This document shows positions 1 to 64,000 of a stretch of 64,000 bases of DNA, in pieces. Source of the stretch: an uncultured Chloroflexia bacterium (GTDB lineage Bacteria > Chloroflexota > UBA6077 > JACCZL01); contig CAVXYC010000014.1 in NCBI GenBank assembly GCA_963765765.1, positions 1 to 64,000 of the forward strand. The letters run 5' to 3'. The notes under the pieces are model-generated. The model was not told the origin of the DNA and searched no databases. It saw only the letters and a program-made list of their open reading frames with translations. How positions within the stretch are numbered: position 1 is the stretch's first letter; every line of letters starts with the position of its first letter. Both the position numbers and the translations under genes were made by a program.

Positions 1-1
1 C

Positions 2-397
2 CAGCGCTTCCTTTCCGATGGCGTCGCGGCCGGACTGGCGTTGCCGGAGCGGGTCCGCGCCCGGTGCCGCGCGGTGGCGCACTCCGAGGCGGAGAACATG
101 GCGGGGCTGATGGAGTTGGTGCCGATCGGCGTGCAGATCGGCCTCGCCGCGGGCCCGGACCCGGCGGGCAGCTTCATGGTGCTGCGGGGGCGCGAACGGG
201 CGAACGTCATCGGCACCCCGTTCGCGCCCGACGCGGCGCCGTTCGCAACCAGCGGCGTGGCGAGCATCATCGGCGCGGACGACGCCATCGCCGTCCACCA
301 GCGCGTGGCGGAGGCCGCGTGGCGCGACGCGCTGAAGGGCGCCGACGCCGCGGCGCGGGTGCGGGCCTTGGTGGCCGAAGCGAAGCGCACCGAGTGA
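2..397 (+). CDS. Partial conserved hypothetical protein (C-terminal part; 5' end outside window)
   Basis: Frame open from position 2 to TGA at 395-397; GC-rich codon usage; no diagnostic motif recognised with certainty. Confidence 0.5.
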   Translation, partial: QRFLSDGVAAGLALPERVRARCRAVAHSEAENMAGLMELVPIGVQIGLAAGPDPAGSFMVLRGRERANVIGTPFAPDAAPFATSGVASIIGADDAIAVHQRVAEAAWRDALKGADAAARVRALVAEAKRTE

Positions 398-428
398 GGA
401 AGCGTGAGCCGCGGCGGCCGGGCGCGCG

Positions 429-3056
429 TCAGGCCACGACGCGTTCGGCGACCATCACGTCCTCCTCGGCGGGCGAGCGGCGCAAGGCGAAGCCGAGCCG
501 CCGCACGAAGTCGAGCATCGGCGCGTTGTCCGCCAGCACCTGCCCGACGACCGTCCCGACGCCCTGGCTCCTGGCCCAATCGAAGAGCCGCTCCATGAGG
601 AAGCGGCCGAGGCCCTGGCCCTTCATCTCGTCAGCCACGATGACAGCGAATTCCGCTTCGTCGCCGCCGGGATCGCGGATCAGGCGGGCCGCGCCCAGGG
701 TTTCGCCGGTTGCCTCGCGCGTGGCGATGAAGGCCATCTCGCGGTCGTAGTCGATCTGCACGAGGCGGGCGATCAGGGCCGGCGACAGCTCCCGGATGGG
801 GGAGAAGAAGCGCCAGCGGATGTCCGCGGGCGGAACCCGGCGGAAGGCTTCGGCGTGCGCCGCGGTGTCCTCCGGCCTGATCGGACGCACGAGAAGCCTC
901 TCGCCGCTCCGGGTCGTGAAGGGCCGCGCCAGCTCCGCTGGATAGGGCGGGATGGCGAGCACCCCCTTCTCGCCCGCTGGCCGCAGGGTGAAGGACGCGT
1001 CGAGGGCGAGCACGCCCGGCGCGTCGGCGATGAGCGGGTTGACCGAGCACGCCGCGATCTCGGGCCAGTCGACCGCGATCTGCGACAATCGCACCAGCGC
1101 CTCGGCGACGGCGGCCCGGTTCGCGGGCGGCAGATCCCGGAAGCCGGCGAGCAACCTGCCGGCGCGCGAGCGGCCGATGAGCTGCGAGGCCAAAGCGAGG
1201 TTCAGCGGCGGCAGGTCGTAGGCCTCGTCCTCGGCGATGTCCGCCGCCGTGCCGCCCTGGCCGAAGCCGATCCACGGCCCGAACATCGGGTCGTCGCCGA
1301 GGCGGAGCCGGAGTTCCAACGCGCGGATCGCCTGGCGTTGCACCAGGAAGCCGCTCGTCTTCGCGTCCGGCCGGAGCGTCCGCACGCGCTCCAGCATGGC
1401 CTCGGCCGTCTGGCGCACCGCGCGCGCCGATTGCAGGCCGATGACCACGCCGCCGACCTCGCTCTTGTGCTTCAGATCGGGGCTGAGGATCTTCAGCACC
1501 ACGGGGAAGCGCAGCATCGCGGCGGCGTCGGCCGCTTCCGCCGGGCCCGCCGCGCGCCGGCCGGGCACTGTCGGGAGCCCGTAAGCGGACAGCACCGCGA
1601 GGGACTCCACGTCGTCGAGCGCGAGGCGGCGGTCGGCGCGCACCCGGTCGAAGATGCCGCGCACCCGGGCGCGGTCGGGTTCGAGGTCGAGCACGTCGCG
1701 CGCAGGCAGCTCGGCGGCGGCGGCGCGGTTCCGCCGGTCCTGCGCGAGGTGCAGCGCGCCGCGCACTGCGCTTTCCGGTGTGGCGAAAACCGCGAGGCCG
1801 GCGCGCGCCATTTGCTCGCGTTGCGGCGCCGCCGTCTCCTGTCCGGTCCAGGCAACCAGCACGGGAGCGGTCCGCCCACGCTGCGCCGAGGCCGCGGCGA
1901 TCATCGCCTCGGCTTCCGCCGCGCCGTTTCCGTGGGGCGTCGGCGCGCGCATGGCCACCACCGCATCCACCTCCGGCACCGCGGCGAGGCAGGCCGCGGC
2001 TTCCGCCAGGCGCGTGCCGGCGGTGGCGCCCAGCGAGAGCGGGTTCCTCGCCGCGTCGGCGTCGGGAAGGTGGACTCGCAGGCACTCGCGCGCCGCCGGG
2101 CTCAGCTCGGCCAACCGGCCGCCGCCGGCGATCACCGCATCCGCCGCGATGCGGCCGAGTCCGATGCCGTTGCCGAGGAGGGCGATGCGGTCGCCGTGGC
2201 GGAGATTTGCCGAGCGCACGCGGACGCGGGCGAGCGTTTCCGCCGCGGCGAGCAGGTCCTCCAGCCCGGACACGCGGAGCACGCCGGCGCGGCGGAGCGC
2301 CGCCTCCATCACCGCGTCGCCGAGGCCCGATCCGTCGGCCTCGCGCCCACCCGCCCGCAGCGCCACCACCGGGCGCGTGCGGGCAACGGCGCGCGCGGCG
2401 GAGATGAAGGCGCGGCGATTGCGGATGCGCCGTATGTCGAGGAGCGCGACGCCCGCTTCCCCGTCGCGGGCGATCCAGTCGAGCGCGGTGGCGAAGCCGA
2501 CATTGGCGTTGCCGCCGATGCCGACCATGTGGCTGAAGCCGAGGCCTTCGCCGGCCGCCCAGTCGAGCACGGCGCGCGCGGTCGCTGCGGACTGGCTCAC
2601 CAGCGCGAGCTTGCCGCGCGACGGCTGCAGATGCGCGAGCGATGCGTTCAGCCGCAGGCCCGGCACGCACAATCCGAAGCTGTTCGGCCCCAGCACGCGC
2701 ACCCCGGTGCGGGCCGAGATCTCCATCAGGCCGGGCGCCGAGCCGGGCACGATGGCGGCCCGGCACCCGCGCGCCGCGAGCGCGGCCATGGCGCCGGCGA
2801 GGGCCGGTCCCGACAGGCAGAGCACGGCGAGGTCGGGCGGCGCGGGCAGATCGGCGATCGTGGCCACGCCTTCCATGCCCGCGGCCACGAGCCCCGATGC
2901 GTGCATCGCTCCGGTGAAGCCGCCTTCCACGAGGTTGCGGGCGATCACCTCGGCATCCACGCGCCCGGGCTCGGCGAGAAGGGCGATGCTGCGGGGCCGA
3001 AACAGCGCCACGTTGCGACCGGGCGAAAGCTGGGGAGGTTGGCCGTACGTACTCAT
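429..3056 (-). CDS. Bifunctional acetate-CoA ligase-like/GNAT protein lysine acetyltransferase (Pat/PatZ type)
   Basis: CoA-binding N-terminus (LFRPRSIAL, RVLGPNSFG, GKLALVSQS), ATP-grasp (FPVVLKILSPDLKHKSEVGGV), C-terminal GNAT (VRPIRPED, QIDYDREMAFIA, GQGLGRFL); start approximate. Confidence 0.92.
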   Translation of the reverse strand: MSTYGQPPQLSPGRNVALFRPRSIALLAEPGRVDAEVIARNLVEGGFTGAMHASGLVAAGMEGVATIADLPAPPDLAVLCLSGPALAGAMAALAARGCRAAIVPGSAPGLMEISARTGVRVLGPNSFGLCVPGLRLNASLAHLQPSRGKLALVSQSAATARAVLDWAAGEGLGFSHMVGIGGNANVGFATALDWIARDGEAGVALLDIRRIRNRRAFISAARAVARTRPVVALRAGGREADGSGLGDAVMEAALRRAGVLRVSGLEDLLAAAETLARVRVRSANLRHGDRIALLGNGIGLGRIAADAVIAGGGRLAELSPAARECLRVHLPDADAARNPLSLGATAGTRLAEAAACLAAVPEVDAVVAMRAPTPHGNGAAEAEAMIAAASAQRGRTAPVLVAWTGQETAAPQREQMARAGLAVFATPESAVRGALHLAQDRRNRAAAAELPARDVLDLEPDRARVRGIFDRVRADRRLALDDVESLAVLSAYGLPTVPGRRAAGPAEAADAAAMLRFPVVLKILSPDLKHKSEVGGVVIGLQSARAVRQTAEAMLERVRTLRPDAKTSGFLVQRQAIRALELRLRLGDDPMFGPWIGFGQGGTAADIAEDEAYDLPPLNLALASQLIGRSRAGRLLAGFRDLPPANRAAVAEALVRLSQIAVDWPEIAACSVNPLIADAPGVLALDASFTLRPAGEKGVLAIPPYPAELARPFTTRSGERLLVRPIRPEDTAAHAEAFRRVPPADIRWRFFSPIRELSPALIARLVQIDYDREMAFIATREATGETLGAARLIRDPGGDEAEFAVIVADEMKGQGLGRFLMERLFDWARSQGVGTVVGQVLADNAPMLDFVRRLGFALRRSPAEEDVMVAERVVA

Positions 3057-3150
3057 GCTGCGGCGCAGCATGGCGCGATCCTGCGTGGCCCTGCAAGCGG
3101 CGGCTCCACGCGCGTTCGGCGTTTGGCGATAAACCGTTGCATGATGGCCG

Positions 3151-3666
3151 GTGCCTGGCGGCAGGAAGGAGGAAGGTTTGGATTCCGACACGCGCGATGG
3201 ATCTGCAAGGGCGGGTGCCCCGCCGCCCCTCGCCGTGGTCCGTCCGGATTGGGTGGACAGCTACGGCCATATGAACATGGCGTTCTACCTCGCCGTGTTC
3301 GACATGGCGACGGACGCGGTGTGGCCGAGGCTCGGGCTCGGGGCGGCGTTCAACGCGAAAGGCTTAGGCACCTTCGCGGCCGAGACCTGGGTGAACTACG
3401 TGCGCGAGGTGCGCGAAGGCATGCCGCTCGATTGCGAAAGCGAGGTGCTCGCCTTCGACGCGAAGCGCTTGATCGGGCTGCATCGGATGCGCCACGCCGC
3501 CGAGGGCTGGCTCGTCGCCGAGAACGAGGTGCTTTACCTATGCGTCGACCTGTCGGCGCGGCGTGTCACCGGCTGGCCTCCCGATGTGCTGGAGCGCTTC
3601 GCGGCGGAAGCGACGGGCCGCGAACCGCGGCGGTTGGCGCTCACCCGCCGCGACCGTGCCGGCTAG
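3151..3666 (+). CDS. Acyl-CoA thioesterase (4HBT/hotdog family)
   Basis: VRPDWVDSYGHMNMAFYLAVFD motif; start uncertain. Confidence 0.85.
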   Translation: MPGGRKEEGLDSDTRDGSARAGAPPPLAVVRPDWVDSYGHMNMAFYLAVFDMATDAVWPRLGLGAAFNAKGLGTFAAETWVNYVREVREGMPLDCESEVLAFDAKRLIGLHRMRHAAEGWLVAENEVLYLCVDLSARRVTGWPPDVLERFAAEATGREPRRLALTRRDRAG

Positions 3667-3900
3667 ACCGGGCCGATCCGGCGCCGCAGCGCTTCCACAT
3701 CGGCGGCGCGCGGATGGGCGGTGCCGGGTCGCATCACCGCGGCCGCTCCCGCCGCCATGCCGAGCGCGAAGGCTTCGCGCGGCGACTCGCCGCGGGAAAG
3801 GGCGCAGACCATCGCGGCGAGGAAGCTGTCGCCCGCGCCGACCGCGCCGAGAGCCGGCACGTCCAGAGCGGGCAGGCGCAGCACGCCGTCCGGCGCGGCC
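3663..3900 (-). pseudogene. 3' fragment of PfkB-family (1-phosphofructokinase-like) sugar kinase, truncated at junction
   Basis: PfkB signature GAVGAGDSFLAAMV and GMAAGAAAVMRPGT; upstream sequence replaced by Rieske gene. Confidence 0.85.
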
Positions 3901-4310
3901 CCATGTAGGTCCACACGATGCCATTGCGATCCTCACATGGATACGCCGTGACCTTGACCTTGTGCTTGAAGTTGCTCTCAGGCGGCTCGTTGGGCATATC
4001 CACACAGGCGCCGGAAGTATCGAACTTCCAGCCGTGATAGACGCACCGCAGTCCGGACTCCTCGTTGCGGCCGAAGAAGAGCGAAGCGCCGCGGTGCGGG
4101 CAGTTCTGCGCAACTAGGCCAACATTGCCATCGGTATCTCGGAACGCGATCAGGTCCTCGCCGAGCAGCCGAACGCGGAGCGGCGGACCATCGGGGGCGG
4201 GCAGCTCTTCCGAAAGACACGCGGGGATCCAGTACTCCCGCATGAACCGTACCCATGGGCGTCCCGGGTCCCACCCTCGTAAGTAGCTCGTTGTCCTCGC
4301 GCGTCAGCAT
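3895..4310 (-). pseudogene. 5' fragment of Rieske non-heme iron oxygenase (paralog 1), frameshift ~4245, truncated after WTYMGP
   Basis: MLTREDNELLTRVGPGTPMG; CPHRGASLFFGRNEESGLRCVYHGWKF Rieske motif; catalytic domain absent. Confidence 0.9.
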
Positions 4311-4407
4311 TGCGCCCCTCCTCGGTTATCATTTGCCATCATACCGCCGCAACGAGGATCGGCACAGCGTCGCCGCACGCTAAAGCGCTTCAGGGCGCTG
4401 GATGGGC

Positions 4408-4440
4408 AAAAGAAACGGGTGGCCCGTCGGGCCGTCCGTT
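4408..4440 (-). terminator. Rho-independent terminator after TctC-like gene
   Basis: Minus strand AACGGACGGCCCG-A-CGGGCCACCCGTT hairpin followed by TCTTTT. Confidence 0.65.
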
Positions 4441-4465
4441 GCACCAATCCGAACGGAATCGAGAA

Positions 4466-5727
4466 CTACGACTCGTCCTTGGCCATCTCCGCATTGAATT
4501 TTTCAACCGTGGACTTCGGCGTCGACAAGATAGTCATGGATGATCTTTTGAACGGTCTCGCCGGGAACGGGGATAACGTTCAGCCGAGATCGATTGGCCT
4601 CGGCGAGGAACTCGGGATCCTGCAAGCGTGTCCCAGAGTGCCGCGCGATAGGTCTGGAACCATGTTCTCTGGCATGCCGGGCGGCGCAAGGAACACGCGT
4701 GACCACTGGAAGGGCATGCGGGCGACGTCGAACAGTCGCTGGTCCTCAGGCTGATTTATTCGGCCAGGAGCTGCATCATGGTGGGCGTGTCCTTCAGAGT
4801 GCGGGCGATCCTTGGCGTCGCCGAACTGAACAACGGGCACCACCGCGCCACTCGCAAACTGATCCTGCAGGAGCCGCTCCTGAGTGTCGGAGTCGGTGAT
4901 CATGCCATCCGTCTCATTGCGCTGGATGCTAAGCGAGATCTCGGGATTGCCGGCGAAGCCGAAGATGCTCTGCACCTTCCAACCGAGCGACATTCGCGCC
5001 AGCGACGAAAAGAGGTGCGGCGATGATCCTGGGTCCTGCTGAGCCAGACGCCAAGTTCCGGACATGAGAGCGTTCGCGATTCGTCGCCGTTAGACCGTCG
5101 CGAGCCCGCATCGCCAGCACTTGCGTACCAACGTCGCCGCTCCCAAGCCAGTTGATCTTGGTCACGTCATAGCGGACGCCTTCCGCGGGCCCCTCACCGT
5201 AAGCTGGAAATACGGGATGTAGCGGTCCACCATGCCGAACGTGAGACCATCAGGCTTCGCCTGATAGATGAAGTTCGTCGCCACACGGTGGTTGGCGCCG
5301 TCCATGTTCTGCACGATCATCTGTGGATTGCCGGGAAGGTGCTTGCCCATGAACCGGGCCACCGTTCGCGACCAGGTGTCATAGCCACCGCCAGGGTTGG
5401 CACCCACAATGAGGGTGACGGTCTTTCCTTCAAAGGCAGACGCTAGCGACGGATCTACCTTTGCCGTTGATACCGCGGTGGTAGGGTTAGCTGCCGCCGC
5501 AGGAGACGCCGCCGCCCCGGGGAAGCCGCCGGGGACGCCGCAGCACCTGGCGAGGCCGCCGCCGCGGGTGAGGCGGCTGCGGCCGGAGATGCCGCGGGCT
5601 TCGCGGGCTCCGACGCTTTCGGGGCGGCGGTCGGGCTTGCCGGCGCAGCCGACTGGCAGGCCGTAGCAAGGAGCACGCCACCCGTGATGACGACGGACCA
5701 TAAAGATGTTCGGAACCGACTTACCAT
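4466..5727 (-). CDS. Tripartite tricarboxylate transporter substrate-binding lipoprotein (TctC/Bug family), several frameshifts
   Basis: Lipobox LLATAC, Pro/Ala linker, FEGKTVTLIVGANPGGGYDTWSR, HLPGNPQMIVQNMDGA, AKPDGLT, RVFLAPPGMP; split over several ORFs. Confidence 0.85.
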
Positions 5728-6528
5728 TCTCTCTCCAGACACATGCGGAGCCGCCCTAGGATGCACTCCGCTTAGATCAAAATCACCGGTGCGACAAACA
5801 CGCGCATCTGCCGCACCGTCGATATTGGGGCACGTGGAACTCGACCGTAACAGGCCGAAGGAGTCGGAGTCAACAATTCCCAAAGTCATCCGCCTTTGCG
5901 TGAAGTGGTCAATGCGGTCCTTAAGCGGTTATCCGCCATTGGGGGGATAGAAGGAAGGGCGCTCCACATCGTCAATCCGCTTTACCAAAGGCAAGATCGA
6001 GACCAGGGTCTCGAACGGAGAGCCGGGCGCGGTTGAAGCGCACGCACGGAAATGCCCGACTCTCACGAGGTGACTGGATATCGTGTCGGAATCAATATTC
6101 ATCGAGGTCCTCGGTGCTCGCCCTGGCGATTAGCCCAGCACCTTCTGCCCCTGGAGCAGGTTCAGTTCAACACTGACGCTTTCCGAACTTCGTGGCTGCG
6201 GAGCTTCATGACTCCGCGGCCACGCAAGAGCCAGGTGCATCTCAGGCTAAGCGGAAGGATGGATCCCGCGAAGATGCTGCCGTCTCTTCAGGTCACCGAA
6301 CGGTGCGCCTTTGAGCGCGTCTGGTCATTTACCGACTGCGCGGCAGCGGGACGTGCTTACAATACGCTGGTGGCCCATCTTACGGAGCGGTAGGGTCGAA
6401 ACACCCGAAGTATCGCTACGCGTCGTGTAATGCATCTCAGCGTCGAATAGTCGTCGGTTACAATCCTTTGCGGTCGCCTAACAACGGTGATCGCGGAAAC
6501 TGACGAATCGGGGATCATTCACCTTCTC

Positions 6529-7714
6529 ATGCCACGCTATCGTGCGTCACTCTTGTCAGGCATCGCGTTTGGAGTTGGAGCAACGCTGCTGTACGCGGCA
6601 ACCAAGCGTGTACCGCAAGCTCGTCCAAACACCCTCATTGGGTGGGAGTGGGCCACGAAACGTGGCTAACCGTGTCTCCGGTGCGGATGGAACGCTCAGT
6701 GCGGCAGAGCGAAGCGAGCTCGAGCCGTATTATCGCGCCATGGTGCAAGAGCTGGAAGCGCCGATCTCCGATTACACCGGGACCGTTCTACCGCAATCCA
6801 CTGAGGTCTATGTCATGGACCGGCGGGATTGGATCGTCGCGAACGTCGCGAATTTCCGCGAGCTTTTCGAGCCGATTGACGAGCTGTACGTCGAAATGTC
6901 CCGCGCCAGTGGCCCCACTCTTCCAGGCGTTCCGCAAGCCGGGCAGGCAATACTCAGTGCCCAGGTTGGCACGCTCATGGGATACCTCGCGCGCCGAGTG
7001 CTTGGCCAGTACGACATGAGCTTGCTGGGCACGGAAGTTTTGCTCAGAGGCAAGCTCTACTTTGTGGAGCCAAACATCCGAGGCTTGCAGCAAACGATGG
7101 GTGTTCCAGTGGATGAGCTTCGACGCTGGATCGCTCTACACGAGTCAACTCACGCTCACGAGTTCGAAGTGTATCCGTGGGTGCGCGGTTATATGAACGA
7201 TCACCTGCAGCGATACCTGCGCTCCGTCGTTAGTGAGATGCGGCGCGGGCAGAACGGTAATGGCGTGGCTGGGTTCGTCACCAGGTTGGTTGAAAATCTT
7301 CGCAGTGGTCGCTCCATGCTGGAATCTATGATGACCGAAGAGCAGCGTGAGATCGTCTCACGACTCCAGGCATTGATGAGTCTGGCGGAGGGCTACAGCA
7401 ACCACGTGATGAATGCCGTGGGACGCCAGCTTCTTCCCAGCTTCGATCTGATTCACGAACGAGTGGAGCAGCGCCAACAACGACGTGGGCGAGCTGAGGA
7501 GATGTTCCTGCGCATCACCGGACTCAAGATGAAGATGGAGCAGTATCGACTTGGCGAAGCGTTTACCGACGAAGTCGTCAGGCAGCGGGACATCAGTTTT
7601 CTGAACCGCGCCTGGCAGGCGCCCGAGAATCTACCCAGCGAGTGGGAGATTCAGCATCCGCTGGACTGGGTTCGTCGAATCGAGCAGCAGTCAGCCATAC
7701 CTAACCACGCGTGA
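6529..7714 (+). CDS. Zinc-dependent metalloprotease-like protein (DUF2342 family), frameshift ~6650
   Basis: DRRDWIVAN, GYLARRVLGQYD, LYFVEPNI, WIALHESTH (HExxH), LMSLAEGYSNHVM, KMEQYRLGEAF. Confidence 0.85.
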
Positions 7715-7720
7715 GGCGCC

Positions 7721-8209
7721 ATGGACACAATGCGCTACACGCTCGTAGACGAGCGCTCAAAGATAAGTTTCGTTGGCCCAGTGACGGCACTTCCGTCGGT
7801 GGTAGCGGCATGCGCTACGGGCGTTCCGACAGTGGACGCGTTCCTCGATGCTCTGGAGCGGTATCAGCCCAGGCTCGTTGAGTCAGTACGCAGCGGGCTA
7901 GCGGTGTTCGATGAGCACAATACGAATGGCAACTTCAGCCAAATTCATGGCGCGCTCGATTACTGCAAGCCGCAGGACTTACCGCCTTTCCGCGTTGTGG
8001 ATGCTCGAACCCGCGAGGCCAGCTTGACTCCTGTGCGAGCGGGTGTGGTGCTCTTCAATCTCTCCGCGCGCCGCATCGTGCAAATTCAGAACACGTACGC
8101 GCAGATCCAGCGCACGGGCAAAGTCCGCGTACTGGATTCCGAGTCTCAGCGCGTGCGAGTGCAGCGCTACGAGCTCCCGCCCGAGTGGTCATTGGTCCCC
8201 GAGCAGTAG
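7721..8209 (+). CDS. Conserved hypothetical protein, likely co-transcribed with DUF2342 gene
   Basis: 162-aa ORF 6 bp after upstream stop, GAGG RBS, natural composition. Confidence 0.75.
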   Translation: MDTMRYTLVDERSKISFVGPVTALPSVVAACATGVPTVDAFLDALERYQPRLVESVRSGLAVFDEHNTNGNFSQIHGALDYCKPQDLPPFRVVDARTREASLTPVRAGVVLFNLSARRIVQIQNTYAQIQRTGKVRVLDSESQRVRVQRYELPPEWSLVPEQ

Positions 8210-8273
8210 CCACTTTACCGATGTTGCGCCGATGGGTCCGCCAGCCAGGCGCGAAGCGCCTTCGGCCAGCAAA

Positions 8274-9530
8274 TTAGAGCACAGGGTGGAAGATCGCGTT
8301 CTCGTGTTGCTTCAGTACCCCGTCTAGCTCTGCCGACGGGGCTACTACGTCAAGAGAGCGCACGTGGAATAGCTCACCGCCGCGCGCCGCGAAGGGCTCA
8401 TTGCCTTGCTCCAGATCGCGGGCGAGCTTGAGTAGCTGTCGGCGATACATGATGATCGCCAGATCGGATGTTCCGAGATGCTCCTTGGTGCGATTCATGA
8501 TCGGCCCCATGCTCTCGGTCGCCATGGAGTCCTGCGCGCGGAAATCCCAGATGCCAGAGAATGACACGTTTCGCTGCATCTCACGATCGATCTGATAGTC
8601 GTTGTGCCGATTGGCCACGGGCATGATGGAACCCTGCGGCCGGGTGGGCGGATTCCCGGCGCGGGCCCGCGACTCGGCAGGGATCGGCTCGGCCGAGTTC
8701 CAGACAAATCGCCATCCGGTGCTGGTGTGATCGTCCATGGGGAACCACGCGCCGCTCGCGTACTGAGTGGTGTTGCTGGGGATGATGCTATAGCCGGGTA
8801 GCAGGCATTGGGTGATGCGCCAGTAATAGCCATCATCCGCGTCCCGCCGTGCTCCGTAGCAGAAACCGTAGTCAGTCTCTTTGATAGTGAGCTTGGGGGA
8901 GCCATGGTGCATCAGGACGGCGCCGTTGCTGCTCGTGCGTCGAAAGGCCCGGTCACCGCCGTCGAGTAGCTTGTGCAGAAATGACACGTGAGCCGTATCA
9001 AGGTCGCCTTCCATCGCTTGCGCGTAGTTGCACTCGTGATACCAGCGATGCACGACGCGCTGATCGTCCGGCACCAGGCACCATTCAAAATGGGGCAGCT
9101 CGGGCTTCAGGTCCGGCGGGCCCATGTAGATCCAGATCACTCCGCCCCAGTCTTCGGCTGGGTACGCAGTAATCTTTGACCTTGTGCTTGAAATTACTTT
9201 CCGGGGGCTCGTTCGGCATGTCCACGCATTCGCCGGACGTATTGAACTTCCAGCCATGGTAGACACAGCGAAGTCCGCATTCTTCGTTGCGACCGAAGAA
9301 CATCGAAGCCCCTCGATGAGGGCAGTTCTCCGCAACGAAGCCGACTTTCCCTTCGGTATCTCGAAAGCCAATGAGCTTTTCGCCGAGCACGGTCAAGCGC
9401 ACCGGGCGCAGTCCGGCTCGGGCAGCTCATCCGCGACCAGGGCCGGTAGCCAGAAGCGTCGGAACAGATTGCCCATAGGCGTGCCCGGGCCAGTTTGAGT
9501 CAGTAGCTCGATGTCACTCGATTTCAGCAC
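8274..9530 (-). CDS. Rieske oxygenase paralog 2 (LigXa/phthalate 4,5-dioxygenase-like), frameshifts ~9410 and ~9175
   Basis: GTG start VLKSSDIELLTQTGPGTPMG; CPHRG...CVYHGW; mononuclear Fe motif EGDLDTAHVSFLH; AQDSMATESMG; EHLGTSD. Confidence 0.9.
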
Positions 9531-9591
9531 AGCTCAGCATCTCCAGGGTTAGTGCGACGGGTTCAAGCCGACACGATCGGGTTTTGGGTTT

Positions 9592-10853
9592 CTACGGGAC
9601 GGAATGAAAGACTTCCTGGTCGTGGTTCCTTAGAAGCTCGTCCAGATCCTCAGCCTCATCCACGACGTCCAAAGCGCGGATGCTGTAAGTCTCGCCATGA
9701 GAAGCCGCGTAGGGCTCCACACCTTGCTCGAGCTCGCGGGCGAGTCTCAGCATCCGGCGACGATACATGATGATCGCCAGATCTGCTGTTCCCAGGTGCT
9801 CCCGAGTTCGGTCCATGATCGGTCCCATACTCTCGGTCGCCATGGTGTCCTGCGCTCGGAAATCCCAGATACCGGTGAATGTCTTGGTGCGCTGAAGCTC
9901 GCGGTCGATCTGGTAGTCGTTCCGCTTGTTGGCAATGGTCTTGACCGTGCCCTCGATGAGCGTTGGAGGAGCGCCAGCGCTCGCTCGCTGATCCTCCGGG
10001 ATGGGATGGTCGGCACTCCAGGAAAAGCGCCAGCCCCAGCTATTGTGATCGTCCATCGGAAACCAGGCGCCGCTGCTGGGCTGCTTCGTTGACGCTCGGA
10101 ATGATGCTGTAGCCGGGGAGCAGAAGCTGAGTGACTCGCCAGTAGAACGCATCGTCCGCGTCGCGTCGGGCACCGTAGCAGAATCCGTAGTCAGTCTCTT
10201 TCGCCGTGAGCTTGGGCGCGCCGTGGTTGATCAGCAGCTGACCGTTCGCACCTCGGCGTCGTAGCGTGGCGTTCGTCGATCCGTCCAGCGTCTTATGGAG
10301 GAACGACACATGCGTGGTATCGAGATCGCCTTCCATTGCCTGGGCGTAATTGCATTCCTGCGCCCAGCGGACGATAACGCGATGGCTATCCGGCACGAGA
10401 CCCCACTCGAAGCGAGGGATTTCGGGCTGATGCTCGGGCTTGCCCATGTAAATCCAGATCACGCCACCCCACTCCTCTGCTGGATAGGCGTTGATCTTGA
10501 CCTTGTGTTTGAAGTTGCTTTCCGGCGGCTCGTTCGGCATATCGACGCAAGCACCGGATGTGTCGAACTTCCAGCCATGGTAGACGCAGCGTAGCCCGCG
10601 ATTCCTCGTTACGGCCGAAGAACATCGAGGCCCCTCGATGCGGGCAATTCTCCGCGACGAAACCGACTTTCCCGTCGCTGTCACGGAAGCCAATGAGCTT
10701 CTCGTTGAGCATAGTGAGTCGTACGGGGGCGCAGTCAGGCTCGGGCAGCTCGTTCGGCAGCAGCGCCGGTAGCCAGAAGCGCCGAAAGACCTCGCCCATA
10801 GGCGTGCCCGGGCCGGTACGCGTCAGAAGCTCAATGTCGGATCGCTTCAACAT
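9592..10853 (-). CDS. Rieske oxygenase paralog 3, frameshifts ~10600 and ~10085
   Basis: MLKRSDIELLTRTGPGTPMG; CPHRG...CVYHGW; EGDLDTTHVSFLH; AQDTMATESMG. Confidence 0.9.
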
Positions 10854-11005
10854 GGATCAACGGCTCCCATAGCGCGGCCCAGCCCGCGCGCATCAACGTA
10901 TCCTGGGCAAAGTGTACCCGCAATTAACTCGATTAAAACCGCCGTTGGCAATTGGATCCTGACCATTAAAGATTGCCCCGGCAAGGGTTTTCCTGAGCGG
11001 CTCGC

Positions 11006-12187
11006 TTAGGCGGCGGCTGGCTCGGGCTCCCAGCCCCACGAGTGTGGTCCCCATTCTGGCTCAAACGTCTCTCCGCGCTTCACCGTGACCACCGGGATAA
11101 GTGCCTTTTCCAGCGGTAGGCTCTCTCCGAGCGTGTCGTAGACCTTCCATTGGCCTTGCCGAACCTCGAGCACTGAGATGTCCGCCTGCCGACCCACAGC
11201 CATGCTCCCAAGTCGATCCTGCTCCCCGAGCGCCCGAGCGGGGTTGATCGTGACCATGCCCACCACCTGATCAAGAGTGAAGCCGAGGGCGATGAACCGG
11301 TCCATAATCTCCACCAGACTATGGACCGTGGTGAGCCGTCCCGGCACGGTGAGATCCGTGCTGATGCAGTGCGGCAACATGCCCTGATCAAGCACCCGCC
11401 GGCCCACATCGAATCCGAAATTCATGCGGCCATGGGCAGTGTCCAACCAGATCCCGCGATCCGATACCTCACGGAGCTCGGGGACGATGCGCCCGTTGGC
11501 GTCCAACACTCCGCCCGGGTTGGGCGTGAAAAGATGCGTGAGAATATCGCCCGGCTCAAGGATCGGCAGAAGCTGGCGAATGACTTCAGGGTCATAGCGT
11601 TTTTCCGTATCCCCGATATGTACCATGAGCGGTATTCTGCTCTCCCTCGCCGCTCGCTTCGCCAAACGCGGCATCTCCATACCAAAGATCTCGAGTGCTG
11701 GCGAGACCATGCGAGCTTTAATGCCGCGCACCAGGCCACGATACTTCTCCGTGGCACGAAGCGTTGCATCTATGTCGATGCTTGACTCAGCAATGATGTC
11801 CGGCGAGGTCGCGAGCCCTGTCTGACAGATATGCATCAGTGGCAGAATCTCGGTCTTCGCGCTGGGAATGATGTAGTCGGGAAACGCCTGAAACGTCGCG
11901 CACCCCGTAGTACCGGCATCGACAACCGTGGTCACACCCGCTCGTACCCCAGCTATGTCCGGATGCACGCCGTTGAGCGTGATCCCGCCCGAGACATGAC
12001 AGTGCATATCGATCAAGCCGGGCGTGATGATCGTGTTGGGCACATCCACCACGCGCACTGCTTCGGTACGAGCGATGCTCTCGGCTAGCAGAGCGATAGC
12101 GCCGCTCTGGATGGCAACATCTCGCTTCGCGTTCAGGCCTTGAGACGGATCGATGACCGTGCCACCCGTCAGTAGCAAGTCGTACAT
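11006..12187 (-). CDS. Amidohydrolase/deacetylase-family metallohydrolase (dihydroorotase-like)
   Basis: MYDLLLTGGTVIDP, PGLIDMHCH, GVTTVVDAGT, GIKAR, MVHIG, DTAHG, ISTD. Confidence 0.88.
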   Translation of the reverse strand: MYDLLLTGGTVIDPSQGLNAKRDVAIQSGAIALLAESIARTEAVRVVDVPNTIITPGLIDMHCHVSGGITLNGVHPDIAGVRAGVTTVVDAGTTGCATFQAFPDYIIPSAKTEILPLMHICQTGLATSPDIIAESSIDIDATLRATEKYRGLVRGIKARMVSPALEIFGMEMPRLAKRAARESRIPLMVHIGDTEKRYDPEVIRQLLPILEPGDILTHLFTPNPGGVLDANGRIVPELREVSDRGIWLDTAHGRMNFGFDVGRRVLDQGMLPHCISTDLTVPGRLTTVHSLVEIMDRFIALGFTLDQVVGMVTINPARALGEQDRLGSMAVGRQADISVLEVRQGQWKVYDTLGESLPLEKALIPVVTVKRGETFEPEWGPHSWGWEPEPAAA

Positions 12188-12200
12188 GGTGCCTGCCTCC

Positions 12201-12986
12201 CTAATGCCCGCTGGTCGCGTGCTCGGCCGGTCTCCCGGGACCCTCATGCTCGAATCGACGGTGAAGCGTGAGGGCCTCATGCCGTGTTCGGTAGCGCAGA
12301 TTCAGCATCTCGACGAATAGTGAGAATGTCATAGCCGCGTAGATGAATGCCTTCTCGATGTGACGACCCGCCCCTTCAGCCACCAGCGTCACACCGATGA
12401 GGAGCAGGAACGAAAGTGCCAGAATCTTTACGCTCGGGTGCCGCTCCACAAAACTGCTGATAGACGCCGCCGTGACGAGCATGACTCCAACCGCAATAAA
12501 CATGGCCAGCACCATCACGGAGATCTGGTTGGCCATGCCTACGGCGGTGATAACGGAGTCAAGTGAGAACACAATATCCATGATCAGAATCTGAATGATC
12601 ACCGATGCAAACGCCGCGCGTCCCGAGGCGGACACTCCGTCTTCTTGGTGAACTTCGAGCTTCTCGTAGATCTCGCTGGTAGCCTTATAGATTAGAAAGA
12701 GCCCACCGATGAGCAGAATCAGATCGCGGCCGGAGACCGGATGACCCAGCACGCTGAACAGTGGCGCGGTCAACCCTAGCACCCAGGAGATCGCTAGCAA
12801 GAGGCCGATGCGCATGATCAGCGCCAGTGAGAGACCGACGCTGCGAGCGCGTTGCTGTTGGTGGGCAGGCAACCGGCCGGCCAGGATACTGATGAACACG
12901 ACGTTGTCAATTCCAAGGACGATCTCCATCACCGTGAGGGTGACGAGCGACACTAAGGCATCAACTGTGAACAGCGATTCGAGCAT
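12201..12986 (-). CDS. TerC-family integral membrane protein
   Basis: MEIVLGIDNVVFI, DIVFSLDSVITAVG, HPSVKILALSFL. Confidence 0.93.
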   Translation of the reverse strand: MLESLFTVDALVSLVTLTVMEIVLGIDNVVFISILAGRLPAHQQQRARSVGLSLALIMRIGLLLAISWVLGLTAPLFSVLGHPVSGRDLILLIGGLFLIYKATSEIYEKLEVHQEDGVSASGRAAFASVIIQILIMDIVFSLDSVITAVGMANQISVMVLAMFIAVGVMLVTAASISSFVERHPSVKILALSFLLLIGVTLVAEGAGRHIEKAFIYAAMTFSLFVEMLNLRYRTRHEALTLHRRFEHEGPGRPAEHATSGH

Positions 12987-13092
12987 CGGGCAACTCCGCC
13001 ATCAATATATATCCGAGCGCAACGTGAAATGAACTCAGAAATACTTCTCCAAGCTCTCTGGAGTCCGAGCGTTACCATTCAGTGAGCCCATC

Positions 13093-13911
13093 ATGGAGAC
13101 GATCAACATGTCCACAACTACACGCTACTCCTACGGCAGTCACGAGGCGCAGATTGCCGATTTCAGCGTTCCCGCTGGCGATGGTCCGTTTCCTATTCTC
13201 ATCATGCTGCACGGCGGCGCGTTCGCCGCGGGACCAACGCTAGAACGGCTGACGCCGCTTTGCGAGGATCTGGCATCCGCGGGTTTGGCGACCTGGAACG
13301 TCGAATATCGACGTCTGGAAGGGACAGGGGGCGGCTGGCCCACCACCTGGCAGGACGCTGCCTCCGCAACCGACTTCCTGAGCAGTATCGCGACGGACCA
13401 AAAACTCGACCTGAATAGGGTAGCGGCCTTCGGGCATTCCGCTGGCGCTCCATTGGCCTTGTGGTTGGCAAGCCGGACGTCAAGGCCCCCGTTAGCTGAG
13501 CTCGGCGGCGCCCCGGCAGTCAACGTTCGAGCGGCGATCTCCGCGTCCGGGGTGTGTGACTTTGGTCGTAAGTGGCCAGAGCGACTTCAGGCAGTGTTCC
13601 AGGAGCTCATTGGCGGATCGCCTGAATCTGCGCCCGATCGATACGCGGCCATCTCCCCCGTGGAGCTCTTGCCCATTGGGGTGCCGTTGCTCCTCGTCCA
13701 TGGAACCGCCGATTCAACGGTGCCGGTTCGGTTCAGCGAGGAGTTCGCCGCATCCGCTCGCGACGCAGGCGATCACGTCGATCTACTTGTCGTTGACGGC
13801 GCCGAGCATACCGATGTGCGAGATGTGGCCGCGACACAATGGCCCGCCATTCGTTCAGCGCTCATCGATTTCGTCAACAGCGCATTGGGAATACATCTTG
13901 CCGCTGTTTAG
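13093..13911 (+). CDS. Alpha/beta hydrolase (esterase/lipase-like)
   Basis: HGGAF oxyanion motif, WNVEYRR, GHSAG nucleophile, HGTADSTVP, AEH. Confidence 0.88.
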   Translation: METINMSTTTRYSYGSHEAQIADFSVPAGDGPFPILIMLHGGAFAAGPTLERLTPLCEDLASAGLATWNVEYRRLEGTGGGWPTTWQDAASATDFLSSIATDQKLDLNRVAAFGHSAGAPLALWLASRTSRPPLAELGGAPAVNVRAAISASGVCDFGRKWPERLQAVFQELIGGSPESAPDRYAAISPVELLPIGVPLLLVHGTADSTVPVRFSEEFAASARDAGDHVDLLVVDGAEHTDVRDVAATQWPAIRSALIDFVNSALGIHLAAV

Positions 13912-14009
13912 CGTTTCAGTGAATCAGGGCACCTCGAACAGCTGGCCATGGCACTCAGGTGCCAAATCTCACATTGCGCGCGATTCAACAAGGTGGCATA
14001 TTGGGTTCT

Positions 14010-14903
14010 ATGAAGATAGGGGCCTTTGAGCTAACCGAGCCCGTTCCCGAGCTGCGGGAGCCGCACGTTCTTGCAATGATTCGCCCGTGGGTGGATGTCG
14101 GCAGCGTAGGGACGATCACCCTGCGGCGATTCGAGCGGCACTTTGGCGCAAAAGAGCTCGGCAAGCTCGAGCGTCCTGGCGTGTTCTTCGACTTCACCCG
14201 CTACCGGCCGAATACGCGCATCGTAGACGGACAACGCGTCACGACAATCCCCAACAGCCAGGTCAACTACGCTCGCACGGACGAGGGACCAGATCTGATC
14301 TTCCTCCATCTGATGGAGCCTCATGCCATGGCGGAAGATTACGTGGAATCCGTCGTTCAGGTCATCGAGCACTTTCAAGTAAAGGCCTACTGCCGCGTCG
14401 GTGCGATGTATGACTCGGTGCCGCATACCCGCCCGATCATTGTTACCGGAACATCGGGGACATTTCAGCCGAAGCCAGGGTCCACGCCGCCGCTCATCGA
14501 ACAGCGCCAGAGTCAATATGAGGGGCCCACCACCATTCTGAACCTGCTCACTGATGAGCTGACTCGTTTGGATGTGCGCACGATGAACTTCATGGCGCAC
14601 CTCCCGCACTACGCTCAAATGGATGAAGACTATGCGGGCGCCGCTCGCATGCTCCAGGTGCTGGCAGCGTACTACGACATTCCGGAAACATTGGGACCCA
14701 GTCGGCGAGGAGCGCGCCAGTATGCCGAGCTTGACGCCGCGGCGGATCGACAGCCCGAGCTAAAGTCGCTGGTGAGTCGTCTGGAGGCGTACTACGACTC
14801 CAGGTATGAAACCACGACGAATCCTGAAAAAGAGCCCGAGACACCCACTGAGCTTCCGCCCGAAATCGAGCGGTTCCTCAAGGAGCTCGATCCAGGGCCG
14901 TAG
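14010..14903 (+). CDS. PAC2 (proteasome assembly chaperone-like) family protein
   Basis: PWVDVGSVG, FFDFTRYRP, LMEPH, DSVPHTRP, YEGPT, AHLPHY. Confidence 0.85.
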   Translation: MKIGAFELTEPVPELREPHVLAMIRPWVDVGSVGTITLRRFERHFGAKELGKLERPGVFFDFTRYRPNTRIVDGQRVTTIPNSQVNYARTDEGPDLIFLHLMEPHAMAEDYVESVVQVIEHFQVKAYCRVGAMYDSVPHTRPIIVTGTSGTFQPKPGSTPPLIEQRQSQYEGPTTILNLLTDELTRLDVRTMNFMAHLPHYAQMDEDYAGAARMLQVLAAYYDIPETLGPSRRGARQYAELDAAADRQPELKSLVSRLEAYYDSRYETTTNPEKEPETPTELPPEIERFLKELDPGP

Positions 14904-14909
14904 CCCAGC

Positions 14910-15063
14910 TCACCTGGGAGCGCGGGGTCCCGCCCGTTCATCGGCCGCCGGGCCACCTCACAGCCTTGCCAGTCGCCGGCGTGGAGTCCACAGTACGGCC
15001 TCGACGGCCGAGGGGAGGGCGGGACCCCCGCGCTCCCAGGTGAATTGACGCCCGCACTCCCAG
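14910..15063. repeat. REP-like inverted pair (CCTGGGAGCGCGG family) plus a partial third unit
   Basis: TCACCTGGGAGCGCGGGGTCCCGCCC (14910-14935) inverted at 15017-15043 with one extra C; CGCCCGCACTCCCAG near 15049-15063. Confidence 0.75.
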
Positions 15064-15123
15064 AGATTCGCCCATTGTGGTTCAATAGCCAACGCTTGAA
15101 TAACTTGGACTCGTGGAGCTCAC

Positions 15124-15977
15124 ATGAAACTTGGCCGACTCGACGATGAGCGTCTGGGTCTTGTGACCGATGCGGGATTCGTGGACATCAGCACGGTGTT
15201 CTCGCCTAACCTCGCCGGCCGTACGTTGACACAATGGTTCAGCTCATCGAGCGCTGGGATGAGCTAAAGGGACCACTCATCGCACTCCAATCCTCTGAAT
15301 CAGCACTTGCATTGGATGTTTCTCGCCTTGGCCCTCCGCTACGAAGGCCGCGCAAGATCGTGAATCTGTGTACTGAGGTCAAGGATCTCCAGCCCGACCA
15401 GAAACCGCCGATCGACTGGTTCTTCAAGTCACCTGAATCGGTGACAGGGCCGTATGGTCGACTAATACTGCCGCCGCACTACGCCACAGAGTTCGTGATT
15501 GAAGCGGAGATTGCCGTGGTCATTGGCCGGCCATGCCGAAACGTGCCAGTCGATGAGGCTCACACCGTAATTTTTGGGTACACGGCGGTGCTGGACGGCA
15601 TGGGCGACGGGCTTGGACGAGGGATGGGAACCTACTTCAACAAATCCTTCGATACATTCTGCCCGATGGGCCCCACTATCCTGATCAATGAGCCCTCTCT
15701 GGACGCGGCTGCGTTCGACGTTCGTTTGAGTCTCAACGGTGCTCCGGCTGAGAGCTATTCGAGGGGCAGCCTGGCCCATTCCGTGGCCGAGCTCATCGCC
15801 GACGTGTCTACGTACTTCCAGCTTCTGCCAGGCGACGTCGTTGCATGTGGCTCGCCAACAAATAGATCCACCCGCATAGCGCACGGAGACAGTATTACCC
15901 TCGACGTCACGACAATTGGCTCCATGAGCCTCTCCGTTGATGATCCGCTCTGCCGCCATCGCGAGCGCGTGGCGTGA
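15124..15977 (+). CDS. Fumarylacetoacetate hydrolase family protein 1, frameshift ~15230
   Basis: MKLGRLDDERLG; RPRKIV, FFKSPESV, EAEIAVVIG, KSFDTFCPMGP, LLPGDVVACGSP. Confidence 0.85.
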
Positions 15978-15993
15978 GACTGGAGACACACGC

Positions 15994-16908
15994 ATGAAAA
16001 TCACGACATTTGGTGACGACTTCCGCGTCGGAATTGTCCGTGACGATGTCATCGTCGATGCAACTTCCGCTCTAGGCGAGCTCGCGAACCTGGATCCCGA
16101 AGACCGCGTCATCGGACTTATATCGGAATTTGAGTCGGTTCGACCGGCGCTAGAAGCGCTGGGTCGGGATGCGGACGGCGTGCCCCTCAGCTCTGTGCGT
16201 CTGCGAGCTCCGATACCGAGACCTCGCAAGGTGATGTGCTGCTTCGGCAACTACAAGGAATTCACCGAACGAGACCGCGCCGCGCAGGACATGTTTATGC
16301 AGTCGCCTGAGTCGGTCATCGGAATCGGAGATACGGTCAGACTGCCACCACACAAGGCGATCGCCTACCAGCATGAGGCTGAGCTAGTGATCGTCATAGG
16401 TCAACAAATTAGCAATGTTACGCCGCCGCAAGCTCGTTCGGCGATCTTCGGGTACACGTGCGGATGCGACGTCTCGGGGCGCGGGCTTGGCAAGGTTGGT
16501 CAGAACAGTCGGATGGGCAAAGCCTTTCCGGGCTTCAAGCCGTTAGGGCCATGGATCGTTACGGCGGACGAGATCCCTGATCCGCACGAGCTCGGAATTC
16601 GCCTCAGCGTGAGCGGTGAGTTACGCCAGGTTTACACCACCGATGACATGGAGTATCGGGTTCCAGAAGTGGTCTCATTCGCGAGCGGCTATACCACACT
16701 GCTCCCCGGGGATGTGATCTACTGCGGTACCAATCACCAGGGGCTTGGGCCGGTACAGGACGGTGACCACGTATCAATGGAGATCGACCGAATCGGTCGA
16801 CTCGAGTTCAACGTGGTTGATCCCCTCAAGCGAACCTGGGCACGAGAAATCGATCCCGTCATGGCCGCTCGCGCAAGAGAGGCGTTTGCTAACCCTCCAG
16901 CAAGATAA
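15994..16908 (+). CDS. Fumarylacetoacetate hydrolase family protein 2
   Basis: PRKVMCCFGNY, HEAELVIVIG, CDVSGR, PLGPWIVTADE, LLPGDVIYCGT. Confidence 0.9.
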   Translation: MKITTFGDDFRVGIVRDDVIVDATSALGELANLDPEDRVIGLISEFESVRPALEALGRDADGVPLSSVRLRAPIPRPRKVMCCFGNYKEFTERDRAAQDMFMQSPESVIGIGDTVRLPPHKAIAYQHEAELVIVIGQQISNVTPPQARSAIFGYTCGCDVSGRGLGKVGQNSRMGKAFPGFKPLGPWIVTADEIPDPHELGIRLSVSGELRQVYTTDDMEYRVPEVVSFASGYTTLLPGDVIYCGTNHQGLGPVQDGDHVSMEIDRIGRLEFNVVDPLKRTWAREIDPVMAARAREAFANPPAR

Positions 16909-17218
16909 GCTGAGCGCCCCAAGGTACGTGAGCGCTTCAGTGCTTTTTCACGAGAAGCCGAGTCCAGATGGCTGTGAGGAAGCTCCAAAGCGCTGACTGC
17001 ATGCTTGTTGAACGTGTGTAAGCGCTCATGCATCGCGGGGCCTGATGGCTCGCTGACGAACCTCGGTCCGTAGGGCTTTCCGCGTCCGGAGATTATTCAC
17101 TCACGACCGGCCCAACAGGGCCGGTCTGTCGTTCTACTGCAACTGAGAACGCGCGTTTGTATTCCTCGCGCATTTCTGACTCTTGGCATTAGGATTTACA
17201 GAACGTGGAGGGAGTCAG

Positions 17219-17920
17219 ATGACTTTGGATAGCGCGGCGGTCATAGTCAATCGTCCTCGCATCCTCGTTGTCGATGATGATCCCAAGATCACGGCATTTC
17301 TGCGCCGGGCACTCGCCTATGAGGGCTACCGTGTGGATACGGCCGGGACCGGAAGCCAGGCCCTGGACGTGGCGCGTGACAACCCGGCCGACCTGGTCAT
17401 CCTCGACGTCATGCTTCCTGGTCTTGACGGACTCGAGGTATCCCGGCGATTGCGGGCCGGCGGCGATGTGCCAGTGCTCATGCTGACTGCCCGAGATGGA
17501 ATTCGTGACCGCGTCAAAGGTCTCGATAGCGGAGCGGACGATTACCTGGTGAAGCCGTTTGCCCTCGAAGAGCTCCTTGCACGGGCCCGGGCGCTACTTC
17601 GCAGGCGGGATTCCGATGGGCGGCCGCTGCTCAGATTTGCCGATCTCTGGGCCGATACAGCGGCACGCCAGGCAGGACGCGGCCAGGTGGGTATCGATCT
17701 ACGAAACAAAGAATTCGAGCTCCTGGTCTATTTTCTTCGACACCCGCGGCGCGTAGTGTCACAGCGGGCATTACTCGAGGAGATCTGGGGCTGGGACTTT
17801 GAAGGCGAGTCCAATGTGGTCGAAGTAACCGTTGGAAGCCTTCGTCGCAAGCTGGAGATCGGCGGTCTGGTGCGCATCATCCACACGGTGCGACACGCCG
17901 GGTATGTGTTGAGAGAGTGA
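17219..17920 (+). CDS. OmpR/MprA-family response regulator
   Basis: ILVVDDD, LVILDVMLPG, LTARD, GADDYLVKPF, winged-helix NVVEV...LRRKLE...IHTVRHAGY. Confidence 0.95.
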   Translation: MTLDSAAVIVNRPRILVVDDDPKITAFLRRALAYEGYRVDTAGTGSQALDVARDNPADLVILDVMLPGLDGLEVSRRLRAGGDVPVLMLTARDGIRDRVKGLDSGADDYLVKPFALEELLARARALLRRRDSDGRPLLRFADLWADTAARQAGRGQVGIDLRNKEFELLVYFLRHPRRVVSQRALLEEIWGWDFEGESNVVEVTVGSLRRKLEIGGLVRIIHTVRHAGYVLRE

Positions 17921-17922
17921 GC

Positions 17923-19407
17923 ATGTCAGGCCTTCGCATCCCCGCTCTCTCGGTCCGCATGCGACTGACACTCTGGTATTCAGCCGTCCTGATCATCTCG
18001 CTCGTCAGCTTTGCAGCCGTCGTCTATACGACGCTGGCACGGACCCTCGAGCGAGAGGTGGACAACGGCCTTGTTGATCAAGCGCGCGATGTCGTCTCAA
18101 ACATGGTTGTATTCCAGGCTTCAAATGAGGGTGCCTGGCAAGCGGTGCTGCCGCATCTCGACGTGTTCGGTGCACCTTCCTTGTTCGTCCAGATGATTAG
18201 CGCCGCGGGTGAAGTCACCACGCGGTCGCTCAACCTTTCCGAAGCCGAGCTTCCTGTGAGCGCGGCCACGGTGGATACGATGAATACCGGCCAGGCCAGT
18301 TTCGAGACTGTGGCAGTTGAAGGGCGCACACTTCGTATCTACAGCATTCCGCTGTACGTGCAGGGGCGCCCGATCGCGGTGCTTCAAGTGGGCCGATCAC
18401 TGGCGCCGATTGAAGAAGCGCTCGGAAACTTGCAGAACACTTTGCTGATTGTGGCCGCTGCCAGCCTTGGTATCGCGGGTCTGGCGGGCTGGTTTCTAGG
18501 CGGAGCGGCACTCCGTCCACTTGATCAGCTCAGCTCCGCCGCGGCAGCAATCGGTGAATCCCAGGACTTCAATCGTCGCGTGGCTCACTCGGGCGCGCGT
18601 GATCAGATTGGCCGACTCGCAGAGACTTTCAATGAGATGCTTGAGCGCTTGCAGGATGCCTACAGCCGATTGGAATCAGCAAATCGGGGCCTGGCCTCAG
18701 CTCTGGACGCTCAGCGCAGGTTCATCGCCGATGCATCGCACGAGCTCCGCACGCCGTTGACGGCCATCCGCGGCAACGTCGGCCTCCTCCAGCGAGTCAC
18801 CGATCTCTCTCCCCGCGACCGAGAAGAGACACTGGGAGATCTTTCATCTGAAGTTGAGCGCATGAGCCGCCTCGTGAACGACCTGTTGCTCCTTGCGCGA
18901 GCCGATGCGGGTGCACACCTTCGACTAGGCCCCGTGGATCTTGCTCCAGTGCTTCGAACCGCAGTTCGGGAGGCACGCTTCCTTTCGGATGGCGTGACTG
19001 TTCGGCTGGAGAACGCCCCGGAAGAGGTCTGGGTAAACGGGGATGCCGACCGACTTACGCAAGTCCTGCTGATTCTGCTGGACAACGCGGTTAAATATAC
19101 GCCTGGCGGAGGCCACGTGGTGGTCCGTGCGGAGCTGGAAGGCGAGCGCGTTCGCGTAATGATCAACGATACCGGTGTAGGAATCTCCACAGACGAGCTT
19201 CCGCGCGTGTTCGACCGATTTTTCCGCGGAGATCGTGCGCGTCCTATGGACGGCTCTGGCCTTGGCCTCTCCATTGCCCGCTGGATCGTGGATGAGCATC
19301 GTGGAATTATTCGAATTCAAAGCACGCCAAACAATGGCACGGCGGCAACGCTTTCTTTTCCCGCCATCGAAGCACCAGTCGATGCGCAGCTCGCGCTCGT
19401 GAGCTAA
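17923..19407 (+). CDS. HAMP-domain sensor histidine kinase
   Basis: Two TM segments, HAMP, H-box FIADASHELRTPLT, N-box LLDNAVKY, G-boxes DTGVG and GSGLGLSI. Confidence 0.95.
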   Translation: MSGLRIPALSVRMRLTLWYSAVLIISLVSFAAVVYTTLARTLEREVDNGLVDQARDVVSNMVVFQASNEGAWQAVLPHLDVFGAPSLFVQMISAAGEVTTRSLNLSEAELPVSAATVDTMNTGQASFETVAVEGRTLRIYSIPLYVQGRPIAVLQVGRSLAPIEEALGNLQNTLLIVAAASLGIAGLAGWFLGGAALRPLDQLSSAAAAIGESQDFNRRVAHSGARDQIGRLAETFNEMLERLQDAYSRLESANRGLASALDAQRRFIADASHELRTPLTAIRGNVGLLQRVTDLSPRDREETLGDLSSEVERMSRLVNDLLLLARADAGAHLRLGPVDLAPVLRTAVREARFLSDGVTVRLENAPEEVWVNGDADRLTQVLLILLDNAVKYTPGGGHVVVRAELEGERVRVMINDTGVGISTDELPRVFDRFFRGDRARPMDGSGLGLSIARWIVDEHRGIIRIQSTPNNGTAATLSFPAIEAPVDAQLALVS

Positions 19408-19532
19408 TCCATCAAACTGAATGAGACTGGTAGTGAACGCCTTAGCCGTTCTGCCAAATTCGTGTAAGTCTGCCACTACATAGAACCACCACCAGGGCAG
19501 TACGACATATATCCGACGAATCCTGAGAATTT

Positions 19533-19585
19533 TTATCTCGATTTCAGGAGCGTTTCACTTTGGGGTCATCTCAGGACCGTAACAT
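19533..19585 (+). promoter_or_regulatory. Candidate OmpR-type tandem boxes and -10 element upstream of Zn-ribbon gene
   Basis: TCA at 19544, 19555, 19566 (TTA at 19533), 11-bp period; TAACAT at 19580-19585. Confidence 0.35.
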
Positions 19586-19636
19586 CGTCATAGCAGCCAC
19601 GCCGCGACGACGGAGTACGCGGTGTGCGGGGGAGAT

Positions 19637-19912
19637 ATGGATACGCTGCGCATGCTGCGGTCTGAAGTGTCGTGCTATCACTGTGGCCACTCGGTCGGTA
19701 CCCTGGAAGGGCCCCTCGGCGGACCGTACACGCGATTCATTCCATTTGGGGGTCAGGGGCCGGTCTCTCCTCCGCGGTCGCTGCGTTGCAGCCGCTGTGG
19801 TGGGCCAACGTTGGCAGAGCAGCCCAATCTGGTCATGATCCACCCTGCAGTTCCATTCGGTAGGCAGCGACCTGGGCGGAAGCCTCGTGTTGCTGTAGCG
19901 CAAGCCGTCTGA
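19637..19912 (+). CDS. Small Zn-ribbon protein with AT-hook-like basic tail
   Basis: GGAG RBS; CYHC and CSRC pairs; RQRPGRKPR; followed by terminator. Confidence 0.75.
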   Translation: MDTLRMLRSEVSCYHCGHSVGTLEGPLGGPYTRFIPFGGQGPVSPPRSLRCSRCGGPTLAEQPNLVMIHPAVPFGRQRPGRKPRVAVAQAV

Positions 19913-19937
19913 TAATCGACGCAACGGTGCGTCATCG

Positions 19938-19973
19938 AAACGAGCGAGGCCCCCGCCTCGCTCGTTTTTCTTT
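19938..19973 (+). terminator. Rho-independent terminator
   Basis: AAACGAGCGAGGC-CCCC-GCCTCGCTCGTTT followed by TTCTTT. Confidence 0.85.
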
Positions 19974-20064
19974 GTCCTCAATTCGCGCCTCATTGCCTGC
20001 GCGGTATAGTCCCGCCTGAGGCGCGCCTGCAGCACGCCCGACAATCATTGAGGATTCAACGGCG

Positions 20065-20982
20065 ATGCGAACGATCGTACTGGGAACTGGTGGGGTTGGC
20101 GGCTATTTTGGGGGCCTCATGGCTCGGGCCGGGCAAGAGATTGGCTTCATAGCTCGCGGAGCTCACCTGGACGCGCTAAAAAAGAACGGGCTCAGTGTCC
20201 GGAGCGCTAAGAGCGGTGACTTCCAGGTTCCAATACGGGCAGCGGAGTCGGCCGTCGAGCTGGGCGAGGCTGATCTTGTGCTCTTTTGCGTCAAGAGCTA
20301 TGACACAGCGGCCGCGGCCGAAAGCATTCGGCCAGTGATGCGCCCGGATACCGCTGTTATCTCCCTGCAGAACGGCGTGGATAACGAAGAGGCCATTGAC
20401 TCAGTATTGGGTCCCGGCCATGTGATGGGTGGCGTGGCTTACATCGAATCGACGATCGCCGAGCCCGGTGTCATAGCGCAGATGAGTGGGCTCTGTCGCC
20501 TGGCCTTCGGTGAGCTCAACGGCGACCGGTCTGAGCGCGCTGAACGCATTGACGCCGAGTTTCGCGCGGCCGCGATCGATGCCGTCTGGGCCGAGGACAT
20601 CAATCAAACGCTATGGCTGAAGTTCATGTTCATCAGCGCGATGGCAGGCGTGACAACGTTGACAGGCCAACCAATTGGGCCCATCGCGCAAACGCCGGAG
20701 TCAGCTGCTGTTCTGCGGGCCGTGATCGAAGAAGTTGCCGCCGTCGGACGAGCCGCGGGCGTGAACATCTCCGACAAGCACATTGAGGTTACGTACGACA
20801 ACGCGGTGAAGGCACCAGCTGCCATGAAGTCTTCCATGCAGAGAGACATGGAACGTGGACGGGCAATTGAGCTGGAGGCGCTCAATGGAGCGGTCGTCCG
20901 TATCGGCGTTCGGTGCGGCGTTCCGACGCCAGTGAACTCAACAATTCACGGCTGCATCACCGTGATGGCGTCGCAGCGCTGA
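20065..20982 (+). CDS. panE: 2-dehydropantoate 2-reductase (ApbA/PanE family)
   Basis: GTGGVGGYFG, VKSYD, SLQNG, WLKF, SSMQRD...ELEALNG. Confidence 0.9.
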   Translation: MRTIVLGTGGVGGYFGGLMARAGQEIGFIARGAHLDALKKNGLSVRSAKSGDFQVPIRAAESAVELGEADLVLFCVKSYDTAAAAESIRPVMRPDTAVISLQNGVDNEEAIDSVLGPGHVMGGVAYIESTIAEPGVIAQMSGLCRLAFGELNGDRSERAERIDAEFRAAAIDAVWAEDINQTLWLKFMFISAMAGVTTLTGQPIGPIAQTPESAAVLRAVIEEVAAVGRAAGVNISDKHIEVTYDNAVKAPAAMKSSMQRDMERGRAIELEALNGAVVRIGVRCGVPTPVNSTIHGCITVMASQR

Positions 20983-21021
20983 CGATCTAGTTAGCATAGG
21001 TTCAGAAGGGGACATCGCTCC

Positions 21022-21963
21022 ATGTGCTTCCACGGGCAGATGCCCAGGCGCCGAGCTCTCCAGTTACTCACGGCGGCCGCGGGTGCAGTCCTCGCGGGTC
21101 GCCAAGCTCAGGCGACGGCAGCCGGACCGTACGACGGTCCCTTCGTGGATGCACACACGCACTTGAAGCAGAGCATGTCACCTCCGATCCACGAGCTCAT
21201 GTCCACCTACGATCAGATCGGTATCAAGGGAGCGCTGCTGTTCGGGGAGCCGTGGCCGCTGGTGACCGAAGCGAGGGACCAGTTTCCGTCGCGTATTGTT
21301 CCGTTCCTCGCTGAAGGCTATGGACAGGCGCTTCATCCGGATTCTTCGTACGCGAATCCAGACGGACTCAACAACCTGCTTCTTTCCGGAGCGGTTCGGG
21401 GTCTAGGCGAGGTGATTCTTCGACACTCTGCCTACCAGCTTGGTTCCCTACACGGATACGCATCAGCACCGGAGAACAACGTGCCGGCCGACGAGCCACG
21501 GCTCATTCAGTCGTACCGCATCGCCGGAGAACGTGGCGTCGCGGTCAACGTTCATCAGGAAGCAGCATTCGCGGGTGAGCTGGAGCGCGCGATTCAAGCT
21601 GCGCCGGAGACGACCTTCGTCTGGGCGCACGCGGGACATGGCCCTGCTTCAGTGCTGCGCAACCTGCTGAGCCGAAACTCCAATCTGATGGCAGATCTAT
21701 CCGCTCGTTCCCCCTGGCTGGGCCCGGGAACGGTGCTCGTTCGCCCAGATGGCGCCGTGATCACGGAATGGTCAAGTTTGCTTCACGACTTCCCGGACAG
21801 GATCGTGGTAGGTCTCGATCTCTTTGTTCCGCAGCACTACACCATGTCGTACGTTTCTCAGATGGCCAGCTACTATCGCGGCATCCTCGGCCAGCTTGAC
21901 CCAGACGTGGCGCTCATGATCGGTCACCAGAACGCCGAGCGCATTGCTCCTTTCACTGCGTGA
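21022..21963 (+). CDS. Tat-exported amidohydrolase_2-family protein
   Basis: PRRRALQLL Tat-like signal, VDAHTH, GLGEV, VNVH, WAHAG, GLD. Confidence 0.75.
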   Translation: MCFHGQMPRRRALQLLTAAAGAVLAGRQAQATAAGPYDGPFVDAHTHLKQSMSPPIHELMSTYDQIGIKGALLFGEPWPLVTEARDQFPSRIVPFLAEGYGQALHPDSSYANPDGLNNLLLSGAVRGLGEVILRHSAYQLGSLHGYASAPENNVPADEPRLIQSYRIAGERGVAVNVHQEAAFAGELERAIQAAPETTFVWAHAGHGPASVLRNLLSRNSNLMADLSARSPWLGPGTVLVRPDGAVITEWSSLLHDFPDRIVVGLDLFVPQHYTMSYVSQMASYYRGILGQLDPDVALMIGHQNAERIAPFTA

Positions 21964-22153
21964 GCACTGCACTTCCGCTTTAGAACGCAGGGGCTTCACC
22001 GACTTCTCGCGAGGCTGGAAGCAATTGGCAGGTTTCAGTGGCGCATCGCTGGGCAGAAAAATGCGGCGGGCAACACCGAAGTCCGACTTCAAACACTTGA
22101 GCGCTCACCTTATGTCACGGTAAGATCGGCCCCACTCAAATTTGGAGATATAC

Positions 22154-22882
22154 ATGCGCCTGATCGCCGCGCTTTCGCTCGTGCTTGTTCTGCAGCTGGC
22201 CCCGGGCTCCGCTCTCGCATGGGAGCAGTATCCCGGCGACTGGACTCCCGGGAGTCTTCGGATGGCGCGAACCACGACGTTGGCCGCGCCCTCTGCTTCG
22301 ATCGATGTCAGCTCCTTCCGCATGAACGTCCCGTTTCGAACGCAGAAGGACGGTTCGTCCTGGCAGGGCTCGAACTGCGGCCCGGCTGTACTGGGAATGA
22401 TCCTGGACGGATTTGGCCTAGACGGCCAGTCGACTGACGACCTGCGTTTCCGCGCACACACGTACCAGGGGACTGTTGGCATGCGAACAGGCACCGCGTT
22501 GGACCACATCGCCCACGTCGCGGAGGACTTCGGCGTTCGCACATATGGGCTCTACGGCGCCGGTGGCTCCTGGCGAAGCTGGTCCGCGGATGACATCCGC
22601 GAGCAGCTTCGCCTGGGGCGTCCAGTGATGCCCCTAGTCCGCCTGTATTTGCTACCCACGTATGAGAGTTCGCTGCCTCGCTGGGGGCACTATGTGCTTA
22701 TCACCGGCATGACCGAGGATGGGTTCTTCTATAGCGACCCGTTGCAGCTCGACGCGGTGAACGGTACCGGTGGTTACATGTCCGCCGATCGTCTCATGCG
22801 CGCCATGCACACAAGTCACATTCCTGGGCAAGCAGTCGCCTTCGGCGGATCCTCAATGATGGCCTGGAGCCCGGCGAGCTAG
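22154..22882 (+). CDS. Secreted C39-like (papain-fold) cysteine peptidase
   Basis: Signal peptide ending ALA; VPFRTQ, SNCGPA (Cys), WGHYVLITG (His), YSDP (Asp). Confidence 0.82.
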   Translation: MRLIAALSLVLVLQLAPGSALAWEQYPGDWTPGSLRMARTTTLAAPSASIDVSSFRMNVPFRTQKDGSSWQGSNCGPAVLGMILDGFGLDGQSTDDLRFRAHTYQGTVGMRTGTALDHIAHVAEDFGVRTYGLYGAGGSWRSWSADDIREQLRLGRPVMPLVRLYLLPTYESSLPRWGHYVLITGMTEDGFFYSDPLQLDAVNGTGGYMSADRLMRAMHTSHIPGQAVAFGGSSMMAWSPAS

Positions 22883-22983
22883 CGCAGCCTCGCCTGGGAC
22901 ATGCTCTGGGGCAATTACCGTACTTTCTCAGCAGCGCATGATAAGCTCTCTTGCAATACCATCTGAGGAATTGGACCAAGCGA

Positions 22984-24708
22984 ATGACGAGACTCGGGGC
23001 GCGTGTCTGTACCCTTTTCACCGCTGGACTCGCGCTGCCTCTCATTGCGGCCTGTAGTCCAGGCGCAGCTCCCTCTCCGTCGGCTTCTTCGCCAACTCAA
23101 GCTCCGGCCGCAAAGGCAGCGCCAACCGCCGCGGGGGCCGCACAGACCTCGGCTCAGCCTGCCGGTACGGCGCAAGCAGGCGGCACATTTGTCATCGCGC
23201 AGATCGGCCCTCTGGCTAAGACGCTGCACCCATATCCCGATGCTGCGTCGTACTCGCAGTCCTGGACAGACGCTGCCCGATTGATCTGGAGTGGCGGATT
23301 GGTGAGTCTGAACGCCGACACGCTCGAGTATGAGCCTGATATGGCATCCGCCTGGACAGTCTCGCCCGATGGCAAGACCTTTACGTTCACGCTAAAAGAC
23401 GGGCTGACGTGGAGCGATGGCCAACCCGTTACAGTGGATGATTTCTCATTTGCCTACGAGAACGCCGTCAAGGATGAGAACAACTTCGTCGGTCTCGACG
23501 ACGTCCAGCGAATCGATACTTTCGAAACGCCTGACCCCAAGACCATCGTGGTCACGCTCAAGGAGCTCCTCGCTCGCGATATCGCCATAAGCGTCGCTTC
23601 CGGCATAGGCCCCGTTCCCAAGCACGTCTGGCAGGGCAAGTCCTGGAATGATCCCACGGCGAACCCCGAGATTCTCAAGCCTACTGTAGTGCTGGGGCCG
23701 TTTACCGTACGCGATTGGAATGCCGCCGAGGGTGCCACGTTTGAACGGGTTTCCTACTACGGCGGTCAGGCTAACTTCGATCGGGTCGTGCTGCGTCCCG
23801 GCCAGCAACCGACGGTTGCTTACGAGCTGCTAAAGAGCGGTCAGGCGCAATGGGCGCCAGACATCCCGCCATCGCAATACGCGGAGGCGAAGCAGAATCC
23901 AAATCTCACGCTCTATGAGTGGACGGCTGCAAACAGCAGTTACCGAGGCGTTGAGTTCAACATGACTCGGCCTCACCTGAGTGACAAGCGCGTCCGCGAG
24001 GCAATCGCCCGCGCGATAAATCGCCAGGACGTTATCCAGGTCGCGGAGAACAATCTGGGGTCGCCGCAATATTCGTTCGTCAATCCGCAGAACACCAAAT
24101 GGAACTATCCAGATGTCGAGAAGTACGACTTCAATCTGGACCGCTCCAAGCAGCTTCTTCAGGAAGCAGGTTATCGCCTTGATGGAGGGAGGCTGCTAGC
24201 GCCCGACGGGCAAGCAGTCAGGTTCGAAATCCTTTATCCATCGTCCAGCAACCCACGCAAGAACATTGGCGCGTATATCCAACAGCAGCTCAAGCTCCTG
24301 GGAATCGACGTGGAGGTCCGCGGTCTGGATTTCAATGCCTACACCGAAGAGGTGGCGCGGAAGAAGAACTTCGATCTCTCCTTGTCAACCTATGGTGGCG
24401 GCAGCATCGATCCAGACCTGGGTAGCAAGGGCCAGCTCATAAGCACCGGCCAGCAGAATGTTACGGGCTTGAAGAGCGCGCATATCGATGATCTTTTTAA
24501 TCGCGGTGCGGTTGAGCAGGACGATGCCGCGCGCAAGCAGATCTACAACCAGCTCCAGCAGACCGTTGCGGAAGAGCTGCCAACCTTCTACTTGTATTCG
24601 CTCTCGTCGTTCAGCCCAATGTCCAAGCAGATTCTTGGGGTGAAACCCAACAAGCTCGATCGGTTGGAGTACAACGACGGGCTCATCAAGTGGTCCTTCG
24701 CCCGCTGA
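22984..24708 (+). CDS. Peptide/nickel ABC transporter substrate-binding lipoprotein (family 5)
   Basis: Lipobox LIAAC, Pro/Ala linker, PDMASAWTVSPDGKTFTFTLKDGLTWSDG, DKRVREAI. Confidence 0.93.
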   Translation: MTRLGARVCTLFTAGLALPLIAACSPGAAPSPSASSPTQAPAAKAAPTAAGAAQTSAQPAGTAQAGGTFVIAQIGPLAKTLHPYPDAASYSQSWTDAARLIWSGGLVSLNADTLEYEPDMASAWTVSPDGKTFTFTLKDGLTWSDGQPVTVDDFSFAYENAVKDENNFVGLDDVQRIDTFETPDPKTIVVTLKELLARDIAISVASGIGPVPKHVWQGKSWNDPTANPEILKPTVVLGPFTVRDWNAAEGATFERVSYYGGQANFDRVVLRPGQQPTVAYELLKSGQAQWAPDIPPSQYAEAKQNPNLTLYEWTAANSSYRGVEFNMTRPHLSDKRVREAIARAINRQDVIQVAENNLGSPQYSFVNPQNTKWNYPDVEKYDFNLDRSKQLLQEAGYRLDGGRLLAPDGQAVRFEILYPSSSNPRKNIGAYIQQQLKLLGIDVEVRGLDFNAYTEEVARKKNFDLSLSTYGGGSIDPDLGSKGQLISTGQQNVTGLKSAHIDDLFNRGAVEQDDAARKQIYNQLQQTVAEELPTFYLYSLSSFSPMSKQILGVKPNKLDRLEYNDGLIKWSFAR

Positions 24709-24726
24709 TCAGAGTAGGAATCAGCA

Positions 24727-25662
24727 ATGGGTCGATTCATGGCACGGCGACTGATTCAGTCGACCGTGCTTCTTTTTGTCGTGATGACGGCGAGCTTTTT
24801 CCTCATCCATGCCACGCCGGGAGGCCCTGAGACCGCGCTGTTCTCCGATCCACGGGTCAACCCCGAAGCGCTTAACCGCATGCGCGAGCGCTTCGGTCTA
24901 AACGATCCGCTCCCGGTGCAATACGGGAAATGGCTACTGAATATGCTCGCGCTCGACTTCGGACGATCGTATTCCTATCAACTCCCAGTACTGACCGTCA
25001 TCGGAGAGCGCGTTTGGCCGACACTTCAGCTCGGGCTGATGAGTTACGCCATCGGACTCGTGGGCGTGCCACTGGGCGTCTACGCCGCGAGCCACCGTGG
25101 CTCCGTGGGTGACAATGCCGTGCGTATTTTCACCGTGCTGGGCACGTGCGTACCCACCTGGTGGCTTGGGCTAACGATTATCGTGCTGCTCAATAGCACT
25201 ATAGGGTGGTTCCCGAACGGTCAGGGATCTGGCGGATTCTTCGATTGGCTACGACACATCATCCTTCCTGCCATGCTTCTTGGTTTGGGTGGCATCGTGA
25301 CCTTCTCCCGATTCATGCGGAGCGAGGTACTGGAGGTGCTGGGCCAGGACTTTGTGCGGACTGCCCAGGCCAAAGGGTTGATCTGGGATAGAGTGAATCG
25401 CGATCACGTGCTTCGCAATGCGTTGCTTCCAGTCGTCACCCTGCTCGGCTACCTGCTCCCAGCCGTGGTCTCCGGAGCGATCATCACCGAGTACATTTTC
25501 AACTGGCCGGGGATGGGCAAGCTGTATTTTGAGGCGGCGGCGTCACGTGACTACCCACTCCTGCTGGGCATGCTGATGCTCAGCACATCCCTGACGATCA
25601 TCGGTACGCTCCTAGCGGACCTAGGCTACGGCCTGGTAGATCCGAGGATTCGGTACGACTGA
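24727..25662 (+). CDS. Peptide ABC transporter permease (OppB/DppB-like)
   Basis: FGLNDPLPVQY, DFVRTAQAKG, HVLRNALLP, FNWPGMG, DPRI. Confidence 0.95.
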   Translation: MGRFMARRLIQSTVLLFVVMTASFFLIHATPGGPETALFSDPRVNPEALNRMRERFGLNDPLPVQYGKWLLNMLALDFGRSYSYQLPVLTVIGERVWPTLQLGLMSYAIGLVGVPLGVYAASHRGSVGDNAVRIFTVLGTCVPTWWLGLTIIVLLNSTIGWFPNGQGSGGFFDWLRHIILPAMLLGLGGIVTFSRFMRSEVLEVLGQDFVRTAQAKGLIWDRVNRDHVLRNALLPVVTLLGYLLPAVVSGAIITEYIFNWPGMGKLYFEAAASRDYPLLLGMLMLSTSLTIIGTLLADLGYGLVDPRIRYD

Positions 25663-25697
25663 TGGACATTCCTTCAACCGGACGAGGCTGAGCGAGC

Positions 25698-26705
25698 ATG
25701 CGTAGTCGCCCGTCCGAATTCAAGCCGCCGCCAAACGCTGCGCCAGTGGCTGTCCCCGTTTCTGACGAGACCGCTCAGGTAAAGCGCTTCTCAATTGCCG
25801 AACAGGCGGCCGCTCGAGCGAGGACCGTCGCACCGTCGCGCGGGTTCTTTGCCACGTCTTTCCGAAGGTTCGCGCATGATCGTGTGAGCGTGCTGGCCCT
25901 CGCGGGATTTCTGATCATCACGCTGATCAGTGTGGCGGCCCCGTGGATCGCCGACCATGTACTCCACACAAGTCCAGATGCCTTTATGCGAACGCCGGAC
26001 GGCCGCATCGCGGTACTCCAGCCGCCGGGCCCCGGATATCCGCTGGGGACGGATGATCTAGGGCGAGACAATCTGACCCGCCTCATCTTTGCCGGTAGGG
26101 TTTCCCTCCTGATTGGCTTCCTGGTCGCGATCATCTCCATCGTAATTGGTACGACTCTGGGGCTCATTGCAGGCTACTACGGTGGCCGCGTGGATGATCT
26201 CATCAATGCCGTCGTGCAATTCATGTTCAACATTCCGACGCTGTTCGTGTTGATTATCCTGTCGGTCTTCTTCACGCCGAACGTAGTAACCCTGGCTCTA
26301 ATCTTCGGCCTGCTGGGCTGGGCAGGTACAACACGACAGGTGCGGGGGGAAGTGCTTTCGGTCCGGCAGCGCGACTACGTGGATGCAGCACGCGTGATGG
26401 GGGCCAGTGACCCTCGGATGCTCGTTCGGCACGTGCTGCCGAACCTCGTCTCACTGGTGATGGTCGTTGCGGGTTTGGATATCGCCGGCGCGATTCTGGC
26501 CGAATCGGCTCTGAGCTTTCTGGGTTTCGGAGTCCCGGTACCACTGTCGTCATGGGGCAATATGCTGAGCGGCTCACAAGAGACATTTCGGACCGCACCA
26601 TGGCTGGTTTATCCACCCGGGATCATGATCTTCGTCACGGTGCTATGCGTCTTCCTACTTGCTGACGGTCTGCGGGACGCGTTCGATCCGAGGTTGAAGC
26701 ACTAG
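25698..26705 (+). CDS. Peptide ABC transporter permease (OppC/DppC-like)
   Basis: LGTDDLGRD, GRVSLLIG, DYVDAARVMGA, ESALSFLG, DGLRDAFDP. Confidence 0.95.
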   Translation: MRSRPSEFKPPPNAAPVAVPVSDETAQVKRFSIAEQAAARARTVAPSRGFFATSFRRFAHDRVSVLALAGFLIITLISVAAPWIADHVLHTSPDAFMRTPDGRIAVLQPPGPGYPLGTDDLGRDNLTRLIFAGRVSLLIGFLVAIISIVIGTTLGLIAGYYGGRVDDLINAVVQFMFNIPTLFVLIILSVFFTPNVVTLALIFGLLGWAGTTRQVRGEVLSVRQRDYVDAARVMGASDPRMLVRHVLPNLVSLVMVVAGLDIAGAILAESALSFLGFGVPVPLSSWGNMLSGSQETFRTAPWLVYPPGIMIFVTVLCVFLLADGLRDAFDPRLKH

Positions 26706-26749
26706 AGGAGTGATCACTTCGAGTGAGTTCAACTCCCAATACCTCTCGC

Positions 26750-26821
26750 CTAGTCATCCTGAGCCGCAGCGAAGGATCTATCCCAACGGTGCGCAGGATT
26801 CCGGTGGCTCAGGATGACTAG
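26750..26821. repeat. REP/MITE-like palindrome, GTCATCCTGAG family
   Basis: Perfect 16-bp IR CTAGTCATCCTGAGCC / GGCTCAGGATGACTAG enclosing GCAGCGAAGGATCT; related copy at 63451-63571. Confidence 0.8.
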
Positions 26822-26857
26822 CCCGTTTCGTCAAGCAACCCAGATGGATGTTGTCCT

Positions 26858-27555
26858 CTACTCAATGATGTAAGCCACCGAAACCTGAGTACGAACTTCC
26901 TGCTCGCCAGGCTCGACTGGGGCCGGGGCGGCCGCGGGAGCCGCGGACACCGCCCGCTCCGAGCGCACCGGTGTGGACGTTGCGTCGGACTCGACTGATG
27001 GCCTTCACCGCCACGACCCGCATCCCGGCCAGCGATGCGAGCTGATCGGCTTTCCGACGTGCATCGGCCATTGCCAGTGCACGAGCCTGATCCTTGAAAG
27101 GTGTTTGATCTGCCACGGCGAAGCTGATGCCGTCCACCCGATTGGCACCAGCCGCCACCGCGGCGTCAATGACCTGGCTTGTAGTGCTCACATTTCGAAT
27201 CTGAACCTGGACCGACGAGGAGACTCGGTAGGCGCGAATCCTGGTTCGATCCTGTTGGTCGTATTCGGTGGAGATGTTGATCGATCGCGTCTTGATGTCC
27301 TCACGGGCAACGCCCTGTGCCACGATCGCGTCGATTACAGACTGCATCCGTGTAAATGCGTCGTTTTGCGCTTCGGCGAGGTTCGCTGAAGCGCTTTCAA
27401 CGCCAAAACCCGTGAACACCGTATCCGGCTCGAACCGCGACCCGCCCATCACCAACCACGCTCACGGTTGAGCGGAGATCATCCTGAGCAGCGGCCACTC
27501 GGGGTTGCAAACAGAGTAGACCAAGGACGGCGACGAGCGCCGCGATCATTCGCAT
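26858..27555 (-). CDS. SIMPL domain (DUF541) secreted protein, two frameshifts
   Basis: Signal MRMIAALVAVLGLL; VSVVGDG, EPD, VAAGANRVDGISF, AMADARRKADQLA, PVEPGEQEVRTQVSVAY. Confidence 0.85.
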
Positions 27556-27632
27556 ACATGCCTCCGCGGGCAAGGGCCCGTACTCTGGTCAGACGGTTGC
27601 TACTGCCAGATCGTTCCCCGGAGAGAGCGTTG

Positions 27633-28094
27633 CTACTCAACCTCTACGACCATCTCGATCTCGACAGGAATGCCGAATGGAAGCGATGCCATTCCAACCG
27701 CGGATCGAGCGTGTCGGCCGTTTTCGCCGAAGATCTCCACGAGCAAGTCCGATGCGCCATTGATGACTCTCGGCTGATCCTTGTAATCCGGGGTGGAGTT
27801 GACCATGCCGAGCAGTTTGACAATACGCTTCACCTTATCCAGGTCACCGAGCTCTATCTTGAGCGAGGCCAGGCAATTGAGCATAGTGAGCTTGGCTGCC
27901 TGATATCCCGTGTTAAGGTCGAGGTCGGCCCCCAGCTTGCCCACATACTTTGGCTTGCCCTCAATAGTGGGGCCGTGTCCCGATACGAAGACGAGATTGC
28001 CAGTTCTGACCGTACTCACATAGTTGGCCAATGGACCGGTTCGGACGGGCAGCTCAAGCCCGAGCTCCTCGATGCGTTTTTCGATCGCGGTCAT
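27633..28094 (-). CDS. RidA/YjgF-family protein
   Basis: LANYV, GNLVFVSGH, INGASDLL, GRHARSAVGMASLP, PVEIE. Confidence 0.92.
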   Translation of the reverse strand: MTAIEKRIEELGLELPVRTGPLANYVSTVRTGNLVFVSGHGPTIEGKPKYVGKLGADLDLNTGYQAAKLTMLNCLASLKIELGDLDKVKRIVKLLGMVNSTPDYKDQPRVINGASDLLVEIFGENGRHARSAVGMASLPFGIPVEIEMVVEVE

Positions 28095-28167
28095 GAAATT
28101 CCTCCCGGGAAATGTACGGGGGTAGTGTAGCGACCGAGATCATGGTCTGGCATCTGCACCATAGGAG

Positions 28168-28202
28168 CTCGGGACCGCCGACATCCTGTCGGCGGTCCCG
28201 AG
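28168..28202. repeat. Perfect hairpin, REP-like
   Basis: CTCGGGACCGCCGACA-TCC-TGTCGGCGGTCCCGAG, 16-bp arms, in divergent intergenic region. Confidence 0.7.
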
Positions 28203-28354
28203 GAAAGATCGCGCAGCTGCTTGAGCGCTACGCGTGCGGGCTGGAGGCCCGTTGCCACCAGCACACCCGACTATGGTCTGAGGCCCTGCCGCAGGTTGAG
28301 CCACAGACCTTCAGGCCCTATGATCCTGACACCTGTTTCTCAAGGGGATGAATC

Positions 28355-29992
28355 ATGGTCGATCGCACACTCGCCCCGGCGGCGGCTCACCGCCCCACGG
28401 TCATGGGTACGCACGGCGTAGTGTGCTCTGGCCACCATCTCGCCTCTCAGGCCGGTTCTGAAGTGCTGGCGCAGGGCGGCAACGCCATGGATGCCGCGCT
28501 GGCAGCCTCCGGTGTCTTGACCGTCGTCCGCCCGCACATGACCGGTATCGGTGGCGACCTCTTCATGCTCTGGTATGACGCCGGTACGCGGCAGGTACGA
28601 GCCATCAATGCCGCGGGACCGGCACCAGCGACTGCATCGATCGCGGCGTATCGAGAGCGGGGCATGAATATGGTTCCGGCCAAGGGCGTCTTCGCGGTGG
28701 AGACACCAGGATGCGTAGCTGGCTGGCAAATGGCCGCTGACCTTTTTGCCACGCGGCCCCTACGAGAACTGCTGCAGCCAGCCATTGCCACGGCCCGCGA
28801 CGGCTTTCCGATGTACGCAACGCTCAACGACACGATCACGGCCGGTTTGCGCACGCTAAACGAGCCGGCCCGCAACCTGTACGCGCCGGGCGGTCAAGCC
28901 ATCTCTGTTGGGCACCTACTGAAGAACGCCGGTCTGGCTGACTCGCTCTCCGCTATTGCCGAAGGTGGCGCGGACGCGTTCTACCGTGGTGCAGTTGCGT
29001 CCCGAGTCGCCAGCTTCTTCCGCCAGGAAGGCGGACTTCTCTCAGAAGTTGACTTCGAAGCCTGTCAGGCCGAGGAGGTCGAGCCGATCAGCACGACGTA
29101 TCGCGGCCAGACGGTCTGGAACCTTCCGCCGGTCTCTCAGGGGCACGTTCTCCTCGAGATGCTCAACATCATCGAGGGTTACGATATCGCCTCGCTCGGC
29201 TGGAACCAACCTGAGACGATTCACCTCATGGTGGAGGCGAAGAAAATCGCGTTTGCCGACCGACTCCGCTACAGCGGCGATCTCCGCGCCGGGGTCCACA
29301 CGCCGCTGGACAGATTGCTTTCCAAGGATCATGCTGAGGAGGTGCGAGGTTGGATCGATCCCAACCATGCGATGGGAGAGGCGCCAAAGCTACGGGAGCT
29401 GGCGCAAGCCGGTGGCGACACGACACTGGTGACGGTGATGGACGCCCACGGCAACGCGGTGGCGCTCATCCAGAGCCTCTATAACCCATTTGGCTCCGGT
29501 GTGATGGCCGGTGACACCGGCATCATGCTCAACAATAGGCTCTCGGGCTTCTGGCTCCAGGAAGGCCATCCGAACGCGCTGGAGCCCGGTAAGCGGACGA
29601 TGTCCACATTGAACTCGTTTATCGTCACGCGCGGTGGCGACCTGTTCATGAGCGGCGGCACGCCGGGCGGCGATCAGCAGGTTCAAACGAATCTTCAGAT
29701 GCTGTCGAATGTCATCGACTACGGCATGGACCCGCAGCTGGCCGCCGAGGCTACCAAGTGGCACTCAACTCCAGGAACGGTCGAGCGAGAGCAGGTTCAG
29801 AGCTATGAGCTTCATGTGGAGCCGCGGATGCCGCTGTGGGTCCGCGAGGAGCTCGAGCGGCGTGGTCATACGATTCGGACCGATGAAGACTGGAGTATTG
29901 GCTCGCACAAGGTCATCGTGAAACATACCGAGTCAGGAGTCTTGATGGCCGGCGCGTCACCATCACGTGATGCGTACGCGGTGGGACGTTAA
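28355..29992 (+). CDS. ggt: Gamma-glutamyltransferase (Ntn hydrolase)
   Basis: GGNAMDAA, GIGGDLF, TPGCVAGW, autoprocessing GDTT, LNNR, PGKR, GTPGG. Confidence 0.93.
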   Translation: MVDRTLAPAAAHRPTVMGTHGVVCSGHHLASQAGSEVLAQGGNAMDAALAASGVLTVVRPHMTGIGGDLFMLWYDAGTRQVRAINAAGPAPATASIAAYRERGMNMVPAKGVFAVETPGCVAGWQMAADLFATRPLRELLQPAIATARDGFPMYATLNDTITAGLRTLNEPARNLYAPGGQAISVGHLLKNAGLADSLSAIAEGGADAFYRGAVASRVASFFRQEGGLLSEVDFEACQAEEVEPISTTYRGQTVWNLPPVSQGHVLLEMLNIIEGYDIASLGWNQPETIHLMVEAKKIAFADRLRYSGDLRAGVHTPLDRLLSKDHAEEVRGWIDPNHAMGEAPKLRELAQAGGDTTLVTVMDAHGNAVALIQSLYNPFGSGVMAGDTGIMLNNRLSGFWLQEGHPNALEPGKRTMSTLNSFIVTRGGDLFMSGGTPGGDQQVQTNLQMLSNVIDYGMDPQLAAEATKWHSTPGTVEREQVQSYELHVEPRMPLWVREELERRGHTIRTDEDWSIGSHKVIVKHTESGVLMAGASPSRDAYAVGR

Positions 29993-30014
29993 GAGGCACC
30001 GGAAATGGGTTACG

Positions 30015-30129
30015 GCCCGTAGCGCGGTGGTCTTGTGCCCCGAGCCCAGCGATCGCGCAGTTATGCACGAGGATTCCAGGGCCAAGGATCCTCTCGGGGC
30101 GCGGGGCACAAGACCACCGCGCTACGGGC
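30015..30129. repeat. GTAG-type REP inverted pair (REPIN-like)
   Basis: Perfect 28-bp IR GCCCGTAGCGCGGTGGTCTTGTGCCCCG (30015-30042) / 30102-30129. Confidence 0.85.
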
Positions 30130-30240
30130 GGCTAGAAAGCCAGATCGCCCGGTCGGCCTGGAGGATATTTCAAGAGCCGTCACATCCATTACTACCGACC
30201 TGCGCTTCACTTCCCCTCGGCATGCGGGCATAATGCCCGC

Positions 30241-31019
30241 ATGTCACAACTTCGGCTTCCAGGTGTCAATCTCGCATTCGACGATAGCGGCGGATCCGGA
30301 GCACCGGTGGTATTTCTTGCATGCGCGCTCCGGTACGCGCGATAGCTGGGAGCCTCAAGTTCCTGCGTTTATCGCCCGCGGCTTTCGATGCATCAATTAC
30401 GATCGCCGCGGTGCGGGCTCCTCTGCCCCCGACTCGTCGTCCGAGCAGCCAGGCTCCGCGGTGGATGATCTACGCGGACTGGTTGAGCATCTGCGATTCC
30501 CGCCATTTCACCTGATCGGAACGGCGGCGGGCGGCGTGGTAGCGTTCGACTTTGCCATCTCGTATCCATCGCTAGTCCGCTCTCTGGTCATCGCCGACAC
30601 GATCGGAGGCGTTCAGGATTCGGCGCACATGGACGTGCAGAACAGATTACGCGCGCCGGAAGATCGAAGCCTTGCCAATCGAGCTTCGCGAGCTCAGCGC
30701 GGGATATCGCGGGACGAATCCTGACGGCGCGCGGCGTTGGACGGAGATTGCCAACACGACAAACTGGACTGAGCACGTGGGTTCCGCTCAGAAGCGCAAG
30801 AACGCCATCACCCGAGAAGCCCTGGGCACGCTCAGAATGCCCGTCTTAATAGTCTGCGGCGAGGCCGATCTCCTCACCCCACCAGCGCTCATGCGACTCA
30901 TCGCAGCGCCCATCGAGCAGCACGAATTCGAAACGGTTGCCGAAGCAGGACATGCCGCTCACTGGGAGCAACCCGAAATCTGGAACGAGATCGTCCTCGA
31001 GTTCCTGGAGCGCAGCTAA
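30241..31019 (+). CDS. Alpha/beta hydrolase, two frameshifts; nucleophile elbow reads GTAAG
   Basis: MSQLRLPGVNLAFDDSGG..PVVFLHA, YDRRGAG, HLIGTAAGG, GEADLLTPP, AGHAAHWEQP. Confidence 0.8.
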
Positions 31020-31025
31020 CGCCAA

Positions 31026-31129
31026 TTTGGAGTGCGGTGTGTGGGAGCACCGCTTTGGATTAGATCAGCAACTCGGTCGGCGATGTCGCGAGTCATCCAA
31101 AGCGGTGCTCCCACACACCGCACTCCAAA
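31026..31129. repeat. GGAGTGCGG-type REP inverted pair (REPIN-like)
   Basis: Perfect 35-bp IR TTTGGAGTGCGGTGTGTGGGAGCACCGCTTTGGAT / 31095-31129; each arm has its own GCGGTG...CACCGC hairpin. Confidence 0.88.
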
Positions 31130-31162
31130 GCACGGCTCAATGATCACAGGAGGAGGGTCATC

Positions 31163-32032
31163 ATGCAGATCGGATTCGTTGGGACAGGCAATATGGGTCG
31201 GCCCATGGCAACCAATATGCTGAAGGCAGGGCATCAGCTCACGGTCTTCGATGCCAGCCGCGATGCTACCGGGCCACTTGAGGCGCTAGGCGCCCGTAGG
31301 GCAAGCGACTTGCCATCGGTCGCCAAGGCAGCGCCGGTGACGTTTATGAGCTTGCCGAACGATGCAATCGTGGAGGCGGTGCTCTTCGGACGCGATGGCC
31401 AATCCGGGCTGGTGGACGGCGCGTCCAGTGGACACGTCGTGTTCGATCTCAGCACGGTCAGTCCAGAAAGCACGCGGCGGAATGCCGCGCGGGCCGCCGA
31501 GCATGGCGTGCGATTGATCGACGCACCGGTCAGCGGCAGTGTCAGTGGCGCTCTATCCGCCACTCTCGCGGTGATGATCGGCGCACCGGAAGCTGACGTA
31601 GCACCGTATCGATCGGCCCTAGAAGCGATCGGCACGAATATTTTCTGTCTCAATGAAGTGGGATCCGGAAACATCCTCAAGCTGCTGAACAACCTCGTCG
31701 CACTCACCAGTCAAGCCGTACTCTGCCAGGCGATGGCCCTGGCGGATCGCGTCGGCGTGGATCGAGAGACGGCCGCCGAGGTGATCAGCAAAAGCTCCGG
31801 CGGAAGCTTCATTCTTGATCGAAAGCGCACGGCAATCGTGGGACACGACTACGCTCCTGGATTCCACGTTGAGCTGGCACGCAAGGACCTGCGCCTGGCA
31901 CTCGAGCTCGCGGAGCAAGCAGGCGCGCGCCTGGATCTCGTGAAGCCGGCAGAGCAGCTCTATGACGAGGCCGTTCAGGGAGGCTTCGGGAAACTCGATA
32001 GCTGCGGAGTGCTGAAGATTCTCGAGCCCTGA
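31163..32032 (+). CDS. 3-hydroxyisobutyrate/tartronate-semialdehyde dehydrogenase family
   Basis: IGFVGTGNMGRPMA, DLST, DAPVSG, KLLNN, KDL. Confidence 0.92.
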   Translation: MQIGFVGTGNMGRPMATNMLKAGHQLTVFDASRDATGPLEALGARRASDLPSVAKAAPVTFMSLPNDAIVEAVLFGRDGQSGLVDGASSGHVVFDLSTVSPESTRRNAARAAEHGVRLIDAPVSGSVSGALSATLAVMIGAPEADVAPYRSALEAIGTNIFCLNEVGSGNILKLLNNLVALTSQAVLCQAMALADRVGVDRETAAEVISKSSGGSFILDRKRTAIVGHDYAPGFHVELARKDLRLALELAEQAGARLDLVKPAEQLYDEAVQGGFGKLDSCGVLKILEP

Positions 32033-32100
32033 GCAGAACAGGCTAATCGCGGTATCGTTCAGACATCAACGGCGCTTACCAAGACTCGGAAGGACTACTC

Positions 32101-33457
32101 ATGGCCTCATCGCCCAACGGCTCGTCGCATTCGCTGAAGCACCCGCTCGATGGCATTCGCGTCCTCGAGCTGGCCAACTACATGGCCGGGCCATACTGCG
32201 GGATGCTGCTGGCCGACATGGGTGCAGACGTCATCAAAGTTGAGAACCCGCAGGGCGGGGACTTCAGCCGTAACACGGCCCCATTCATTGAGGGCGAGAG
32301 TGTTGGGTTCATGGCCATCAACCGCGGAAAGAGGAGCCTTACTCTCGACCTCAAGTCAGAGCGAGGGAAAGCCATTTTCCTGGACCTGATCAAGTCAGCC
32401 GATGTGATGGTGGAGAACTTCCGTCCCGGTACCATGAACGATCTGGGGTTGGGCTATGAGATGCTCTCATCGCTGAATCAGCGGCTCATCATCTGCGCCA
32501 CCACGGGATTCGGGCAAACGGGTCCGTACAGCAGTCGAGCAGCGCTGGACCTCATCGTTCAGGGCATGAGCGGGCTGATGGCCATCACCGGTGAGCCCGA
32601 CCGCCCACCCGTCAAGGTGGGCGTACCCGTGACGGACCTCACCGCCGCGCTCTTCGGCGCCTATGCTGTCCTGGGTGCCCTCCGCGCTCGCGATATCACC
32701 GGGCGAGGGGCAGCTCGTGGACGTCAGCATGCTGGAATCCGGCATTGCCCTCCAGGTCTGGGAGACCAGCGGATACTTCGCCAATGGCGTTGTTCCGGAT
32801 CCGCTCGGCTCCGCGCACCGCACCAGCGCGCCATACCAGGCGCTTCGCACTGCCGACGGATACGTCACCATTGGCGCAACCAGTCCTCGCAATTGGACTT
32901 CGTTCTGTCAGGCCTTGGGGCTCGAGCATCTCGAGAACGATGAGCGGTTCGCCACGAACGCTGCCCGACGGGCACGGTATGAGGAGCTCGCGGAGCTCAT
33001 CGAAGAAGTTACGATCACCCAGCCCAGCGATCACTGGTACCGTCTTCTCGAAACGGCCGGTGTTCCCTGTGGCGTGCTCAATCGGTTGGACCAGGTCACG
33101 ACTGACGAGCACATTCAAGCGCGTGGCTTCATCCGTGAGCTCGACCATGCGAAGCTCGGCAAGGTCAAGGCTACCGGTTCGCCGGTGCGTCTTTCCAAGA
33201 CCCCGGTTCGCCTGGAGCGCGCCGGTCCGATGCTGGGCGAGCATTCCCGCGAAGTACTCGCTGACCTCGGCCTGCCGATTGGGGAGATTGATGCGTTGCT
33301 GGAGGCAGGAACGATCACGAGCCCGGCTACTGACGCGGCGAGAAGCCTAGATCGGCGAGCGGGATTAGCTTCTCGACAGTGCCGGTATTTCCAGACCAAC
33401 GGTGTCTCCACTCACACAAATGGCCCTCGAATCAAGATTCGAGGGCCATTTGTGTGA
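32101..33457 (+). CDS. Family III CoA transferase (CaiB/BaiF), frameshift ~32705
   Basis: PLDGIRVLEL, AGPYCGMLLADMGADVIKVE, NRGKRS, ENFRPG, GFGQTGP, APYQ, GEHS; true stop may lie earlier. Confidence 0.9.
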
Positions 33458-33458
33458 G
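33411..33458. terminator. Bidirectional terminator between convergent genes
   Basis: CTCACACAAATGGCCCTCGAATC-AA-GATTCGAGGGCCATTTGTGTGAG, perfect 23-bp arms. Confidence 0.75.
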
Positions 33459-33471
33459 CTGCTGTTTGAAT

Positions 33472-34786
33472 TTAGACGCGGGCCAAACCAAGCTCTCCGT
33501 GCTGCTGTAGCAGCGTCTCGAAGTCATCGATATCCGTCACCACGTCAATGGGACGGATGTGGTAGAGCTCGGGGTGCTGCGGCGCGAAGGGCTCGATACC
33601 GCGCTGCAGATTTTTCGCCAGGTTGATCAGCTGGCGTCGCTGTCGGATGATAGCGATGTCCGTGGTGCCGAGATGCTCTCGCCAGCGCTCCACAATGCTG
33701 CCCATTCCATCCGTCATGGCCATGTCCTGCTCGCGCGTCATGCCAATGCCGGTGAAATTGACCGTCTTCTGCATGTCGCGGCTGAGGGCGTAGTCGTTAT
33801 CGCGATTCCAACCGGTCCGCCAGCAATCGATCAGGGTGCGGCTGCCTGGAAGCTTGAAGACCGTCTTGTGCACGCTGTGCGGATTGTTCAGTTGTCGCGA
33901 GCGTTCTTGCTCGTTGAACGGTCGCTCAGGATGGTGGGCATAAGTGAATGCCATGCAGTGCTCATCGTCGATGGGTACCCAGCAGTGTCCCACCGAGGGA
34001 TGATTTGGCGCTGGGATCATACTGAAGATCGGTTGTAGGTACTGAGTACAGCGCCAGTAGTACATGCCGTCCGGGCTCTTACGACGTGAGCCGTAGATGA
34101 AGCCGTAGTCAGTCTCTTTGACGGTGAGTCGTGGGGCTCCATCGTCCCAGCGCGTGGCGGTGCGATCATTGGTGGTGCGCACCTGGCCCTGGAGCACCGG
34201 TGGCATCTTGTCTGGCCCGAACCACCTGTGGTTAAAGCTGATGTGGGCGGAGTCCACGTCACCCTCGATAGCCTGCATGTAATTGGACTCTTGGATCCAC
34301 GTCCGAACAGTTCGCTGATCGTCCGGCACTCGGGTCCATTCGAACTGTGGCAGCTCGGGCTGAAGCTCCTTCGGCCCCATGTAGATCCAGACGACGCCAC
34401 CCGCTTCACGCGCCGGGTAGCTCTTGATCTTCAAGCGCTCCTTGAAGTCGCTCTCGGCTGGCTCGGTCGGCATGCTGACCGTGTTGCCCTCGACATCGAA
34501 CTTCCAGCCGTGGTAGGCGCAGGTCAGCCCGCTCTCCTCGTTCCGCCCGAACCACAGGTCGGCCAGACGGTGCGGGCAATGGCGATCCAGAATGCCCACT
34601 TTGCCGTTGGTGGTCGCGGAAGGCGACGAGCCGCTCGCCGAGGATCTGTAAGCGCCAGGGCTCGCTATCCGGGCCGGGCAGGTCGCTGGCCAGCATGGCC
34701 GGCAGCCAGAAGCGGCGGAACAGCTCGCCCATGGGCGTCCCGGGGCCGGTCCGACACAGCAGCTCGTTGTCTTCTCGACTCAGCAT
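33472..34786 (-). CDS. Rieske oxygenase paralog 4, frameshift ~34610
   Basis: MLSREDNELLCRTGPGTPMG; CPHRLADLWFGRNEESGLTCAYHGW; EGDVDSAHISFNH; EQDMAMTDGMG; EHLGTTD. Confidence 0.92.
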
Positions 34787-34859
34787 GACAGGTCCTCCGT
34801 AATAGTAGAAATCGGGTCACCGGAACTTGCCCAGTGACCCGATTCGACTTCTCGCTCAG

Positions 34860-35978
34860 TTACGCCGGAACGCGGGTTCCTACAAATTCGTGCATGCGCG
34901 ACGTGACGCCGTTCTTTGCGCACTCCTGTTCGTAAAGCTCCAGAATCCGCGGATCCTCGTCCTTGTACTCGATCTGGTTGCCGCCATCTTTAACCGACAT
35001 ATCCATCTTCTCGTAGCCGGCCTTGCGCGCGCTAGAGATAAAGTAGCGAGCACCACCGAAGAGAATCGCTAGATAGCGACTGGAGACATCAGCGGTATTG
35101 AAGTGCTGGTGGAACGTCGGACCATCTGGAGGTGCATAGAGCGAGCCATACTTCCAGTCCACGCGAACCGTGTTCAGCGGATCCTCACCGTCTTTCCAGA
35201 GAAGGCTATAGCCTTTACCAGTCATACAGAAGATGTGCGCGCCAGCATCGTGGCGGTGCGCCTTCTTGTATGTCCCCACGCCGAACTCCGAGATGTGGGC
35301 GTGCATAGTGCTGTCCGCCAGCGTGAACTGGATGTTGCGTCCACCCGCGCCACGCTCCTTCCACTCAGGAAGCTGGAAGCTGGTCAAGTCGGGAACGAAG
35401 TTCGTTTCCCACTGATGTCGGCCCGGCTTGACAGAGCGAAACTCGCCCTCGCCCTGGAAATACTTGTCGTCACCAACGCGATCCTGGAACGCGTGCGCAT
35501 TCTCAAAAATGAAGCTCTCATTGTGGAAGAGATTCATGATGATGGGGAGATTGCTCAGCGATGCGATGCGAGCCGGCTCAGAGCCTGAGCCGTTGAAGTG
35601 CTGGTGACGAGCGTTGATCGGAATAGCGAAAAGGCTGCCGGGTCCCCACTCAAAGGTGTGAGTTCGTCCGTCTGGCGCTTCCACCTTGGTGGCGCCACGG
35701 CCGGTGAGTACGACGACGAGCTTATCGAACAGGTGCTTCTCAGCGTTGAGCTGACCGCCTGCCGGGATCTCCGCCAGATAGCAAGTGACGTTGTCGCCAC
35801 GGCCGACAAGATGGATGTAGGCGCCCAGGCCGCCCTGGCGGGGTGATGGCTCCAGCGGTTGGGTCAGGCAATCGACGGCGTACGCCTCGATAATCGGCAC
35901 GCCTTCTTTCTGAACCCAATTCATATAACTGTGAATTTGATAATGGGGGTTATCTTGCCAGTTCTGCTCGTCGGCCAT
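34860..35978 (-). CDS. Bicupin protein (gentisate-dioxygenase-like fold)
   Basis: EKHLFD, FEWGPGSLFAIPINARHQHFN, YKKAHRH..GAH, FHQHFN. Confidence 0.8.
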   Translation of the reverse strand: MADEQNWQDNPHYQIHSYMNWVQKEGVPIIEAYAVDCLTQPLEPSPRQGGLGAYIHLVGRGDNVTCYLAEIPAGGQLNAEKHLFDKLVVVLTGRGATKVEAPDGRTHTFEWGPGSLFAIPINARHQHFNGSGSEPARIASLSNLPIIMNLFHNESFIFENAHAFQDRVGDDKYFQGEGEFRSVKPGRHQWETNFVPDLTSFQLPEWKERGAGGRNIQFTLADSTMHAHISEFGVGTYKKAHRHDAGAHIFCMTGKGYSLLWKDGEDPLNTVRVDWKYGSLYAPPDGPTFHQHFNTADVSSRYLAILFGGARYFISSARKAGYEKMDMSVKDGGNQIEYKDEDPRILELYEQECAKNGVTSRMHEFVGTRVPA

Positions 35979-36081
35979 AGTGGACCTGCTCCTTCAAGGC
36001 GCCGTGGATCAGCGAGAGCGTGCTCCCGCCATTCGTCCAAAGCGTATCCGAGCGCCGCGACCGAGTCAAAGCAGCGCCGCA

Positions 36082-36184
36082 TTTGAGTCTGCGGCGGAAT
36101 TCGCCGCTTTCTCACGAGGCTGGAAGCCGACTTCCGTGTCGCTCCGCTCCGTTGGAAAGCGGCGAAGACCGCCGCAGTCCCAAA
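36082..36184. repeat. Degenerate REP inverted pair related to 31026-31129
   Basis: TTTGAGTCTGCGGCGGAATTCGCCGCTTTC ... GAAAGCGGCGAAGACCGCCGCAGTCCCAAA. Confidence 0.7.
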
Positions 36185-36195
36185 AGCTGGCCTAT

Positions 36196-37069
36196 CTACG
36201 ACGCGCTGACCTTCCCGCCAACTTGCTTTGCGATGAAGCTTTTGATGCGCTCTAGCATCTGCTCCACCGCGCGGCGCAGACCAGCCGGCGATGCCGTGAG
36301 GCATGCCTTCGAAGAGCGCCAGATCGGACTCGCCGCCCGCCGCACGATAGCGCTGGTCCACTTCCTGGATCATGCCTTTGGGCAGGCTCTCGTCGGCCGT
36401 TCCCTGAATGAGCAGGACGGGCGGCAGCTCAGCGTTTTCACCGCGCTGCAGCATCATCAGGGGTTACCCTCTTCCATGGCAGCCTCGGTGACAAAGTAGC
36501 GATCGTGATTACCGACCAGCTCCTGTCGACCGTCCGACTGCGCCAGACGATAGCGTCCCAGCGCGTCGATAACGCCCCAGCAGGAGATGGCGTAGCTCAA
36601 CGACGCGTCCACGGATGTGTCTTCGAACGGCAATGCCGCGTAACGCGAATCGTTCGGGCGCATCGCGCTCAGGACGATAAGGTGGCCACCACTCGAGACA
36701 CCTAAACCGCCCACGCTGCGGCGATCAGCATTGAAGTCGCGCGCGTGCGACTTCAGCCAGCGGATCGCGTAGTTGATGTCCTGAAGCGACGACGGATATT
36801 GGTCAGCGCCCATGCGGAAGTCGATCGATGCGACGACGTACACCGCTGGCAGGCAAGGCCCTCCGCGATGGCCGGGTTGTTGGTGCGATCACCGCTGTTC
36901 CAGGCGCCGCCGTGAATCTCAATGAGTCGCTGGAAACGGCCCGATCGCCTGCGGGCTTGTAGACCAGCGCCTTGCAATTCTCGTTCGCACCATCGCGTCG
37001 GTAAACAATGTCCTCGGTGGTGAACTCGAGCTTCGCGGCCGGATCGTAGTTGATTGTCGCACTGGCCAT
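36196..37069 (-). CDS. Alpha/beta hydrolase (HSL-like esterase), several frameshifts
   Basis: HGGAW, IDFR, YPSSLQD, GVSSGGH, QGTAD, MPHG. Confidence 0.82.
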
Positions 37070-37292
37070 GAGCAGGGACCTCCCAGAATGCGTTGGCGTC
37101 TTGCGAGCATCATGGTCCGCGCTTCCAGTTGCGTCAAGGATTCCCACCAATGGCAGAGCCGCGTCCCGCAACGCGTGCGGTTCCTCTCCGGCCGTACCAG
37201 GCCGCTCCGCAGTACTCCCAGAGACAGGATGGGTTTTCCGCGCAGCGGCGGCTCGACGGCCGTAAGGATTGATACCGCGGTCGCCCGGTGCG

Positions 37293-38273
37293 CTAGATCC
37301 TCACAAACTTTTGCAGCGAGTGGCAGCCGGCGTGGTAGCGACCGTAGCGGCTCAGCGCCGTCTGGGTCACCTCGCCCACGTAGATGTCGCCGTGCGAATC
37401 GACCCAGAGCCCATGGGGTGAGGCGAAATTGCCCGGGGTGCACGGCTCGTCGCCGCCCCAGCGAGCTAGTACGTTTCCCTCCAAGTCCCGCACTGTCATC
37501 GCCGCTGAGCGCGTTTCTGGCCAGATCCGTCCTGAAAGGCTTGCCACATCGCACTCCCAGGACATCTCACCGATGTACACGGTGTTGTTCTTATCGATGA
37601 AGAGGTCACCCGGACGAGTCACGTTCGTCCAGGCGTCCAGCGGCTCACCGGTTGGGCTGAAAATCTGAATGCGATCGTTCTCTCGGTCGCACACGAAGAC
37701 GCGTCCATCCGTGTGTACCCACACACTGTGCGGCAGATTGAACTGGCCAGGCCCGGTACCGGGCTCACCGAATGATTGAATATGCTCGCCGTCTGCGGTG
37801 AAGCGATGGACGCGGGCATTGCCGTATCCGTCAGAGACGTAGAGATCGCCAGACGTGGACCGCGAAAGTCGCGTAGGTCGGTTAAAGGGCGGGCCGCCGT
37901 GCGTGATGCTCTGGAGATCGCCGCCTGTGTATCCAGTGTCAGACGGCTCGCCCTTCGTTCCAAGCACCTGGAGAAGCCTTCCATCCAACGAGTACTTGCA
38001 AACGGTGTGATCGGTATCGGTCGCAAGCCAGACGGTATCGTCGGGCGTAATGGTGATACCGTGCGGTCGGGAAAACTGCCCTTCACCCCAGGATCCCAGA
38101 AACTTGCCATCGCGATCGTAGACAATGAGCGGGTGCTCACTGCGATTGAATACGTAGACGCGGTCCTGCGAGTCCGTAGCAATGCCGCCCACGTCGCCGT
38201 GCCCCCAGCCTTCAGGAATCTGCTCCCAGTTCTCCGCGAGCTCGTACCGGAAATCACCTGCTCCAACGATCAT
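37293..38273 (-). CDS. NHL-repeat protein (peptidyl-alpha-hydroxyglycine lyase-like)
   Basis: DSQDRVYVFNR, RPHGI, FNRPT, YVSDGYGNARVH, FNLPHS, DRENDRIQ, SPHG. Confidence 0.88.
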   Translation of the reverse strand: MIVGAGDFRYELAENWEQIPEGWGHGDVGGIATDSQDRVYVFNRSEHPLIVYDRDGKFLGSWGEGQFSRPHGITITPDDTVWLATDTDHTVCKYSLDGRLLQVLGTKGEPSDTGYTGGDLQSITHGGPPFNRPTRLSRSTSGDLYVSDGYGNARVHRFTADGEHIQSFGEPGTGPGQFNLPHSVWVHTDGRVFVCDRENDRIQIFSPTGEPLDAWTNVTRPGDLFIDKNNTVYIGEMSWECDVASLSGRIWPETRSAAMTVRDLEGNVLARWGGDEPCTPGNFASPHGLWVDSHGDIYVGEVTQTALSRYGRYHAGCHSLQKFVRI

Positions 38274-38394
38274 TGCTAACCTCCCTGAGTACGAAGGGGA
38301 CCTATTGGACGAAAGGGACCCAGGGCTGTCGTCCCCTGATGTCCATCTCCGTTCCCATAGGTCCCTTTCCGGAAAATAAAGGCTCGCCGCCGTT

Positions 38395-39648
38395 CTAGTT
38401 CATCAAATCCTTCGCGATTTTTTGAGTCTTCTCGATCTCGTCCAGCATCGCCTCGGAGTCGACGAACACGTACTCCACTCCGGGCTGCAGCGCTACGCTC
38501 GGATCGAACACCGGGACGTCAGCCCGACGGCTGTTCTCCTCGATATTCTGCGAATGAGCCAGGCCGCTCTCCTTCCCGAGCGACCAGTTCATAAGCACCT
38601 TAGCAGCGTTGGGATGCGGCGCGTTCTTGAGGAGCCACATCGTCTTGTTGCCAGCGTTGACGTAGTCGGTCTCGGGAATGGGAACGTTCTTGAGGTTCTG
38701 ACCCATCCCTTGCGACATGAAGTCTTTGAGAATCGGAACGTCCACCGCACCAATACCGATGGCATAACGTCCGCGAACCATGAATTCAGTGAGTTGACGG
38801 GCGTCCAGGCTAGCCACAGCTTCCTGGTCCTTGATGATCGTCTGCATGGCCGTGTCACCCGACTTGACGCGGATGGCCGTGAAGGTCAGAAAGCCGGATC
38901 CCTTTGTACGCGGATCTCCCAGGAGGATCTTCCCGCGCCACTTGGGGTCAAGAAGATCGCTGAACTTGGACACCTCGCCCTCCTTCACGAGATCGGTATT
39001 GACCCACACTGACTTGTAGCGATTCTTATCGAGTGCGTAACCCCACTGCTTATCGTCGTCGGGGTATCCGCCCATATATGTGTCCAACCAGCCCCTGTCG
39101 TCCAGGCCTCGGCCCGGACGATGTTTGGCCGCACAGGATCCAGCCCACCCGCCGGCTTGACCTGCCGAATCATCTCTTGCAGGGGCATATAGGCGACATC
39201 CCACGTATACAGCCCAGCCTTCTGCTCCTGAAGCAGTCGCGGCACATAGTCGCGGGACGAAGACTGGAACTGCGTGTGCTCCACCTTGATCCCGGGGTAC
39301 GCGGCCTCGAAAACGTCAAGAATCTTTGCGGTGAGCCGTGCCCGCGTAGGTGGCCACGTTTACGGAGCCTTCCTTGCGAGCTGCCTCAACTACCGTTTCC
39401 CAATCCGCGTCACTTATTGCGCCAGCAACTGCTGGGGCAGCTGCCTTCGCCGCTGGCGCGGTGGTTGGCGCCGCCGCGGGGGCTGCCGCCTGTGTTGGGG
39501 CCGCGGCCGGCGCTGTTGTCGGCTTCGCGGCGGGAGCTGTGGGCGATGGTGCCGAGGCCTGGCTGCAGGCAGCAGTCAGTGCGGCCGCACCACCCAGGCC
39601 CAGTAGGCGTAACGCCGATCTCCTCGAGAGCAATGATTGTTCGCGCAT
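38395..39648 (-). CDS. ABC transporter extracellular solute-binding lipoprotein (Fe3+/thiamine-type fold), Tat signal, frameshifts
   Basis: SRRSALRLL...LTAAC, Pro/Ala linker, WETVVEAARKEG, DLLDPKWRGKI, APHPNAAKV. Confidence 0.85.
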
Positions 39649-39963
39649 TGAGAGAGTCCTCCAGTGGCACCGCGCATGTGAGACATACCGTCGATTCTAA
39701 TTCTCGTGTTCCAAGTGACGCGACCAAAAGACCGTACGGTTCCACCGGGCGAGCGCGCAGCAGACTCTTCGCCCAGCGCCACATGGCATTCAACCAGTCA
39801 ATCGAACCACCCAATTATCCAGGTAGGTTTCCAAGGTGACAGTCCCAAACGAAAGCGCAAAGCCCCGTGACAAGAGCGAGGCGCTCCTCGCCAACATTGA
39901 ACAAGCCGATAGCGAAGCCGAGTAACGCTCCCCAGGAGGCGATCCCGAGTCACGGCCAGCAAT

Positions 39964-40737
39964 CTAGGCTCGAATAAACGAAGCTCCGGAAATCACCAGC
40001 TCCGCGCCACTTACGTACGTTGCATCATCGGAGACGAGGTACGCGATGGCGCTAGCAACTTCTTCTGTCTCCGCGACACGTCCTATGGCTAGCTCGCGGC
40101 CACGGGCCTTGACTTGCTCTTCGGTGGAATCGCGTCGGACCAGATTGGTGTCCACCATAGAAGGGAGAATCGCGTTCGCGGTAATCCCCTTGTCGGCCAG
40201 CTCCAGAGCCAATGACCGGGTGAATCCCAGAAGCGCGGCTTTAGACGTTGCGTAGGCGCCGGTTCCCGGTTTACCACGAAGTCCGAGCACGGACGACATG
40301 TTCACAATGCGCCCCCAGCCGAGTCTGAGCATCCCGGGGAGCACGGCGCGACAACACAGAAACGTGCCGTTCAGATTCACGCCCATAACCCTGCGCCACT
40401 CGTCCAAGCTAAGATCGCGCAACGGTGTATTTGGCGACTGTATGCCGGCTATGTTTACCAGTATGCCGACCGGCCCTTGAGACTCTTCAATTGCCGAGAC
40501 GAGCTGCGTTACGTCAGCTTCGGATGACACGTCACCCTGATATGTCGCGGCTGTGCCATCCCGCTCACGGACAAGTCGTAAGGTCTCATCGGCGCCACTG
40601 CCGTCAATATCCAGGACAGCCACAGGAATCCCGGTCGTGCTTAAGGTCAGCGCGGCCGCCCGGCCTATACCACTCCCCGCGCCTGTCACCAACGCGACAA
40701 TACCCTCTGGACGTTTCGCGACGGATTGGGCGCTCAT
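39964..40737 (-). CDS. Short-chain dehydrogenase/reductase
   Basis: TGAGSGIG, NIAG, NMSS, YATSK. Confidence 0.93.
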   Translation of the reverse strand: MSAQSVAKRPEGIVALVTGAGSGIGRAAALTLSTTGIPVAVLDIDGSGADETLRLVRERDGTAATYQGDVSSEADVTQLVSAIEESQGPVGILVNIAGIQSPNTPLRDLSLDEWRRVMGVNLNGTFLCCRAVLPGMLRLGWGRIVNMSSVLGLRGKPGTGAYATSKAALLGFTRSLALELADKGITANAILPSMVDTNLVRRDSTEEQVKARGRELAIGRVAETEEVASAIAYLVSDDATYVSGAELVISGASFIRA

Positions 40738-41534
40738 GGCATCAACGCTCCGCCGTTGATATGGAGAACCTGGCCGGTCACCCAGCCCGCGCCGGGACCA
40801 AGCAAGTACATCACCGCCCAGGCTATGTCCGCGGGCTGGCCCATACGCTTTAAAGGAATATCCACCACACGCTGTGCGCGCAACGGGGCCTTCTCCTCTT
40901 CAGACAGTCCGGGACCCAGTCGTTCCGTTTCAACGGCACCGGGCGCGATCGCGTTCACGGTGACCGTTGGGGCCAGCTCAGAGGCCAAGACCTTCGTGAG
41001 TCCCACTACTCCGGACTTCGCGGTCGCGTACGATGCGCCATTCGGCCGGCCCTTATAGCCGAACATCGAGCTCAAATTGACGATACGGCCGGAGGTGTCC
41101 AGCAACGGATCGATAGCCGCCTGACAACAGAGGAAGGTGCCCGTAAGCTGCACGTCAATGACGTGGTCCCAATCCTGCAATGTAGTCTCGTGCACAAGTC
41201 CGAATGAGCGGACGCCTGCGGAATTTATGAGAAAGTCGAGCTTGCCAAATCTCGAGATCGTAGCCTCCACCATACGTTCAACGTCAGCCTTATCCGCAAC
41301 GTTGGCGTGGATGCCAATCGTCTCACCACCCAGACGCGCCGCTGTCTGCTCCATTCGCTCCCGCGATCTACCAACGAGGGCAACGTGCGCCCCAGCGTCC
41401 ACCAAGGCTTCAGCTACCCCAAAGCCGATTCCAAGGCTCGCGCCAGTAACCAGTGCCACCTTGTCCTGGAACCACCGGTCAAGAACCGACGTCATACTAC
41501 TCATCGAATTGTCATCTCTTTTATACATACTCAA
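40734..41534 (-). CDS. Short-chain dehydrogenase/reductase (start uncertain)
   Basis: TGASLGIG, NSAG, NLSS, YATAK, NAIAPG; stop overlaps next start. Confidence 0.92.
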   Translation of the reverse strand: MSMYKRDDNSMSSMTSVLDRWFQDKVALVTGASLGIGFGVAEALVDAGAHVALVGRSRERMEQTAARLGGETIGIHANVADKADVERMVEATISRFGKLDFLINSAGVRSFGLVHETTLQDWDHVIDVQLTGTFLCCQAAIDPLLDTSGRIVNLSSMFGYKGRPNGASYATAKSGVVGLTKVLASELAPTVTVNAIAPGAVETERLGPGLSEEEKAPLRAQRVVDIPLKRMGQPADIAWAVMYLLGPGAGWVTGQVLHINGGALMP

Positions 41535-41891
41535 TTACTCGCTGGAGGGAACATCACGTGTTACATCGAGCCACGGGCCTTGTGTAAGGGTGTACTGGTA
41601 TAATTGCACCCCGTCAGTGCGTATGAGAGGATGCACCTGTTTAAGGTGCTTGTATGACGCCCCGCGACACCAGGAGGATACGCTCGGCCCACCAGTTCGC
41701 CCGTCCTGTCGAAGCATTGCGCTCGGCGTCAGCCGTCTTATTTTTGACTCGCGCACCCAATGCAGATACTGTGACCGGCCGACTGAGTGCCTCCTGCCCG
41801 CGTCTGTCACCATCTGGTGCAATTAGAATTCCCCGGAACAACTCAGCTCATGCGCCAGCCTGTGCGCAGCAAGCGCCCCTCGGAGCTTTGA

Positions 41892-42779
41892 ATGATAGCT
41901 ACCCCTGACCTGCAGTTCGCCGATTCAGTGACTGAAGCCTACGGAGAAGATGAGCGCCACGACCTGGCCCCATGGGAGATCGAATTTGGCGAGCGCGTTG
42001 ACGCCATGTTCTGGGAGTTCTTCGATAAGAGCGAGGATCCAGAAGGATGGAATCGACGCTGGGTGATCAGTCGCGATATCGATTGGGAGGCGGTTGCCAA
42101 CGAGTCGTTGGATGAGAACCTCACCAGCCTGCTGGAATCCTTCTATGCGGTGGAAAGCTATCTGCCAGACTTCGCGGGCAAGGGGCTGGCATTCTATCGG
42201 CGGCTCCTCGGTCTCGCTCACAATCACATCAATTGGAGCTACGAGGAGCTGAAGCACGGCCGTGCGCTGGAGCTGGTGATCCTTCGGTCGGGCGGACGGA
42301 CCAAGCAAGAAATGACAGATTTCCGACGCTCCATTTGGCGAGAAGTCTGGATGGCTCCATTTAATACGCCGCGTCGAATGATCAGTTACGCCTCCATGCA
42401 GGAAAAGGCGACGCATCGGAACTACGAGCAGCTCAGGAGTGTGGCGTTGGCGCAGGGCGCCACAGGCGCCGCCGGAGCTATCAGGCTGGTCTCAAAAGAT
42501 GAAGCCTTCCATCACGCCTTCTATAAAGACGTCATGAAGCTTTACCTGGAATACGACGAGGTGGGTACGGCGCGTGACCTCTATTATGTGGCCACGCACT
42601 TTCAGATGCCGGCCCAGCACCTTCTTCCGGATGCTGCAAGCAGAATTCGCTCATTAGCTCGGAATCGGATCGTGAGCAAACGGTCGCTTCGCGATGAGTC
42701 CATTATTCCCACGATTAAGTCCATCGGATTTCGCGATCTCGATGAGCTTGCCAGTGTGGCAGGAATCAGCGCGACCTAA
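41892..42779 (+). CDS. Soluble acyl-ACP desaturase-like ferritin-fold diiron enzyme
   Basis: VESYLPDF, WSYEELKHG, YASMQEKAT, DEAFHHAFY, FQMP. Confidence 0.82.
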   Translation: MIATPDLQFADSVTEAYGEDERHDLAPWEIEFGERVDAMFWEFFDKSEDPEGWNRRWVISRDIDWEAVANESLDENLTSLLESFYAVESYLPDFAGKGLAFYRRLLGLAHNHINWSYEELKHGRALELVILRSGGRTKQEMTDFRRSIWREVWMAPFNTPRRMISYASMQEKATHRNYEQLRSVALAQGATGAAGAIRLVSKDEAFHHAFYKDVMKLYLEYDEVGTARDLYYVATHFQMPAQHLLPDAASRIRSLARNRIVSKRSLRDESIIPTIKSIGFRDLDELASVAGISAT

Positions 42780-42789
42780 ACGGCGCTGC

Positions 42790-43458
42790 CTAACAGGAGC
42801 TGTTAAGAAGCTTCTGGCCAACTGTGATCCGCGACAGGAGCTGATCGAGGAGCACCGCCGTGGCTCCCCAGATCTTGTGCGACTCGAATTGGAAGAAGCC
42901 CTCGAGAACCGTTTCTCCCTGGTTATCGCGCTCTCCCGTACGGAATGCTGATTCCTGCATCAATGCGCTCAACGGTACCTCCACGAGGCTGGCCACCTCG
43001 TTTGGATTCAGTCTGAACTCTGGGTACTCCGGTGAGTACGCGACGAAAGCGGTGACGTAATACCGCGACGCGGCCACGTAGATCGGCCTCAGCGCTGCCC
43101 ACGGCGCGTTTCCCGTTAGGTTGACCCCGATCTCCTCGTTCGTTTCGCGGACGGCCGCGTCCCACGGCGATGCGTCGTCTGCCTCAATTCGGCCGCCTGG
43201 CAACGATATCTGCCCGCCGTGATTTCCGAGATGTGCCGTCCGCTCGGTGAGCGCCAGGGTAATGTCGTTGTTGCGCGGATAGAGAAGAGCCATGACAGCG
43301 CCATGACGGGCTGTCAAACCTTCGGGAGGGCCGGACAAACGCGGTACGATCTCCCCCGTCAACGTACGACGGATCATTCGAGGCGAGACGGCGGGTACAA
43401 GCCCGTCGCTTGCCTCGAGCGCGGCACGGATGACGGAGTCCGTGAGTCTCAAAGTCAC
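42790..43458 (-). CDS. Nudix CoA pyrophosphatase (CoAse)
   Basis: LTER..HLGNHGGQISLPGGR, AVRETNEEIG, NPNEV, IWGATA. Confidence 0.92.
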   Translation of the reverse strand: MTLRLTDSVIRAALEASDGLVPAVSPRMIRRTLTGEIVPRLSGPPEGLTARHGAVMALLYPRNNDITLALTERTAHLGNHGGQISLPGGRIEADDASPWDAAVRETNEEIGVNLTGNAPWAALRPIYVAASRYYVTAFVAYSPEYPEFRLNPNEVASLVEVPLSALMQESAFRTGERDNQGETVLEGFFQFESHKIWGATAVLLDQLLSRITVGQKLLNSSC

Positions 43459-43464
43459 CAGGGG

Positions 43465-43974
43465 TCAGCGCCTCGCGGGAATCATTTCGTCGAGAAGCTC
43501 CAGGGCCGCACGAGCGAAGGCGTCCATATTGCCGATGCGATCGGGACTGGCGGTCTCGATGGTGACAGCACGCTCGGTTGGACCGGCAACCGCGAGACAA
43601 ACATGCCCAGCCGCGTCGCCGTAGCGATTGCCCGTTGGTCCGGTGGCGCCTGTCTCACCCAAGCCCCAGGTGGTCGCGTGAATGTCACGTGTACCTCGCG
43701 CAAGCACCAGCGCATGACCTTCGGTGGAGGCGCGTGGGTTAGTAAGGACTTCTTCTGACAGATGGAGCGCTGCTTCTTTGGCCACGCGTGTGTAGACCAC
43801 CGCGCCGCCGACGAAGTAAGCCGAGGCTCCTGGGACCGCCAAAAGGGCCGCGGAGATCAGGCCGCCGGCAGATGACTCAGCAACAGCGATCGTGTCACCG
43901 CGCGCTTTGAGGCGCTCGCCCACCCGCTCTGCCAGGGCAACCAATCCCGCGAAATCCACACCGCTCTCGGCCAT
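43465..43974 (-). CDS. CinA/PncC-family nicotinamide-nucleotide amidohydrolase
   Basis: IAVAESSAGGLIS, VPGASAYF, ETGATGPTG. Confidence 0.9.
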   Translation of the reverse strand: MAESGVDFAGLVALAERVGERLKARGDTIAVAESSAGGLISAALLAVPGASAYFVGGAVVYTRVAKEAALHLSEEVLTNPRASTEGHALVLARGTRDIHATTWGLGETGATGPTGNRYGDAAGHVCLAVAGPTERAVTIETASPDRIGNMDAFARAALELLDEMIPARR

Positions 43975-44091
43975 GCCGCCACCTCCAGAGTTGCACTCAA
44001 CTCGCTGAGTATAGCCGCACGTCAACGGCGCCAAAATCTCACTGGCTGGCGTACACTGCGAAGACCAGTAACGATCGAGGAGCATCGCCAG

Positions 44092-44952
44092 ATGGATATC
44101 GGCATTGGGCTGCCCGCCACGATTCCGGGAGTGAAACCGGACCAGATTCTCGACTTCGCTCGCAAGGCCGACGCTGGACCGTTCACCACGCTGACGATGA
44201 TCGACCGACTCGTATTCGATAACTACGAGCCGCTGGTAACGCTTGCCGCGGTGGCGGTTGCCACCACAAAGGTGAAGCTGATGCCGTCTGTCCTGCTGGC
44301 TCCGCTCCGCAACACCGCCTGGCTCGCCAAGCAGGCCGCCACGCTCGACGCTATCTCGGGTGGTCGGCTGGTGCTAGGACTTGGTGTAGGCGCTCGGGGC
44401 GATGATTTCACGGCTGCTGAGGCAGATCTCGGCGGTCGGGGAAAGCACTTTGAAGAACAGATTCATTTAATGAAGCGAATCTGGTCGGGTCAACCGTTTA
44501 GCGACGAGGTCGGACCGATCGGCCCTCCACCCGGACGAAAGGGCGGGCCGCTGCTCATGATAGGTGGGTACCACCCGAACGCCATCAATCGTGTGCGATG
44601 GGCCGATGGATACGTGACGGGCGGGCGCCCGGTCTCAGAGCTACGTCAGTTCTACGATATGGCTGAGGCAGCATGGCGTGACGAAGGTCGCCCTGGAAGG
44701 CCTCAATTTCAATCTGGGATCCCATTCGCCCTTGGGGAGCGAGCGCTCGAAGGGACGATCGCATTTGGTCAGAAATACTACGCATTCATGGGCCCTAATG
44801 TGGCGAAACGAACCGCGGCTATCCTGAAGACACCCGAGGAGATCCGTGACGCCATCAAGGCGTTTCAGGACATTGGTACGGACGAGCTAACCTTCAGCCC
44901 CGGAGTTCCTGATCTCGATCAAGTGGAGCGACTAGCGGACATCGTCGGATAG
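44092..44952 (+). CDS. LLM-class flavin (possibly F420)-dependent oxidoreductase
   Basis: EPLVTLAAVA, LAPLR...LAKQAATLDAISGGRLVLGLGVG. Confidence 0.9.
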   Translation: MDIGIGLPATIPGVKPDQILDFARKADAGPFTTLTMIDRLVFDNYEPLVTLAAVAVATTKVKLMPSVLLAPLRNTAWLAKQAATLDAISGGRLVLGLGVGARGDDFTAAEADLGGRGKHFEEQIHLMKRIWSGQPFSDEVGPIGPPPGRKGGPLLMIGGYHPNAINRVRWADGYVTGGRPVSELRQFYDMAEAAWRDEGRPGRPQFQSGIPFALGERALEGTIAFGQKYYAFMGPNVAKRTAAILKTPEEIRDAIKAFQDIGTDELTFSPGVPDLDQVERLADIVG

Positions 44953-44966
44953 AAAGAGAGAAGCTC

Positions 44967-45755
44967 ATGGCAACGGAGCTAGCTACGCATCTAAATCTCG
45001 TCATTGCCAAAACCGGGCCTATGCTGGTGCGCACGCCACGCTGGGTACGCGCGAAGATCGGCGACGTATACGTCGCCGATAGCAAGAGGGTCATGCTGGT
45101 CCGCGAACCCGGAACGCTGCCTGTGTTCGCCTTCCCACGATCGGACGTCCGCGTGGACGTCCTGCGTCCTACGTCCGAGACGCGCGAGAGCCCCAACCTA
45201 GGACCGATCGCGTGCTATTCCATCGAGCTCGATGGAAGGCTCCTGGAGAACGCCGCCTGGACGTGGCCGTCGCTGCCCGACGAGTATGCTGACCTGGCCG
45301 ACCATGTGGCCTTCAGATGGGATGCAGTCGACCATTGGTACGAAGAGGCGGAGGAGATATTCCGCCACCCACGTGATCCGTTCCATCGCGTGGATGCAAT
45401 CGGCAGCGAGCGCCACGTGCGCATCTTGCACAATGGCCAGGTCATCGCCGAGTCACGTCGACCGCGACTACTCTTCGAGACCGGGCACCCAGTTCGGTAC
45501 TACCTGCCGACCGAGGACATCCGGATGGAGCTCCTTGAGCCAACTGATTCCATCTCCGCCTGTCCCTACAAGGGCACAGCGAGCTACTGGCGTGTCAAGG
45601 ACGATGCGAGCGGCCGCGATATCGCCTGGTCTTACGCCGACCCCATTCGGGAATGCCCGTCCATTCGGGGGCTGATCTCCTTCTACAACGAGCGTATTGA
45701 CGGCATCGAAGTAGACGGCGACCTGGTCACAAAGCCGCAGACAAACTGGTCCTAG
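44967..45755 (+). CDS. Tandem DUF427-domain protein
   Basis: Two repeats; HPRDPFHRVD, LFETGHPVRYYLP, CPYKGTASYW, AWSY. Confidence 0.9.
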   Translation: MATELATHLNLVIAKTGPMLVRTPRWVRAKIGDVYVADSKRVMLVREPGTLPVFAFPRSDVRVDVLRPTSETRESPNLGPIACYSIELDGRLLENAAWTWPSLPDEYADLADHVAFRWDAVDHWYEEAEEIFRHPRDPFHRVDAIGSERHVRILHNGQVIAESRRPRLLFETGHPVRYYLPTEDIRMELLEPTDSISACPYKGTASYWRVKDDASGRDIAWSYADPIRECPSIRGLISFYNERIDGIEVDGDLVTKPQTNWS

Positions 45756-46053
45756 CACCGAAGGAGTGACGCGTGACAGCGGGGCGGGTGGCCGACCTCT
45801 CCTGCCATTTGACACGCCTATGACCGTGACTTCCGCGTGGGGCTCGCCGCTCTCGCGGACCGCCTGATCTGTCAACAAGGACGATCCGGACGTCACATAT
45901 TTGTCACGTTCGGTTTGATTGTGACCGGCACCGCAATCGCGTGAGTTGAGCTCTCTGCGACGTTGACGCAGATCTCACCCGGCCTTATGTCCTTCTCCCA
46001 GTCGCCGCCGGACCGCGGTCGAGCCCACCCGGCAGCTCCGTTCTGGCCGGCCC

Positions 46054-46069
46054 CGGCACAGGGGCTGCG
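46054..46069 (+). promoter_or_regulatory. Sigma54-like -24/-12 motif
   Basis: CGGCACAGGGGCTGCG (GG-N10-GC), 50 nt before ATG 46119. Confidence 0.4.
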
Positions 46070-46118
46070 CTAATTCCGCTTTGACAGCAGGCACGAGCCG
46101 AACGTCTAGGAGGAACCA

Positions 46119-46452
46119 ATGCGGCGAATGATCGCGACCGGCCTGGCGGTGCTGGGCCTAAGCGCGTCCTCGCTAGCTGGGGCGCTACGCGCGCCTGCCG
46201 ATGCGCACGCGCTGACCGAGTCCCCTATCACCAGAGCGGCTGAGGTGTGCCGTCAGGCGGACGAACGCGGGGACCTGAAGGCTTTAAGCATCACGCGGGG
46301 CGACTGCGTGGACTCGCTCGATCGGGCCGCGTACCGAGCAGGCAACTCATGACATCGCTGCGCTCTGCGCGGTGGTGGGCGTACAGACGAACGTGGGCGC
46401 CACCACGACGAATCAGTGCATTCGGAACGTCGAAGACCTTTTAGCCATCTAA
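46119..46452 (+). CDS. Small secreted four-cysteine protein (one apparent extra base ~46320)
   Basis: AGGAGG RBS; signal ending AHA; EVCRQ...RGDCV, then after frame correction ALCAVV...TNQCI to TAA 46450-46452. Confidence 0.65.
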
Positions 46453-46653
46453 TCGTGGCCGGTCGAGCGTTAGGGCCAACCGAGGCCGCTCCGGCCCCAG
46501 AGCTCAGTGGCGCCCGATTGAGATCGACGGCGTCCAGCCAGACAGACCCGAAAGAGATAAGGATCGCGGGCTGATTCCCGCAGACCCCTCAATGTTGTGG
46601 ATCTTCCGAGACGGGTCCGTGCCTCCCCGACTCTCACGGAGCTCGGCGAGATG

Positions 46654-48045
46654 CTAGTCGCCGTGAGCGTCGGGGTCGAAAGGAGGTGTCGCTGTTGGAG
46701 TCGGAATTGGCCCGGAAGTCGGGGTGGAGGCCAGGGTCGGCGTCGATGTTACTGTTGGGGACGGAAGCGATAAGGATGCTCCACCGACCGCCGCGGCGGC
46801 GTTGATCCGACCGTGCGCGGTGAAGTTCCTAAAATCCGTCCCGGTCCCTCTCGTGCGATCCGCCGTACTCTCAATTCGGTTCCGGACGCAGCCGTTGTCT
46901 TTGGGCTTGCAGAGGTCAGTCGACCAGATGAGCCCGGCCAAGCCCGCCACGTGTGGGGTGGCCATGGATGTCCCGTTGAGGGGGGCGTACCCACCCGTCC
47001 CTGATCCCCAGAGGGCCGTGCTGACCTTCGGTGCGGTCGACAGGATATCCGCGCCGGGCGCGGCCACGTCGACCCAGTTACCACCATAGTTGGAGAAGCT
47101 TGCTCTGGCATCCTTGCGGTCAGTCGCGCCAACGGCGATAGAGTTCGCATAGGCGCCCGGATAGAATCCCCAGTTCTGTCCGTCATTGCCCGCCGCAGCA
47201 GCGATGACAACTCCGGCATCCCACGCGTGGTTGACAGCCAGCTCGAGCGTCTGCGAGAGCGAGTATCCACCCAAGCTCAGGTTGATCACCTGAGCACCAT
47301 CATCCGCGGCGGCGACGATCCCATTAGCAATCCAATCCCACTGCCCGCTGCCACTGTCGTCCAACACCCTGTAGTTCCAGACGGAGCACTGCGGGCAGGT
47401 GCCGCTGACGCCCGACGTGTTGTTTGTACTTCGCCGCGACGCTCCCCGCAACGTGGGTTCCATGACCGTACCGGCCATCGGCCGACCCGCTACCTGTGAA
47501 ATCTCGGCTCCGGGCAATGGCGAGATCTTCATGGGTCGAGTCGACACCGGTATCGATGACGGCCACATTGACGCTCGAGCTGCCTTTGATCCCGGCAGTG
47601 TTCCAGACTTCGTACGCATCAATGTCGGCGTCGGTGGTGCCGCCCGACTGACCCGTATTGCGATACTGCCATTGCTCGTCAAACCGAGCATCGTTGGGAT
47701 ACGTCGCCCCGTGGGTGATCGCCTCATAGCGGCGGTTGGGCTCTGCTAATTGCACATTGGGGTTCTGTCCGTAAGCCGCGGCGGCTGCCACCTCGCGGCC
47801 TGGCGGGACTTGGACCACCTGGACGTCGATCCGAGGGATTGTCGATCGTACCTGCGCCTGCTGCGCCCGATGAGCGTCGGCCACCTCTTGTCCCGGGGTT
47901 CCCGGGCGAAACTTGACCAGCACCTCCCCCGACGACGGGCGAGGCGGCTGGGCACGCTGCCTCGCCCGCGGAAACCGAGCGGTATCAAGGCGAAGCACAG
48001 GGCGATCATGGCAAAGGTTAGAACAACACGCGGTACCGTGAGCAT
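46654..48045 (-). CDS. S8 subtilisin/thermitase-like secreted protease, several frameshifts
   Basis: Signal, propeptide GEVLVKFRPG...AEPN, VAVIDTGVD (Asp), GHGTHVAG (His), AAAGN, GTSMATPHVAG (Ser), Pro/Thr tail. Confidence 0.9.
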
Positions 48046-48374
48046 CGTTTCCAGGAGGTCCTGGGAGTGCCGAGGCTGCTGCTCAGGCTGTCTCGACCTC
48101 CATGTCCGCTGGACGCAGGCGCATCGTTTCGAGACTCACCACGCCTGGCGGACGATGTCCAGGTAGAACCCAGACTAAATGCCGGAGTACGCGTTCGCCC
48201 CAGGCCGAAAACGGACGGCGCTCTCGCTGTTCGCGGCGGGCCTGATGCATCGGATGCCCAGATTAGTGAGGAGTGGTCCGCTGATGCGGCGCAACGCAGG
48301 TCCTGGAGCATCGGTCCTTGAAACTCGCGGATGTCGTGCTCCCTGCGGCGAACGATCTGCAACGGTAATGTGAT

Positions 48375-48401
48375 TCAGCAAATCCGAAAACTCGTCGATA
48401 A
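48375..48401 (+). promoter_or_regulatory. Sigma28 (FliA/SigD)-type promoter upstream of flgM remnant
   Basis: TCAG-N15-GTCGATAA versus consensus TAAA-N15-GCCGATAA, exact spacing, expected position. Confidence 0.65.
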
Positions 48402-48445
48402 TGGTAGCGAGTGGTAGTCGCGGAATATCGCGAAAAGGACAAGGC

Positions 48446-48674
48446 ATGGAGACCGAGATCACCCAAGCGCAGGCGTCTCGCGCAATAGATGGTCTCAATG
48501 CGGCGCTCATAGTGGGGTCTCAGAGTATCTGTGGCGTGCCACGTGCGGGCCAGTCAGCGGCGAACCAGTCAGATGTCCGGTGGCGATACGCCCACGAAAA
48601 TCAAGGAAGACTTCGGGGAGTGGACGTCCGCTGCGTCCGGTGAGCTACTCGTCCTGAAACTGATCGATGGTTAA
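48446..48674 (+). pseudogene. flgM: Degenerate anti-sigma28 flgM remnant
   Basis: AAGGA RBS and ATG; DVR, then in shifted frame KIKEDFGEWTSAASGELLVLKLIDG*, resembling the FlgM C-terminus; stop overlaps flgN start; synteny. Confidence 0.5.
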
Positions 48675-49140
48675 AACGACGGTCGCAAACGATGCGCTCT
48701 TCGAGCTGGTGAACGCTCTCGACTGTGTATCCATGACGCTCTCGGAGATGACGCGTGTGCTGGAAGCCCAACGCGAAGCAGTGTCGTTGAACGACCTATC
48801 CCGGCTTCTCGTCGTCACGGGCGAGCAGGACGAACTGACGGCTCAACTTGAGCGATGCGACCGTCGGCGCCAGCGAGCGCAAGCGCACATTGAGCGCGAC
48901 CTCGAGGTCGTTGGACTGCGCGCCATCATCGCAGCACTACCTGACGCGCTCCAGTTCCGCACTCGCCTCACCGAGCTGGCCGACGCGATCGGTCCGAAAA
49001 CCGAGGCCCTTCGCGAGCACGGTCGATTTCCCTCGCAGCTCCAGATAGCGTCCATGGAGCAAGCTCGACAATCCCGCGCATATCTGCTCCAGGAAGCCGG
49101 CAGAGAGCCAGCATACGCTGCTCCGTTGTTCACTCTATGA
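48667..49140 (+). CDS. flgN: Flagellar export chaperone FlgN-like (open, possibly decaying)
   Basis: Helical pattern LEAQREAVSLNDLSRLLVVTGEQDELTAQLERCDRRRQ; C-terminal AY; position before flgK. Confidence 0.7.
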   Translation: MVKTTVANDALFELVNALDCVSMTLSEMTRVLEAQREAVSLNDLSRLLVVTGEQDELTAQLERCDRRRQRAQAHIERDLEVVGLRAIIAALPDALQFRTRLTELADAIGPKTEALREHGRFPSQLQIASMEQARQSRAYLLQEAGREPAYAAPLFTL

Positions 49141-49470
49141 TCGATACGGCCTTCGGCCTCGCTCCGGCGTTCCGTGCCCTGCACACTCAGCAGACGGACT
49201 AGCGCATGACGACTCGAAATGTGGCCAGCGCGATTACCTGGGGCTTCAGGCGACTGGGCGCCAGCTTTGTGGTCACAGCCTGCCTGGACACCGCCAACGC
49301 CCACAAGAATCTGAATCGATCAAGGCCAGCCAAGCTTCGCTCCACGATAGCGGACACTGATTTCGTCCCGGCCATTACGGGTCTCACCGAGCAGGCGACG
49401 GTTTTCAAGACCGCCGTGGAAGAAGGTCGGTCGGCCATTCCGCTTGGCCCGCCGGATCACCTGGGGCAGA
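49137..49470 (+). pseudogene. flgK/flgL: Deletion fusion of flgK 5' end to flgL 3' end, in-frame TAG at 49200
   Basis: ATGA overlap with flgN; FGLAPAFRALHTQQTD*RMTTRNVASAITWGFRR resembles FlgK N-terminus; LRSTIADTDFVPAITGLTEQATVFKTAVEEGRSAIPLGPPDHL resembles FlgL C-terminus. Confidence 0.72.
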
Positions 49471-49479
49471 GGAGTATTT

Positions 49480-49664
49480 ATGGCACCCGTTGACACTAGT
49501 GGCTTGGGAAGACTCGAAGCGCTCGTGCTCGCTGACGAGCCGACTCTCACGTTTCCCGAGGTGCTGCCCCGTTTTGAATTCGTGGCCGAGTCAGCGTTCA
49601 TTGGGAATCAGCGTGTCCCCACATGTACGACCAGCTCGGACGCATCACGCTCGCTGAGCCCATT
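49480..49664 (+). pseudogene. fliW: Internally deleted fliW remnant
   Basis: AGAGGAG RBS; MAPVDTSGLGRLE...TLTFPEVLPRFE resembles FliW T.RFG..E...I.FPEGLPGFE; only ~60 codons; directly upstream of csrA. Confidence 0.65.
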
Positions 49665-49916
49665 GTGCTCGTTCTGAGCCGTCGCGCCGGCGAATCCATT
49701 CTGATCGGCGGCGAGGTCGAGGTCATCATTCTGGGCAACGAGGGCGGCCAGGTCAGGGTCGGCATCCGCGCCCCACGAAACATCACCGTCCTTCGGAAAG
49801 AGCTTCTCCAGGAAGTGGAGGACGAGAAACGCCAGCCCGCCTCCGGCACCGTCCCCGGCGGCCTGAGCGCCCTGGCCGAGAAGACCGAGATCGGACCGAA
49901 GTCGATAGCCAAGTAA
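49665..49916 (+). CDS. csrA: Carbon storage regulator CsrA/RsmA (with C-terminal extension)
   Basis: GTG start; LVLSRRAGESILIGGEVEVIILGNEGGQVRVGIRAPRNITVLRKEL. Confidence 0.9.
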   Translation: MLVLSRRAGESILIGGEVEVIILGNEGGQVRVGIRAPRNITVLRKELLQEVEDEKRQPASGTVPGGLSALAEKTEIGPKSIAK

Positions 49917-49989
49917 CCGTTCGCTCGATTGTCTTTGGTCTAGGAGAGCTCGCTTCGACTGAAGCGGGCTCTCCGTTTTGTGCCTGGAT

Positions 49990-50200
49990 CTCGAGCTCGC
50001 TGGTACTACAGAACCTGGCGGCTGGTCTCTCGAACGAGGAGATCGCGGAACGGATGGGCTTCGCCGAGAGTACGGTGAAGAATCGACTCTCGATGCTCTT
50101 TCTCAAGATTAGCGTCGCCGATCGTACGCAAGCCGCCATCTACGCCATCCGTCACGGTTTCGCGCCGCTCGACCCGGCAACATCTGATTCGCTTGCGTGA
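49990..50200 (+). pseudogene. Orphan LuxR/NarL helix-turn-helix fragment
   Basis: VLQNLAAGLSNEEIAERMGFAESTVKNRLSMLFLKISVADRTQAAIYAIRHG; no start or receiver domain. Confidence 0.8.
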
Positions 50201-50815
50201 TCGAGCAAATCGACGGCCCAAACGCCATAACACTGGCGCGAGCCTAGCGGTGTATGACTCATTTTTGTTGGTCGTGTACCGGGGATGCTGGGACGCGCTC
50301 CTGGGACCGCCGACATATTTGACTGAGACCCAGCCTAGCGCGATCGGATCGCGCGCATGGTTCATGATGACGTTATAAGGACTCGCCGCGCGCGTCATAG
50401 CGGCGGACCTTAGGACGCGATTCTGCAAGACAGGCCGCAACGACGATGCGACAGAGGAGCTGGCAGTCATCCGCACCGGACTTGATATGGCCGTGGTGAA
50501 ACTTCGAGATTGCTCGTGGAGCTACGGCCTCCCGCCTGAATTCAGCGCCTACGCGCCCTACCCGGCACTCGGTCAGCCATCGTTTGTCGAGTTGAAACTG
50601 CGGTGGGTCGCTCATTCGGCTCGACACACCGCGGCATACATCTTAATCTCGGTGGCCTGGGCGAGCATCAGCGGCGGAATGGCGACCCCTAGCTTTCGGG
50701 CCGCTATCCGCGCCGCGAGCAGCTGAAGCACCCGTCCGTCAGGCGGGCAATTCAGGCAGTTATTGGTCGCTCCGTCCGATACACTGATAGGCACTTCTCG
50801 CCCGGTGACTGCTAC

Positions 50816-51394
50816 TCAGTCCAGTGCCTTGCGCATCGCCCGTTCCAGAAGGTTGCCACCGGACTTCTCTTCTTCGGGCTCGCGATCGGTGGGGTAGATT
50901 TCACGCACCTGCCCAGTCTCATCCGGGTCGTCCACGACGAGACGCTCACGGAGCACCGTATCCTCAACAAGCCGCGTTTCGTTGCGGCGAACATGGCGTA
51001 CCCGCACGTGCTCCTTCAGCACCAATCGTTTCACCACGACAAGCTGCTCTTCGTAGATCGGAATGACGGTCACGCCGTCCTCTTCCCAGGGCTCGGCGCG
51101 CTCTGAGACTTCCTGACCAATCGGTTCACGCTCAAGCTGCACTTCATCTCGAAGTGCCTCAACCTCAAGGTGAGCCGGGACGGCTTCGACATCTCGTCGA
51201 ATTCGAACCGTACCTGCTGGCACCACAGTCTTGCGCGCAATCAGCTCCTCTTCACGCAGCTCCATGGAGCGCCTCTCGGAACTGTTAGCCGCGCTCGGAA
51301 TGTTGGATTCATCGATCGTCTCCCGCGGTTCGGTCGGCAGTGTGGCGTCGTCGCCTACATCATGCCGGTCAATGTGCTGCCGTTGTCTTTCCAT
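50816..51394 (-). CDS. YsnF/AvaK (DUF2382) domain protein
   Basis: AGGAGG RBS; MELREEELIARK..V..GTVRIRR, IPIYEEQLVVVKRLVLKE. Confidence 0.88.
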   Translation of the reverse strand: MERQRQHIDRHDVGDDATLPTEPRETIDESNIPSAANSSERRSMELREEELIARKTVVPAGTVRIRRDVEAVPAHLEVEALRDEVQLEREPIGQEVSERAEPWEEDGVTVIPIYEEQLVVVKRLVLKEHVRVRHVRRNETRLVEDTVLRERLVVDDPDETGQVREIYPTDREPEEEKSGGNLLERAMRKALD

Positions 51395-51493
51395 GTGCGC
51401 CCTCCTGGCCGTTGAGTCTCAACCATTGATAGTCTTGGAAGGGAGGCCATTGTAATGGCCATCCCTCCGCTTTAATTGCAGCCGCACGGGTCA

Positions 51494-52789
51494 TTACCGT
51501 CTCGGGACTTGCCCGCGCGCATCCTCCCAGGCTTCACGGGCATTCTCTCGTGCCCGGTCCCAGGTGATCGTGCGATACCCATTGCGCCGCGACCATTCGC
51601 CGTAGCCCGAGTCGAACTCCGTTTGCGCGTCATTCCAATCGCGATCCCGATAGCGCGGGTCGTGAGCCATCTCGTAGCCGAAGCGGTAGCCCGGCTCGGC
51701 ATCCTCCCATCGGCCGCCCGATGAACCGGAGCGGGACTCCCAGCGCTGCCGATACGACGGCATCGCATCGCCCCAGGAATTGGATCCGGCGCTCCGCTGG
51801 CTCAATTGGGTGTCGCCGACGACGCGAGCATCGCCGGTCTGTTTGACTTCCGCAACTTCGCGTTGGACGTCAGCTTCGACGCGCTCGGTATCCTCCACCG
51901 TCTGTTTCGCAAGCTCGACCTCCTCATAGACCACGGCCCGCTTCTCGGCGATGACCTCTTCGCGGCTGAGCTCGATCACGATCTCCTCGTTGCCGGTAAT
52001 CGGGCGATCCGATGGCCGACGATCGACCGGGCGTCGCTCGACCACCGCTTCCTCATGCGTGACCGGCACGTCCGTCGATCGATGCTCGGTGACGACATCC
52101 TTCTCGATTCCGACTTTCCCGGCGTCCGTTCGCTCTTTCCGCGCCGTGAGCTCTTCTTCCCGGAGCTCGAGGCTCTCCGTTTGACTCGCTCCGCGCGTTC
52201 CCGGAATGTTCCGTCGAGCGGGCGGCCCCACTGTAACGTCCGCCGGATTTCTCATGGGCGCCGCGCTTGTAGGGGCGGTGTCGCGCGTGTCCATGTCATA
52301 GGCCCCATGGGCGTGCAAGATTACGCGGGCATCGTCATAGCGCCCATCAGCCTTGACGGTGACAATCGTTCGACCGCCTTTAAATTCCTCGTCGTAGTAG
52401 CGAGCGTCCTCCTCAGGCACCCCCATTCCAGTTAGGGCGCCGATAAGCCCACCGGCCGCGGCGCCCACCGCCGCACCGCCCAGCACACCAGCCAGCATGC
52501 CACCGGCCAACACGGGGCCGATGCCTGGGATCAGACCCGCCGCCAGGGCGCCCAGCACTCCACCGACAACTCCGCCAGTGAGTGCGCCGGTGGCCGCTCC
52601 TCCACCAACGTCGCCGGTGTCCTTCTCGCCGGCCGAACGTATGGCCCCCTCCTTGTGATCTGAGTCGCGGGCCGCGATCCCAATTTGATCGTCACGAAAT
52701 CCATCGCGCTTCAATTCATTGATCGCGTATTCAGCGTCTTTACCGTCATGGAACACGCCCACGACGGTGGTTCGATCATTTGCTGCCAA
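51494..52789 (-). CDS. General-stress (YflT-like/glycine zipper) plus YsnF/AvaK protein with Trp-rich C-terminus
   Basis: [67 protein letters not shown]; TTG start. Confidence 0.88.
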
Positions 52790-53198
52790 TGCTCAATTCC
52801 TTCAGTTGTGTTTTGAGAGTTGAAGCTGTGTGCATGATGTTGGTTGGTACGTAATCATCTGAGCGACGTGATTTGCGTCTATTGTTCTCAAACGCTGCTC
52901 CACCTCCGTCTGCCGCTGCCTTTTGTGCGTCCTTTGCGTGTGCCACTGCGCCCGCGGTGCGGCGTGGCGACCTTAAGTGGGATCTGCTAGGCACGCTGGT
53001 GCCAGTTCACCCGCACGGCAATGGCCCCACAACGTTGGGATGAAATGCAGGAAGTTTGCCAACGTGTTCGGCGGCCCGAGCGCGTGAACTGGAGGACGAG
53101 ACGATTACACCGGCAATTTATTTGCGTTGATGGGCCGGAAACCCACATGGGCATCAACATGCCCATATTGCCGCTGAGGCCACTGATTTCGGAAGCGC

Positions 53199-53214
53199 TG
53201 GTGCGAATCGTGCT
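53199..53214 (+). promoter_or_regulatory. Sigma54-like -24/-12 motif
   Basis: TGGTGCGAATCGTGCT, 34 nt before ATG 53248. Confidence 0.4.
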
Positions 53215-53247
53215 TTTGATGCGTTCAGCACGAACTAAAGGGAGGTC

Positions 53248-54159
53248 ATGATGACGCTACCCGGACCGCTTGAGCTGGTAAAAGAGTCGTTCAGCGAATG
53301 GCAGAAGGACAAAGCGTCGCGTCTCGCTGCCGCGCTCGCCTACTACACGGCATTCTCCATTGCCCCGCTCTTACTACTCACCATCACCGTTGCCGGGATG
53401 GTGCTCGGAGAGCAGGCGGCGCAAGGCACAATCTTCGCGCAACTCCAGGGGCTGCTCGGGCCAGAGGCGGCCGGATTCTTTCAGTCCGCGGTCGCGCATT
53501 CCCGTGAGCCGGGAGCGAACACCATCTCCGCCGTGGTCGGATTGGCAACGCTTGTCTGGAGCGCCTCGAATGTCTTCGGTCAGCTTCAGGATGCGCTGAA
53601 TACCATCTGGGAGGTGAAGCCGAAGCCCGCGGGAGTTGTGGGCGCTGTAAAGCGTCGGATCGTGCCCCTCTCGATGCTCCTCGGGTTCGGCTTCATCTTA
53701 TTAGTCTCGCTGCTTCTCAGTGCGGGGTTATCCGCCGTGAGCACGCTGCTCGGTGACGCACTTCCCGGTTCAAACTTGCTCTGGGAGATCATTAACAACA
53801 TCGTCTCATTTATCGTCATCACGCTGTTGTTTGCCGCAATCTTCAAGGTGCTGCCCGACGTGGAGATCAGATGGAACGACGTCTGGATCGGCGCCCTCGT
53901 GACGGCGGCCCTGTTTATCGTGGGGAAGACGCTGATCGGTCTCTACCTCGGGCATGCGAGTGTCGGATCGACGTACGGGGCCGCGGGCTCGCTGCTGGTT
54001 TTCCTGGTCTGGGTGTACTACTCGGCACAGATCCTTTTCTTTGGGGCGGAGTTTACGCAGGTCTACGCGCGACAGCGCGGCTCTCGCATCGTACCGAGCC
54101 CGGACGCGGAGCCCTTAACGGCGGAAGCCCGGAGTGAGCAGGGAATGGTCCGTCGGTAG
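53248..54159 (+). CDS. YihY/virulence factor BrkB-family membrane protein
   Basis: RLAAALAYYTAFSIAPLL, LQDALNTIW, FKVLPD, YGAAGSL..LVWVYYSAQILFFGAEF. Confidence 0.93.
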   Translation: MMTLPGPLELVKESFSEWQKDKASRLAAALAYYTAFSIAPLLLLTITVAGMVLGEQAAQGTIFAQLQGLLGPEAAGFFQSAVAHSREPGANTISAVVGLATLVWSASNVFGQLQDALNTIWEVKPKPAGVVGAVKRRIVPLSMLLGFGFILLVSLLLSAGLSAVSTLLGDALPGSNLLWEIINNIVSFIVITLLFAAIFKVLPDVEIRWNDVWIGALVTAALFIVGKTLIGLYLGHASVGSTYGAAGSLLVFLVWVYYSAQILFFGAEFTQVYARQRGSRIVPSPDAEPLTAEARSEQGMVRR

Positions 54160-54370
54160 CAACCGTCACCGCTGCGGTCCGTCCAGTTTCAGTTCCACCG
54201 GGTTAAGGTACTGGTCAACGATCACGCCCGGAAGGCGTGTTCAACGAGATCGCGCACGTGTTCGGGATTTTGCGGCTGCCACCCGCCTACAGATTGCCCG
54301 GGGTGATGGAGCACGATCGCCCCATGACCGCAGCCTCGGCGGACAGACTGCCTATGCGGACGTGCCAGGC

Positions 54371-54386
54371 AGGAACAGCTTTTGCA
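54371..54386 (+). promoter_or_regulatory. Sigma54-like -24/-12 motif
   Basis: AGGAACAGCTTTTGCA (GG-N10-GC). Confidence 0.35.
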
Positions 54387-54525
54387 ATACGGGGTGCTGC
54401 GACCAATGGCTCCGAAGGCTTGAGCATGCACCTGACGAAACATAGAACGAATTGGCCCGGCGAGGAAAACTGTCAACTAGCTGACAGATTCGTTCCCGCC
54501 TACCGCGCTACACTGCGCTCGGACG

Positions 54526-54578
54526 GTGTCCGCCCGCACCTGAAGCCCGGGACGATGGTGCGGGCGGACACTTTTGTT
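54526..54578 (+). terminator. Terminator-like hairpin with no convincing upstream CDS
   Basis: GTGTCCGCCCGCACC / GGTGCGGGCGGACAC 15-bp arms followed by TTTTGTT. Confidence 0.6.
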
Positions 54579-54681
54579 CATGACGGTGTTTCCCGGTCAT
54601 CATATTTGGTGGCTCCGATCGTTATGAGTGTTCTGCGCACAATTTGCCGAGTGTCCAGCCTCAGCGAGCCGTTTGACTGGC

Positions 54682-54930
54682 ATGAATAGCCGCGCGGGAC
54701 GGGTTCTGCAGCCAGCCGCACTGCCCTGCCCCCGTTGCGCCGGTCGCGGCGTCGAACTGACTCTCCCAGGAGAGTCGGGACCGTTCTACATTTGCGGCAA
54801 CAAGGCCTGCCTCGTGGTCTGGTACGACGAAAGCGGGGTGCGGAGTGAGATCGCGGGCTTCCGATCAGGCGATCCTGCCCCGTCCCTGGGCGACGCAGAA
54901 GCACCGTTCGAGGAATCGCCATCGGTGTAA
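54682..54930 (+). CDS. Small putative Zn-ribbon protein
   Basis: CPRC and CGNKAC pairs, PFYIC...VVWYD. Confidence 0.55.
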   Translation: MNSRAGRVLQPAALPCPRCAGRGVELTLPGESGPFYICGNKACLVVWYDESGVRSEIAGFRSGDPAPSLGDAEAPFEESPSV

Positions 54931-55021
54931 GCCTGGAATATGGGGAAGCCCTTCTCCGATGCGAATCCGCATCATGAAGACGATTATCTGCCCACGTCAC
55001 TGTGGTAGTGTCAGCGACTCG

Positions 55022-55057
55022 GCGTACCGGGTGTCAACTGGTTGACACCCGGTACGC
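55022..55057. repeat. Perfect palindrome (operator or bidirectional terminator)
   Basis: GCGTACCGGGTGTCAAC-TG-GTTGACACCCGGTACGC, 17-bp arms; core shared with 54471-54486. Confidence 0.75.
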
Positions 55058-55300
55058 TCGTGCTCTCGCGTGATGAATGCAGAATTCCAAGGATCTGCAA
55101 TCGGGACGTAGTCGAGTGGAGTGACGGCCGCAGAGCAAACAATGGCCCCCGCTTAGGAGAATTCGGGGGCCGTGTGTGAAGGGGTGGGGCATGAGCGTCC
55201 AGGAGCCGGTTCGTTGCCCCTCGCACGCACCGGGCACCTGGACTGCTATGCATCGCCTACAGGACGCAGACCGCATTCCAGCCTTTCAGTAAGAAGGCGC

Positions 55301-55582
55301 CTAGCGGGTGGTTCTTACTCGCAGGTGTGGATCACGGGTCGCGACAGAAACGGATCCGTCGTCCGGATGCGGGGCCGCGGAGTAGGGGACCATTGTGCCA
55401 AATCCCACCAGCTCCACGACGAACCCGGCTTCCGCGAGGATCCTGGCACACTCGTGGAGTCGCTGGCGTGCCCAACTCTCCGCCGCCAGGCTGCGCACAA
55501 TAGCCGTGCCATCTCCGCCGTCTTTGACGGCCACGTCCGGCCGTCCAGAAAGAATCGAATCCAAGTTGATCGAATGACTCAT
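55301..55582 (-). CDS. Hypothetical protein (93 aa)
   Basis: GAGGAAAGGTG RBS before ATG; natural composition. Confidence 0.55.
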   Translation of the reverse strand: MSHSINLDSILSGRPDVAVKDGGDGTAIVRSLAAESWARQRLHECARILAEAGFVVELVGFGTMVPYSAAPHPDDGSVSVATRDPHLRVRTTR

Positions 55583-55614
55583 CACCTTTCCTCTGCGAAA
55601 GATGTCGCCCGCTT

Positions 55615-55630
55615 TGCAGAGACCATGCCG
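55615..55630 (-). promoter_or_regulatory. Sigma54-like -24/-12 motif
   Basis: Minus strand CGGCATGGTCTCTGCA, 33 nt before ATG 55582. Confidence 0.45.
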
Positions 55631-55910
55631 CGGGAATGCCGCTGAGAGTTCCGTCCTGACGCGCCATGAGCTCGGGTGGTAGCGATTCGGCCAGTTGCGG
55701 GAGACGCGATACTCCTCACCGTCGCGCCGGCTTGCATGACGGCAGGTGGCACTCAATGGTTGCAGGTTTCTGACGGAGTGCCGATGCCCTGAGCAGCACG
55801 CCGTGGACGGATCGTGCACCCCGCGGCCCCGCCTGTGATCCGGACGCCGGCCTCGCCGCGACGCGCCGGGCGCGATGCGCCTGGGCTACACCAACAAGGG
55901 AGAGAGAATC

Positions 55911-56515
55911 ATGCACCGATATCGCAAGCTCATCGTCGGCACCGGGGCCGGCCTGGAGTTGCTCGTGCTCCCACTAGGTCGGCCGGTGCCCAGCAGGCGA
56001 CCGCAGCGTTCGACGGGCAGAGTTTGCCAACGCAGACGCAAGCCACGCAACAGCAGCTCAGCGCGGTGTGGGAGGTCAGGCCTCCCAGCGCTGGGTGACG
56101 GAACACGAGGGCGAGCTCCGGGCGCGGGGCATTGTGCCCGGCTCCAGCGGCGCCCAAACGGGTGGCACGATCCAGGGGAACCAGGCCGGCCAGAACCAGG
56201 GAAACCGGGGGGCACAGGGCGGCAAGAGCAACAATCAAAGCGGCCAGAGCACTCAAGGGACCCAGAGTGGCCAGAACAACTCCGGCAACCAAGGCTCCAG
56301 ACTGGCCAGCGCAATTCTGGCAACCAGGGGAACTCGGGAACTCCGGAAACCAGGGCAACTCCAGTGGGAGTGACTCCAGCGGTCAGGGTGGTGACTCGGG
56401 TCGCTGGTCCACTCCCGTTGACCGAGCCGAAGGTCGTGGTGAGATCGTGGGTGTGGGGCAGGTGGGTTCGTCCCGAAATCCGGCTGCCCCGTGGCCGCAT
56501 GCCAACTCTGGATGA
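55911..56515 (+). CDS. Secreted Gly/Gln/Asn/Ser-rich low-complexity protein, several frameshifts (end uncertain)
   Basis: AAGGGAGAG RBS; signal ending AGA|QQ; WGGQASQRWVTEHEGEL; repeats GNQG/NSG/SGQ. Confidence 0.6.
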
Positions 56516-56630
56516 GCGTGACAGGTCCGTTCGGGCAACCGCGCAGTGGCTAAAAGGTCTTAGATATTGTCAGGCGGCACCCGGCCTCTGGTGGCTCCCA
56601 CAAGTCTAGCCCGTGTCAACCGGTGATCGT

Positions 56631-56876
56631 TCACCGCTCCGTGGTACACACCACAGTCCATGATTGCCTGGCATACCGATCGAGCTCATCTATCCCAAAC
56701 TGCGCTTCGTCAATCAGTTTCTGCAGAGCGCTGGTTCGGAATGCCTCCTCCGAGATGGGGCCAGATATTGCCGTGGGGCCATCGATTCCGGCGGTCCATT
56801 CGACAATGTAATGCTCACCGGATGCATCGTTGCGCTCGACAGTGTACGAGCCCGCAGCCATCTCCCGCTGCTCCAT
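56631..56876 (-). CDS. Hypothetical protein (81 aa)
   Basis: Natural globular composition YTVERNDASGEHYIVEW...; no motif. Confidence 0.5.
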   Translation of the reverse strand: MEQREMAAGSYTVERNDASGEHYIVEWTAGIDGPTAISGPISEEAFRTSALQKLIDEAQFGIDELDRYARQSWTVVCTTER

Positions 56877-56990
56877 TTCTAGTGGTTCCGACCCGCCGTC
56901 GTGACACGGGTCCACGCCGGTTAGCTAGCTGGCGAGGCCTCGAACGTTCACGGCGCGCTCGCCTTCCCCACACCACCCCGATAAAATGAG

Positions 56991-57284
56991 TTAGGCCTCC
57001 GGTGCCCGCCCGCTCCCTTCGCCATCGAACCCGTCCCCGTCGCTCGATGGCGCATCGCCCACCAGTCGCCGCAGCTCCAGTAAGTCCTGCATGCTCGCGT
57101 CCAGCGCCGCGCGCATCTCCGCGCACAACGCCCAGTCCGGGAGGGATGCATCCGCGCCTCCGCGTGATTGCTCCAGGCGGTCACACATCCGGTCGGCGCG
57201 CTGCCGGGCCGCGAAGATTATGCCATCCAGCCGCGCCTGCCGCCCGCGCCGCTTCCGCATAGAGAGATGTGCACTTCGATACAT
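56991..57284 (-). CDS. Hypothetical helical protein
   Basis: Amphipathic helix pattern; start uncertain. Confidence 0.4.
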   Translation of the reverse strand: MYRSAHLSMRKRRGRQARLDGIIFAARQRADRMCDRLEQSRGGADASLPDWALCAEMRAALDASMQDLLELRRLVGDAPSSDGDGFDGEGSGRAPEA

Positions 57285-57434
57285 ATCTCGTGCGACATAT
57301 CTTCAAAACAATGTCGCGCCACTGAGATTCGTGCTGGGCGCCATCTGGACCGGCACACCTTAAACAACGATGTCGAGCAGCTCGGCGGCCTTACGCGTCC
57401 TCGTGCGACGCTGTACGACCTCGGTATTCCATGG

Positions 57435-57812
57435 TCACGCCGCCGTCAGGGCGTCCAGAACAGCCTGAAGCTCGTCGAGGTCGATCGGCTTTGCGAGTGC
57501 GGCGTCAGCCCCGAGCTTCATTACTTCCGTGCGGGGATCCATCCGAGCCGACATGATCACGAGCGGAATACCCTGTATCGCATTCTGACGCTCCGCCTCC
57601 GCAACGAATTCCCATCCGTCCATGACCGGGAGCTTGAGATCGAGCAGGATTACATCAGGCGTCCAACGCTGAAGGAGTGCGAGTGCCTGAATTCCGGTAG
57701 CCGCCCCGCGCACCTGCCAGCCGGCCTCATGAAGGGCTTCACCGACAGCATTCCTGAATTCGAATTCGTCATCCACGAGAAGGACGCTTCGGCGCACTTC
57801 GGGGCCAGTCAT
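57435..57812 (-). CDS. Stand-alone response regulator receiver protein
   Basis: VLLVDDE, ILLDLKLPVMDG, MSA, KPID. Confidence 0.9.
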   Translation of the reverse strand: MTGPEVRRSVLLVDDEFEFRNAVGEALHEAGWQVRGAATGIQALALLQRWTPDVILLDLKLPVMDGWEFVAEAERQNAIQGIPLVIMSARMDPRTEVMKLGADAALAKPIDLDELQAVLDALTAA

Positions 57813-57871
57813 CGTTCCTCGCCCGTTCATTTTGCGTCGGTGGGGGCGCGGGACAGGCACAGGGATCCTCA

Positions 57872-57970
57872 TTAATTGGCTCCACCACGTGCGTAATCCT
57901 CTATCAGGGTAACTGAGTGTTCGATATCGAACAATACCGACCGTATATCGGGCAGCAACCGGGGTGGCAT
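57872..57970 (-). pseudogene. Possible N-terminal fragment of HepT/DUF86 toxin
   Basis: PDIRSVLFDIEHSVTLIEDYARG resembles the DUF86 start, then a stop; no RNase motif. Confidence 0.4.
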
Positions 57971-58111
57971 TGTGAGCCCGTTGAGATGGAGCTCAGGCGA
58001 ATAGCCTGTATTACAAAGGCGTCCGGGGGTCCACTCGGAGAAGTGGCGGTGCTCCGACTCTAAGAACCGTGGGCGTCCTGCTGACCTCACGCAACCGCAC
58101 GGGAGGCTTAT

Positions 58112-58450
58112 ACGCCAGCGGGCCGCGATAGTACGACGATCCTCGCTGAACGTTCCCGTGAAGCGTGGCGAAAAGTCGGACCCTTCCCGTCGAAGCGTCC
58201 AGACACCGTCGCTTAACTCCATCTGGTAGACCCGTGCGACGCCGCGGAGTCGAAGTAGTGCTGCGTGTACCCGCGGCTCGCTTCGGCTGGTCAGATGATC
58301 GCGATACCGCGGGGGAAGGGAGGGTCGGCCTCCCAGCGCTGCACGACGAACGCTCGGCCGGGCAGCCACTCGAAGACGGTGTGTCCGCGGAAAATCACGC
58401 CGCGATTGGAGAACTCGGTGTCCCACTCGCCGATGAGCACTTCCAGGGCT
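58112..58450 (-). pseudogene. Decayed beta-barrel hypothetical gene (DUF1579-like)
   Basis: FEWLPGRAFVVQRW..FPRGIAII*..YTQHYFDS/GVARVYQM..FSPRFTGTFSEDRRTI; in-frame stop, frameshift, truncation. Confidence 0.65.
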
Positions 58451-58770
58451 CGAGCTGGACGAGTTGTTGGATGCGGCCGCCCGCTTGAGTAACTGTCGGA
58501 CTAATAAGCGTAGCGCCCGAACGTCGCACCGCGCGTACTGTCCTATGCAAAATTACCCATATTTGCAGCGTCGTGCGCAATGCCGTAGACGAACCGGCCG
58601 GGTCTCCATACACTTACCATGCGAGTCCGGATCTCGCTCACGGCCCGGTTTGCCGGCCGACGGCGAGGCGAAACCCACGGCCGCTCACGCCAGGCGATTG
58701 ACGCACCATGCCAGCCCGTCGAGAACGCAGCTCCGGCTCCGTGTCGGTGTCTATTTCCCGTCACCGACTA

Positions 58771-59865
58771 ATGCCGCATAGTCAAGAAATACGATCCAAG
58801 AATGAAAGCAAGGCGCCCCCCGCGAACCTGAGTCCGGAGCTCCTTGCCGCCATCTGGGAAACCGCCACGGATGCCATCGCACTGTCCGATCCGGATGGCC
58901 GGGTGCGCCTGGCCAACCCGGCCTATTACGAGCTCTTCGGCCGGTCACCCGAGGAGGTGCTGGGCCACAGCTTCGCGCTGATATTCCCGCCCGAGCAGCG
59001 TGCCTGGGCGGAAGAGACGTACCGGGCGACTTTCCACGACCTGGTCCCGTCCGACCGCGTGGAATCCCGCGTCCGTCGGTCGGATGGCGCGGAGCTCACC
59101 GTCGAGGCGGACTATCACTTCCTCACCGAGAACGGTCGGCGCACCGCCATGATCTCGATGGTGCGCGACATGACTGAGCGGAAGCGCCGTGAGCAATCGC
59201 GGCGGGATGTTCTCGCGATGATCGTGCACGATCTGCGAACGCCCCTCACCGCCATTGCCGGTTATGCGCAGCTCCTGAGGCGACGCGGCGGATCGGATGA
59301 GGGCATGGTCGATACCATCCTGCAAAAGTGCGACCTCATGAAACGTCTCATCGGCGACCTGGCCGACGCCGCACGGCCCGAGGGCCACGTATTGACGTTG
59401 GAGCGGGCCGAGGTGGATCTCGCGGAGCTGGCCCGCAGGGTCGCAGCCGAGATGGAGGATCTGGCGCACGGCCATCCGATTCGTGTCGACACTCCTTCGG
59501 TGTCCTCAGTCGGACGGTGGGATCGGACGCGCCTGGAGCAGATCCTGGAGAACCTTCTCAGCAACGCGCTCAAGTATTCGCCCGATGGCGGAGAAATTGT
59601 CGTCCAGATCGAGCATCGGACCGCCGAGGTGCGGGTCTCGGTGCGCGACCAGGGTCTCGGCATCCCATCCGATCGCCTGGAGTCTATCTTCGATCGATTT
59701 TATAGAGTGGAAGACAATGCCACAGAGGCCATTGACGGCTGGGGGCTTGGCCTGTCGATCACCAAGCGACTGGTCGAGGCCCACGGTGGGCGGATCTGGG
59801 CGGAAAGTGCTGGCGTTGGGCAGGGTAGCAGCGTGTCATTCACGCTACCCCATTGCCCGCCGTAG
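58771..59865 (+). CDS. Cytoplasmic PAS-domain histidine kinase
   Basis: PAS (DAIALSDPDGRVRLANPA...RDMTERK), HDLRTPL, NLLSNALKYS, DQGLG, GLGLSI. Confidence 0.93.
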   Translation: MPHSQEIRSKNESKAPPANLSPELLAAIWETATDAIALSDPDGRVRLANPAYYELFGRSPEEVLGHSFALIFPPEQRAWAEETYRATFHDLVPSDRVESRVRRSDGAELTVEADYHFLTENGRRTAMISMVRDMTERKRREQSRRDVLAMIVHDLRTPLTAIAGYAQLLRRRGGSDEGMVDTILQKCDLMKRLIGDLADAARPEGHVLTLERAEVDLAELARRVAAEMEDLAHGHPIRVDTPSVSSVGRWDRTRLEQILENLLSNALKYSPDGGEIVVQIEHRTAEVRVSVRDQGLGIPSDRLESIFDRFYRVEDNATEAIDGWGLGLSITKRLVEAHGGRIWAESAGVGQGSSVSFTLPHCPP

Positions 59866-60474
59866 CCATCACTCGCTACCGAGTCATGATCGCTGACCGG
59901 GTCAGGCCGACTGATCCGTACGTCGCCTACACGTCGCGGCAGGCCGGCATGACTCCTCGTGAACAAGGTGGTCGGTTGCTATCTCGCCTCACGTCGGCCC
60001 GGCTCGCGGTGCCATTGGTCGGGCGGCAGTCCGGACTTCCAACGCAGGTGAGCTCCATGATGACCACCGCGTCAAGAAGCCTGGATGATCTCGTGCCGTT
60101 ATTGACCCGCACGTCCGCAGACACCGCCGATGCGCTCATCGACTCCTGCCGCATCCGCATCATGGCCGATCCGACTGGGCCGTTCCGTGCTGCGACTGGC
60201 GGCACGTCCGGCACGCAGGCTCGTGGGAGCCGTCTGCATCCGACCACCCAGGTACTCAGCCGCGTGTAGGCAGGACTGTGCAGTGACTGCCTCTAATCAG
60301 CCGGACCTGTTACCGAGAACGCCTCAACAGCCAGCCGCCGCGTTACCGCGACGGACTGGGTTTCCGCGTAGGTCGGACAGGCGTACCGACTTCTGGCAGA
60401 TGAAGTACGCCTCCACAGACACGAATCCAAAAGGATCTACCTCTCGGCCAATGTTCGGGCGAAGCTCGCACGGT

Positions 60475-60927
60475 TCATGACTTTTCCTTTTCCACTGTCA
60501 CCGCCTGCACTGACGTTCTTTTGCGCTCACGTTGCTTCTGGCGCTGCTGCTCCAAGACTTCCTCGCGGACGATTCGCTCCGCGACATCGTACGGCTCACC
60601 GGAGCGAAGAAGCTCCTGAAGTCGCTTATCTCGCCAACTCACTGAAGCATGCTCCGCATTGACCAAATCCCCTGGCTGAGAGGCTCGTGACGCATCGTCG
60701 GTTGACCGAGCCCTTGCCATTATTTTCGGCTGTTCCTCGGTTTTCGATGAGCTCCGCACGCTAGGGACGTAACTGGGGATCACCACCTCAGCGATGACAG
60801 CCGCGACCACCATGACACCAACAATGAACAGCGCCGCCGGAACGCCGTTATGCATAACCGACCCGATACAACTCCCAGCGGTCACCGTGCCGTCGAGACT
60901 CGCGATGGTTGGGTGCCGTGCCTCCAT
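60475..60927 (-). CDS. Hypothetical single-pass membrane protein
   Basis: One hydrophobic segment ALFIVGVMVVAAVIAEVVI, charged tail; start uncertain. Confidence 0.45.
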   Translation of the reverse strand: MEARHPTIASLDGTVTAGSCIGSVMHNGVPAALFIVGVMVVAAVIAEVVIPSYVPSVRSSSKTEEQPKIMARARSTDDASRASQPGDLVNAEHASVSWRDKRLQELLRSGEPYDVAERIVREEVLEQQRQKQRERKRTSVQAVTVEKEKS

Positions 60928-60948
60928 CCATCCATGCTCCGCACACCT

Positions 60949-60964
60949 TGGCTCGAACTATGCA
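60949..60964 (+). promoter_or_regulatory. Sigma54-like -24/-12 motif
   Basis: TGGCTCGAACTATGCA, 34 nt before ATG 60998. Confidence 0.5.
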
Positions 60965-60997
60965 CACACCGATAGACAGCAGAACACTGCTGGAGTA

Positions 60998-61444
60998 ATG
61001 ATGCTGTCCGACGCGCGATCCGTGCTTGTCGTCGATGACTTTGCTGACATCCGCGAGCTCCTGCGGCTCGCGCTAGAGGAGGAGGGCTACCGAGTGCGCG
61101 TGTGCGAGCACGGCGCCGCGGCGCTGGAGATCGTCGAGCGCGACACCTTCGGAGTGATTCTCCTCGACATCCAGATGCCTGTGATGGACGGTGTGGAGTT
61201 CGTCCGCGTGTATCGATCGCTGCCGGGCCATCAGGCGCACTTGGTGGTCATGACGGCCGGCCACAATGCTCGGCTCTACGCCGAGCGCGTCGGGGCCGAG
61301 CGTTATCTGGCGAAGCCGTTCGAACTGGACGAGGTCCTAACTTTGGTGGACGAGCTCTCCGACGGCGGCCACTGCTCGCACAGCGGGCGGCTCGGTGAGG
61401 AGCCCAACTCGAAGTTGTCGCTCGAACGACCGAACGGGGACTGA
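60998..61444 (+). CDS. Stand-alone response regulator receiver protein
   Basis: GGAG RBS; VLVVDDF, ILLDIQMPVMDG, MTA, KPFELD. Confidence 0.9.
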   Translation: MMLSDARSVLVVDDFADIRELLRLALEEEGYRVRVCEHGAAALEIVERDTFGVILLDIQMPVMDGVEFVRVYRSLPGHQAHLVVMTAGHNARLYAERVGAERYLAKPFELDEVLTLVDELSDGGHCSHSGRLGEEPNSKLSLERPNGD

Positions 61445-61914
61445 TTCCCGTGCCAGTCCCCAAAGCCAGCAGGCCTTCGCGGCCAGTGCTCGACGTCGAC
61501 CGGCGAGACGCGACTCACAGCCCGCGAAGCAGGCCGACTCATGCTCATATTGAATGTCGCCCAACGTCACGCGCACGGCCATCACGGCGTCGATATGATG
61601 CTTTCCATCGATGGTGACCGGCCCGACACTCTCGAAGGCCCGGCGCTGGTACTGCCAGTAGAGGTGATCAGCGATGGCGTCGACAGCGGCCCAGTCCACG
61701 GCCACCTCGTGCAAAATCCGAATTCGGTGAGACCCGCACAATGTGGGCCGTTGATCCGGATCGACGCCCACTGAGAGCCCATCTTAACTACTCCGGCTCG
61801 AATGCAGGCTCACCCACTCCGGATCGCGTGGACACCGCGCGTAAAAGCCCACGCTGGACTTGGCAGCGACGATCCGATCAGAATCGCAGCAGCACTGACA
61901 TCGTTACTGAAGTT

Positions 61915-62160
61915 ATGACTGAATCAGAAGTGATTCAATACATCGTCAATGCCTTCGAGGGCGTCGACACGGTGTCGTCATCTGGCGATACGTTCTTCTT
62001 CTACGACCCGCGAAGCGAACTTCCCGTTGACCACCGATTCCCGTTCGCAACGCTCGTGACGGGCGATCACTACGATACGGCTTTGAACCTCGGCCGCCTG
62101 TCAGTATTTCGACTCAACATTGGAGTGAGCGCAGAAACGTACCGCTCACTCTTCGGTGGC
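61915..62160 (+). pseudogene. 5' half of DUF6194-family gene, 3' truncated
   Basis: GDTFFFYDP, FPFATLVT.D.YD..NL.R..VFRLNIGVS..TYRSLFG, then resemblance ends. Confidence 0.65.
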
Positions 62161-62267
62161 GAAGAGATTCATCGCAAGTGTTGCCCGGGGACCAGCACTC
62201 AACTATATTGGGGCGGTCGCACAAGCCGACAGAACGCGGTGTGCGAGGGATACGGGGAGCGATAGAC

Positions 62268-63362
62268 ATGGCCGGCGGGATCCGAGTCGGAGTAGTGGGT
62301 ATCGGCTGGGGTGGAAACGTGCACGTTCCGGCCTTTCGGTCGGTGCCCGAGTATGAGGTCGCCGCGCTGTGCGGACGCCGAGCAGACCACCTCGCGGAGG
62401 TGGCCGGGCGTCTGGAGATCGAGGACACCTCGACCGACTGGCAGACCTTTATCCGGCGCCCGGACCTGGATCTCATCGCAATCGCGACGCCGGTAGACCT
62501 CCATGCGCCGATGGCGCTCGCCGCCATCGCAGCCGGCAAGCACGTGCTTTGCGAGAAGCCGCTGGCCGTCAACGCAGCGCAGGCCCTGGAGATGACACAA
62601 GCGGCCGAGGCGGCCGGCATCGCCAACGCGGTCGGCTTTGAAGCGCGCTGGCTGCCGGAGCGTATCGCCCTGGCAGAATTTGTCGCCGCGGGCGGCCTTG
62701 GCAGCCCCTTCCTCGTCCAGGTAAGTACAAATAACGGGGCCTGGCACCCCAGTGCGCCGGCGCCGGCCGACTGGAAACTCAGCGCGGACCAGGGTGGTGG
62801 GTATATCAATGCAATGGCCTGCCACGATATCGACCTGGTGCGGTGGCTCTTCGGCGAGCCCCTGGCCGTGGCTGCCGACACACGAGCGCAGATTGCGCAT
62901 CGACAGCTTCCTGGTGGCCGGGAGGTCGCGGTCGATACGGACGACACTGCCGGCATTATCCTCCGGCTCGACAGCGGTGCTCTCGCCATCGTGAGCGGAA
63001 CCGCGCTGAGCGCGCATGGCACCGGCTATCGTCTCGAAGCAGCCGGGTCCGCGGGTACGGTCGCCATCGACTCTGGCCAGGATGGCGTTCACGGATTCAC
63101 CGGCGCCGTCTCGGAACGACAAAAGCAACCGCTCGAGGTCAGTCAGCGGCAGCCCCGCGGATCCCTCGCCGTCGATTCGAACTACCCGTTTGCCCGCGTG
63201 GTTCGGGCAACGGCACTGATGCTCGAGGAGTGGCTGCCCGCATTCTCGGGAGCGCCAACGCCCGTGGCTTCGTTCAGGGATGGTCTGCGCATCCAGCAGC
63301 TCATAGACGCGGCCCGCGCTTCCTCGGCCGGTGCAGGCTGGGTGGACGTGTCTCCACACTGA
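62268..63362 (+). CDS. Gfo/Idh/MocA-family oxidoreductase
   Basis: IRVGVVGIGWG, IATP..LH, GKHVLCEKP, HDID. Confidence 0.93.
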   Translation: MAGGIRVGVVGIGWGGNVHVPAFRSVPEYEVAALCGRRADHLAEVAGRLEIEDTSTDWQTFIRRPDLDLIAIATPVDLHAPMALAAIAAGKHVLCEKPLAVNAAQALEMTQAAEAAGIANAVGFEARWLPERIALAEFVAAGGLGSPFLVQVSTNNGAWHPSAPAPADWKLSADQGGGYINAMACHDIDLVRWLFGEPLAVAADTRAQIAHRQLPGGREVAVDTDDTAGIILRLDSGALAIVSGTALSAHGTGYRLEAAGSAGTVAIDSGQDGVHGFTGAVSERQKQPLEVSQRQPRGSLAVDSNYPFARVVRATALMLEEWLPAFSGAPTPVASFRDGLRIQQLIDAARASSAGAGWVDVSPH

Positions 63363-63404
63363 GTCGGGTGAGCGCAGCTGGGATTGTCGCCAAGGGCTGA
63401 GCGT

Positions 63405-63618
63405 TAGCCCGGATTATTCACCGGTGGCTACGATTGACCGCTGGTCTCGCTGTCATCTTGAGGGACGAAGAATCTCCAGGATGTCGGTGCCCGCGAAGGG
63501 AAGCCAATGACCCCAGGCCCGTGATCGCGGTCGCCGATGTCCGTGCAGATCCTTCGTCCCTCAGGATGACAAGGAGACATGTACTCGATGACAAGAGACC
63601 GGTGAATAATCCGGGCTA
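63405..63618. mobile_element. MITE-like element with 21-bp perfect terminal IRs and a nested REP pair
   Basis: TAGCCCGGATTATTCACCGGT (63405-63425) / ACCGGTGAATAATCCGGGCTA (63598-63618); inner 25-bp IR at 63451-63475 / 63547-63571 with 2 mismatches. Confidence 0.75.
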
Positions 63619-63632
63619 GCGCTGCATCGGTG

Positions 63633-63850
63633 TCACTCGCTTGGCGAGCGACATGCCTGATCTAACGTCGCCAGAAGCCCGTCCAGCGAGTATGGCTTTT
63701 GAAGAATCAAGTCTGCGCCAACCGAGGGGCCGTCTGCTACGTCTCCGCTCATGAGTACGGTGACGATGTACGGATTGATCTGGCGGGCCTCGTGGATGAA
63801 CTCGCCGCCAGACATTTCCGGCATCTTCATATCAGTGAACGGCAATGAGA
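63633..63850 (-). pseudogene. C-terminal half of a receiver domain
   Basis: FTDMKMPEMSG, LMSG, LQKPY; N-terminal acidic pocket not found upstream. Confidence 0.7.
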
Positions 63851-63914
63851 AAGGCCGACCTGAGCGGCGACGCATTGAACACGCCAGCACGGATGCTCGG
63901 AAAGTCTTCGTGGG

Positions 63915-63974
63915 TTTACAGGGCGGATGGCTTATGAGTACAATGGTGATTAGTGAAAGGAGGTGGTGCTTATG
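63915..63974 (+). promoter_or_regulatory. Sigma70-like promoter, strong RBS and start of a gene running off the window
   Basis: TTTACA-N18-TACAAT, AAAGGAGGTG, ATG at 63972 (MSSHSTKGI...). Confidence 0.55.
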
Positions 63975-64000
63975 AGTAGTCACAGTACGAAGGGCATCTG

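Follow-up and report, generated by a model that had tools for sequence, protein, structure and literature searches.

A collapsed flagellar late operon in a Chloroflexota bacterium and the apparent retention of flgN and csrA

When a flagellum is lost, do the genes of its late operon decay together, or can some outlast the structure that they served, and how would these still be translated among the remains of their neighbours? The question is raised by a short locus in the window, the whole 64,000-nt stretch analysed here (C14:1-64000 of assembly G000, which comprises 6.49 Mb in 33 contigs and is 91.8% complete with 6.85% contamination), where an initial annotation had recognised a collapsed fossil of flgM, flgN, flgK, flgL, fliW and csrA. 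Comparison with an intact orthologue from the same genus, together with blastn and tblastn, confirms the six pieces in canonical order on one strand. The word fossil suits flgG, flgM, flgK/flgL and fliW but not flgN and csrA, which appear to have been under purifying selection after the collapse; nor would standard annotation miss everything except csrA, as had been supposed, since flgN passes its Pfam cut-off (PF05130, 34.2 vs 30.5 bits). Beyond what had been described, the region includes a flgG tail, a sigma28-type promoter, a terminator and a truncated LuxR regulator, and a second flagellar remnant lies on another contig, C1.

An intact orthologue and the layout of the collapsed locus

The reference genome, G001, was picked up by a FlgN protein search of 61 genomes. 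Its locus L037 holds the operon flgG-flgM-flgN-flgK-flgL-fliW-csrA intact, each gene named by Pfam (100, 158, 463, 292, 160 and 83 aa from flgM to csrA), on a contig carrying fliA, flgF, flgG, flgM, flgN, flgK, flgL, fliW, csrA and a convergent fliC; two genes without a Pfam family (L037:7560-8207 and 9030-9356) flank fliA inside this cluster. The CsrA and FliN proteins of G001 carry the NCBI organism name “[Chloroflexota bacterium]”, and the best plasmid match of its FlgK is Thermomicrobium roseum. Measured from the beginning of flgM to the end of csrA, the operon has 3761 nt in G001 and 1471 nt in the window. Three blastn blocks tie the two loci together (48337-48504, E 1e-21; 48633-49272, 1e-60; 49648-49875, 2e-44), and aligned blocks are about 60-78% identical in DNA. 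In genome-wide tblastn searches the best matches of FliW (E 2e-5), FlgK (7e-5) and FlgL (1e-3) fall at this locus and in order, whereas those of FlgM are weak (E 0.02 and 0.64) yet lie within the DNA blocks of E 1e-21 and 1e-60. None of the FlgM, FlgK/FlgL and FliW fragments has a Pfam or NCBIfam match at E<=10, so that comparison with an orthologue is needed to recognise them. What is left amounts to 75 of 100 FlgM codons, 47 of 463 for FlgK, 60 of 292 for FlgL and 65 of 160 for FliW, and the region is thus the orthologue of an intact flagellar late operon, shortened by deletions whose endpoints could be mapped on G001 (1948, 282 and about 60 nt). Its features are collected in Table 1.

Table 1. 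Features of the collapsed late operon and its immediate surroundings, in window coordinates.
Feature	Position	Strand	Remarks
flgG tail	48300..48368	+	last 22 codons and stop; DNA block 48302-48440 73% identical to G001; 5/11 conserved columns changed
sigma28-type promoter motif TCAG-N15-GTCGATAA	48375..48401	+	position as in G001
flgM remnant	48446..48674	+	internal loss of 60 nt; one extra base near 48580 in the window
flgN	48667..49140	+	full length (157 aa), open; Pfam PF05130 E 4e-8
FlgK N-terminus (47 codons)/FlgL C-terminus (60 codons), in-frame fusion	49137..49493	+	junction 49277-49284
fliW ribosome site and 65-codon fliW remnant (start 49480)	49468..49677	+	10/20 conserved columns changed
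csrA	49665..49916	+	83 aa from GTG; Pfam PF02599 E 5e-19
Terminator-like hairpin	49943..49982	+	14 pairs, T-rich tail; after csrA, where G001 runs on to convergent fliC
LuxR-type response regulator, C-terminal HTH	49997..50200	+	receiver domain deleted; Pfam GerE E 2e-12

Everything that precedes the flgG tail in the G001 cluster is gone, namely most of flgG, flgF, fliA, flhA and the motor genes. The sigma28-type pattern matches among 70 loci only in the window, G001 and L068 (a metagenome contig described below), with eight loose matches genome-wide. A FlgM remnant is present as annotated; the stop said to overlap flgN, however, sits one frame over in the window, where the frame from 48446 stops at 48643, and is in frame only in L068, whose flgM remnant is a single open 75-codon frame ending over the flgN start. 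The description of flgN as open holds, as do the ATGA overlap of flgN with the flgK remnant (49137-49140), the in-frame FlgK/FlgL junction, which joins flgK codon 47 to flgL codon 232 across 1948 lost nt, and the TAG in the flgK remnant (codon 22, 49200-49202); in L068 this is a sense codon, preceded by a one-base loss of L068's own. The former FlgL stop is now CAG (49467-49469), and 18/37 conserved columns are changed in the FlgK part and 17/31 in the FlgL part. Likewise borne out are the ribosome site of fliW (energy -10.2) and its internal deletion, 282 nt in frame near 49617-49628, after which the remnant's stop overlaps csrA by 13 nt. A terminator scan found one hairpin against 1.6 in shuffles, so the count alone is not significant and it is the position that fits.

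The LuxR remnant forms the right edge of the collapse, with an 81% DNA match to L048:912-1081, where the gene follows flgE in G001; window 49997-50579 consists of this truncated regulator and the decayed counterpart of a 97-aa gene, the next one after the LuxR gene in G001. Other neighbours are an S8 subtilase with prodomain, split over two frames (46654-47998, minus strand), which is mostly deleted in L068 and so is decaying in that strain, and, at 50816-52789 and 53248-54159, two DUF2382 genes (one with a YflT domain) and a BrkB/YihY-family gene, unmatched by the G001 contigs examined. Searches of 45700-48330 and beside C32:48.6 kb gave no further remnants, and repeats at the deletion junctions nothing informative.

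The collapsed layout recurs in other sequences. L068 is 89% identical over 48313-49268 with no large gaps. Among four sequencing runs compared, X1 provides a 267-nt contig that spans the FlgK/FlgL junction with two differences, and a second, of 344 nt, that leads from the last part of csrA into the remains of the LuxR gene. Run X1 and the window's source may be related, although elsewhere X1 contigs show as many as 11 differences in 151 letters. The fliW junction is not crossed by any compared run contig with 31 letters on either side, and its support is indirect: a 14-residue extension, common to three related CsrA proteins, has its frame start in that junction, and these lineages probably share the fliW deletion. 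Small breaks need more caution. Across 64 orthologues of G000 and G001 (25,645 codons), 10 contain 11 frameshifts in all, about one per 7 kb of conserved coding sequence; nine further “stop” flags were not counted as breaks, since they lay ahead of the start codon or within a linker that aligned poorly (eight shown). The breaks of G000 orthologues are single indels with no true internal stop, so single-base breaks in this assembly should not be read as pseudogenes without reads. The extra flgM base may be such an assembly error, and the loose end of a contig from run X3, aligned by eye, also goes without it; the TAG in the flgK remnant is not of this type.

Flagellar genes elsewhere in the genome

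A genome inventory, called for in the initial annotation, was made with family searches of G000 (91.8% complete), which gave no Flagellin_N, Flg_bbr_C, FlhA, FliD, FliF, MotB or FliW (PF02623) and no FliA above cut-off. When 36 proteins of the G001 flagellar cluster were searched against G000, 24 had no match, four matched distant paralogues only and eight matched two remnant loci. The second of these (L069; C1:56614-57130, minus strand) comprises 48 codons of fliM followed by fliN, which shows an apparent one-base loss near 56897 and a SPOA domain 76% identical; a neighbouring MCP gene has been deleted. The flanks of the G001 motor genes match window 43475-45721 and the genes after G001 flgE match 50006-50579 and 63685 onward, from which it follows that much of a flagellar cluster dropped out between 45721 and 50006, the full contiguity of this cluster being inferred, as it is split over several contigs in G001. 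In all, three places that hold flagellar genes in G001 are each unbroken in the G000 assembly and emptied of them there (window 45721-50006, C1:56.6-57.1 kb and C32 near 48.6 kb).

The annotated loss of flagella in a Chloroflexota organism thus agrees with structural genes and FliA not being found, in a genus whose CsrA and FliN are named as Chloroflexota; that the phylum is mostly non-flagellated was an overstatement, Flagellin_N being present in 33 of the 61 genomes and flagella being described in PMC10284905 as ancestral, with widespread genes and several losses. The same set has csrA in 28, flgN in 27 and fliW in 25 genomes, and the 28 genomes without Flagellin_N include two with csrA and two with flgN, both together only in G000, counts in which kin are not independent and many genomes are incomplete. 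One of them, G036 (flgN, no flagellin match, 72% complete), is probably just incomplete, with a rod-type gene beside flgN on a 1.9-kb contig. csrA and flgN, then, normally go with a flagellum.

Unequal decay of the remnant genes

Evolutionary rates were compared between the window and G001 with five or six outgroups, by counting lineage-derived changes and altered conserved columns. The six remnant segments hold 84 window-derived and 8 G001-derived changes, with 55/110 conserved columns altered, and five of them have decayed alike, at 45-55% of such columns. The annotated view of a real deletion that kept gene junctions is supported (L068, X1 contig); the stepwise order attached to it stays conjectural. 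FlgN has 21 window-derived against 17 G001-derived changes and 12/51 conserved columns altered (p 0.002 vs remnants), and the CsrA core 4 against 2 and 2/30 (p 6e-6). Changes are also more conservative in FlgN 1-111 and the CsrA core (mean BLOSUM62 0.43 and 0.86) than in the remnants (-0.54), and the identity of FlgN to G001 (61.5%, against 44% expected at the remnant rate) was reached in none of 5000 simulations. Stop-codon avoidance in the remnants is not significant (1 seen, 2.5 expected, p 0.26). A pairwise codon model of G000 against G001 was unusable, synonymous sites being saturated (pooled dS 3.2) so that every segment looked constrained.

A comparison of two collapsed loci, those of the window and L068, gives 21 differences in 474 positions of flgN and 78 in 480 of the flanks. 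With this one partner sequence, and for csrA without a DNA comparison, flgN has 10 synonymous and 11 non-synonymous differences (dN/dS 0.37, p 0.038), as against dN/dS of 1.0-3.2 in four remnant segments, with synonymous rates that do not differ (p 0.34). Among the differences listed, 7/10 are synonymous in an RNA-run contig over flgN and 1/6 in a DNA-run contig over the fliW remnant. As judged from these substitution patterns, the fragments of FlgG, FlgM, FlgK, FlgL and FliW change as sequences no longer constrained at the protein level would, whereas the CsrA core and FlgN, the latter chiefly over its first two thirds, behave as proteins that are still constrained, and flgN and csrA show the signature expected of purifying selection after the collapse.

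In flgN this selection seems partly relaxed. The three closest outside relatives of FlgN agree at 101 columns, 23 of which are changed in the window (controls 0/78, 10/88 and 11/89); the last third of the protein is identical at 24/46 positions and radical changes are concentrated there. The predicted structure is a helical bundle (pLDDT 85) with FlgN 2fup as the top Foldseek row, at an E of only 0.11, and 11 close relatives are 92-98% identical, nine of them full length, in protein searches that return open frames only and are hence biased towards intact FlgN and CsrA relatives. An antisense ORF (48843-49304) was rejected as the cause of flgN conservation, since it leaves the most conserved first third uncovered. 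The export clients FlgK and FlgL are now a decayed fusion and no FlhA was found in G000. FlgN would be, as our best guess, either a stable helical chaperone for a non-flagellar partner or one kept foldable simply because it is translated. The main warning against taking conservation for function comes from FliN on C1, which in the same test has 7 against 4 changes and 6/38 conserved columns altered; with its apparent frameshift and radical changes, it tells us that slow decay need not mean function.

CsrA, proposed translational leaders and known systems

The window's CsrA scores 68.4 bits in PF02599 (cut-off 27), just below the NCBIfam equivalog cut-offs (72.7 against 73, 68.5 against 70.1). 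Among 56 csrA loci, 40 are FliW-adjacent, and all 40 encode N55 and A58. Of 16 positions conserved in at least 85% of FliW-adjacent CsrAs, start codon aside, the window keeps 14; the two lost are N55 (now K, 49827-49829) and A58 (now P). In the four collapsed-type CsrAs the RNA-binding positions L4, R6, V42 and R44 are all retained, K55 occurs in three and N55 in one, and P58 in the window only; these proteins vary at 4/52 core and 16/31 tail columns, the tail being variable in other relatives too (28/31). According to bioRxiv 10.1101/2020.07.02.184341 and PMC13407953, FliW binding requires N55, a contact residue described as unvarying wherever the two proteins are found together, and solved E. 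coli-type CsrAs have E54-K55 at the equivalent place. With K55 and no PF02623 match, the locus is, on its sequence, a remnant and no longer a member of the FliW switch; K55 itself may be drift after FliW loss rather than adaptation.

Searches for what CsrA might bind gave little. The flagellin-leader pattern has six matches in G000 and 3-7 in four relatives, two of them without csrA; no Rfam match to a CsrB-like RNA occurs in 45500-51000, and the genome's eight most GGA-dense windows look, by eye, coding or unstructured. The same density scan brought up Lys/Asp/Glu-rich short peptide repeats of KD type (C25, minus strand, about 90,050-90,330 on the reverse strand). A REP-like palindrome with a GGA hairpin loop has 33 exact 15-mers in G000 (one at window 28177), none in G001 and at most two in any of 60 relatives; as a CsrA target it was set aside and an ordinary REP is the default, given its many inverted pairs about 90 nt apart, copies at C18:113239 and 114065 flanking a Y1 transposase (113651-113884), and 6 sense and 8 antisense copies near gene ends.

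How flgN and csrA could still be translated is suggested by predicted ribosome-site energies: -10.2 for the fliW remnant, -4.1 (weak) for the flgM remnant, -1.9 for csrA and -0.9 for flgN, against a background mean of -3.2 and a 5th percentile of -8.6. csrA and flgN lack a ribosome site of their own, so each would depend on ribosomes finishing the gene before it; the open 65-codon fliW remnant, with its strong site and overlap with csrA, is predicted to be coupled in this way. All three internal deletions keep the frame when flgM is counted in its L068 form (1/27 by chance), the window's flgM remnant being out of frame. In Bacillus subtilis, CsrA disappears after a nonsense mutation in fliW and persists after an in-frame fliW deletion, and flagellin accumulating in the cytoplasm is harmful to non-secreting cells that lack CsrA (PMC6529632). 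We propose that, after flagellar loss, continued production of CsrA and FlgN would have been selected. The surviving deletions would then be those that left the preceding gene with its start, its reading frame and a stop overlapping the next gene, so that the flgM and fliW remnants would now be translational leaders. The flgK/flgL remnant would feed nothing needed, fliW being served by a strong ribosome site of its own, and would be free to gather breaks. CsrA, no longer accompanied by FliW or flagellin and with its FliW surface released (N55K), would be a constitutive translational repressor binding GGA hairpins, which plausibly first silenced leftover flagellin and later acted on other mRNAs. 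RNA run X17 has two short contigs, over flgN and over the fliW/csrA junction, that may be DNA, and no FliA above cut-off was found in G000 to read the sigma28-type promoter. On balance we lean towards this account, in which scraps of a fossil operon serve as leaders for two genes still under selection.

Three other accounts were weighed against it. An assembly or read artefact is scarcely credible: the indels of G000 do make single-base breaks suspect (flgM near 48580, fliN, the S8 peptidase), but these are single indels with no true internal stop, half of the conserved remnant columns are substituted, and a layout common to L068, run contigs and related proteins largely refutes an artefact for the large deletions. 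A decayed duplicate, the option left open by the initial annotation, would place a complete flagellar system, served by FlgN and CsrA, in the unassembled part of a genome with the completeness and contamination given above, and would account at once for the conservation of FlgN, CsrA and FliN. Against it stand the eight families without a qualifying match, the 24 of 36 cluster proteins without a match and eight found only at two remnant loci, the three contiguous, emptied sites, and CsrA N55K, which argues against a working FliW; flagellar loss fits better, and a duplicate is very improbable.

Harder to dismiss is a dying operon with a lag, in which CsrA was kept only while flagellin genes lasted and has no function today, and full-length translated flgN, csrA and fliN were held back by selection against misfolding. 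The similarly slow decay of FliN, the radical changes in the FlgN C-terminus and the CsrA helix, the rarity of csrA and flgN without flagellin, and the absence of FliA and CsrA targets from the searches of G000 all suit it. The constraint nevertheless persists between strains some 10-20% apart at free sites, L4, R6, V42 and R44 are retained in 4/4 collapsed CsrAs, and in the X1 strain, too, no fliC is adjacent, since one contig joins csrA to the LuxR remnant; moreover, no close-relative FliN was found, unlike FlgN and CsrA, and young bacterial pseudogenes are usually removed fast (PMC2916853). We regard a lag as a serious possibility, if an unlikely one; were it true, the locus would still be a clear record of flagellar loss, of modest interest. 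The translational-leader account, which we prefer, can be carried further: CsrA would be moving from a flagellin-specific FliW switch to a free regulator in a flagellum-less cell, the operon trimmed in frame with its dead genes as leaders, the residue at the FliW contact convergent with that of E. coli, FlgN with a new partner, and the GGA-loop repeat perhaps providing binding sites or a sink in place of CsrB, an extension that is speculative and quite unlikely as a whole. The csrA and flgN calls, in any case, do not imply motility.

CsrA is regarded as having started out in a flagellar module with FliW, its role as a global regulator being a later development (PMC13443453), and its control by FliW or by sRNAs has been reviewed (PMC7366521). 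In this locus one may be seeing the conversion of a flagellum-specific switch into a free-standing regulator: an intermediate with operon scraps attached, FliW cut in frame and N55 released makes the CsrA transition testable with a few synthetic genes, and hints that pieces of genes may be retained as translation leaders. The locus resembles the B. subtilis Hag-FliW-CsrA region (PMC6529632) in gene order, the fliW/csrA overlap and a C-terminally extended CsrA; flagellin leaders of G001 and G002 carry GGA motifs as in B. subtilis, and the natural fliW deletion is akin to the laboratory in-frame deletion. In contrast to B. subtilis, only 65 codons of fliW are left here, neither flagellin nor FliA was found and CsrA no longer has N55, which means that the partner switch as known cannot operate. 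With CsrA/RsmA of Gammaproteobacteria (PMC7366521), the window's protein shares the lack of FliW, E54-K55 and a conserved RNA-binding core, but its gene still lies in a flagellar operon, it has a long tail, and no CsrB/RsmZ-type RNA is evident.

Closer at hand, in the same class, family f13 has stand-alone csrA genes (G044, G047, G048, G061 and G062; loci L064, L102-L104 and L106) with N55 replaced by S, T or R, no adjacent FliW (5/5) and no FliW in six f13 genomes; G044 also lacks all seven flagellar families tested. Unlike the window, these genes have no operon remnants in the stretches examined, and G047 and G048 still have Flagellin_N matches; they possibly represent an independent, later stage of the same uncoupling. 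Second csrA copies away from fliW in two flagellated genomes (L105 and L107, in G014 and G019) keep N55. A full-text literature search, covering main texts (flagellar genes are tabulated in the supplements of PMC10284905, which may be relevant), returned no account of the locus or of CsrA or FlgN retention after flagellar loss; as far as searched, what is new is CsrA and FlgN apparently under selection in an operon collapsed in frame, flagellar loss in Chloroflexota being itself already published. The locus agrees with the losses in Chloroflexota (PMC10284905) and Actinobacteria (PMC10746217) in a history of vertical inheritance and repeated loss, and whereas those studies, in their available portions, deal with gene presence and absence, the comparison here concerns the fragments left behind and the putative selection on leftover genes.
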